From the NCBI RefSeq assembly GCF_009914755.1, contig NC_060925.1: a stretch of DNA of 64,000 nt; one strand, 5' to 3'. The notes beneath the pieces were generated by a model, which was not told where the DNA came from, searched no databases, and worked only from the letters and a program-made list of their open reading frames with translations. Positions 1-64,000 of this stretch are shown piece by piece (the first letter of the stretch is position 1; every line of letters starts with the position of its first letter). Made by a program: the position numbers and the translations under genes. The stretch comes from the human T2T-CHM13v2.0 reference genome, Homo sapiens.

Positions 1-261
<261 letters not shown>

Positions 262-1143
262 TTACAGGCTTTTAGTGATATATGTTTTAAAGCATAACAC
301 ACCCATTATGACACATATGACCACTAACACCTACATTTCAGTCTGCGCTTATCTTCTACAGGCTCAGTCCTCTGTCAGAAATACTTTCCTTTAAGGTCAT
401 ACACTTATGGGAAAAAATAATTAAAGAAATATAACTATAAATAAAATAATAATATTCATTTACATTTATTATGGTTAAACCACATTACTTTCCTTTTACT
501 CTAGGCCTTTTGACCCCTTCCCATTACTACTTTGTTGTTTTGTTTTGGTGGTCTAAAGTAATTAAGTAACTTGCTTAACCTCTATGTTGTACCAAGGATG
601 GAACTGTTAAGTGACAGACCCAAAGCAATTGCAATGAAGAAGGAAGATGGAGAATCCAGACAGGAACAGGGATATGTCTCTTAACACTAACCTCTTTCCA
701 ACAGGCTGATATCATCAGCGTATATTTATATCTGCACATAGCCCAATTATCTGATTATATACACTGATGCTATACGTTATTCAAACGGCAGGTGTTAGGG
801 ATTATTCTGTTTTGCAATCCTAAATTGCGGTATGCTGATTAAGATACTGAATTTCACAGAGCAGACAACATAACAAAAAGCCATTGGAAAGTTCTGAAGA
901 TAAGCAGTGGTTTTCATTATCTAATGCAGCGCCTTGCTTTATCCACAACAGGAACAATGGATACCAAAAAGCTACACATAAAATCATGAAGGTAAAAGAA
1001 GATAAAGATGACTATTGGTAACAGAATAAATAAAGCTAATGAGTAGTAAGTGTAAGCAAACAAAAATGCTACAAAAGTACTTCACAAAAACATATTTTTC
1101 CTTATATAACTAGGAGACTGCCAGTAAGAAAGAATATTAGTTG

Positions 1144-1436
<293 letters not shown>

Positions 1437-2848
1437 TTAGTAATACTCTATTGCTTCCTATATTATAGCACAATAGTGATACATAAGTTTAAAATTCAAG
1501 TTCTAAGATAAGCTAACAAACAAAATATAAATATTTTTAAAATCAGAAGCTTAAAATAGGCAACAAAAATGACAACCTCCTTCTTCTGAAAACCAAAACA
1601 AAACCCTTTTGTCCTTATCCAAATTGCATGTTATCATTTGGGACTGCAAAGCTTCTTTGTTTCCTTTGTTTTTTGTCTTGGTTATGCATCTATGCCATTA
1701 ATAATTCTGGAAATAAGGTGTCTTTTAAATAAAAGTTTTACTGATAATATTTTCATAGTTTAAGTATAATCAGGTGAAATATAAACTACTCACAAGCTTA
1801 CTTTATGTTAAATACAGAAGTATTCCACATTTTATCCACTTACACTAACAAACAGCTATCAAAGTCTTTGTTTTCAAGGATAACCAGTCTACTAATAGAC
1901 AACATACAGGACAACAAATATTAACATAAAACTGTTTTTCAGTAAAAACAAAAAATTGTTCTTTTCAGACTTTACAGATTAAGAAGCCTGTGGCAAACAA
2001 TGTAATGAAGAGGCCAGTTTCATATAGAAACTGTATGTTAATCCAATAGAGTTTACTTCAAATAAGTTATTTTATTGGGTTACTAAGATTATACATAGGA
2101 TTCAAGTCTGTGGCTGTTATCTGGAGGGACCGTTATTTGATTTCTGTGCTTGGCTGAGAAATACTGTAAGTATCTTGATGAGGCTGCCTTTTAAATAGAG
2201 GCCAGTGTTAAAACTAGAGCAGCTACTGCCACAGGACACACGCATACTTAAATACAATTTAAGAGTGCAGATCAATCACAGAGAAGTTTCCTACGTGGTT
2301 TTTACTTATTTCTTTTCTGGTTATTGTCTCTTAAATCATGTCACTGCTAATTAACAACTCCATTGGTTCTGAAAGAGAAAAATAACAGAGAAGAAAATCC
2401 CAAATTTATTGGTAGTGGTTGAAATTTAGGTTAGTCTGAATAAAATCTGAATCACTTAAAAAGCAATAACTACTACATTTTAGGCACAAAGAGTCACTCT
2501 ATCTGCAAAACGGTACACTTACTTTTACAAGAATATTACGTATACAAATAAATGTTCTTTGCATTTTGATATGGCTTATTTTTAAATAGAATTAGAGATG
2601 TCTTATGAAATACTGCTTGTATTATAAATTTGCTTCGCTAACCTTTTTTTCAAACAGGTAAATTTCAGCCTAGACTGTTAAAAAAGAAAAAAATTAGTAA
2701 GTATTTTTTGTATTTAGAACTCAATTACTACAATCCATCCTACTTACGCTAAATAAAAATAAAAGACAAAATTAGTTACTAAATACTTTCATTTGATAAA
2801 TTTCAGATAAAAAGATAGTTACAAATAAATGCAATATATCCACCTTAC

Positions 2849-2899
2849 CAATATGAGCTCTGTCAGATATAATAAGCCTTTTTTCCCAGCCTTCTAGTC
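2849..2899 (-). CDS. ADSS2: ADSS2 coding exon 4 (51 nt): (G)LEGWEKRLIISDRAHI(V); the gene continues past the window start
   Basis: Acceptor CCCCTTTCTAG|, donor G|GTAAGG; PurA ISDRAH motif; phase consistent. Confidence 0.96.
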
Positions 2900-2963
2900 C
2901 TAGAAAGGGGAAAAAGATATATTTAATTGAATATTTTGTATAGCAGTTTTAAAATCTTAATTT

Positions 2964-3230
2964 CTTTTTTTTTTTTTTTTTTTTTTTGAGACAGAGTCTC
3001 GCTCTGTCACCCAGGCTGGAGTGCAGTGGTGTGATCTCGGCTCACTGCAAGCTCCACCTCCCGGGTTCACTGCCATTCTCCTGCCTCAGCCTCCCAAGTA
3101 GTTGGGACTACAGGCACCCGCCACCACACCTGGCTAATTTTTTTTTTGTAATTTTAGTAGAGACTGGGTTTCACCGTGTTAGCCAGGATGGTCTCGATCT
3201 CCTGACCTTGTGATCCACCCACCTCAGCCT
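2964..3230 (-). mobile_element. AluY-like, 5'-truncated
   Basis: Poly(T) then Alu body; TSD AA(A/G)ATCTTAATTTCTTT at 2951 and 3231. Confidence 0.9.
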
Positions 3231-3260
3231 AAGATCTTAATTTCTTTAGAAATATGTCTA

Positions 3261-3548
3261 GGCCAGGCGTGGTGGCTAACACCTGTAATCCCAACACTGT
3301 GGGAGGCCAAGGCAGGTGGATCACTTGAGGCCAGGGGTTCGAGACCAGCCTGGTCAACATGGTAAAACCCCGTCTCTACTAAAAATACGAAATTAGCTGG
3401 GTGTGGTGGTGGGTGCATCTAATCCCAGCTACTCGGGTAGCTGTGGCACGAGAATCACTTGAACCCAGGAGGCAGAGGTTGCAGTAAGCCAAGATTGTGC
3501 CACTACACTCCAGTGTATGTGGCGGAGCGAGATGCTGTCTCACAAAAA
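3261..3548 (+). mobile_element. Alu (S/J)
   Basis: Full dimer. Confidence 0.9.
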
Positions 3549-3841
3549 AGGAAACACAATCTCTAAAAGTGTTTTTACTGAAGCAATCAAGTTTGTATCT
3601 TTTCTTCTGTATAGGAAACATCATGTCTAACAAGAGTTTTCTCACATGTCATTCATTCCATACATAAATTCACTCACATGCTATCTTTCCAAATGTCTTG
3701 CTCTAAAAGCTCCAAATTCAAACCAGTCACATCCAAATAAAATACTTCTAGGAATCCAAAAGGCAAATGGTAGAAAAACATCATGCTGGGGAGGTTAGGT
3801 ACCTGGCAGGGAGAAATTTGCCAGAAGGGAGTTAATTTTAG

Positions 3842-4209
<368 letters not shown>

Positions 4210-4373
4210 TCATTAATTCTTCTAAAGTACTACTGTCAATTACTGTACTTACTACAGTGAATTGTGAGGTATATCTGTCCCCCCATTTAACTGTGGAAGA
4301 CCTAGAGGAGGGGCTGTGAGCTTTCATAGCACAGGGCCTGTTATCCAGTAAGTGGTTTTAAAAATTACTTTTG

Positions 4374-4739
<366 letters not shown>

Positions 4740-5191
4740 CTAAGCTGCAAACATTTCAAAACTAATCTTTAACAATGAAAAATTTGTTTTTCCCTGAAGA
4801 TTTATTTTTAAAATATATTCCTTATAGATTAAGGAAGAGAACCTCCTCGGTAATGTGCTAAAAGGTAAACCTGGAATATTAAGCCTCCCCTTCTACGGTT
4901 GTTTTGACATACAAACATGTATTCTGAAGTTAGTTTAGGAGATATAATAAAGAAAATAGGACCAAGAAATTCAGTAAAGTAGATAAAGAGCAGGGTTGGA
5001 TAGGCTAGAAGGAAAAAGGGAGTAGGACAAACTTATTAAAGGAGATGAGAGCAGAGAGCAGCATCAATATAAAAATCACAGACTAGGTCACAGGTAAAAA
5101 CGCAGAAAGGAGAAAAGAGATGGTAGCAAAGACAGGGTTCTGTAGTGGTTAAGAACACCTGAAGACAGATTGCTACTTTTAAACCTGAACA

Positions 5192-5473
5192 GGGCGGGGC
5201 GCGGTGGCTCACATCTGTAATCCCAGCACCTTGGGAGGCCGAGGCAGGTGGATCACGAAGTCAGGAGTTTGAGACCATCCTGGCTAACACGGTGAAACCC
5301 CTTCTCTACTAAAAATACAAAAAATTAGCTGGGCATGGTGGCACGTGCCTATCGTCCCAGCTACTCAGAAAGCTGAGGCAGGAGAATCACTTGGACCCAC
5401 GAAGCAGAAGGTGCAGTGAGCCAAGATCACGCCACTGCACTGCAGCCTGGGTGACAGAGAGAGACTCCGTCTC

Positions 5474-5505
<32 letters not shown>
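5192..5505 (+). mobile_element. AluSc/Y-like
   Basis: Full dimer; TSD AAACCTGAACA. Confidence 0.92.
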
Positions 5506-5506
<1 letters not shown>

Positions 5507-5603
5507 AAACCTGAACATACTATAACAGTAATTGAGTGTTTTAAATGTGAGCTAATTCAAGGGGAAACTAACTATACTAATGATTTTCCTCAATTATGTA
5601 TTA

Positions 5604-6539
5604 CAGGTTGAGTCTCCTTTATTCCAAATACCAGAATATTTCAGATTTCAGATTTTTTTTGGACTTTGGAATATCTGCATATAAATAATGAGATCTCTGG
5701 GGGGTGGGGCTCAAATATATACATGAAATTCATTTATGTTTCATATACACCTTACATATCAATTGAGGCAATTTTATACAATATTTTAAATAATTTTGTG
5801 CATGAAACGAAGTTTGTTTCTTCTTCCTCCTCCTTCTCTTCCTCCTTCATCCTCCTCCTCTACCTCTGTCCTTCTCTTCTTCCTCCTTCATCCTCCTCCA
5901 CCTCTGTCCTTCTCTTCTTCCTCCTTCATCCTCCTCCTCTACCTCCATCCTTCTCTTCCTCCTCCATCCTCCTCTTCCTCCTCCATCTGTGGTTGTTTAC
6001 CAACACCAACATTCTTGACTCTGAATTTATATGCTACTGATGAGTAATCATTTCCTTACACTTATTCACACACAAGTACTTAACAGTCAAAAATATGACA
6101 TACCACCAATACAGTGGGAAAAATGTGTTCAGGGTAAGTAAGCAGTACAGCAGCAGCACCAGAGTATCTGTATCAGCTGGCAAACAGCAGCAACAACGAA
6201 GCAGGCTTCCAGTCTCCACCTGTATTCTATATTTCATTTATTACCACAGTTGGCACATCCAGCTAGTACACATGCCACTTTATTGCCCTCTGTGGGAACG
6301 CTGGTGTGGGGGAATCTGGGCGTGCATGGAAAAGATATATGAAAGCTGAAAGGGGAGAAGGCCTTTTTTCCCCTGGAAACACTGAATAAACTGTGTGCGT
6401 GCCTATGTTTGGACTGTGACTCGCTGCATGAGGTCGGGTATGGAACTTTCCACTTGTGGTGTCATGTCTGTGTTCAAAAAGTTTCAGATTTTGGGAGCAT
6501 TTTGGATTTCAGATTTTTGTATTACGGATGTTTAACCTG
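5604..6539. mobile_element. Tigger4/MER46-like Tc1-mariner fossil
   Basis: Terminal inverted repeats CAGGTTGAG...TTAACCTG flanked by TA on both sides; subterminal TTTCAGATTTT repeats. Confidence 0.75.
5818..5988. repeat. CT-rich low-complexity tract with an imperfect ~40-bp period
   Basis: Nearly pure pyrimidine (CCT/CTT)n; CCTCTGTCCTTCTCTTCTTCCTCCTTCATCCTCCTCC repeated. Confidence 0.9.
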
Positions 6540-7132
6540 TATTTGTATTATCAAATTCCCCTCACACCCTAATGAGATGGCCAAGGTTAATGTAAACACA
6601 TCTCTAAAAATCCAAGAGATCAGGAAAGGCAAGAATCCAGGACTATTTATTTTAAGAAGATGGGCATGGATATATTGTATAAAAGCAGCATTTACTTCAT
6701 TTAGAAGGAGGGACCTAAACGATTCCCCTTACATCTGTGTAGCATGGGAAAAAACAAAAATTCCCTTTTATCCCTGAGTTGTAGCAACGAAAGGAGAGCT
6801 CCAGATCCTCTAGAAAACAAGACTGACAGTGTGCAAACTCAGGAATTTCCTAGTTTTGTCACCCACATATTGTAATTCTAGCTATCTTAAGATAAAGTTT
6901 GTAGATGACTAATGTGTAAAAAAATCAGGACTTAATACAATGACATAAGATGTTGGTCTTCTGTTTAAAACACTGTTTATAATGAATAAAACTTAATAAC
7001 TGACATTAAAAATTCGTCTATAATAGCCCGAAATTTTAAAGCATAAGACAAACATGTTGTTCGTCTGGCATAAGATCCTAATAAAACTTTACAAAGAACA
7101 ACTGGTTACCAAGTAGACTCATTCTTTCATAC

Positions 7133-7201
7133 CTTTTCCTTTTTGAACATTTTTCTCTGCTTCTTCAAACAATCCAGGTAGATGAATTACCACACCATTT
7201 C
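7133..7201 (-). CDS. ADSS2: ADSS2 coding exon 3 (69 nt): (G)[22 protein letters not shown](G)
   Basis: Acceptor TTCCTTTAG|, donor AAG|GTATGA; PurA GNGVVIH motif; phase 1-1. Confidence 0.97.
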
Positions 7202-7959
7202 CTAAAGGAAAACCAACAAATCCCAACGGTAAACATCTATAACTCAGACATATGTAACTTAAAGGACATTCTGATTTACCACGGTGTTACCACAGAAATG
7301 ATTCCAAGTTTTACACAGGAGTATAATTTAAATACATAATGGAACATAATATAGTGAATATAAAACACTAGAATTATACTCAATGAAGCTGAAAATTTCT
7401 TGAAAACAAAGTGAAATATGATTTTGAAGGAAACTAATTATGTAATTTTAAGCAAATGGAACATGGTCACAGTACATGCTAAATCAGTATCTTTCAAGTT
7501 GGGGAATCACACCCTATTAGTGGTCATAAATCAATTTAGTAGGTTGTGATAAGGATTTTTAAAAATTAAAAGGAGAGTAGAAAAGATCAGATTGCATCAT
7601 TTATTGTAAGGGTTCAAAATAAATTCATGAACCTCTCATATTTCTTACTATGAGTCATGGTTGAAAGTATTTGTGGAAAAAAAAGTATTTGGAAAACTGA
7701 TTCAATGATCTAATACTTCTTTACAGAATTAAGATTGTCAGTGAGCACAGATGAATGCAAAGTAATCATTCCAAAAAGTATTACTGTTAAAAGATCTTAC
7801 AGTGACAAATAGCCAAAGTCATGTATATTCCAGAAGGTATCAAGGTCAAAATTAATAAGAGATCAATGAACCATCTGGTCAGTGAGAGATGAAAACAGTT
7901 TTGACAATAAAAAATAAACGCCATTATCAACTGGTGGGGGGGAATCTCCATGCAGTTCA

Positions 7960-8076
<117 letters not shown>

Positions 8077-9061
8077 CTAAAATGTAAGATAGGGGAAAAT
8101 TGAGCCTGATGATAAATACTACAAATAACCTATCTCCCTCCAAAGTGAATTAATGACTTCCTGCCAAAAGGTCAACTTAAGAGAGCCCAAATATTTACCA
8201 CCTCTACTCATTTGTAAAAGGCTTTAAAATAGTTTGGCTGTCTCCTTTCCCCACTGTAGAATACTTGAGTGATTATCCTGAAAGAATATAGAAATTGGGG
8301 AATTCAGGTTTCTGAAAGACAGAAAATCATATTCCTTCTTAAAAGAGGGGAAAAAAAGTGAAAAAAATACATAGAGCAATTAGTCTGTCTTTGGCTATGG
8401 AGGATTATGGCAATCTAACCATGATATTCCATCTACACACACACAAAAAATCTCTTAAGATAGAGTAATCTATCCAGTTACCCTAACTTGATGTAAATAT
8501 TCATAGAATTCCCATCATCCTAAGAGTGTGTCAAGCAACTCTGTGACCTGAAATTTGTATTCTTACATGGACTTAACAAGTATCTCCCCCAAATACTGGT
8601 TATCCTTGGCCTCTGATTTATAAACCAGTCTTGTAGGTTTGGTTAGTGACAGATCCCTAGAACCTGCTCATCTCTGGATAAAGTAATATCCTGGCTCAAG
8701 GAACTGCTAACACTGAGAATCATACTATAAACCCATGATTAAATTTCCATTCTATGAAGCTTATGCAGAAATAACAAAATGGAAAAAGTCAAATTACAAA
8801 AAGTAGGTACAAAGGAGACTAAATATTAAGTAACCAGATAACTTTTCTAAGTTTAAAAAACATGGAAGAAAACACAAGTTTTTACATTTATGTCAGCTGA
8901 TTACACATGTTTAAACTTCTATACAATATTAACACACTTTTAAAAGTATACTCGGGATGTATTTGCAACAAATAAAAACTTTAACAACATCCTTCTATAA
9001 CATTAAAAAATACTAATCAAAACTATATTGCCTCAGAATCACTAGGCTGATCATGAGGCTA

Positions 9062-10553
9062 TTTTTTTCATTTTTCATTTTTGTTGCCACGTAGTATTAC
9101 ATACATTTATGTGTTGCATGAGATATTTTGATACAAGCATATGAGTAATAATTATATCCAGGTAAATATGGTATCTATCACCTCAAGCATTTATCCTTTC
9201 ATTGAGTTACAATCTAATTATACTGAGTTATTTAAAAATGTATAATTACTGTTGACTGTAGTCCCCTGTTGTGCTGTCAAATACTAGATGTATTTTTATC
9301 TAACTATATTTGTATACCCATTAACCATCTCCCCACCCCATACCCCACTCTTACCACTACCTTTCCCAGCGTTTGGTAACCATCCTTCTACTCTCTATCT
9401 CCATGAGTTCCACTGTTTTAATTTTTAGCTCCCACAAGTTAAGTGGGAACATGTGAAGTTTGTCTTTCTGTGCTTGGCTTACTTCACGTAACATAATGAC
9501 CTCCAGTTCCATCCACGTTGTTGCAAATGACAGGATTTCATTCTTTTTTTGGTTGAATAGTACTCCACTTTGTTTATGTGGAGTTTAATATATGCCATAC
9601 ATTAGTCTTCAAAGAGTTCCTTATCTGCCTGGGTAACGCTGCTAATTATTCAAGGCTCATGGGCTTTTTAGCTAGTAGGTAACGAATCCTGCCAGAACTG
9701 GGTCCTTCCCTTCAAGGTAGCAACTTCCTTTCTGGACCAGGGTATGTCTACAAATTTGCCCTGGAACTAGGGCCTGTGACGGGGAACTCAGGACTCCGCC
9801 CAGTGCCCTGCCCCTACTGTGGCTGGGATCCAAACTGCAAGACCAAATCCTCCTGACTCTTCCTTCTCCTCAAGTGGAGGGAAGGAGCCTCTCCTGGAGC
9901 TGCATGCTGTGCTGCCTGCGGTTGGGGGAAGAGGGGCACAAGCACTCCCTTAGCTACCTTGGCTGGTGTCTCACTAGGTCACATGCCCCCCAAGTCCACT
10001 GGCTCCAAGTCCAGCACAACACCAGGACTTGCCCAAGAACTGTAGTCTTTGTGGCCCAGACTATCTTCCAAATTTATTTAGGACCCCAGAGCACTTTAGC
10101 CTGTGCTGGCTAGGCTTGCTGGAACTCAGGTTCTCAATGCTAGGATGGGCAATTCCCCTCTGGCTAGGGCTGATCTAAACGCTCCTTCCGTGGGCACTGG
10201 CTGAGTTCTGCCCAGTGTTGCTTTCTACTGTGACAAGGGCAGCACTGAGTTCCAATGCAAAGTCCTATGATCACTGCATTCTCCTGCCTCGAAGCACACA
10301 GATTCTCTCTCAGCGCCCCATGGCTGCTGGGGGTGGGGAAGGGGTGGTATCAGCAATTCAAGATTGTCTTTCCTACCCTCTTCCATGCCTCTTTCAGTGA
10401 TAGGAAGTTAAAGCCAGGTACTGTGATTGCTCACCTGATTTTCGGTTTTTATGAAGGTGCTTTTTTGTGTGGATAGTTATTAAATCTGGTGTTCCTGTAG
10501 GAGAACAATTGGTAAAGGGTTCTGTCTGACCATCTTGCCCCATTCTGCCCGAT
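9062..10553 (-). mobile_element. Old L1 (L1MA-like): 3' end (about 9062-9580) joined to 5' UTR (about 9640-10553)
   Basis: 3'UTR motifs (ATAATGACCTCCAGTTCCATCCA..GTTGCAAATGACAGGATTTCATTC); L1M 5'-end motifs (CCAGGTACTGTGATTGCTCACCTGATTTT, CCATCTTG); degenerate TSD at 9051-9066 and 10554-10569. Confidence 0.7.
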
Positions 10554-11363
10554 TCACAAGGTTATTTTTAACAAATTGAATGTTACAACTTTTACCAAAT
10601 CATCCCAATTATGAGGTCACAAAAATGCTAGAAAAATAGGCCCTGCTAAAAAAAATCTTCAAAAAGCAAATACCTATTTACACGGTGTTTTGCACCGTAT
10701 AAAGCAAAGAACTCTTTGAAGACTAATGTATGGCATATATTTTAAAAAAAAACTTGGCAGTGTTGGGCTAAAATCTGTAAGACACACTTTGGAAAGGCAC
10801 AGGCAGACGGAAACAGGGATGATGGGCAACACCTTCAAGTGATACCAAAAAGGGAACAGAGGCATTATTTTTTACTATTTATTTTTTTAATAAGAAATTC
10901 CCGCATATGATACAGACACCAAGTGGCACAGAACTATGCACAGTAAAATGTGAAGCCTTTCTCATACCCTTGCTGTAAGACAACCAGTTAGCACAAGTTT
11001 TTGGTCCTTCCTGAGGTGATTTATGCATATAAAACATATATACTGTTTTATTTTACATATACAATGGTAGCAAACTATATACATGTGGGCAGCTTGCGTA
11101 CTTCCATAACCTTGCAAACAGAATCATCTCATTCTTTTAACAGTTGTATTTTACCCTTTTGTAAATGTATATATATCATAACTTATCATACTGGTCCCAT
11201 AATGAGAGGCACTCAGATTGTTTCCCATCTTTTGCTATTATAAACAATCTTGCAATAAACTTCCTGGTATATATTATTACTTCACACTTGTGTAATTTTA
11301 TCATCAATTCTGATAGAATCCTAGGACATATATTATACACCAAAAGAACATTAATTATCTTAA

Positions 11364-11667
<304 letters not shown>

Positions 11668-11826
11668 AACTTAGTCTTTTAAAAATAACTCACAGGATAA
11701 TTCTTACCTGTATTTCAGTTCCTCTTGTTAAAAATTACTAAGTTTAATGAATTTTTACTAAGTTGTTATAAAGTATTTGGTAATTTTGAGACAACAAATA
11801 AGGTATTATTATCAAAGTCAAACCAG

Positions 11827-11950
11827 GTTTTTTTTTAGAGATGGGGTCTCACTATAGCCCAAGCAGGCCTTGAATTCCTGGGCTCAAGCGATCCTCCTGT
11901 CTCAGCCTCCTGAGTCCCTGAGACCGCATGTGCATGTCACCCTGCCTAAC
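11827..11950 (-). mobile_element. FLAM/Alu monomer
   Basis: Diverged monomer. Confidence 0.75.
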
Positions 11951-11984
11951 TACAACCAGTTTATTTTTTTAAAACCAGTTTTTA

Positions 11985-12322
<338 letters not shown>

Positions 12323-12552
12323 CTACTCTAATTTTTGGAGTAGACCCTTAAAGTAGGTCTCCTAATTTACACAAAATTACTTTTATAGATATACCAATAT
12401 AATCATTTGATGAATTATTATTTGACAATTATTACTGGTAGTGAATGACAATGTTCTTATTGTGTAACAAAAGCTTACTCTCTTAGCTAATATTTTACCA
12501 AGACAGATAGTAATGATGGAATTAACCATAATAAAGAGATGATGGTTGCTCT

Positions 12553-12577
12553 ACACACACACACACACACACACACA
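12553..12577. repeat. (CA)n microsatellite, about 12 units
   Basis: Read directly. Confidence 0.95.
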
Positions 12578-13994
12578 AATTTTTTAGGCAGATGGTTGTG
12601 ATGGATGACTTTAGGGGGAAAAATTGGCTTAACTCCCTAAGTTTGTCCAAGTTTATAGGCAGCTCAGGCTGGAAAGTTCAGCAGTAAAAGACAAAGTCAC
12701 ATGGTGGTATAAAGTTTGCTCATTCAAATATTAGTTATTGAAAAATAGCAACATTTTTCAATAACCAGTATTACATTGATTATTATATGGTTTAAATATC
12801 ATTTAAGTTGTTTCCGTATGGAAACATTGTTAAATATACCCAGAAACACCCGAGATTATCCTACGTGGGATTTAGGGGGAAATATCTAAGTGCTTATTTA
12901 TATTTGGTCACTAGTGCTCTGTGAGGCAGTTGGGGTATAACTTTTAATCTTGAAACGCACACTACACAGAAGGGTCTTCAGGAGAACTGAGAAAGAGCTG
13001 CTCATAAGGAGTTTCTTGATGAGGTAATCTATATAGGAAGCAAGTTTTAGTATACTGTATTTTATAAAATGCAACAGATAAAGAAATTTGAAGTGCCCAT
13101 TTGGATGTTAACCTAAAATATTCAGATTATGTAAATAGGCAAAATTCACCTTGGGAGCTCAGGCAATTGTCCTCAAACAGAGATTATACTGGTTCAAGGA
13201 GAGGTCACATATTAGCAGACAGTAAAACAAAGCATTTCAAATATGAGCACCATAACCAAAAACAGTTTCAAATACGAGCACCCCCTCAGTCTCCCACCTA
13301 TGTATTAGAAGGGCAGATGGAGCTGCTCCTACATGGGCCCATGGGCAACTCTGTGTAATATGTGCCAGGATGAGCAACAGCAAGGATGTGTTTGATTCAT
13401 CATGTTTCATGATTCTCCCAAGCAGCACTGGGGAGGCCAGATAGTACCAAACAAATGATGGGAGATATTTTGTTGTTGTTGTTCTACTTCTAACGGAAAC
13501 ATACAATTTCCTTCTCAATCCAAATTTTCCACAAACCAAACTTGGTAAGTTATCTCCCACAAATGTATTAGTCTTATAATCACATTAACAGTTACACTAA
13601 CTACCTCCTGCTTCTTTGCCAAACTCCCGTAACACTTATGATCCCAGTCACTCTTGTAGCATTTAACAAATACTTTTCATTATCATAGCTGTATATTCTA
13701 TATTACTTAACAAAAAAATAGAATATGTTCAATTAATAGTTATATAAACAAAGGGCTGTGGAATCTCAACGTTGTTTCTGGATCAATTATATCCAACAGG
13801 GAAAACATTTAGTAATAAATCTCAGAGATAATTTTTTGAACTTTGTTTTTCCTAGAAATAAGTCATATTTCTGAGTTGGTAAAATGCTTTTCTGAACGTA
13901 CATTTTTGGTATCTGGCACAGTCAACCAAATGTCTGTCCATTTTTGTGTAGCCTTTATACAGTACAGATTTCAGACATCATCCTTGCATCTGAA

Positions 13995-14215
13995 TATTAA
14001 AAACATTTGACATTGTTTTTTTCAGTCCGCACAACACCCCTATGAAGTAGGTGGTACTGACTATTCCACAGATGGGGAGGCCTAGGCACGGAAAGGTTTA
14101 GTGGCTCCTCACAAGCCACGTGGCAGGGAGGCGGAGTGGCAGAGTGGCGGAGCGGCTCTCCAGCCACGTGCTGACACCGCCTTCTCATTCACACTTCCAT
14201 CAGTGCCACAACACT
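13995..14215 (-). mobile_element. MIR
   Basis: Core-like CACAACACCCCTATGAAGTAGGT..ACAGATGGGGAGGCCTAGGCACGGAAAGGTTTAGTGGCT. Confidence 0.7.
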
Positions 14216-14541
14216 GCATGGCAGGCTTTCAGGTTGAGGCCAATTTTTAAACCATTTTACTTCTGAAATATACCCTACCCCCCACCAACACCCCAAGAAA
14301 CAAAAAACAGCATGAGTCCACAAGTAGCTACGTGGCAGGTTTCTTTGAGGAAAAGCATAAGCTTATAATGCCTTATATGATGTTCTTCTTATATTAAATA
14401 CCAAGAATAAATGCAGGTTAATTTTATTAAAGTGAACAATATATGAAAGAAAATTCAATTGCAGTCACAAAACATCCCCTAATATAGTATATATTTTACC
14501 AATTTTCTTTGACTGTTATTCTTACATTAAGATGAAATACA

Positions 14542-14885
<344 letters not shown>

Positions 14886-17800
14886 TTAATTACCAGGAAA
14901 AAATGTATCTCATCACAGAGCTATGAAATAAACTGGAACATCATGATAGAAACAAAAAGCAGGACTAAAATTCTATGTTCTCAAAGCTGAAAAGCAAAGT
15001 TTCTGATGTATGCTTTTAGTTTTTACCATCAATACATAGCTAATTTTCATTATTTTAATTAAGGTTAAAATAATAAAAACCAATTTAACTCTATTTTTTG
15101 TTCCAGAAAAGCACTACAGGTCAATAGCACATTAGAGTTTTGGAAAACAATTTATAAATGAGAACAATCCAGAACAAATGCTTCCTCATACCTTATTTTC
15201 CTATACAAAATTAACTCCAGGTTAGTTATAGCTTTTGTATGCTCAGTCCCCCTCCTTTTCCCCTACTTTGCAAATCATAGGAATCATCCCCCCAGCCACA
15301 GCAAACTGATCCAGGCAGGGAAACATGTTCCAACCTGAGCCAGTCAGCTCCTCTCCCTTGGGAATCTGAATTTGAGTACTGAGAAGGAAAGCAATAGCAG
15401 TCTGAGATGCCTGTCACCTACGGGAAGCATCCTAAAGAAAAAGGTTGCCAGTTCTAGCTGCTGAAATTCCAGGAGCAGGCTTCATCTCAGGCCACCATCC
15501 TGCTCTTCCTTTAAACAAATCCCCATTTTGCTTGAGATAGTTTCTTTCCATTGCTTGCAAACAAAGAACACAAATGATTCACAAAAAAAACTTACTACAA
15601 CATAATATACACCTTGCTGAATTTACATCTTGTACTAGTGAAACTGAATATTAAAATGATTGCTAGATATTAATAACATTTTATGCTGTCAAGGACAATA
15701 CTTTAAAGCATTACTGCAGGATAGAGGAATGATATAATAGTATTTAGTTATTCTGTAACTGTTCTCAGTTTTTCCATGCATTCCTTTTCTTCCTAATTTG
15801 ATGTTTAGTTTAAGGAAGTCGGAAGACAAGTGTTTTGAATTTTCTTTCCATGACTCCTCAGAACCAGAGGCTGTCAAATCCAATTATAGAATAAAATTTT
15901 GGATCAGGAAATGCTAATATGTGTAAGCTTCTAGCTAAGAAGCTCCAAAGGTCCAGGGGAGGTTAAAAAAAAAAAAAGTTTGGAAAGGAATTAAATGATA
16001 TTAGTTTACAAAAGTGACTCTTGATTCTTAACTTGGTTTCACTACTGGGCCTTCTCCTTCCCTAAATCACTCCTTTCTTCGCTCCCCCAAGTGCATTTCT
16101 GCTGTGGTAGAGAGATGAAGGCAGTGAATGATCCTCAGTGTTGTAAACCTGAAACAATGGTCTCTTTTCCAGAATACAGGCCCAAGTGTCAAGGGCTACC
16201 AATTTCATGCACAAAGCCCAGAGGCATTTTTCAGGCTAGTTAGGCCTCTGTGTCTTATCTTTGTCCTTTTGCTTTGAATATATGAACAACCTACTGTAAT
16301 CACAGAGCTCAAAATGAACATCAGGAAGTCAGTGGCCACTATGGATTACAGGAGAGAGCAGCAGTGTCTCAGATCCCATGCCCCTGAACTATTTCAGCAA
16401 CCAAAAAAGGGTTGCTATTTTTTTGTCTAATCTTCAAACTTCTTAAGAGCCTAAAAATCTTTGGAGTCAATGCTTATTATCTATGCTGCTTTCAGGGTAA
16501 AGATTGTAAGATCTGTGTCTCCTCCTTTCCAGATGAAACATGTTACCATTCACCAAAACTAAAGCACTTATCAATCCACAGCAATAAAGCAGTTATAAAT
16601 GATGATTGTTCTTTCATGAAAGCATTCACATAACTGCAATTAGCTTATGATTCCAAAGTAGAGCAGGTTAAGTTACTACCAGCAAGTTGATCAAATTTAA
16701 CTATGTAGCAGTAACCAGACACACTAGACAGCAAGAGAAAAAAATACACAGGGTATCTGAATTTCTTTCTAGCAAAGATATCCCAGCTCAGTTATCCATT
16801 AAAGGTTTAAAGGTATCCACTTTACTTTGCATGATTATAGTTACCTTCTAGTTTCATACACACATAAATGTCACAAATGATGAAAACCTCAGATACCTTA
16901 TATTTTAGACCTAACATTACTATTATGAAATAACTTCTCACAATGAAAGTGGAAAGGGGCCTTGCCTGAGAGAATCTTAGGTTCCTAATTAAGAAGCTTT
17001 AGACTCTGGGTACCAAACTCTAATATTCTTTCACACTCACCAAACCAGGGTCATAGATGAGGCCATAAGACATCCAACCAAAAATGTATAAACCAACGAT
17101 GTCACACAGCTCTTTGTAAATGTTTGATAAAAATTCACCTAATTAAATTCATGAAAATATTTTCTTAAAAACACATTGAAATTAAACTACAGATTTCAAG
17201 TCAAAAAAGTTTTCTCAATAATAAAATTCTTCCTTTAAAAAAGATGTTAAAACTTAATATAGACAAAAATCTCATTTTTAGAAATCTCATGGAGCCTCTT
17301 TTCAAAAAAGAATTTTGTTATATGAATCAAATATAAATTTTGGTTCAATGTAAAGAACTATCCCATCCCAGAGCCAGATTAGCCACAGGAACTCCCCTTC
17401 ATTTATTGTTCTTTTCATTGCTTTCAGCAGGCAATACTGAATGTTGATGTTTCTGTTGCTAAAAGTATTACAATAGTCACCAATTTTAATTTATCAATAT
17501 GTAGCTCATCCACACTAATCTTTGGTGTCAACATCTGACACAGTCCCTGAGAGATAAGATAGCTGGATTCGTATCCAGTTACAGAAAGAAAGCTATTAAG
17601 TAAATATCAATTTATTGGTTCATTCTAGATTTGCTCTAGGCAACAGTTTTTCTTAGAGATACTTGTAAACATCCAACAAACCCATCCATTCCCACCAAAG
17701 TTAAAGAAACAGAATAATTTTGATCAGACACCACTGAGATGGTCTCATACACGTTTAAAAACTCATGCCTCAAAAGTAGAGCTGACAGGATACTATATTT

Positions 17801-20800
17801 ACTAACTGCAATAGGACATCCTCATTGACCGAACATTGAGATTTACTGTCCTCAGCGGGGAATAACTAGTTACTAGAACCCCACATGGTATTCAGTCGAA
17901 ATATGTTGAGGAGATACATGAAAAAGATATAAATATCAGTTACCTATTTTCTCCTAAAAACAAGAGATAAGATTTTAATATAAACAAAGACTTTGAATGG
18001 TACAATGTAAAAAATTCCAGCTGAAAAACTAAATAACAAATGTTAATCCAAGGAATGCTAGGAATTCCGCCTTAAATGTATGCCACCAGTCAATTAAATT
18101 GTCCAGAGAGATGTTAAAACAATTACAAGAAAGGGTTACTATTATTTATTTCAAATAAATTTCCAGGGGTGATCTTGCCACCCAGAATACATTGGTTGAG
18201 TATTTCCCTTCTGCTTCATATAGTATTAGGTGCTACAGAATAAGAAAAGGAAGAAGTCTCCCTTTTGAGAAAATTTACATTATAGTAGAGAAAGCACAGT
18301 AACCAAACAGAACAAGATTTAACCAAGTATAGTATAACAGACATTGGTAAATACTTATATACTAGGGAAATGCTATAAATGATATAAAAAGAATCAGAAA
18401 AATGGAAATAGCAATTGTTATAAACCTGGAAGAATGGCTTACCTTAAATGCTAATTACCTACTATCCTTAAAATTATGGGAAGTAGTCTGGCAGATCATT
18501 TTAGCTGTACAAGGTCAAGGCATTAAATAATACTAACGTTATTTTCTTTTAAATTATCTTTCACCTTTTCTATTTCAAGGAGAAAGTTTTAGTTTGCTGC
18601 TGATATGTCTTTTATGCTTCTTTAACACTAATAGTGGTTTCAGATCTTCAGCAGATACTTGTATCTAGCTAGAAAATAGTAATATTTTTTCAGTATGTTT
18701 ATTTTTATAGCAAGCTTTTATAAACATATATCAAGTGATGGGGTGTGCTTTCCCTTATGACTAACTTTAGTATTTTCTCTTTTTATTGACTTTGAAGCCT
18801 TGGAGAGAATACACACGGAACACTGCTCTAGCCTTTCCCGATCACAGGCAACTTCATGTGTGTCATTATAACCAAGACCACCGAAGTTACTTTCCTCAAG
18901 AACAATAAATAAGTAAGCCTTTGCTTAAAGCCTGGTATAAACTACTATAGTTAAGAAGTTTCTGTAGCTTCTACTCAGCAAAATACAGAAAACAAAGCAC
19001 AGTATTTTACTTTGAGAGAACTGGGGAAAAAACAGTATTAGGCTTCCTTTTGTGATGCCAGAAAGGGACTTTCTTGGTCCCATACTTTAACCTCTTGAGA
19101 AACGTATTAGACTAGTACCTTTCTCCATCCCGACCTTCTCAACACTTTTGCTTACACAGCAGTTGTCCCCCAGATTGTGAGCTCCTTGTGGGCACAATCC
19201 CTGCCTTTTTCAGATTTTTGACTCCCAGGCTAAGTGATCCCCTGCAGATACTCAATGTTTACTAGATGAATGACCTGTACCCAGGGTTGGGCCTCTATTT
19301 AATTCTTCTCTCTTCTTCTTAAAATAAATATTGATTTAAAATTAAGGCAGCAGTAGTGGTTGTCCTTTGATGCAAGTCCTACATATTTATGGATCTGGGG
19401 AACCTACCAAGTTATAAATAACTCCCCATAAATCCTGAATCTGAACAACACAGGCCTTAAGCGCTGTTAAGAGTGAAAACGCCACTAGGTTTGCATCTAT
19501 TGTTTCCAAAAAGGCATTTTATACATTAAAATTTATCATTAAATGCAATGCCAGTTTTTCTTTTTAAAACTATATTTTATGTTGGGAGAAAGTCCTTATG
19601 AGTCTACTGGTGAAATACGGATACATTATGTGTACATCACTTCTGGAGAAACAGTACTGAATAAAATTTGAACTCATGACATAAATATGGCAGAATATAT
19701 TAAACTCTAACAAAGGACATATTTTCACTAACACACAAAACTTAAGACATCAAACAAGGCAATCCAAGCTCACAATGTCTTACTGTTGATTTTTTCCAGC
19801 TCTCTATACACACTCACTAAGAACTTCAACATTCCAATTTTATAACCTAGGGGAACTTCATTAAGTAGATGCCAGCTTACTAGGGCTAACCAAATAATAC
19901 AAAGTTACCAAGGTAAATCACAAAAGAGATAATGCTTAAATCTATTCATTACTCATCTATTTTTTGCTAACAAGACTAATAAAGAATCCTAATGATACAC
20001 TTTTAAAAAGCACTAAAAGAACATAAGGATTCTATAAGGAAGGTAGTTAAGTCAAAAATACACAGGTGAGGGAAGTCTGCCCAACAAGGCCCCTCATTTG
20101 TTTCTCCACTATCTTCAGCTAACATTTTAAAGCCAAACTTAGTTCCTTCTCAATCACTTCTCTAGCCTTTCCAAGGGCATCAGATCAGGTTGGTCCATGA
20201 CTTCAAGACTACTTTCTCGGTAACATTAGTAACACCTTCTCCAAGCTACAAACTACTTCTAATATTTCTCCATAGAATATTAAAATTGAGGATCCTTTAG
20301 AATAAATACCATAATGGTTGTGTTCTCCAAACCTTCTTACAACCCATAGTGTAGCTCAACCTGAGCTATTTCCATATTAACGAGATGTCAAGATGTCAGT
20401 GAAGGAGACACACAGGCCTCAGCCTCTCTCCCGCTGTCGACAGCAAGAAAGCTCGGTATTCGGATACGTCTTCCCCACAGCATGACCAGATCTGAATGTA
20501 AGACAAAAGGTAGGTAAAGGCTGGATTTCTGGAGTATTTCCTAAGAAAGTGCGGGGCAGGAATTTAATGGCAACACCCTGAAGATTGCTAAGGTACAAAG
20601 TGTGTTGCCAGAGGGGTGGAGAAATAATAGGCTGGAAGGGAAGGAGGGAGAGGTGGTAGTGACAGTTTCCTAAGAGGCAATTAGTGCAACAGCTATTTCA
20701 GAATGGGCAGGGTGGATTTCTAAATGAAAACAAAACAAAACGAAACAAGGTAAATCAGAGAATATTTGCAGTATTTGCATTTAGCTTTTTAACATACCTG

Positions 20801-21954
20801 TGATTTCACTGTTTCTGCATGCTCAAAATGGTATTCAAGGGGGCCTATAACTTACTAGAACATATACAGCATGGCACCATCATATCATGCCATGCATGTT
20901 CAAAAACAAATATTCTTGCAACCTAAACAGATAGCAGTTAACTTCAAATATTACATTATGCTTTGTTTTGAAAGTGGTTATTGCTCATCTGCTTAGAATT
21001 TTGAAACTGGAGAGAGTTATCTGAGAGCCTTTACAAAGGCCTTACCCTGTATGCTGCGTCAAAGGAAACGACAAATAGGAAGAAAGGTTACACTGAAAAC
21101 CACGTGTCTCCCGTTAGAAGTACATTACCACCTCGTTTTCCGAAAGTTCACTTTCGATGTCACCTTAACAATGCAAATATTTATTTCCAAATACTCAATT
21201 TGACATCCATGTATTTACTTCCCTCACTTTTTTTGAACAGAGAAGGGATTCCTTCCTCTGGGACCAACTAGTAAAAGTAATTTCTCCTTAACTTTCATGT
21301 ATGGAGCACACTGTAAAAACAAAAACAAAAACAAGAAACTCAGGGCCCTAAAACAACAGTCCAAAGCCCAGAGGTGGGTGGGTTTGGATGTCAACAAAGT
21401 GGACCAGAGGAAGCAAAGCACTGCATGCCACGGTCCTGCAGATGGGGGATCGGTGAGTCTGATTTCAGGACGTTTCGAAACAATCCACTCCCACTCCGCC
21501 GCCCTGGGCGGGGCGGGGGGGCGGTGATGGGGGGTTCTGCCGTCGCGCCGGGTCTCCGCCCGCAGTCGGAAGAGTTGGGAGCAGGCCTCGGGCGGTAGCT
21601 CCTCAAACTCGGACCGCATCCCACCTCCACCCCGGCCTCAGTCCCGGCGCTGAGCACCACTCGCCAGACGCAAAACTGCAACTGCCAGGCATCGCGCATC
21701 TCTCAAAGGCTCCCCGCCAGCCCACCTCTTCCTCCAGGGCCACCCCAAGTTTCACCCGACGCTCCAGGTCAGGGGTCCCCGACCTCCCGCCATTTCTCCA
21801 CGTAGCCGCAGCTCAGGACAGGAGGAGAGAGCCTCAAGGTGACACCTCATTTTGGCCAGTGGATCCGGGTTCTGGGTCCGAGTTCCCGGGCACCAGGAGC
21901 CAGGCAGCCCGAGCTCCCGGGCCCGGCTTCCCATGAGAGGCCCCGTCGCCTCAC

Positions 21955-22137
21955 CTGGCAGCGGCACACGATGTCGGCGTCCTGCGCCAGCAGGTCCACC
22001 ACCTTCCCTTTGCCTTCGTCGCCCCACTGCGCACCGAGCACCACCGTCACCCGGTTTCCTCCGGGCCGCGCCCTGGGGCGGCCGCAATCGCCGTTGGGCA
22101 GGGAGGATGCCGCCGGGTAGGTCTCGGCGAACGCCAT
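21955..22137 (-). CDS. ADSS2: ADSS2 coding exon 1 (183 nt): [61 protein letters not shown]
   Basis: Kozak GGAGCCATGG with ATG at 22137; adenylosuccinate synthetase P-loop signature QWGDEGKGK; donor CAG|GTGAGG at 21954. Confidence 0.98.
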
Positions 22138-22580
22138 GGCTCCAGTGACGCGAGGAGAGCCCGAAGGAGAGGCGGCCGGCGAGGAGTGAGCGAACTGAAC
22201 TGCTCTGCGGCCGCCAGCCACATGCAGAGGAAGAAGGAGCCAGAGGCCGGCCCCGCCCCCGCCCCGCCGGGCCGCCACCCTCCAGCCAGTCCCCGCCCCG
22301 CTCTCCGCCACAGCCCGCTCAAGGGGGTACCATGACTGCCCCGCGCAGGCCGGCCTCGGCAGCACCGCCCGCAGGAAGAGGCCCTGGTGGCGGCAACGGC
22401 CGCCACCCCGGACCGAGGCCACGCCCCTTCCGCGGCCTGGCGCGCCACTCCCGTGCAAACCTCGCGAGCGGAAAAGGTCAGGGGCGGGGCTTCGAGAGCG
22501 CTTCTCCTTCAGCACCCCGCCTACCCGCTCTACCTCTCGCTTTCAAACTGGAGAGGCGCGGAAGCGCGTGTGGAGCGTCG

Positions 22581-22601
22581 GACTACAAATCCCAGCATGC
22601 A
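22581..22601 (+). promoter_or_regulatory. ZNF143/THAP11-type motif GACTACAAATCCCAGCATGCA
   Basis: Close match to the ACTACAnnTCCCAnnATGC consensus typical of bidirectional housekeeping promoters; an ETS/GABPA site CCGGAAGT lies at 22773-22780. Confidence 0.8.
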
Positions 22602-22879
22602 ACGCTCTGGGCTGCGGCGGTGTATTCTGGGGCCACTGTGTCTGCCATCTGCAGGTTTGTCTGGATTTGTCTTTATTAAGGAATGAATGTGTACAAAATA
22701 CAAACTGTGGAATTTCGCAGTACAAACAGCATAAAATCGGAACGTGTAAGTGTAGAATTGGAAATTAAAAGTCCGGAAGTAACAGAGATGGGGACAGGGA
22801 TCAAAAAAGACAAAATTCAAAAGTAAGGCAATAAGATAAAGGACATGAGACCTGAAATCAATAGATCAAATAAAGTCCT

Positions 22880-23125
22880 AATCCTCATTTTACATAGTAG
22901 TAACAAAGGCTCAGAGAGGAGGAGTGGATTACCTATGTCGCATATAGTACATATATGCAGATACCGTCATGCACTTCTTTATTTTTTAATCCCCACAACC
23001 ATATAAGGTAGGTGATCCTCTATTATCCTTATTTTACAGGATTTAAAAGCTGGGTAACTTGCCCTAGTGAGGCTTGAATTGGTACTTCGATAATCTAAGT
23101 CCAGAGCCCATGTCCTTCCTGTAGA
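22880..23125 (-). mobile_element. MIR fragments
   Basis: CTCATTTTACA..AGGCTCAGAGAGG and TTTAATCCCCACAACC..AGGTAGGT..TATTATCCTTATTTTACAG. Confidence 0.65.
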
Positions 23126-23825
23126 TTCCACTGTCTCTCAGTTACATTTGTAACTAGATTCTGGTGTATACCTACTGTTCATCTAATGCCCTTTCGACAC
23201 CAACACAAATTAACTATGATGTTTAATTCTGATAAAAGGTGCTTCGAAAAAAAGTGGGAATGGAATCACATTATATGTACCGTCTCCCAAATCGCCTGTA
23301 CATACTGTATGTTCACTAATGGTCCCTAGAGTACACTTTAGTATTTTATTTCTAGTCAATGAGTTAAGTCAGGAACATTGAGAACCTGCTATTAACTAAC
23401 TAAGTGTCCTGGGCACTGATAACATAGGAGAAATAAAGATACAATTCAGCCCTCAAGGATTCAAATTATTTGGTCTATTGATTAGTAAACAATTATAATA
23501 CTATGTGATAATTGTTGTCTATCTTGGCCTTATTACAAGATCACAAACATTTTGGAAACAAGAATGCCATCTATTTCTTTCTAGTCAAATGCCCGAGGTA
23601 GTGTTGGGCAGATAGTAGATACTGAATAAGCACACCTTACTAGTCATTTCCATTCAATTTTTTAAAATCATTTATGGGAGACTGATTTGAGTAATAATAA
23701 AACTCTGGTTTCCTGCACAGCCAGCTCTACATGAATTACTCTTTCTCTATTGCCATTTGCCTGTCTTGATGAATTGGCTCTGTCTAGGCAGTGGACAAGG
23801 TGAACCCCTTGGGCGGTTACAAATT

Positions 23826-23843
23826 TGGGGGCTTGTCTGGCAT
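23826..23843 (+). other. Retroviral primer-binding site, tRNA-Pro type
   Basis: TGGGGGCTTGTCTGGCAT matches TGGGGGCTCGTCCGGGAT at 15/18 and sits 4 nt after the U5 end. Confidence 0.85.
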
Positions 23844-26800
23844 TGCCTTTGTGGCTACCTACTCGTGGTTCAGTGGCCCCCCTCCAGCAATGGATCCAGA
23901 AGCCTGCCCAAGCGGCCACCCAGTTCTCTTGGACTGGGGGCTGACTCTGGTACTCTCTCTACTGGTGGGGTGCTGCCAACCCAGTGTGCATGGATTTAAT
24001 TGCAATGGAGAAATAGCCCCGGGGAGACGTCCCTTAACTGTAACCCTATCACAGGGTGTCTGTCTGTAGCCCCATTGCAGGGCAGGGTGTCTGGATTGGT
24101 GAGTATCCTAGGTGCTGCCAACGCCTCCTTTCTCCCAACTGGTTCTGTAGCCCTATGGTGAGGTGTCTGTAGCCCCATTGCAGGGTGTCTGTTCGGCTCC
24201 TGGGGGGGTCTCATTTGGCTCTTTCTAACTAGTAGGAAGAGTCCAGGTTTGGGAGACTTCTCCTGAATCAGGAAGATTTCAAGGAGGTTTCTCAGAAGGA
24301 GAATAGGAGGATAGTTTGGAAGGGATACTCCCGGAGTTCTTGGTTAGGGATCTGATTGGGAACGCCTTCTGTCCTCTCGTCTTTGTGTGCGTTTGTATAT
24401 GTGGAAGGGATCTCAGAAGAGGTTGCTGATGGAAGTCCAGCAGACCTAACTCAAAACCCTCCTTATTTGTCTGGTCACATTTGATGAGCCCTACAGAAGG
24501 CTCAACAGGCCTGTCTCGGGGTGACTATCTGCTCTTCGTCTTGCCCAGAGACCCCATTGTGAATTACCGTTCGGAGGTCATCCCTCCCCACCTGGAGTGG
24601 ATCAAAGACAACAGGGACCAAAGAGAAAAAGTTTTTGAGCTTTGCCAGGCTGATATTGGGAGCTGAACGAGGTGGCTAATGTGTGTTTTGTTATGTGTGT
24701 TTTGCTGGGATGGAAAATGTTAATTCGGTTCCCCATGCAGCCCGCTGGGCAGCATCTTGCAAATTAAGAATCTCGTCTATGTTTCCATAAAACAGTAAAG
24801 GGTGATTTTCTCTTGTAAAGTGGCTTGAACCCCACAGCTATAGCACAAGCAAGCAGGGTCATCAAAAGCCACTCCATTCTTCTGGAAACTGCAGAGAAAG
24901 GGAACCCGGAAATCTGGTATGCCGGCACAGAGGGTATGAAATTCTTACCGGACCGGTTTGTGGTCTCTCTCTCTCTTTCTCAGTAAATAGTAAACTGTTT
25001 GCCTCCTCTGCAAGGGTTTGATGAATGGAAAAAAGGATTTGTGAGACTAGTCTTAGGCTGTAGCAAATCTGGTGTAGTTTTGTGCTAAGAATTTGTCTTT
25101 CTGTGTTCTGTAGTGGATAGATGGGTGTCACAGGATAGAACGTGGGTTTAGGACCCCTATAAGCCTGCTTTTCAAGCCGGCTTGGCAGGCTGGTCAGTTA
25201 CAAACTTTGCTACAGGTCCCTGAAGCCAATACTGTATGAAATTTCTCTGTCTTGTTTTGTGTCCTGAAGAGCTTAACTTTGTGACCATGTGGAGATACTT
25301 TCTCTTGGTTTCCACCATCTAGAAGACAGGAATTTGGGGATTTTTAGGTTAGCCCTAAGAATTTTCTTGAGCAGTTAAAAGCCTTTGCAAGCTTGAAACT
25401 GGCTTCTGTAGGCTCCTTCTGGGAAGCACAATAGAAACTGCTCAATACTGTGTAACTCAGTAGCTAAGGTTTTGCCTCTTGACAGTGGGGGGTCTGGGTT
25501 CTATTCCTGGCTTCTGGAATGATTCCCTTCTGGTTTTTTATTTATGTAACTTTGCCATTTATTGAGGTTCCCGCGTCCCCCCGCTCCCATGAATAGCTTC
25601 TGATTTCCTGTCTTGAATTTTCCTTTCTCTAAACTACCCTGGGGGAGATTCTACATCTTGTAGAAAAAAAAACTGCTTACCATCTCTTTGAGACACCTGT
25701 GTGTCCATGGTTATAAACTTAGTTAAAACTTAATTTCAGGTGGGAAGTTACCTGTGGTAGAATTCAAAAGCCAAAAATATTGGCCGCTTGGCGTGGCTAA
25801 AGTTGGGTATAAAATTTTTAAGGGTTTTTTTTTTTTTTTAAAGAGCGCTATGGTTAAAAGTCAGCTTAATTAAAAGTGGATAAACAAGCTGTAGGTATAT
25901 TTAAAAGGCCTTTATGTTTCTCTCTTCTTGGATCTTGTTTTTCTGGAAAAAGATTATTTTTCTGGAAAAAGGTCTTTTTTTCCTTCTCAGTCAACTGAAT
26001 TATTTTCCTCCACTTTTTTGTTTTGCCTATCTTAATGTACACATGAGAGGCCCTGAGATAGCTTCTGGTAGCCTGGGACTCCTTGGGAAAAACAGGAGGC
26101 ACCACAGACCCCGTTTTGGAAAAAAGCTCTGTTTTCCTCATGAAACCCCAAGAATTAAAAGCAGACAGATCCCTCTCAAAATCCAAGGCTCTATTCTGTT
26201 TTGCATTGTGTTATCTGACGGTTTTGAGTTTTAGGGGCATCAGAAATTACTTCTCATTCTGAGAGAGCTTTGGTGTATAACAACTAGGTAGGAAATATAC
26301 TTTAGGAGTTGGCTAATAGTAGTTACGGAGGCATACTTGGCTCTTCGCACACTTGGATCAGAGAAGCATGCTTTGGCCACCTGGAAGACATGGAAACACC
26401 CCCCCGCCCCCCAACAGAGAGATGAGAATCCCATGGGGGATGGTCTAATTACAAATGGACTGATTGGCTTTGGGTTGCGTTGCAGTGAAATGCATAGTTG
26501 GTAAAAGCACTGCACTGTCTTCTCTCGAAGTATTTCCGTCCTCTTGGGATCCAGGATCCAGTGTAAAGCGGCACCCTTAATTTTAAGAATCCGTCTTTGC
26601 CTTCAGCTGCTTGTTTGGCCCTAGAAACACAAGCTTTCCTAGCCCTGTTCCTCCAGGGGCTCCACCCTGAAGCCAGTAATCCAATTAAGAAACTGGCAAA
26701 CAAAAAATCTTACAGGTGCTGAATCTTCTCTCTGGTGTGTGATGTTTATATATAAAAGAGCTCTGATTAATTGCCTTAGAAAAATGAGCGCTTACATCAC

Positions 26801-29379
26801 ATATTTTGTCAGAAAAATAGAAATTTTAATGCCTTTTTATTCACATGACTTTAGTAATCTTTTGGAAATAAAGACAGTTTTAAAGATTTTTGGTAAAATA
26901 AAATGTCATGAAAATACAGACATTTGGTCTAAATTAAGATCAGATATCAGATTTGCTAAATGCTTTAAAGTCAAACTGTTCCTTTGACTTTTGAAAATCA
27001 TTTGATTTACCTACTTTGGAGCATTAGGCTATAGATAAGGCCTGGGGACACATGGACAGCCATGCCCCTAGTTATGCTGAAAACAGTCAGGCCTTATCTT
27101 CACTTCTGTCTGGTGTCCTAGGCTCCATCCCTAGTATTAACTCACTTACTTATCCGGTTTTTCACTAAAATGAAAGTTGCTAAGAATTAACACTGTAACA
27201 TGAAATTGAGATTACTGGAGAAACAGTTTTACATACAAGGTGTGTAAGGAAGGTGTTTTTTGGTAAAAGATTGTAAGAAGGCATAGGAATATGGCTTTTG
27301 TTAAAGGGAATGTAATTTTGTCTAGTTCAGAGGCTTTTAAAGATTGTCTTACCCTAAAACAGTAACGGAACAAAACTGAAGGTTTAAGCAAAGTGAAAAA
27401 GGTTTGTAAAGGGTGAATCTAAAAAAAATTCTGTGGGTATAAACCAGTTGGCTAAGAGCTGAAAGAAATTATTTAGCTTTTTTCTGTAGGTTAAAACATT
27501 AAAATCGTACTGATGTGGGGCCAGAATCTGGGCCCCTGTGTCCAAAATCTGGGCCCCTGTGTCCAAATCACAGGGTTTTCTTAGAAAACTGATCTGCTGT
27601 TTGATGGAAAATTGTAAAGGGTTCTATAAAGTTTATGAAAATCTTACCTTATGGTCAAAGTAATTAAAACTGGATATATAAAACTTTATTTAAAAAACTA
27701 GCTTTAGCATTAAAGATGCACATGAAATTTGGTTTTCTCTTTTGAAGATGATTTTTATGTAATGTTAAAAGATAATGAAAGGGTTTTGTTTTTTCCTTTG
27801 GATAAATGGCAGGGGAAAAAAAGGAGGAGAGAGAGAAGAGACAGATTCAGTTGGCCTCATGCTATCTTCATTGGATCTTCTTTGGAAAGGTAAGTCATCT
27901 GTATCACAGTAAAGGTTTTTCTTTTTCTTTAAATTGTTTTGGAGTTATCATTTTGGCCAAATGAATGACTTATGGTGACCTGGGATTCTATTTTGTGATA
28001 TCCAGTGTTTTAAACCTTTGATATTTGACAGACTTTCCAAAATCAAATTATAAATTATGTCTCTTTCTAACTTAGTATTTTAGATATTAAGTCCTCTAAA
28101 GTCCAAAAATGACATTTGGCTTATTTGGTACAAAAATCATACAGGAAGCATTGTCAAATATAAAATGGTGTTCAGCTTTCTTTGGTCTATATTTGTGTAA
28201 ATGTGTTATTGGTATATGTTCCAAAATTATGTAAAACTGCTATAATTCTAATATGACTTAGGATATGTTATCAGTAATAATTATAATTATTATGTTAAAT
28301 GACTGTGTGCCACAGAGGTAAATGTCTTTGTCAATTGTGCCTTTAACAGTGGCTGCCCTAAAATGTTTTTGTCATCCACAGACAACTGTTGTCTCACTTT
28401 GGTCCTCTTTAAAAGATGATTTTATAATTGGCTAGAAAATTTAACAGGTGCTCTTAAATGCAGGTTTCTGATTAATAACTCTGGGAGACTGTGACATTAG
28501 AATAGAAAAAACCTTTCAAATAGAAGAGGGAATGGCGTTTGGTTTTCTTTGGGACTGTATTTGTATAAATATGTTATTGGTATGTGTTCCAAAATTATGG
28601 GAAATTTCTATAATGTTATAATTTAGTGTACATTATTAATTATTATAATGGTTATGTAAAATTGTTGTATGCCACAGAAGTAACCAAAATTCCTAGTCAA
28701 TTGTAGCTTTAATAGTGGGTGTAGGCTTTTGCCATCCACAGACATTTTGTCTTGCTTTGGTCCTTTTCAAAAGGCAGTTTATATGTCAGATATAGGACTC
28801 TGAGTGCAGGTCTCAGATAACTTTAAAAATTGTGCTATTGGAATGGAGGAAAAAAAAACAAACTTCTAGGACTCTCATGGAGAGCTAATGTGTTAAACAT
28901 TGCTAAACCTTTTGTTTTCAGAGTCGAGAGAACTTATTTCTTTAGAGCTATTTGCAGCTTCTAACAAGTGAGTAAAATATACTCCTGTGAACAAAATTTA
29001 GAGCATATTTGTTCCTCTCTACCTGATTTCTCCAGAATTTGGAAACTATTTGTGAATATTCTCAATTTATGGCAGTATAGTTAATTGCATAAGTGCAGTA
29101 AGAATCTGTTTTCTTTTGTAACAGAACACAATTGGAGAAATTGGTTATTTTACCAAGGCTTTGACTGGAATGGCATGCTTCCTTTAAAGAATCAAAGTTC
29201 ACTTATAGAGCCAATTAAAGCCCATTGGGGAATCTGGCCTCATACCTTGTCCACACAGAGTGTCTGTGCAAGGTTCCTGACCTGTGGTAAGTAAAGAATG
29301 TCACTTTTTAACAGGCCCAGGAACTCCAAGTTATCTTGGGACTTCAAGAGGAAAGGAATTTTCAAATACCAACTCATAG

Positions 29380-29696
<317 letters not shown>

Positions 29697-30328
29697 TGGG
29701 CTTGGCTTTTAAAAAGTCTTAGCTGAGATCCTTCATGGAACAGAGTTCTATCAGAGCCAATGAAAAAAGCCTAAGTGAAAAATAATTATTCTTGCTGCAC
29801 TTTATGCAAATAATCAGGCCAAGTACAGTAAGACTAAAGTTTATTTTGTAAACAAATCGGTTCTATCATGGTTTGTTTTGAATAAAAATGGGGACTGGAG
29901 AGAGAAAAATTATGCTTCAAAAGAAAAACTATAGTATACAGTTGTTAGCTGGTCTTGAGGTTTTCTTGTGCAGTTTAGACTACACACTAAATTATTTGTG
30001 GGTTAGAAGTCCCCAGACTAACGCTTTCAAATCTTTACTTTTAAAATTGGGAATTGTACTCCTCAAACTAGGACTCATTATTTACCTTATAGCAGGCTGT
30101 TCACTTAAACACTGTAGTAAAACTATAGATGAGAGTACTAATGTGTTTGCCATGCAACTCTTGGAAACTCAACCAGGCCTGCATGAGTTGCTCAGACAGT
30201 TGCAAAGCAATTCCACTCTTCTCACCTTGGGGTTCACTCCCATTCCCATTACCTCCCCTGTCAGCAGGAAGAAGCCAGAGCTATCAACGGCCTTCTCCCA
30301 TCTTCATAGCCTACCCAAAGGGAAGGAT

Positions 30329-30906
30329 TGAAACCATCTTTGCAAAATTATGATTGAGACAGTGAAAGAGATCTAACTGAACGGATTGCATCTTGCTTCT
30401 AACCTCAAAGCTGTCCTTGTTCATTCCTGGGCATAAGCTGAACTAACTTTGGGAGAAACTTAGTTTATAGTTTACACAAAGACGGTAACAACCCTTTCCC
30501 AAAGCAGACCTCCTTCTTGCCTGGAGACTAGATTGCCTTTGTAGGACTAACATTAACCACAAGATTTGAAATCAGGTTTAGGAGTCATGCAGCTGGAGGA
30601 TACAAGATTCTGACTTGCCCTAAACCGCTCCTAAGATCGGTGCTCGAGAGATTTTACAGACCCTGCACTTGATGGATCAGCTGGCACCACCCAGATCAGT
30701 AAACTGGCTCATCTGATCTTGTGGCCCCACCCAGGAAGTGACTCAGCACAGGAAGACAGCTTCTACTCCCTATGATTTCACCCCTGACCAATCAGCACTC
30801 CTGGCTCACTGGCTTCCGCCAACCCACCAAGTTATCCTTAAAAACTGTGCTCCCCAATTGCTTGGGGAGACTGATTTGAGTAATAATAAAACTCCAGTCT
30901 CCTGCA
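30329..30906 (+). mobile_element. LTR8-like 3' LTR (U3-R only, no U5)
   Basis: Preceded by polypurine tract AAAGGGAAGGA (30317-30327); TATA-like TTAAAAA at 30838-30844; AATAAA at 30885-30890; ends in CA at 30905-30906. Confidence 0.85.
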
Positions 30907-30951
30907 ATAAATAAATAAATTAATTAAATAAAAATCATTTATGCTGTGCCT

Positions 30952-31256
30952 GGCCAGGTCTGGTGGCTCACGCCTGTAATCCCAGCACTTTGGGAGGCTG
31001 AGGCGGGTGGATCACTTGAGGTCAGGAGTTGGAGACCAGCCTGGGCAAGATGGTGAAACCCCGTCTCTACTCAAAATACAAAAATTAGCAGGGCCTTGTG
31101 GCGCACGCCTGTAATCCCAGCTACTCTGGAGGCTGAAGCAGGAGAATCGCTTGAACGCCGGAGGCGGAGGTTGCAGTGAGCCGAGCCAGATCGCGCCACT
31201 GCACTCCAGCCTGGGGGACAGAGTGTGACTCTCTCAAAAACAAACAACAACAAAAA
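30952..31256 (+). mobile_element. AluS immediately 3' of the ERV retrocopy
   Basis: Full dimer; TSD AAAATCATTTATGCTGTGCCT (30931-30951) versus AAAATCACTTATGGCGTGCCT (31253-31273). Confidence 0.92.
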
Positions 31257-31539
31257 TCACTTATGGCGTGCCTGCTCCCTGGAAAGCACTGCCAGATATG
31301 TATTTGCTATTGCAGTGTCTATACGCAGTCACATGAAGATTTGGGCTAAAAGACCCACTACCTTAAAAGTTTCACATTCTTTCTGGCAAATTGGATTTTT
31401 CTTTTTCTTTCCTTCCTTCCTTCCTTCCTTCTTTTTTTCTTTTAATTGGCAACTCAGATTTTTCGAAGTGTTTTTGCTATCTCACTGCTGGAAAGCCTGG
31501 TTCTGCCTTTCCTAAAATCTCGTGTGCAGGTTCGCACTC

Positions 31540-32010
31540 CGGCTACTTTCAGGCCTCTAGGGAGCCCAGGTAGCGGCGCGCACGCGCACGCGCACACTTC
31601 TCCCTCGCTGGTCTTCAGGCCCGGCCCGCCCTGTCCAGAGGCGCCGGGACCCACGCGCCTGCAGCCGCCCGCCGGGCCGACGTCCCACGGGAATGCGCGA
31701 GGCCTGGACGGGAGTGGCCGAGGCGGTTGGGCGGAGGCGGAGCAGGCGCCATGTCAGCCCGGGAAGTGGCCGTGCTGCTGCTGTGGCTGAGCTGCTATGG
31801 CTCCGCCCTTTGGAGGTAGAGAGACGCCAGTCGCAGGCGAGCGACTAGGCGGGGATTACCCCCGGCGGGGCAGGCGGGAGGGTCCTGCTCTCCACCCCAT
31901 GCGCCCCGGGACCGCTCGCCCTGGCCGACCACTGCCTCGTCTCCTGGCTCCCCAACACCAGCCCCAGTGTCCCACCGCTCCCACCCGAGAGTTTTCCATG
32001 AGCGAGAGGG
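31540..32010. promoter_or_regulatory. CpG island / CATSPERE promoter
   Basis: CpG-rich block around the ATG at 31751; GCGCGCACGCGCACGCGCAC (NRF1-like) at about 31576-31595; GGGCGG boxes. Confidence 0.88.
31751..31815 (+). CDS. CATSPERE: CATSPERE coding exon 1 (65 nt): signal peptide MSAREVAVLLLWLSCYGSALW(R)
   Basis: GCGCCATG inside a CpG island; hydrophobic leader; donor AG|GTAGAG; matches the recalled N-terminus of human CatSper epsilon. Confidence 0.92.
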
Positions 32011-32112
32011 GACGCAGTTAGCACTTTGCTACCCTGCTCCAGCTCCTGCAGTAAGGTCGCAGTACCTTCATGCTGCTGTCCTCAGAACATCTGAGCCCCA
32101 ATGAAATCTTAC

Positions 32113-32453
32113 TTTTTTGTTTGTTTAGGGCGGGGGTTGTCTGTTTGTTTTAGAGACGGCCTCTTGCTCCGTTGCCCAGGCTGCAATGCAGTGGCGCCAT
32201 CATAGCTCCCTGAAGCCTGAAACTCCTGGGCCCAAGCGCTCCTCGCACCTCGGCCTCCTAAATAGCTGTGACAACAGGCACGCGCCACCACGCTTGGCTA
32301 AATTAAAAAAAAAAATTGGTAGAGACAGGGTCTCACAATATTGCCCAGGCTGGTCTCGAACTCCTGGCCTTAAGTGATCCTCCTGCCGGGGCCTCCCAAA
32401 GTGCTGTAATTACAGACTATGAGCTCTGAGCCATGAGCTATCGCGCCCCGGCC
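32113..32453 (-). mobile_element. AluJ
   Basis: Diverged dimer. Confidence 0.85.
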
Positions 32454-33299
32454 CCTGTGAATTCTTACATTCCTCTCACCTTGTGCAGCCTTCTTTTGCC
32501 AGAGGAGAGGATCGTTGTGGTCCAAGAGTGAGATATAACAGTGCCCTTTTCATTAAAAAATAGCACATGTCCATCTGCACACCCCACACACCTATGGGCC
32601 TCTTAGATCTGTTTCCAACAAGAATACATTAAATATAAGACATAATTAATAAAGCAAGGATGAAAAGGTATTATCGTTGTTATCTGGGACTAAATTAATA
32701 AATTAAACGTGACTCTTTGAGCTACTGTTCTCTCCCTAGCCTATCCTTAGCCCCAGTAGGAGTGAGAAGCTGTTGAGGGAGCAGGTGAGGAGAAAAGGCC
32801 TGCCAGGAAAGGTCATTTCATCCTTTCACTACCAGATCTTATTAAATTACATAATTTAACTTTGTAAATTAAAGTACAAAATTTGCCACTTGTATTTTTC
32901 TCTCTGTATTGAAAGGGATCTTAGATTCATAAGAAGTGTGAGGTGGTTCACACTTCAAAAAAAGCCTTTGATGACAATAGATTTCATTTTTATTTATAGG
33001 TATATGTAAAATACATGACTTTTTTTTAATTCGATCTGTATATACAGAAAATGTGTTTCATTATAAAGGTGAGTGATTTCCGTTAAACATAAGAATTCAG
33101 AGTGCTATTAAGGCTTGTATAATTCTGATAAGGGAATTGCATAATGATATCCTAGCAACTCTTCCTCTACATACAGAAAAAAGGCCTCTGATTTAAAGCT
33201 TTAGGGATGGAGCAATTCCAGTTGCAATTAGGTATGCAATGTAGACATGGAATAGATTCTTGAAGCAAATGGAAGGCGAAGGAATTGTAGGGTGGTGAT

Positions 33300-33625
33300 T
33301 TATGATAGTCACCAGCTACATGTGCCTTTTGAGTATTTGAAATATAGCCCAAATTGAGATGTGGTGTAAGTGTAATGTACACACCAGATTTCAAAGACTT
33401 AGTCTGAAAAAAGAATGTAAGATATCTCAGTAATAATTATTTTATACTGATTACATGTTGAATAAAACTTAAAATTAATTAATTTTAAGTTTAATTTGTT
33501 TAGTTTTAATTAAAAGCTAAAAATTATTAAAATTAATTTCACCCATTTCTTCTTGTGCTTTTAAAGTAGCTACTTGAACATTTTTAATTAATAGGAGGTG
33601 GCTTGTATTATATTGGACAGTGCTC
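33300..33625. mobile_element. MER33/MER3-like hAT-Charlie MITE
   Basis: TACACACCAGATTTCAAAGACTTAGT..AAAAAGAATGTAA and terminal ATTGGACAGTGCT. Confidence 0.7.
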
Positions 33626-33669
33626 TGTTAGATGAATCAGATAGACGGGAATTAAGAACCCTCCATCGC

Positions 33670-33864
33670 AGCAACATGGCAAAACCCTGTCTTTACTAAA
33701 AAATACAAAAATTAGCTGGGCGTGGTGGCATGCGCCTGTAGTCCCAGCTATTCGGGAGGCTGAGGCGAGAGGATCACTTGAGCCTGGGAGGTCAAGGCTG
33801 CAGTAAGCCAAGATCACTGCACTGTACTCCAGAGCAAGACCCTGTCTCAAAAACAAAAAAAAAA
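33670..33864 (+). mobile_element. Alu, 5'-truncated
   Basis: Linker, right arm and A tail. Confidence 0.88.
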
Positions 33865-34227
33865 GAGAAATACTGCGTTTTTAAAACTCCAATCTTTGTT
33901 ATTCTTACTTTAACTCTTTATAAGTGAAGGAGTTAGAGCCAGTGTTCTTCAAGAGTTTTCATCTTACAAAAAAAAAAAAAAACCAGGTAAAGAGTATTAA
34001 CTTCTCATTTTATTGTCTTTAGATACTGAGCAAACCCTAACACATCTAGAGATGTGGGTAGAGGTCACTGATAGCCCCAATTTTAGCCCTGAGTTGCTGT
34101 CAAGGAAGGGAATGAGGCAGAAAGGTGACACTCCTGGCAGCCCAGCTATGCCCTGACCATGTAGAGAATCCTCATATTTGAAGAATAAATTAGTTTTAAT
34201 ATTTATACTTGGCCTCTTCCTCCACAG

Positions 34228-34276
34228 GTATTCCACTAACAGCCCAAACTATCGCATTTTTAGTACCAGAAGTACT
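34228..34276 (+). CDS. CATSPERE: CATSPERE coding exon 2 (49 nt): (R)YSTNSPNYRIFSTRST
   Basis: Acceptor CCTCTTCCTCCACAG|, donor ACT|GTAAGT; open in frame with exon 1. Confidence 0.92.
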
Positions 34277-34699
34277 GTAAGTGTTGAATTTTTAATAAAC
34301 TATAGTTAAATATTAAATTTTTTGAACTTTAGAGCAGAGAGCAGAGTTAATCATATTGAGTTTTACAGTCATTGTCACTCTTCTGTTTCGTTTCTTTCAT
34401 CCGGTGTATTACCCTAACATAGGTCCCCTCCTTAATCCATGTCCTTAAATTTGCATGTAGCAAAAATAGTGTTGTTTTGAGTGTTTTCGTGATTCACTGT
34501 TCACAATGTGATGTTATTATATAGGTAGGATAACCATTCAGTATATTGCCTAAACCCATGAGAATGGGAGTGCTATTAATAATTATACAACAGGTATAAA
34601 TTAGAACTGTCTAGACAAATCAGGATGTATGGTCACCCAAACTATAGACCTCATTCTCTATATTACTTTTCTTATTCAACACTTTCTACTTCATTTCTT

Positions 34700-36590
<1,891 letters not shown>

Positions 36591-37529
36591 TGCTCCACAG
36601 CAGTTATCTCAGTGGGGATGCCACTGAAATTTTGAGCAGGAAAAATTTTCATTGTATGGAACTATCCTTTGCTTTGCAGAACAGCTTGCTTCCCTGGTTC
36701 CCAAACACTAAGTAGCAGTGACAATCCTCAGGGATTGTGTGACCTGAGATACTCTTCCATATTTCCAGATGCCCTCTAAGGCAGGCAGAATCCAGCCAGT
36801 ACACACTTGGGTAGCATGCTGCCTGGTATTCGCTTGGAACTGTCAGTGTCTGTGCTGTACAACTTGTTAAACACTTGTCATATTATCCCTGTCTTTAAGG
36901 GAGCGTGTAGCAGTCAGGGGTCAGAGGACAGCAGTAACCACTCTAGATATTTCAAGCAGAAATTTATTTGCTACAGGAAATTAGGTGCTCACCAAACTGT
37001 TGGGAGGGCTAGGAAAGCAAGGGTCTTAGAAACCCCCACTAATTTTTAGGTTTATCAATAGTCAAAAAGTTGCTGTTGCCACCAGAGATCAGGACCTGGA
37101 GGAAATAGGTGCCCATGTCACAAGTCTCTCCCAGTACCTAATGAGGGATGGTGCTCAATGGAAAGATGGGACAGAGGCCTTCCCCAAAACCACCTATCTT
37201 TGAAGCCTGGACTTTTGGTACCACTGCCTGAGGAAGAAGAATGGCTTCCTCTTTTTTACAAGTTCCAGTCCACATCTGATTTTCAGTCGTTCAGAACCCT
37301 TGAGGGTTCCTGGTTTCCAGCTCCTGCAATCTAGGGATAGCCTAGAGTTATGCAGGAATGAATGATCATGGCTGAGAATACAATACACAACAGTCAATTC
37401 CTAGCACTGTGTGGTATCACTCGTAAATTAGAATCAGGAGTCTTTAGTTAATTTTTACTAAATAATTCAACAATTTCTGTTGTGTTTTCTATCAGTGTTG
37501 TGCTCCCTTTATAAATAAATAAATATTTA

Positions 37530-38230
37530 TAATTTGAACCAGGCCCAGATGGTTTTGTGTGGGAATTCTACCAAATCTTTAAGAAGCACATCATTTCAGT
37601 ATTGTTTAAATTTTTCTAAAGTATAAAAAAGAAAGGAGGAAAAGACCTAAGGGGATATTTCACAAAAAAGGATGTACAAATGACCAGCAAACTTATGAAA
37701 AATTAGTGAAGTGTGAATTAAAATTACAGGGAGATGTAATTACAAACCAATCAGAATGCCTAAAATTAAGAAGACTGAAGATAACAAGGGGTGGTAAGAA
37801 TGTAAAGCAGTAGGAACTCTAATACACCACTAGAAGGAATGCAGGTTGGTATAACCACTTTGAAAACCTGTTTGCTATTATCCAATAGTGTTGAATATAT
37901 ACGTATCCTGTGACACACTAGTTTGACTCCTAGGTATACATCCAGCACCAGAAGACCTATGTAGGAACGGTTACGACAGCATTATTCCTAAGAACTCCAA
38001 ACTAGAAACAACCCAGTAGCATGTCAATCAGTAGTATAGAGGGATAAATGCATTTCTGTGTATTCACATAGTAGGATACTATATGGCAAATGAAAATAAG
38101 TGCATTGTGTCTACATGTCAACACAAAACAATATGGATGAATCTCACTGTACTCTGTGAAAGTAGCCATACAGAAAAGAACACATTCTGTATAAACTTTA
38201 TAATATTCCATACCAGGCAAGAGGAATCTA
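37530..38230 (+). mobile_element. Old L1 (L1ME-like) fragment
   Basis: CCAGGCCCAGATGG..GAATTCTACCAAA, followed by 3'-end motifs. Confidence 0.6.
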
Positions 38231-38405
38231 TGTAATATATATTTTCTTTTACAATTGTGTTTTCAAATTTATTGCTATTCATTTGTTTATAATCTTTGCT
38301 TACCATTTCAATATCTATTTTTAGCTATTTTATGTCTCTAATAGAGTTTATTTGGGCACTTTATCTTCCTTTCCTGGACAGTTTTGCCATGTATTGGACC
38401 ATTTT

Positions 38406-38712
<307 letters not shown>

Positions 38713-38944
38713 TTATTGGTCTTTTTAAGAATCATCTTTTTTATCTCGATTTTCCATTATTATTTTTATGTAGGTGGCAGAAATGGTCCATCTTTAATTC
38801 ATAAATGACCACCAAAACAGTTATGTCATTTTAGAAATGCAAATTGGACCCTAGAGTTTGATTATCAGCAAGAAAGGTAGATAAAGGGCAAGTGAGTAAT
38901 ATTACAAAACCAATGATATTGCAGCTGATTTGAAAGTGATATTA

Positions 38945-39388
<444 letters not shown>

Positions 39389-39587
39389 TTAAACATGAAG
39401 TTGGTAAGCATAGTGGGAACTTTCTGCAGGGACTTGACTACATTTAAGTTAATCATTGGGGAGGTTTATATGTAAGCTTGGTAATTTCCACAGAATTTGT
39501 TCTCTGTTTTGAACTTACATCTTTGAAACTTTTATTAGTAAAACATTTAAATATACATAAAATATATAAATTAGTATAATTTAGACA

Positions 39588-39656
39588 TACATAAAAGTAT
39601 GGAGTACATATAAGGAATACATATAAGTACATAAAAGTATGGAGTACATATAAGGA
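39588..39656. repeat. Direct duplication of TACATAAAAGTATGGAGTACATATAAGGA, period 40
   Basis: Two exact copies at 39588 and 39628. Confidence 0.9.
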
Positions 39657-39839
39657 GATTAAGTCCTTATATATCCGTTACTCAGCTCCAGTATTACAGC
39701 TCATGGCCATTCTTGTTTCATTGACTTTATCACCCACTTTCTTCCCTTCTGAATTATTTTGAAACTATCCCATACATATCCTTTCATCCATACATATTTC
39801 AGTGTGTACCTTTAAATGATAAGACTCTTTTTAAAAATG

Positions 39840-41510
39840 ACCAGAGCCAGGGCAATAATGCAAGAAAATGAACTAAAAGGCATCCACTTTGGAAAGGGGA
39901 AGATAAACTATTTCTATTTGCAGACGACATGATCCTTTATATAGGAAGCCCAAGGAATCTAACAAAAAACTATTAGAACTAATAAATTATCTTAACAATT
40001 TCTTATGGCAATTCATAGGAAATTGTAAATGGAAATTCAAGAGTACCAGAATAGACAAAACAGTCTTGAAACAGAAAAAGTGGAAGGACTCACAGTTCTT
40101 GACGTTTATACAATTGGTCATTTGAATACTAAGCTTACTACAAAGCTGCAGTAATTGAGACACTTTGGTACTGACATAGGATAGGAATATACATCAATGA
40201 GATAGAATTGAGAGTTCAGAAATAAAACCTCATATTTACAGTCAGTTGATTTTTGATAATGATACCAAGAGAATTGAATGGAAAAAGAACGGTACTGAAA
40301 CAACTAGATACCTACATGAAAAAAATGAATGTGGACCCCACCTCAGACCACACCCAAAATTATAACTCTGAATGGATCAAAGACCTAAATGTAAGAGCTA
40401 AAACTGTAAAACATATAGAAGAAAACATAAGGGAAAATCCATGACCTTGGATTAGGTGATGGTTGCTCACAAGCACAAGCAACAAAAGAAAAAATAGATA
40501 AATTGGACATCATCAAAATTAAAGTCTTTTGTGCTTCTAAGGACATCATCAAGAAAGTGAAGACAATTCACAGGATGGGAGAGAAATTTTGTGATTCATG
40601 TATCTTATTATGGACTTGTTTTTAGATATATAAAGAACTACTATTGATATAATTTGGTAATAAAAATACAACCCAGTTTTTTAAATGGGCAAAGGATCTG
40701 AATTGTCATTTCTCCAAAGAAGATATCCAAATGGCCAATAAGCACATCCCCATCAGGGAAATGGAAATCAAAACCATAATAAGATACTACTTCGCACCCG
40801 CTCAGATGTCTATAATCAAAAAGACAGATAATAACAAGTGTTCGTGGGGATGTAGAGAAATGGGAACTCTTATATTGCTGTCAAATGTCAAATGGTGCAG
40901 GCACTTTAGAAGACAGCCTTGTAGCTCTTCAAACAGTTAAACATAGTGTTACCAATATGTTCTGAAGATTGCACTTCCAGTTTTACATCCAAGAGAAATG
41001 AAAATATAATGTCCACACAAAAACTAGTACATGAATGTTCACAGAAGCATTATTCATAATAGCCCCCAAGTGCAAACAATGCAAATGTTCATCAACTAAG
41101 GAAAGGATAAATAAAATGTAGTATGTTTATATAATGGAACATTACTTGTCAATAAAAATGAATGAAGTACTTTTATGTGCTACAATATAGAAAAGCCTTG
41201 AAAACATTATGCTAAGTGCAAGAAACCTTTCACAAAGGACCACATGTTGTATGATTTCATTCACATGAAATGTCCAGAATAGGCAAATGTATAGAGACAG
41301 AAAGTAAGTTAGTGCCTGCCTAGGGCTGGGAGATAGGGCTGGGGTGGTAACCTCCGAGGAGTGTGGCAGTTTTTTTGTGGAGTGTTGAATATGTTCTAAA
41401 ATCGATTACAGTAATAGTTGCAGAAGTATATGAAGATACTAAAAACCATTGTACACTTTAAATGAATGAATTGTATGACGTGAATTATATCTCAAAGTTG
41501 TTTAAAAAAC
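39840..41510 (+). mobile_element. L1MB-like ORF2 3' part and 3'UTR
   Basis: TTTGCAGACGACATGATC (FADDM remnant), AATGGATCAAAGACCTAAATGTAAGAGC; 3' end GTGAATTATATCTCAA. Confidence 0.85.
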
Positions 41511-41699
41511 CATAACCGTAATACTAATTAGCACACCTAAAAATTAATAATCATTCCTTAATGTCATCAAATATCTAGTCAGTATTCAAATGACCAGTTG
41601 TCATATAAATGTCATTTTCTGTTTGTTTATGTAAATCAAGATCCAGATAAGGTTTATACATTATGATTATATATTTCTTTAGTTCCTTTTGTAAAAGGC

Positions 41700-44010
41700 A
41701 AATTAATTGAGGTAATTACATACAATGAAATTTACTCCTTTTAAGCATATAGTTTGATGACCTTTGGCAATGCATACAGTTGCGTTATCACCGTAATAAT
41801 GAAGATATACAACATTTACCTCACCCCAAAAAGTTTCATCATGCCCTTTGCAGTCATGCTTTACCTTCCCCATCTCAGCCATTGGCAGCCACGAATCTAT
41901 TTCCTGATCCTATAGTTTTGCATTTTCTAGATAGTCATAGAAACAAAACCATACTGTATATAGTCTTTTGGGGTCAGTTTTCTTTCACTTGGCTTAGTGC
42001 TTTCAGATTCATCCATAATGTTGCATATATGAGAACTTCATTCCTTTTTATTGCTGAGTATTCATTTGCATTCTTATGCCACCATTTGTCCATTCTCTTG
42101 TTGATGGCCATTTGGGTTATTTCCAACTTAGAGCTATTTCAGATGAAACTGCTGTGGACATTCATGTACATATGTGGGGACATATATTTTTATTTTGGTT
42201 AAATACCTAGGAATGGGATTACTGTGTTATAAGGCAATGATATGTTTATAGCAAATAAGAAACTACACAACAGTTTTCTTCTTTTTCTTTTCTTTTCTGA
42301 GACAGACTCTAACTCTGTTGCCTAGCGTGGTGTGTGTGGCACGATCATGGCTCACTGCAACCTCAAACTCCTGGACTCAAGTGATCCTTCCGCCTCAGCC
42401 TCCTGAGTAGCTGGGACTGCAGGCATGCACCACCACACCCAGCTAATTTTATTTTATTTTTACTAGAGACAAGGTCTTACTATGTTGCCCTGGCTGGTCT
42501 CAAACTCCTGAGCTCAAGCAGTCCTCCCATCTCAGCCTCTGAAAGTGCTAGGATTACAGGCATGAGCCACTGCACCTGGCCCACGACTGTTGTTTGAAGG
42601 AGGTGTACCATTTGCATTCCCACGAGCAGCAGAGGAGAGTTCTCATTGTTCTGCATATTGAATACATTTTGGCTTGAATTCTACCTTATCTAATATCAGA
42701 GTCACAATTCCTGCTTTTATATTGATTTTTTTTTGACAGGACCATTTTCCTGGTATACCTTTGCCCATGGCTTTTAAAAAATTTTTTAAGAGTTAACAGA
42801 CTTTATTTTTAGAGCAGTTTTAGGTTCATAGAAAAATGGGCAAACAGTATAGAGAGATCCCATAAAACCTCCCCAGTTTGCCCTATTACTGACATCTTGC
42901 ATTAGTGTGCTACATTTCTTACAATTGATGAGCCAATATTGATACATCATTATTAACTATAATCTGTAATTTACATTAGTGTTCACTCTTTGTGTTGTAC
43001 ATTATGTGAGCATGGACAAATGTTTAATGACATGTTTCTACCATTATAGTATCACACCGAATAGTTTCACTGCCCTAAAAATTCTCTCTGCTCTGCCTTT
43101 TCAATCCTCCCCCTCCCCAGCCCCTTACAACACTGATCTTTTAACTGTCTCCATAGTTTTGCTTTTTCCAGAATGTCATTTAGTGGGAATCAAACAGTAT
43201 GTAGCCTTTTCAGATTGGCTTCTTTCACTTAACAATACACATTTAAGTTTCCTCCATGCCTTTTCATGGCTTGATAGCTCGTTTCATTTTAGCACTGAGT
43301 AATACTCTATTGTCTGGATGTACTATAGTTTATCCATTCACCTAGTGAAAGATATCCCAGTTGCTTCCAGTTTGGGCAATTACAGATAAAGCTGCTGCAA
43401 ACATTCATGGACAGGTTTTCGTGTGGACCCCATTTGGGTGAATACCAAAAGTGCAATTGCTAGATATATGGTAGGAGTATGTTTAGTTTTGTAAGAAATT
43501 GCCAAACTGTCCTCCAAGATGGCTGTACCGTTCTACATTGTCACCAGCAATGAATGACAGTGCTGTTGCTCCACATCTTCACCAGCATTTGGCGTTGTTA
43601 GTGTTTTGGATTTTTGCAATTCCAATAGGTGTGTTGTGGTATCTCGTTGCTTTAATTTGCAGTTCCCTAATGACATACGATGTGGAGAGTCTTTTCATAT
43701 CTTTGTCACCTGTATATTATCTTTGGTGAGGTGCCTGTTCAGATCTTTTGCCCATTTTTAAAGATGGGTTTTCGTTTCCTTGTTGTTGAGTTTTAAGAGT
43801 TTTTTTGTGTATTCTGGATACCATCTTTTATCAGATATGAGTAACTTTGCAAATATTTTCTCCCAGTCTGTTGCTTGTCTTTTCATTCTCTTAACAGTGT
43901 CTTTTACAGAGCAGAAGTTTTTAATTTTAATGAAGTCCAATTTATCAACCTTTTTTTTTGATTTGTGCTTTTTGTGATGCATCTAAGAAGTTGTTGGCAA
44001 ACCCAAAGTC
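41700..44010 (-). mobile_element. Cluster of old antisense L1 3' ends (L1MB/MC/ME-like)
   Basis: Motifs TTCATCCATAATGTTGCA, CAGATTGGCTTCTTTCACTT, GCAAATATTTTCTCCCAGTCTGT. Confidence 0.75.
42276..42582 (-). mobile_element. AluJ
   Basis: Diverged dimer. Confidence 0.88.
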
Positions 44011-44241
44011 ACCAAGGTCTTCTCTCATTACTTTAGTCTTTCTGGGTCACTTTTTTCTTCTGGTATTTCTTTCGAACAGCATGTATTGGGTCTTGCTGTG
44101 TGAGTTAAGCCCATTCACATTTAATTATATAACATATCTTTGGTCTCAATTCTCATATTAGTTTATCTTAGGTGTGTTGTATTTACTGTTTCTTTCTCTG
44201 TTGGATTCTTTTCTTTAAAAAAATTATCTTTCTATATTTAG

Positions 44242-44673
<432 letters not shown>

Positions 44674-45043
44674 TGATCTTATTCTACTTTCCTTTTTCAT
44701 TCTCTCCCATATTTTTTAGTCAATGATTTTATTCTATTTTCAATGATCTTCTTCTATGTTCATTCCAATTTTTCAATTTCATGTATTATTCTTTAATTAT
44801 AGAATATTACTATATTCTATAATTGTTCTTTGATTATATTTGATCAAATATTTGATTATATTGTTTTTATTATCAAATATTTGATTATATTGTTCTTTGA
44901 TTATATTTACTGTTATTGCTCTGTTCCAAACATTTTGGTTTTCCTCTTCAGGATCTCTGGATATATGTATATTGGATTTTCTGTGCCTATCTTTCATATT
45001 TGTTGCTTAGTCTTAAATCACTTAATCATTTTTTAATCCCTTC

Positions 45044-45303
45044 TTTTTTTTCTTCTTCTTTTTTTTTTTTTTTTTGGAGACAGGGTTTTGGTCTTGCTCT
45101 GTCATCCAGGCTAGAGTGAAGTGATGCAGTCACAGTTCACTGCAGCCTTTAACTCCTGGACTCAAGCGATCCTCCCACCTCAGCCTCCCAAGTAGCTGGG
45201 ACTACAGGTGTGTGCCACCACACCCAGCTAATTTTTTAATTTTTTATAGAGAGGGGTCTCCCTATGTTGCTCAGGCTGGTCTTGAACTCCTGGGCTTAAG
45301 TGA
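45044..45303 (-). mobile_element. AluJ, 5'-truncated
   Basis: Poly(T) plus body. Confidence 0.85.
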
Positions 45304-45565
45304 GTTTTATTATTGATTATTGTCCAGTGCTTTTGGGGACTATCCTAATTGTTCTTTCTGTGTTTATTAGGAAATTTAAATAAATTTTTAAAACTACATC
45401 CCCAAAGCCCCTTCCCAATGCCCTTTCATTTGTTTTATAAATTTCTATTTTTTCTCTTTCTTATATCCTTCCTTTTATTTGGGGAGATTTTCTCTGTTGT
45501 CCTTTTATTATCATCTTACACTGAAAACAGAGTTTATTCACTTTCAAATTATCTTATCTAGAGAC

Positions 45566-46155
45566 TTTTTTTTTTTTTCTGTCTCACTCTGTTGCCCAGG
45601 CTGGAGTGCAGTGGTATGATCTCGGCTCACTGCAACCTCCTTCTCCTGGGTTCAAGGGATTCTCCTGCCTCAGCCTCCTGAGTAGCTGAGATTACAGGTA
45701 TGTGCCACCATGCCTGGGCAATTTTTGTATTTTTAGTAGAGACAGGGTTTCACTATGTTGGCCAGACTGGTCTCGAACTCCTGGCCTCAAGTGAGCTACC
45801 TGCCTTGGCCTCCCAAAGTGCTGGGATTACAGGTGTGAGCCAGTGCACCTGGCCACAATTTTTTTTTTTTTTTTTTGAGACGGAGTCTCACTCCGTCGCC
45901 AGGCTAGAGTGCAGTGGCGCGATCTCAGCTCACTGCAATCTCTGACTCCCTGGCTGAAGCGATTCTCCTGCCTCAGCCTCCTGAGTAGCTGGGATTACAG
46001 GTGCGCACCACCACGCCTAGCTTATTTTTGTATTTTTAGTAGAGATGGGGTTTCACCATGTTGGCCAGGATGGTCTCGATCTCCTGACCTCGTGATCTGC
46101 CTGCCTCAGCCTCCCAAAGTGCTGGAATTACAGGCGTGAGCCACCACGCCCGGCC
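45566..46155 (-). mobile_element. Two tandem Alus (45566-45854 and 45859-46155)
   Basis: Two consecutive antisense dimers. Confidence 0.9.
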
Positions 46156-46478
46156 ATACCACAAATTTTTATAATATTAAATGCTTTTACTGTTTATTCA
46201 TAAACATTTTATACTTTATGACTTTTGCTTATGAATCATTTAGAAGTACAGTTTTTTGTTTGTTTGTTTTTTTAAAGACTCCAAATATCTTAGGATTTTT
46301 TTCTGGCTAACTTTATGAGAAATTCTAATTTTATTTCACTAATATCAAAGGGCATTGTATATGTGATAGTAACTCTTCAAGATTGGTTACAACTTTCCTT
46401 GTAAATGTGGTCAGTTTTGGTAATTGTTCTATGTGAGCTTGCAAATGATGTATATATTTTATATTGCTTAATTTTAGG

Positions 46479-46620
46479 GGCCGGGTACAGTGGCTTATGC
46501 CTGTAATCCCAGCACTTTGGGACGCTGAGGTAGGAGGACTGCTTGAGGCCATGAGTTTGAGACAAGCCTGGTCAACACAGTGAGATCCTGTCTCTATTAA
46601 AGAAAAGTAAAAAGAAAAAA
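46479..46620 (+). mobile_element. FLAM/Alu left monomer
   Basis: Monomer with A-rich tail. Confidence 0.85.
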
Positions 46621-47311
46621 CTTTAGGAATGTATATAGTTTTAACATATATATCATAAACTTACTAATTATATTTTTTAAGTCTTTGACTACCTTTCCCT
46701 CCCCTCCCCAAGTTTATTTAGTTTGAGAAAAATGTATTATAAAATCTACCACTATATTTATGGCTTTTGAAATTTCTTGTAGCAGTTCTATCAAATTTTG
46801 CTTATTATATTTTAAAGTTATGTTGTATCTTCTCATGAATTTTTCTCTTTTTTCTTCTTATACACTATCCTATAATATCAAATCTATGAAACGGTTTACC
46901 ACCAGTTATAATCTCCATTTTCCGAGTTAAAACACCAAAGCAATCTTCATATATTATGTATGTGTATATAATTTTGTGTCACAAATATTAGAAGGTAAAA
47001 TTGAGTTACAACTCTGGCTGAAGAAGAGGATCAGTGTTAAAACTAAGACTGACAATGTTAGAAAGTGAATTGGTATACTTCAGGAGGGGAAAGAATTTCT
47101 AAATGAAAGAATAGAGAGGCAGGGAAAAAAGTAGCTTTAGAAATAAGAAAAAGATGAAAGTTATGTTAATAGTCAGTAACGTGTAAATAATAGGATCTCA
47201 GAATTAAAAGTGACTTGTTTTTAAGCGAAGGATCATTTCTCATTCGTCTTTGTTTTTTAATCCTCAGAACCTACCAGAGTGTCAGTCCCTTCTTAGATAC
47301 TTAATAGATTA

Positions 47312-47616
<305 letters not shown>

Positions 47617-47861
47617 AATGGATTATTGCTGAAGTAAATAAAATTAAAGGTTTACAGTTTTTTGGAGTGACTGCTTAAGTGTCCCAGATGGGTTAAGTTA
47701 CCTTTTCTTTGTCACATTACTTTGTACAATTTAAAGGGAATTGAATTTTAGTTATTCTTTCTTTAAATAATTAGGACCCAGAAAATTGAATCCTACAACG
47801 GAACCCTGAGGTGAAAAGTTTGAATGATATTTTTTGTTCGAACTCTTGTTTTCTTTTTTAG

Positions 47862-47935
47862 ATTAAGTTAGAGTATGAAGGAACATTATTTACTGAGTGG
47901 AGTGTGCCAGAAACTTGTTTTGTGCTAAATAAAAG
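47862..47935 (+). CDS. CATSPERE: CATSPERE coding exon 3 (74 nt): IKLEYEGTLFTEWSVPETCFVLNK(S)
   Basis: Acceptor TTTTCTTTTTTAG|, donor AAG|GTAAGA; frame continuous. Confidence 0.92.
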
Positions 47936-48226
47936 GTAAGATTTATGCCATGAATATCAATGTATGTGTATATTTTTTAATTCATTCATATAATGTGAAC
48001 ATTGAGATTCAAGGCTGTGATTTAATATAAATTTTCTTTCATTAAGTAGATGTGAAAAGCAAGACAAAATCAGGTCGAATATAGTATAGAAGTAAAATAT
48101 TGCAAATATTTAAAAATATCTCTTATCAGCATACAATTGAAATTTTTAGGCTTAAAAAATAGTAAGGGAATTTTATTAATATCATATGCACCTATAATTA
48201 TTCTTTCTCATCTTTTTAAACACTAG

Positions 48227-48296
48227 CTCACCCACGACAGAATTGCGTTGTTCCTCACCTGGTGTTCACGCTATAAAACCAATTGTTACTGGCCCA
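48227..48296 (+). CDS. CATSPERE: CATSPERE coding exon 4 (70 nt): (S)SPTTELRCSSPGVHAIKPIVTGP
   Basis: Acceptor CACTAG|, donor CCA|GTAAGT; frame continuous. Confidence 0.92.
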
Positions 48297-49074
48297 GTAA
48301 GTTGTTTTAATGATATGTTATTAAATCTTGAATAATCATCCTGTTATCCTGTTACATTTTATTTTGCCTTTCTTTTGAGCTTTTCAATCTAATTTAACCT
48401 GTTTTAAATAGTATTAATTGTTAACTATAAACAAGCCCTATTTTAAAGTTATTGTATGTCAATTTTTAGATATATCTCATGTTAAATTCTAAATTATAAA
48501 ATTATATACAATTTTTATCTTAGTCTTTTTATTACTAAGTATGTTAAAGTTCATAGCCACCACCTTAATGATAATAGGACTCTCAGATTAGTGGGTCTCC
48601 TGTCATACACCCCTGTGACAATGCTGAGATTAAGAGTAATTTCTAGCAGATTTATTTTACTCCACTGCATTTTCTTCAACTGAAGAAAACATGAGAATGC
48701 AAATGAATTAGAATGAGGTTGAACGTCTCTAGTTTACCAAAAACACCCAAAGGCAAAGTAAAGCATTTTAATACACTGGCATTTTAGTAATTAGTAACAA
48801 AATACTGGCTACATACTGCACAGCTGATGTTCCCACACAAGTGTGCCTGAAGCTGCAGTTCTACAGATACCATGTCACCAATCCTGCCTTTACTTTGAGG
48901 CTTGTGACTTCTCTTTAATTAAAAAGCTTTATTGTCAAGGCACAAGTAGACAGAGCGATGTGGGAGAAGCCAGATGAATATTTATTCATTTTTCAATCCT
49001 TATGATGTGAAACATATTTGAATTTGTCTCTTTGAGTCTATGAGTATTTGCCAATTTCAAGAACACAATTCATG

Positions 49075-49379
<305 letters not shown>

Positions 49380-49410
49380 TTATGAGGAAGTAAGGGACTC
49401 CCTTTCCTTT

Positions 49411-49821
<411 letters not shown>

Positions 49822-50039
49822 TGAATTGTATTTCAGTGAGGAAGACAAATGTAATAAAAATGATAAAGATGGCAATATATAAATATTTAAATATATATTT
49901 AAATTCTATTCTGAACTTTATTCTGCTTCCTCTGATCGTGGATAAGTAACTTACTTCCTCTGTGACTTCTGTGGCTATATCCATATTTGCATTTGATTTA
50001 ATGTTAATATATCACAGTTTCTTTTGCATTTTCTTTTAG

Positions 50040-50107
50040 GATGAAGAAGAACGCTATTTATTTGTGGAAAGTTCTCATACTTGCTTTCTGTGGTACTATA
50101 GAGTTAG
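50040..50107 (+). CDS. CATSPERE: CATSPERE coding exon 5 (68 nt): DEEERYLFVESSHTCFLWYYRV(R)
   Basis: Acceptor TTTTCTTTTAG|, donor TAG|GTAAGT; frame continuous. Confidence 0.92.
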
Positions 50108-51317
50108 GTAAGTAATGCAGTACTGAATAGGTAATTATGCTTTTAAAGAGTATTTAGCTTCAACTTTTAATTAGCCACAAATAGATTATCTATATTACGG
50201 TTTCCATACAACTTTCATTCACCAACCAAGCTATTCTCAAATATACTGCTGAAGAAATACTGAAGAACAAACAGTAAAAATAAGAGCAACCACTATTTGA
50301 GCACATGCTGTGTCTACATGTTTGTGCTTTAATATAAATTCTTTCTTAATTTTTATAATAACCACACAAATGTAAGTCTTTATAGTTGTGGAAACATAAG
50401 CATGGATGGGTTAAACAATTTGGAAAAAGTACAAAGCTACTAAAAGATAGCATTGAGATTTGACCCTGGTTTTTCAATCCAGAGGGCTCTTCTATTATAT
50501 GCATTTCAAAAATACCTTCTTTGTATTGGATAGCTTTTCAAACTCATGACAAAATGAAGGTAGCTGAATATAAGGAGGGAAAAAGTGGTACATAACTACA
50601 TAATTAACTGCATAAAAATCATTCAATAAGTTAAAAAAGTATCAGTGATTCGGAATATGCTTTAGCATCATAGTCTCGGCAACATCCCAGGCACCGTGTA
50701 GGACATAAGGAACTGTAGTATGTGGATCCTGACCCCAAGATGCCTGGAAAATACTTATTTCTTTGTATCCACTTCACGTTTATTCCCTTGGGGAAACTAT
50801 TCCTCCGTATTCTGTGATAATATTGTTAATTTTGTGTGACGTATATGGTCTAACTACAAACCCACATTTCCTTGGTTACAGTTATTAGTTGAGGATTGGC
50901 ACATACACGATCCAGGCAGAACCAATCAGAATACTCATGTCTTCAGTAAAGCATGGTTGTTGCTGATAGTTTTATTGTCCTGGTCCACGTAGTCCCTTAA
51001 AGTCAGATGGTTCTGCAGTTTATGTGGAATTTTTGGATTGGACATCCTGAGCTAGATTGTAAGTCCTAATAATACCGAGGTTTCAGCAAGCCCCACCAGG
51101 AGTACACATTAACCCAGTCCTCTCTCACTCACTGCCACTTTCCCGGAGTCTTATTGAGAAGCAGGGAGGATTGAGTCTCTGCTACTCATGAAACCGGCAG
51201 GCTTCTGTCCTTGTTGGCACTTTCAGAAATCCCAGTCCCCAGCTTTTCCTCTATGGGTTCTGAACCAGTTGAGAAATGGACAACGGCAAATTTGGGGATA
51301 ACAAGTCCTGGTAGAGC

Positions 51318-51805
<488 letters not shown>

Positions 51806-51924
51806 TATTCCTGGTAGAGCTGAATTGTAAAAAAGGACCTGCCCCTTTGGCCAAATGGGCTACTTTCTCTTCTCCCAAGTAGAGCTCTTGGGAACCATCA
51901 GAGAAGATAATCTGTTGCCATAAG

Positions 51925-52240
51925 ACTGTATGTTTGTGTCCCACCCCATTTACCCCCAAATTTTTATGCTGAAACCTAATCCCCGATGTGATGGTATCTG
52001 AAGGTCACGCCTTTGGGAAGTGGTTAGGTCATGAGGGTACAGTCCTTATGAATGAGATTAGTGCTCGTACAAAAGAGAGCCCAAAGAGTTCCTTTTTCCC
52101 TTCCGCCATGCGAGGACCCAGTGAGAAGATAGCACCTTGATCTTTGGACTTTGCAGCCTCCAGAACTATGAGAAATAAAGGTTTGTTGTTAAAGCCACCC
52201 AGTCTATGGTATTTTTGTTATAGCAGCCCAAACTAGGACA
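51925..52240 (+). mobile_element. MLT1A-like MaLR LTR
   Basis: GAAACCTAATCCCC..TGTGATGGTAT..TAGGTCATGAGGGT; end CAGCCTCCAGAACTATGAGAAATAAA..TTGTTATAGCAGCCC. Confidence 0.8.
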
Positions 52241-52507
52241 TCTGCCAAGAAGCACTGAATGGGTTACCAATTTCATTTACACACATTAAGACCTAAGAGC
52301 TAGGGCTGAAAGAAGTGGGCCTCCAGGCTACCCTGATCTAGACATGTTTTCTCCATGTAAATAAGAACAGAAGGAAAAGCACCTATCCAGGGGGCAGGTT
52401 AGTCCAAAAGAGAGAACTCCGTAGGGGCTAAGAGTTTTTCTGTAATATATATTGTAAGAATTTTCAGTCTGTCACCTGTAAAAATATCAATTAAAGAATA
52501 ATAATGA

Positions 52508-52960
<453 letters not shown>

Positions 52961-53457
52961 TAATGGCTAGAAAGAGTACATAAAGAATAAAAAGGATAGT
53001 AATGAAATCAGTACCCACATATGCATTACCCAAATCAAGAAATAGAACATCACACCTCTTTATGCGCTACCAATCACATTCTATTCACCCTGCAAGAGTT
53101 AGACACTATCCTGGATATTGTTTTTTGTCTTTTTGTTATTTTATCCTAAATATTATATAATGAATGATTCCTTGCTTTTTTCTTTTAGTTTAGCGACTAT
53201 ATTTGATTATAATAAATTGTTTAGTTTTGTCAGTTCTTGAACATTGTTTAAATTGAATCATATGATAAGTATTCTTCCATGAGTTGCTTCTCTAAAAATT
53301 ATGTTTTTGAGACTTACCCATGTTTAAATAAGAATCTTTAGTTCCTTCATTGTGACTGCTCTATGGTATTTCATTGTATGACTCTGTTCATTCTGCTGAT
53401 GCATTTATTTGCAACTACAAATGATGCTGTGAATGATCCTGAATATACCTCATAGTA

Positions 53458-53625
53458 TCTTGCTACTTAAAATGTAATCTGAGGATCAGCAGCACTGACA
53501 TCACCTGGAAATTTATTAGAAGTGAAGAACGTCAGGCCTCATTCCAGACCTATGGGATAATAATATGCACTTTAAGAAGATTCTATAGTAATTTACATGT
53601 GCATTATAGTTGGAGAAGTAGTACT
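53458..53625. mobile_element. MER5A-like MITE inside old antisense L1 debris (about 53000-54800)
   Basis: CAGCAGCA..CATCACCTGGAAATTTATTAGAA..CAGGCCTCATTCCAGACCTA. Confidence 0.65.
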
Positions 53626-55424
53626 GATTTAATGCATATAAATGAAGGTTTCTCTAAGGTAGAGACCTAAAAGTACAATTGCCTAAAAGTAGGATGTGCA
53701 TTTGTTCAACTTTACTGGGTGATGCCTAAGTAACTTTTGAAAGATTGTCCAATTTTATATCCACACTAGTAGTACGTGAAAGTTTCCATTTTGCTATATC
53801 CTCACCAACACTTAAAATTGTCTGACTTTTTAATTTTTCCAGTCTACTAGGTACGAAATTATGTCATTGTATTTTTCTTTACATTTTACTGATTACTGAT
53901 GTGTTGAGTGTTTTTTATCTGTTCAGCAGGAATTTTTCTTCTCTTTCCTATTCAATAAGTATTTTAATCCACTTTTGAGTTATTTTTATTTTCATAATAA
54001 TTTACAGTATTTCATTATATGTCTTAATTACTACTCCATTATCACTTATATATGTATTGAAAGTATTCTGTCCCAGTTTATGTAGATTTTTACTTTCCAT
54101 GACTCCTATTGATCAGAGAGGTCTTTAGTATTGTGGATAAATTTATTAATCCTTTCCTTTGTGGGTTTATGCCTTTTAAAATCTATTTAAGAAATCTTTT
54201 CCTACTTTCAAGATCATAAGGATTTCTCCTATATTGTTTTCTAAAAGTTTTATATGTTTTTTTCTTCTAAAATTAGGTCTTTAATCCACCTGGAATCAGT
54301 TTTTGTACAAGCTTAGAATAGGAATTCACTTTATTTTTTCTACATGAATAATTAATTTTCTCATACTTATTTAATGCATAATCTATTTATCCAGAATATC
54401 TTCTCTTTCACATATCAATTTTCCATATATGCATGGGTGTTTCTCTGGGCTGGCTGTTCTGTTCAGCTGATCTATTTGTCCATACTTGAACAAAACTACA
54501 TTATCCTTATCACTATAACTGTATTTTTTAAATCTTAACAAGTGATAGTAGAAGTACCCACCCCACTCCAACTCTTCCCAACTTGATTTATACATTCAAT
54601 GCAATCCCAATCAAAATCCCAGCAAGTTATTTTATAAATATCAATAAACACATCCTAGACCGTATATGGAGAAGCAAAAGACTCCGAATAGCCAACACAA
54701 TATTGAAGAAGAGAAACACTGATAACACCCACTTCTGGTGAGGACATGAACCAGTAACAACTGTCTTTCATTACTGGTGGGAATGCAAAGTGATACAACC
54801 ATGTAGGCTTCAGATGAGCGGTCTTATGCATCTTCTGTTAAATTTATTTTAAAGTATTTTATGTTTTTGGTGCAATTGTAATTGGTGTTGCAAACTTTAG
54901 AATTAGTAGGAATTTTACCTCCAAATATTCCCTTCCCGGTTTATGGCTTACTCCTTACCATCATTTTGGTGCTTTCTAGTTGTTTGTTTATCCTTCATAT
55001 TGGACATTTTTCAGTCAATATTTATTTGGATTTATCCACAGACCTATCATTTCTTTGCTCAACAATGCTTATATTCTCAGACATGTTTTCTCATATTACC
55101 TTCTCTTCCTGAAGTATATCCTTTAACGGTTCCTTTAGGGAAGATTTCTTAGTGATTAAATTTCTCAGTATTCATGCCTCTGAAAATATCTTTATTTTAT
55201 CCTCACTCTGGAAAAGTCATTTCTCTGGGAATATGATTATAGGTTGCTTGCTGTTTTCTCTCAGTGCTTTAAAATTATTTTTTCTTGTGTCTAGCTTCGA
55301 CTTCAGTTGGTAAGTCGGCTGTCTTTCAAATGGTTTTTCCATTTTAGGTAATCTATATTTTCTCTGTGGTTGTTTTAAGATCTTGCCTTATCTTTGGTGT
55401 TTTACTATTGTATATTTCTTTTGA

Positions 55425-55804
<380 letters not shown>

Positions 55805-56011
55805 ATCTTTTTAAATATTCGTTCTCCCTTATTCTTTTTTTTTCTTTCTAGATTTTCTTAAGAGAAATGTATATCACCTTTTAATTCTGTCCTTCCTGAC
55901 TCTTAAAATCTTGTTAACTTTTTCCATCTTTCTGTCTCGTTGTGATTCATTCTTGGTTATTTTTTAAGTGTTTCATTCAGTTCACTAATTATCTCATTAT
56001 CCGTGTCTAAA

Positions 56012-56306
56012 TTTTGTTTTTTTTGTTTTTTTTTTTTTGAGATAGGATCTTGTCCTGTCACCCAGGCTGGAGTGCAGTAGTGCAATCATAGCTCACGTAA
56101 CCTCAAACTCTTGGTGTCAGGCACTCCTCCCACCTCTACCTCCTGAATACCTGGGACTACAGGCACACACCACTGTGCTCCATCTTTTTTTTTTTTCTTG
56201 TACAGACAGGGTTTCATTTTGTTGCCCAAGGTAGTCTCAAGCTGTTGGCCTCAAGCAATCCTCCTGCCTTGGCCTCCAAAAGCACTGGGAGCCACCACAC
56301 CAGGCC
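56012..56306 (-). mobile_element. AluJ
   Basis: Diverged dimer; TSD similar to TGT(G/A)TCTAAATTTTGT. Confidence 0.85.
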
Positions 56307-56391
56307 TGTATCTAAATTTTGTAATCCCTAAAATCCTTTTACCCAGAGGTAATTGCTATACTCTTCTGCCATTTCTGCATCATTACATCCA

Positions 56392-58290
56392 AAATTGGCT
56401 ACATAAATTTGTGAGGCCTGGTGTAAAATGAAAGTGTGGGGGTCTCTTGCTCAGAAAGCAGGGGGGAAATACTGTTAAAGATATCAAATATAAAGCTTTT
56501 TTCTCCTTTAGTCACTCTCACTACCTGTCATGGTGTTTTTTATTTGCAATTTAACATCATGCTCCCTTAGACAAGGAGTACTCGTGGGCCAAGTGTAGAC
56601 CCTCGTAGTCACCTGGTGGGTGGTTCAGCATGTGGGGTACTCGTGGGCCAGGTACAGACCCTTGTAGTCACCTGGTGGGTGGTTCAGCATGTGGGGTACT
56701 CGTGGGCCAGGTACAGACCCTCGTAGTCACGTGGTGGGTGGTTCAGCGTGTGGAATACTCGTGGGCCAGGTACAGACCCTTGTAGTCACCTGGTGGGTGG
56801 TCCAGCATGTGGGGTACTCGTGGGCCAGGTGTAGACCCTCGTAGTCACCTGGTGGGTGGTCCAGCATGTGGAGTACTCGTGGGCCAGGTGTAGACCCTCG
56901 TAGTCACCTGGTGGGTGGTCCAGCATGTGGAGTACTCGTGGGTCAGGTGTAGACCCTCGTAGTCACCTGGTGGGTGGTCCAGCATGTGGAGTACTCGTGG
57001 GCCAGGTATAGACCCTCGTAGTCACCTGCTGGGTGGTCCAGCATGTAGAGTACTCGTGGGCCAGGTGTAGACTCTCGTAGTCACCTGGTGGGTGGTCCAG
57101 CATGTGGAGTACTCGTGGGCCAGGTGTAGACCCTCGTAGTCACCTGGTGGGTGGTCCAGCATGTAGAGTACTCGTGGGCCAGGTGTAGACCCTCGTAGTC
57201 ACCTGGTGGGTGGTCCAGCATGTGGAGTACTCGTGGGCCAGGTGTAGACCCTCGTAGTCACCTGGTGGGTGGTCCAGCATGTGGAGTACTCGTGGGCCAT
57301 GTGTAGACCCTCGTAGTCACCTGGTGGGTGGTTCAGCATGTGGGGTACTCGTGGGCCAGGTACAGACGCTCGTAGTCACCTGGTGGGTGGTTCAGCATAT
57401 GGAATACTCGTGGGCCAGGTACAGACCCTCGTAGTCACCTGGTGGGTGGTTCAGCGTGTGGAATACTCGTGGGCCACATACAGACCCTCGTAGTCACCTG
57501 GTGGGTGGTTCAGCATGTGGAATAGTTGTGGGCCAGGTGCAGACCCTCGTAATCACCTGGTGGGTGGTTCAGCATGTGGAATACTTATGGGCCAGGTACA
57601 GACCCTTCTAGTCACCTGGTGGGTGGTTCAACATGTGCACAGCCCACCAGCCGCCATATTTCCCTTCTCAATAGACCTACACATCATGCCCAGCCAGTGG
57701 AGGGGTCTGAGGTAGTCAAGCCGTGTAGCTTCCCTTCATGGGCCTCCCACCTCAACCCCCGAGGGTATTGCAGCCTCTACACTGGGCCATGCTAGATACC
57801 TGGATTAGGGGGAGGCAAGAGGTTTACTCCTGCCAAGATGAGTAAGCCACGCCATCATCACCATCATTATGCCATGGTGCTGCCAGCCAGCATGGGACAG
57901 CCGCTAACGTGCCTTACTCCAGGACACTGCAGCGTGCAGTTGCCCTACCCCGACAATCCCCCAACACCTGAGCCTAGGCCCTCACCCAGGTCAAAGACAG
58001 AAGCAGCTTGTGGGACAGGGATTAAGGAGGGGAAGGCTGGTCAGGACCCAAGGTGCCAGAGCATGGAGGGGAATCAGGGGTAAATAATCCATCCCAGGGA
58101 GGCAGAGAGGCAGCAGGAGGCGGGACTGTACGGGAGCCAAAACCCCTCGTCCCCAGTGCATGCTTCATTGTCTCATCACACTTCGCTTACAAAACATAAT
58201 TTCAAAGATAAATTTGTTAACAATTTCAAGATAAATACTGTAGAGTACAGGACCCTTCTAAGCACTGCCTCTTTCCCCAGGCTCTCGACA
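56392..58290 (-). mobile_element. MER45B/C-like hAT-Tip100 fossil hosting the VNTR
   Basis: GGCTACATAAATTTGTGAGGCCTGGTGTAAAATGAAAGTGTGGGG at the left end and GCATGC..CATTGTC..CACTTCGCTTACAAAACA..TTCAAAGATAAA..AATTTCAAGA near the right end resemble recalled MER45 ends. Confidence 0.7.
56576..57637. repeat. Minisatellite/VNTR, 18 copies of a 59-bp unit (GAGTACTCGTGGGCCAGGTGTAGACCCTCGTAGTCACCTGGTGGGTGGTCCAGCATGTG)
   Basis: CTCGTGGGCC (or a variant) recurs every 59 nt from 56581 to 57584. Confidence 0.97.
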
Positions 58291-59446
58291 CCTATTGACT
58301 CTGCCCCCAAACCAGAGTTCTGACACTAGAAAGAATTCATGAACAATTATCATGTTAACATCCAAACTCTCTTGCTTTCTTCTTTCTCTGTCTCTCAAGA
58401 GTTAATAAAAAGGGAAAAGGATCCATGGAGTTGTGCTGAAACTAGTCTTCCCAAGTTCACTGTGACATTTTTCTGTTTCATCACTGTATCCCACTACTAT
58501 CTCTCTGTCTTCTGAAACTGCTGTGGCAAAGTCACTGAAGGTAATTGCCAAATTCGATGGGATTTTTTTGATCCTCTTACTGTAATACTTAATTTCTATA
58601 CCACATTTAATTCTGAGAATCACTTTCTTTTTGAAACTCTTTCATTCCTTCACTCCCTAATACCACTATGTTCTATTTCCATAATGGTTTTTTCCCAGTC
58701 TTTTCCTTTGGCTTTCTGTCATCTGTCCTTACCTTAAATGTCAATTCAATCCAGGGTTTTCTCTTCGGTCTTATTCTCAACTCTACACTTCAGCCTGTGC
58801 ACTAACTCAAGAAAGCCAAGAAAACTGATAAAGACCCAGAAGAATGCTGCTAATATTGTCTTTCCATGGAAATTCAGACTGTCACTTTAATGTCAGCTGA
58901 TACTGATTCCTTCTCTACAAGGTTACTGTATTAATACGAAAGCCTTTCTTTTATTATCGACAAGTATTTCCTTTTGCCTTCAAATTTTCCTTCCAGATAC
59001 GCTGGTAACTCACTCAGTGACTCAGTTCTTCTTCCCTGTGCCTCTGACAAGTAAGCATAACACAAGGCAGAAGGTATCAGCCCTGGAGCTGGGGTCTTTT
59101 TAATCAACCTTGGACTGTGTTGAACTCTGGGCATAGTTTACCTGTTAAGATATATAGTAGCTATTTTCAGCAGCTTTCTAACATATCAGATTGAACACAT
59201 GAAATAGAATATTCATTATATGGTCTCAGAAACTCACTGCATACTCATTTACTGATTCCCAAAACATTTTCATTTTGTTTTGTGCATGATAATGTACTAG
59301 ACACTGCAGTAATCAGCAAATGGAAGGACATAGTCATGAGGCACTGACTTTTAGAGATGATAAATGCTAAAAATATGCAGGTAACTTTACAGTGAAAAAA
59401 ACTTTCTAGAAAACATACAACTAAACATACAAATGAATATTAGTCC

Positions 59447-59586
59447 TTTTTTATTTTATAATTAAAAATAGAGACACGTTCTTACTATGTGTCCCAGGCT
59501 GGTCTCAAACTCCTGGGCTCAAGCAGTCCTCCTGCCTCGGGCTCCCAAAGTGCTGGGATTACAGGTGTGAGCCACCAGGCCCGGCC
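59447..59586 (-). mobile_element. FLAM_C-like monomer
   Basis: Monomer. Confidence 0.85.
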
Positions 59587-59759
59587 TGTTATTCCTTTCA
59601 GGGCTGGTGAGGGAAGGATTTGTCATGCTAAAAGACAAATTTCTGTTTGACATAAATTATAACATGTAAAGACTGTAGGGTTTTTTATGCAGAATGACAA
59701 TATCAACATTTTAAAGAAGATTAATCATGAAGTTTTGATTCTGTGAACTTGCAGTATTA

Positions 59760-60536
59760 AGGAAGCATGCAGATTTTTTTTTTTTTTTTTTTTTTTGGTG
59801 GAAAGAAAGAGGTTTATTGAAGTGCTAGCAGCTGAAGAGACAGCTGGAGTCAGGTCTCAAAAAGCCATCTCAAATTCTCAGGCTGGCTAATGGGGTTTGA
59901 AGAGGAAGGCGGCATGGAAACTATGTGCAGGAGTGATGTAGGTTGCAGGTCTGCTTGTCATTTTCCAGTGGCTGTCTTGAATAATGAACCCTCTGGAGGC
60001 CTTGGTGTCAACTTGCTTAGGTCAGGGTATGGATTAACTGTGCACCAATTTCTTCTCAGAAGGGAGAAAACTTTAACTGCCATCTCCACTTTACGCCTGA
60101 GTTGCTTTAAGATTAGCCTTTGGAATTCTCAAGCAAACACGTAGTTAGATATATGTATAGCAAGAAAAAAAAATGAGGGAGGGATTACTTTTTAAAGCAA
60201 GCTAGCAAATTGGCCGTACTGGTTACTGGGAGAGAGCATCAATGAGAAAAGAAATAGATTAGCACTGAGTATTAAGAAACCTCAACATTTAACAGGTTAT
60301 TGTTGGCAGACGAGCATTCAGTGGAGATTGTAAAGTGGTTAGAAATGTGTGAGGATGAACAGGAGAGGGTAAGGAGGGTACTTCAAGAAGCAAAGAGTGA
60401 TCAACAAGGACAAATGATGCTTTTTGTTAAAATCATATGAGGACTTTGAAATATTCATTTCGTAACTTCAAGGTCATTATTAATCTTAGCGTGAGCGGTT
60501 TTGGTGATGTTATTGAGGCAGGAAGCATGCAGATTT
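59760..60536 (-). mobile_element. Polyadenylated orphan retro-insertion (L2-like plus LTR-like sequence) with a 17-bp TSD
   Basis: AGGAAGCATGCAGATTT at 59760-59776 and 60520-60536; T23 at 59774-59796; minus-strand AATAAA at 59813-59818. Confidence 0.8.
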
Positions 60537-60761
60537 AAGCCACTCAGCCTTCTGTGATGACAAATGAGTATCAGTAACGATATTGATAAATAAATAGACA
60601 TGTGATTTTTTGTTTTTACATTTAGCCTTTAATTTTATATACCGTAATGAAATATAAAGAGAATATGCAAAGGTTTAGAAACATGTATCTTGAAAGTAGA
60701 ATATTCGACCTAATGTTTAACAGGCTGTTTACTAAAATATGTTTCCTCTTTTTCCAAGCAG

Positions 60762-60786
60762 ACATTTCTTTAACAACTTTACCCAG
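60762..60786 (+). CDS. CATSPERE: CATSPERE coding micro-exon 6 (25 nt): (R)HFFNNFTQ; the gene continues past the window end
   Basis: Polypyrimidine tract then AAGCAG|, donor CAG|GTAAAA; phase 2 to 0 fits exon 5; includes an N-glycosylation sequon NFT. Confidence 0.85.
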
Positions 60787-60929
60787 GTAAAATATTTTTT
60801 AAATTTTGTATAGCCTTCATATATCACTAGTATATTGTTTCTCTCTTATCTTCCATATTTACCAGATGAGGAATTTTTCAAATGAATTTTGCAATGATAT
60901 TTGCTTAGAGTATACCTTTCTATAAGACC

Positions 60930-61327
60930 CATTCAGGAGGTCCATGAGGTTCACCCTTTTCTAACCACCTATCTGCATAAGGATGGATCTTCCCCCCTTT
61001 TACTTCTACCGAGATAATATTCACCAACAACTTGGCTGAAGGAGCAGAGATGATTATCCAGCTGTCTTTTATTAATACAAATATTAAAGATAGTTTTTAA
61101 AATATTGAGCATCCATTCTTACTGATATTTTTCTTTTGAAAAATAGTTATTTTTCATAAAAATACGTTAATTAACATATAATAAATTTACCATAGTCTTG
61201 AAAAAAAATTATCTTTAAATGTTCTCAATTTTAATTTGTTATATAGTAAATACAGGTGGATCTAAACCACATAAAACAAAAGCCTTGTAGGATTCTTAAT
61301 AATTTTTAAAAGTATGAAGGGGGTCCT
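60930..61327 (+). mobile_element. Charlie1-family hAT fossil, interrupted near its end by the L1PA
   Basis: ATCCAGCTGTCTTTTATTAA and subterminal AATAATTTTTAAAAGTATGAAGGGGGTCCT resemble the recalled Charlie1 3' end. Confidence 0.65.

Positions 61328-64000
<2,673 letters not shown>

What the first reader, a model, noticed from the sequence alone, without database searches (positions are those of the whole stretch)
23664..30943. Full-length ERV genomic RNA retroposed by LINE-1 (processed pseudogene of an LTR8/HUERS-P1-like element)
Seen: the element starts mid-LTR (GGAGACTGATTTGAGTAATAATAAAACTC, 23677) with no U3. It runs through U5, a tRNA-Pro PBS, 6.5 kb of internal sequence, a PPT and U3. It ends 16 nt after AATAAA at the second copy of the same ~41-nt segment (30866-30906), with no U5. 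A degenerate A tail follows. The whole is flanked by a perfect 13-bp TSD (AAAATCATTTATG) preceded by TTTT. Known: integrase-made proviruses have two complete TG..CA LTRs and 4-6 bp TSDs. An R-U5...U3-R-polyA layout with a long TSD at TT/AAAA marks L1 ORF2p target-primed reverse transcription, well described for HERV-W. Inference: a non-coding ERV1 family also hitch-hiked on L1, and this copy records the LTR8 start site (about 22 nt after TTAAAAA) and poly(A) site, giving an R region of about 41 nt. Repeat maskers would probably label it as two LTR fragments plus internal sequence. I do not know whether this has been reported for this family.
Basis: partly seen in the sequence, partly recalled or inferred. 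Interest (0 to 1): 0.82.

Follow-up and report, generated by a model that had tools for sequence, protein, structure and literature searches.

The report
L1-retroposed copy of HUERS-P1/LTR8 retroviral RNA
This 7.2-kb stretch is a DNA copy of a full-length, non-coding endogenous-retrovirus RNA that was pasted into the genome by the LINE-1 machinery rather than by a retroviral integrase, and many other members of the same family turn out to have been spread the same way.

Summary
Window 23677-30906 reads R-U5-PBS(Pro)-6.5 kb internal-PPT-U3-R. A 24-nt A-rich tail follows, and an exact 13-bp target-site duplication (TSD) flanks the whole at a TTTTTT/AAAA site. There is no 5' U3 and no 3' U5.

In 28 of 29 other genomic copies of this LTR, the window's U5 follows directly on its U3-R. 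The two ends are therefore complementary halves of one about 682-nt LTR. A published RepeatMasker-annotated locus anchors the family as HUERS-P1/LTR8.

The interpretation (LINE-1 retroposition of genomic RNA) is supported and proves family-wide:
- 13 of 36 informative leader-bearing copies start at R with no U3.
- All 6 of these whose 3' ends I fetched end in R, an A-rich tail and a 10-16-bp TSD.
- Two pattern scans gave 24 further independent R-poly(A) ends, several of them 5'-truncated.
- Solo LTRs of the family instead carry 4-bp TSDs (6 of 8 perfect).

Six loci consist of R alone (about 40 nt) plus an A tail, three with 15-16-bp TSDs.

The internal region has no Pfam domain. The held literature calls HERV-W the sole HERV group mobilised by L1, and I found no report for LTR8. 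Verdict: a real feature, a new member of a known kind, of moderately high interest.

The parts
23658..23663 (+). T run (TTTTTT) immediately 5' of the TSD. With the AAAA that opens the TSD it forms the L1 endonuclease consensus (TTTT/AA on the bottom strand).
   Evidence: read directly
23664..23676 (+). 5' target-site duplication AAAATCATTTATG
   Evidence: exact copy of 30931-30943
23677..23717 (+). 5' R, the transcription start end of the RNA. The start is ambiguous by 1 nt, because G23676 could belong to the TSD or to R. Contains AATAAA at 23696-23701.
   Evidence: 5' ends of 19 other copies cluster here
23718..23821 (+). U5 (104 nt), ending ...GTTACA
   Evidence: follows U3-R in 28 of 29 other LTR copies; LTR termini TG..CA
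23826..23843 (+). Primer-binding site complementary to tRNA-Pro, decayed (15 of 18)
   Evidence: PMC10602909 lists HUERS-P1-int among PBS-Pro ERVs
23822..30328 (+). Internal region (HUERS-P1-int type), with no recognisable gag, pro, pol or env
   Evidence: no Pfam family in the sense frames; THOLE.s primer of PMC6862598 matches 24867-24886 exactly; leader and 3' end have 104 and 129 first-look candidates in the genome
27813..27889 (+). Piece of the internal region used as an exon by alternative CATSPERE transcripts (AG|exon|GTAAGT)
   Evidence: hub annotation; splice sites read
29402..29700 (-). Secondary antisense Alu insertion inside the element
   Evidence: absent from the homologous position in L061, L062, L067 and L068
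30317..30327 (+). Polypurine tract AAAGGGAAGGA
   Evidence: solo-LTR homology begins at 30327-30329
30329..30864 (+). U3 (536 nt), starting TG, with the TATA-like TTAAAAA at 30838-30844
30865..30906 (+). 3' R (42 nt), with AATAAA at 30885-30890 and the cleavage site after ...CCTGCA
   Evidence: the same end recurs with A tails in more than 30 other loci
30907..30930 (+). Degenerate poly(A) tail of (AATA)n type
   Evidence: the same tail type is seen in L030 and L112
30931..30943 (+). 3' target-site duplication AAAATCATTTATG
30952..31252 (+). Neighbouring Alu with an A-rich tail, inserted at the same target site
   Evidence: D1
31253..31274 (+). 3' TSD of that Alu. It matches 30931-30952 at 19 of 22 positions, and its first 13 nt are the third copy of the ERV TSD (1 mismatch).
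   Evidence: (D8)

Best explanation
Window 23677-30930 is a processed pseudogene of an endogenous retrovirus. A full-length, unspliced, polyadenylated HUERS-P1/LTR8 genomic RNA ran from the start site at the U3/R border of a source 5' LTR to the poly(A) site at the R/U5 border of its 3' LTR. LINE-1 ORF2p copied this RNA by target-primed reverse transcription at a TTTT/AA nick in what is now the CATSPERE locus. That mechanism yields R-U5-PBS-internal-PPT-U3-R-A(n) between 13-bp target-site duplications.

Shown: the anatomy, the halves-of-one-LTR relation, the family identity, and the recurrence of both breakpoints with A tails and long TSDs at many other loci. Also shown is the contrast with the 4-bp TSDs of integrase-made copies of the same family.

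Inferred: that L1 was the enzyme (from the target motif, TSD length, A tail and 5' truncations), and an age of tens of millions of years (from 8-24% divergence between copies).

The copy has no promoter at its 5' end but keeps a complete U3-R at its 3' end. The family is non-coding, so both its proviral spread and its L1 spread depended on proteins supplied in trans.
For: 1. Structure of the window copy: a 42-nt R at both ends, no 5' U3, no 3' U5, PBS-Pro, PPT, an A-rich tail, an exact 13-bp TSD, and TTTTTT/AAAA at the target.

2. Halves of one LTR: in 28 of 29 other U3-R loci the window's U5 follows R directly. The one exception (L030) also ends in R plus an A-rich tail. The composite is 682 nt. 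Family solo LTRs measure 670-694 nt, and PMC6862598 gives 691 nt for LTR8.

3. Family identity: THOLE.s, which lies in HUERS-P1-int, matches 24867-24886 exactly. L073 at C1:109.84 Mb carries the exact site of the paper's LTR8 primer. It is hit by the window's leader at 82% and its 3' internal end at 86%.

4. 5' ends: 39 non-self leader-bearing places were scored.
- 13 start within about 4 nt of GGGAGACTG, with unrelated upstream DNA.
- 23 have U3.
- 3 are uninformative.
- By my reading, 7 of the 13, and the window copy as well, have T(T)AAAA about 10-17 nt upstream.

5. Paired ends: for all 6 R-start copies whose 3' ends could be located, the element ends in R plus an A-rich tail plus a TSD. 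The TSDs are 11, 12-14 and 14 nt exact, 12 nt with 1 mismatch, 10 nt exact plus an A run, and 11 of 14 nt degenerate.

6. 3' ends genome-wide:
- Two R-anchor-plus-A8 patterns gave 17 and 17 places, 8 of them shared. The reversed-pattern controls gave 0.
- After inspecting all 26, 24 are independent true R-poly(A) ends. One was a false positive and one a segmental duplicate.
- Several are 5'-truncated with TSDs, such as L031 (10 nt) and L043 (11-16 nt).

7. Control: solo LTRs of the same family have TG..CA ends and 4-bp TSDs. These are perfect in 6 of 8 resolved cases and 3 of 4 in one more.

8. Coding capacity: no Pfam domain in the sense frames.
Against: - The tail is degenerate ((AATA)n-like), not a pure A run.
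- The first base of R is ambiguous with the last base of the TSD.
- No orthologous empty site could be examined, and no CAGE or 3'-end data were available.
- The element was not aligned to Dfam or Repbase LTR8 and HUERS-P1 consensus sequences. The family name rests on one published RepeatMasker-annotated locus and its primers.
- Family-wide numbers come from the best-scoring 40 of 104 and 40 of 129 first-look candidates and from exact-anchor patterns. They are samples or lower bounds, not a census.
- One pattern hit (L120) was a false positive, an A-rich insert inside R.
- L032, L041 and L048 showed no TSD of 7 nt or more.
- Only 6 of the 13 R-start copies had their 3' ends checked.
Confidence: 0.94

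Rival explanations
1. An ordinary integrase-made provirus that later lost exactly the U3 of its 5' LTR and exactly the U5 of its 3' LTR by deletion.
For: Old proviruses are often damaged, and the family is 8-24% diverged between copies.
Against: - Two independent deletions would have to end at the two borders of the 42-nt R.
- They would also have to leave an A-rich tail and an exact 13-bp duplication at a TT/AAAA site.
- The same pair of breakpoints recurs in 6 of 6 paired copies elsewhere.
- Integrase-made copies of this family have 4-bp TSDs.
Confidence: 0.01
2. A cDNA of the retroviral RNA made by some other reverse transcriptase (a retroviral RT, or capture during double-strand-break repair) and inserted without LINE-1.
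For: The RNA-colinear layout by itself says only that an RNA was copied. No tool here can identify the enzyme.
Against: - Retroviral reverse transcription regenerates full LTRs and removes the poly(A).
- Break-repair capture does not give 10-16-bp TSDs beginning with A runs after T runs. That signature was seen in the window and in most paired copies.
- Frequent 5' truncation with retained A tails is the L1 signature.
Confidence: 0.03
3. This concerns only the R-only copies. They are not retrocopies of a short RNA. They are 'solo R' products of recombination between the two 42-nt R repeats of full-length retrocopies, or products of an L1 reverse-transcriptase switch from the 3' R to the 5' R of a genomic RNA.
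For: All these routes predict the same end product: R plus an A tail between long TSDs. Promoter-proximal poly(A) sites are generally used poorly (established knowledge from exogenous retroviruses, recalled).
Against: - A 42-nt repeat is a very short substrate for homologous recombination.
- R-only copies are 6 of the 24 pattern-defined loci. Those are the copies with the best-preserved R and tails, whereas a decay product should be enriched among old copies. This argument is weak.
- L1 ORF2p lacks RNase H, so internal strand transfer is not expected to be common (recalled).
Confidence: 0.45

Closest known systems
HERV-W (LTR17/HERV17) processed pseudogenes made by LINE-1 (Pavlicek et al. 2002; Grandi et al. 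2016, PMC5016936)
   Same: The layout and insertion signature match those described in PMC5016936 (passages).
- The 5' LTR is reduced to R-U5 and the 3' LTR to U3-R.
- There is a poly(A) tail, long TSDs at an L1-type target, and frequent 5' truncation.
- The pseudogenes coexist with true proviruses and solo LTRs of the same family.
   Different: - It is a different, unrelated ERV1 lineage (HUERSP supergroup, PBS-Pro).
- The internal region has no detectable coding domain.
- R is only 42 nt and carries the AATAAA inside it.
- About one third of sampled internal-bearing copies are R-start (13 of 36 informative), rather than a majority.
- R-only retrocopies occur.
- Grandi and Tramontano 2017 (PMC5537654, abstract) call HERV-W the sole HERV group mobilised by L1.
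Retrotransposed HERV-K(HML-2) rec mRNA loci at 2q32.1 and 5q15 (Schmitt et al. 2015, PMC4351823)
   Same: [quoted passage not shown]
   Different: Those are two isolated copies of a spliced subgenomic mRNA of a betaretrovirus-like group. Here an unspliced full-length RNA was copied, and the phenomenon is family-wide.
Processed pseudogenes of cellular mRNAs, and SVA or Alu trans-mobilisation by L1
   Same: The same machinery and insertion hallmarks. The template needs only a poly(A) tail.
   Different: The template is a retroviral genomic RNA. The copy therefore carries a complete promoter (U3-R) at its 3' end, not its 5' end.
Integrase-made HUERS-P1/LTR8 proviruses and solo LTR8
   Same: The same sequence family (87-92% identity in the LTR).
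   Different: Those have complete TG..CA LTRs of 670-694 nt and 4-bp TSDs. The window copy has neither.

Membership tests
LINE-1-mediated processed pseudogene (retrocopy) | Colinear with a mature RNA: begins at the transcription start and ends at the poly(A) site | tested here: met
   The window copy begins at the R start and ends at the R end. The same two positions recur in 19 other 5' ends and more than 30 other 3' ends.
LINE-1-mediated processed pseudogene (retrocopy) | A-rich tail at the 3' end | tested here: met
   30907-30930 is A-rich but degenerate. Pure A runs of 8-25 nt occur at the same position in other copies.
LINE-1-mediated processed pseudogene (retrocopy) | Target-site duplication of roughly 7-20 bp | tested here: met
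   13 bp, exact. The other copies have 10-16 bp.
LINE-1-mediated processed pseudogene (retrocopy) | Insertion at the L1 endonuclease motif (TT/AAAA on the sense strand) | tested here: met
   TTTTTT|AAAATC at 23658-23669. A similar motif lies upstream of 7 of the 13 other R-start copies (my reading).
LINE-1-mediated processed pseudogene (retrocopy) | An empty, unduplicated target site in species that diverged before the insertion | not testable with these tools
   No other primate genome is held.
HUERS-P1 / LTR8 (ERV1, HUERSP supergroup) | Primer-binding site for tRNA-Pro next to the 5' LTR | tested here: met
   23826-23843 matches at 15 of 18 (the 18-mer is recalled). The first 9 nt match TGGGGGCTC, as given in PMC10602909, at 8 of 9.
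HUERS-P1 / LTR8 (ERV1, HUERSP supergroup) | Sequence homology to elements that RepeatMasker annotates as LTR8 and HUERS-P1-int | tested here: met
   The THOLE.s primer of PMC6862598 matches exactly. The THOLE-locus LTR (L073) holds the paper's LTR8 primer site and is homologous to the window element. The LTR length of 682 nt compares with 691 nt in the paper.
HUERS-P1 / LTR8 (ERV1, HUERSP supergroup) | Alignment to the Dfam or Repbase consensus, including the subfamily (LTR8 versus LTR8A or LTR8B) | not testable with these tools
   No repeat library is on hand.
Integrase-made provirus | Two complete LTRs (TG..CA, U3-R-U5) and a 4-6-bp TSD | tested here: not met
   The 5' end lacks U3, the 3' end lacks U5, and the TSD is 13 bp. 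Family solo LTRs do show 4-bp TSDs.

The most novel reading that the evidence does not exclude
LTR8 is a second human ERV lineage for which LINE-1 was a major amplifier. In addition, its LTRs produced capped, polyadenylated 'R-only' RNAs of about 42 nt, running from the start site to the poly(A) site within one LTR. L1 retroposed these, which would make them among the smallest RNA polymerase II retrocopies known. They would also be a genomic fossil record of promoter-proximal polyadenylation at LTRs that lack a downstream splice donor.
Probability: 0.35. Interest if true: 0.78.

Novelty: new member of a known kind. Interest (0 to 1): 0.66.

Why it matters
1. The held HERV literature treats HERV-W as the only HERV group systematically mobilised by L1 (PMC5537654, abstract). 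A second, unrelated and non-coding family with the same behaviour shows this is not a peculiarity of HERV-W. It more likely reflects high germ-line expression coinciding with L1 activity.

2. The retrocopies act as natural 5' and 3' RACE. They fix the LTR8 start site 27-30 nt after the first T of TTAAAAA and the poly(A) site 16 nt after AATAAA. This gives U3 536 nt, R 42 nt and U5 104 nt for an LTR family with about 2500 first-look matches that is used as a promoter or enhancer (for example THOLE, PMC6862598).

3. HERV catalogues that did not separate pseudogenes from proviruses (Vargiu et al. 2016, PMC4724089, passages) will count promoterless retrocopies as HUERS-P1 proviruses. Expression from such loci, as with HERV-W, must come from neighbouring promoters.

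4. LTR-LTR divergence dating is invalid for these copies.

5. The R-only units, if they come from short RNAs, bear on how retroviral LTRs with the poly(A) signal inside R avoid premature polyadenylation.

Tried and rejected
- Spliced-RNA retrocopy: in L037, window-equivalent 25369 is joined directly to 30024. The junction is not GT..AG, so I treat it as an internal deletion variant. It is not evidence of splicing.
- The reverse complement of the LTR8.THOLE.as primer does not match the window at up to 3 mismatches. It does match L073 exactly, so it served to anchor the published locus instead.
- Coding remnants: 12 sense open stretches of 60 aa or more gave no Pfam family above threshold, only two weak chance hits at E 0.09-0.18. 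Three whole sense frames read through with X gave none at E up to 0.1.
I therefore worked with small targeted fetches. As a result the 5' ends of the seven 'long' poly(A)-ended copies (L037, L042, L060, L061, L062, L067, L068) were never seen. The 3' ends of 7 of the 13 R-start copies were not checked either.
- Order of the Alu and ERV insertions at the shared site: the TSD copies differ too little to decide (0 of 13 versus 1 of 13 mismatches). There is a weak lean towards the Alu being first.
- No paper linking LTR8 or HUERS-P1 to processed pseudogenes turned up in searches. Supplements were not opened.


Full report
**1. The observation**

The two ends of the claimed element were read directly.
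- The 5' side reads ...CAATTTTTT AAAATCATTTATG GGAGACTGATTTGAGTAATAATAAAACTC...
- The 3' side reads ...TTGCTTG GGGAGACTGATTTGAGTAATAATAAAACTCCAGTCTCCTGCA, then a 24-nt A-rich tail, then AAAATCATTTATG CTGTGCC...

A repeat search over 23400-31400 gave these results:
- The only long direct repeat shared by the two ends is 42 nt (23676-23717 versus 30865-30906, 93% identical).
- The 13-mer AAAATCATTTATG lies exactly at 23664-23676 and 30931-30943.
- A third copy with one mismatch lies at 31253-31265.

With up to one mismatch the 13-mer has 4 matches in the window against 0.42 expected, and 0 of 100 shuffles reach 4.

The coordinates in the finding are therefore right:
- AATAAA is at 30885-30890, and the repeat ends 16 nt later.
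- Six T's precede the 5' duplication.
- The PBS at 23826-23843 matches the recalled 18-nt tRNA-Pro PBS at 15 of 18 positions.

**2. The two ends are halves of one LTR**

The window's genome is searchable. The U3-R piece (30500-30906) has 2507 first-look candidates, of which 40 were scored at 87-92% identity.

In 28 of the 29 non-self loci fetched, the window's 5' R-U5 piece continues directly from the end of U3-R for about 146 nt. A complete family LTR is therefore the window's 3' piece plus the window's 5' piece, overlapping in R.

Homology of solo LTRs begins at window 30327-30329. This gives:
- U3 at 30329-30864 (536 nt, starting TG),
- R of 42 nt,
- U5 at 23718-23821 (104 nt, ending CA),
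- 682 nt in all.

A purine tract, AAAGGGAAGGA, lies just upstream at 30317-30327. Family solo LTRs measure 670-694 nt with TG..CA ends. The window element thus lacks U3 at its 5' end and U5 at its 3' end, precisely.

**3. Which family**

No repeat library was available, so I anchored the name to print.

- Its THOLE.s primer, which lies in HUERS-P1-int, matches the window exactly at 24867-24886.
- Locus L073 (C1:109.84 Mb) contains the exact site of its LTR8 antisense primer inside R.
- That locus is hit by the window's leader at 82% and by its 3' internal end at 86%.

PMC10602909 (passages) lists HUERS-P1-int among the ERVs with PBS-Pro. The identification as HUERS-P1/LTR8 is supported. The subfamily could not be determined.

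**4. The internal region**

Twelve sense-strand open stretches of 60 aa or more gave no Pfam family above threshold. The three sense frames read through with X at stops gave none at E up to 0.1. The 6.5-kb interior is therefore non-coding as far as Pfam can see.

It holds a secondary antisense Alu at about 29402-29700. That Alu is absent at the homologous place in four other copies.

Leader-to-3'-internal-end distances in other copies, taken from the coordinates, run from about 4.4 to 12.6 kb. Most lie between 5 and 7.5 kb. The window's 6.5 kb is therefore full length.

**5. Is it a one-off? 3' ends**

The pattern 'R anchor, 8-22 nt, A8' found 65 matches at 17 distinct places in the genome. 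The reversed-pattern control found 0.

A second anchor gave 53 matches at 17 places, with control 0. Eight of these were shared with the first list.

I inspected all 26 places.
- One is a false positive (L120, an A-rich insert inside R, with U5 following).
- Two are one segmental duplicate (L116 and L117).
- That leaves 24 independent loci where the LTR stops at the end of R and an A run follows.

The first list of 17 breaks down as follows:
- 7 run more than 1.3 kb upstream into internal sequence (L037, L042, L060, L061, L062, L067, L068).
- 5 have homology starting inside or just upstream of U3. L031 has a 10-nt TSD, and L043 has 11 nt exact or 16 nt with one mismatch. L032, L048 and L064 have no TSD found or were not assessed.
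- 5 are R only.

In the second list, L114 is truncated to the last 47 nt or so of U3, and L121 is R only. Five places (L115, L116/L117, L118, L119, L122) have U3 for at least the 117 nt fetched.

None of the 8 poly(A)-ended copies found by other routes (the window, L030 and the six paired copies of section 6) is caught by either pattern. Their anchors or tails are mutated. The patterns therefore catch a minority, and the true number is probably several-fold higher. This is an inference, not a count.

**6. 5' ends**

The PBS-plus-leader piece (23822-24250) has 104 first-look candidates. Forty were scored, 39 of them non-self.

I fetched 290 nt upstream of the PBS for 37 of them. The other two (in L011 and L014) were already held and have U3.

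Results:
- 13 begin within about 4 nt of GGGAGACTG with unrelated DNA upstream: L071, L075, L078, L079, L080, L084, L089, L095, L097, L098, L102, L103, L105.
- 23 have U3. In two of these (L083, L101) an Alu sits at the TATA box.
- 3 are uninformative (L076, L087, L096).

So 13 of 36 informative copies, plus the window's own, start at R. By my reading, seven of the 13 have T(T)AAAA 10-17 nt upstream, as does the window copy.

**7. Paired ends**

Six of the 13 had a 3' internal end among the 40 scored places. I fetched 250-360 nt around the expected R end of each. All six end in R plus an A-rich tail plus a direct repeat of the 5' flank.

| Copy | TSD | Length | Note |
|---|---|---|---|
| L071 | ATCTCAACAAC | 11 | |
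| L098 | AAAAATCTAAAC(AG) | 12-14 | |
| L078 | AAGAACATCATATG | 14 | |
| L084 | AACT[A/C]TGAATCA | 12, 1 mismatch | (AATA)n tail, like the window's |
| L089 | ATAATAAAGG plus an A run | 10+ | |
| L079 | degenerate | 11 of 14 | |

The remaining 7 were not paired.

**8. Control**

Eight solo LTRs in hand had both ends resolved.
- Six have perfect 4-bp duplications: AAAC, CCAT, CATC, TAGG, GTGA, ATAA.
- One has 3 of 4, and one has none.

Four further LTRs follow the PPT and are 3' LTRs of proviruses. The family therefore shows two cleanly different insertion signatures:
- integrase: complete LTR, 4 bp;
- L1: R-to-R, A tail, 10-16 bp, T/A target, 5' truncation.

**9. R-only copies**

Six loci (L041, L047, L063, L065, L066, L121) consist of about 40 nt of R, starting at the same position as the full-length copies, followed by an A tail.
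- Three have clean TSDs of 15-16 nt: L066 exact, L047 and L065 with one mismatch each.
- In L063 and L121 an Alu hides the 3' flank.
- L041 has no TSD.

Random 5' truncation would not hit the U3/R border repeatedly.

My favoured explanation, at about 0.4, is retroposition of short RNAs that start and are polyadenylated within one LTR, for example a solo LTR with no splice donor downstream. The rivals are recombination between the two R's of a full-length retrocopy, or a reverse-transcriptase switch from the 3' R to the 5' R. They predict the same product and could not be separated here.

**10. The neighbouring Alu**

A + strand Alu (about 30952-31252) follows the 3' TSD after 8-9 nt. Its own TSD is 30931-30952 versus 31253-31274, matching at 19 of 22. 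It contains the ERV's 13-mer.

Two L1-driven insertions therefore used the same TTTTTT/AAAA nick site. The order is not settled, with a weak lean towards the Alu being first.

**11. Mechanism**

A source provirus was transcribed from the U3/R border. That border lies 27-30 nt after the first T of TTAAAAA, counted on the sequences. The RNA was polyadenylated 16 nt after the AATAAA inside the 3' R.

L1 ORF2p nicked TTTT/AA, primed on the A tail, and copied the whole RNA. Second-strand cleavage 13 nt downstream gave the TSD.

The anatomy and its recurrence are shown. The enzyme is inferred from the signature.

The age can only be put at tens of millions of years, from the 8-24% divergence between copies. 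PMC6862598 notes that one family member is confined to Hominoidea (passages).

**12. What is known**

The layout is that of HERV-W processed pseudogenes (PMC5016936, passages).
- Two HML-2 rec mRNA retrocopies are described (PMC4351823, passages).
- Vargiu et al. [quoted passage not shown]
- Kojima's Repbase review lists HUERS-P1 with LTR8, LTR8A and LTR8B, without comment on L1 (PMC5753468, passages).

Seven full-text searches found no paper that connects LTR8 or HUERS-P1 with processed pseudogenes. Pavlicek et al. 2002 is not held and may mention other families. I cannot exclude that, nor notes in Repbase or Dfam entries, nor supplements, which I did not open.

**13. Verdict**

Novelty: a new member of a known kind, namely a second HERV family with systematic L1-made processed pseudogenes. 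There is an unexplained extra, the R-only copies.

Interest is 0.66. The finding corrects a repeated statement in the HERV literature. It gives base-exact U3/R/U5 borders for a widely used LTR family. The mechanism itself is familiar.

Noticed in passing
window 30931-31274: A + strand Alu sits 8-9 nt after the ERV's 3' TSD. The Alu's own 21-22-nt TSD (19 of 22 identical) contains the ERV's 13-mer, so the same TTTTTT/AAAA site took two L1-driven insertions. An Alu also directly follows the A tail in L030, L063, L113 and L121.
   Followed up: partly
L041, L047, L063, L065, L066, L121 (own-genome loci): These are R-only units: about 40 nt of LTR8 R, starting at the transcription start, plus an A tail. 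Three have 15-16-nt TSDs. They may be retrocopies of RNAs of about 42 nt, or 'solo R' products.
   Followed up: partly
window 27813-27889: An exon of alternative CATSPERE transcripts (hub annotation) lies inside the sense-oriented ERV interior. It has AG before it and GTAAGT after it, so this is an exonised ERV piece.
   Followed up: partly
window 30020-31219: The RefSeq 'enhancer' feature covers the retrocopy's intact 3' U3-R and the Alu. This lies about 690 nt upstream of the first listed exon of the selected CATSPERE transcript (31594). A retrocopy carries its promoter at the 3' end.
   Followed up: no
L037 (C1:168.79 Mb): A poly(A)-ended copy in which window-equivalent 25369 is joined to 30024 without GT..AG. 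This is an internal 4.6-kb deletion variant, not a canonical splice product.
   Followed up: partly
L011 (C1:90.93 Mb) with L004: The LTR in L011 is preceded by PPT-type internal sequence and followed by PBS and leader. This suggests a tandem int-LTR-int-LTR arrangement of two HUERS-P1 elements sharing a middle LTR.
   Followed up: no
L083 and L101: In two independent proviral 5' LTRs an Alu has inserted at the same spot, the TTAAAAA box of U3. That is an L1-endonuclease-type site inside the LTR. PMC6862598 also remarks on Alu insertions in LTR8.
   Followed up: no
L032, L048, L064: In three poly(A)-ended copies, homology to the window's U3 begins at nearly the same place (window-equivalent 30655-30679). 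This could be coincident truncation, a subfamily with a different 5' U3, or an internal start site.
   Followed up: no
window 28181-28920: An internal direct repeat of about 368 nt within the ERV interior (repeat families D3, D10 and D18, 85-94% identical).
   Followed up: no
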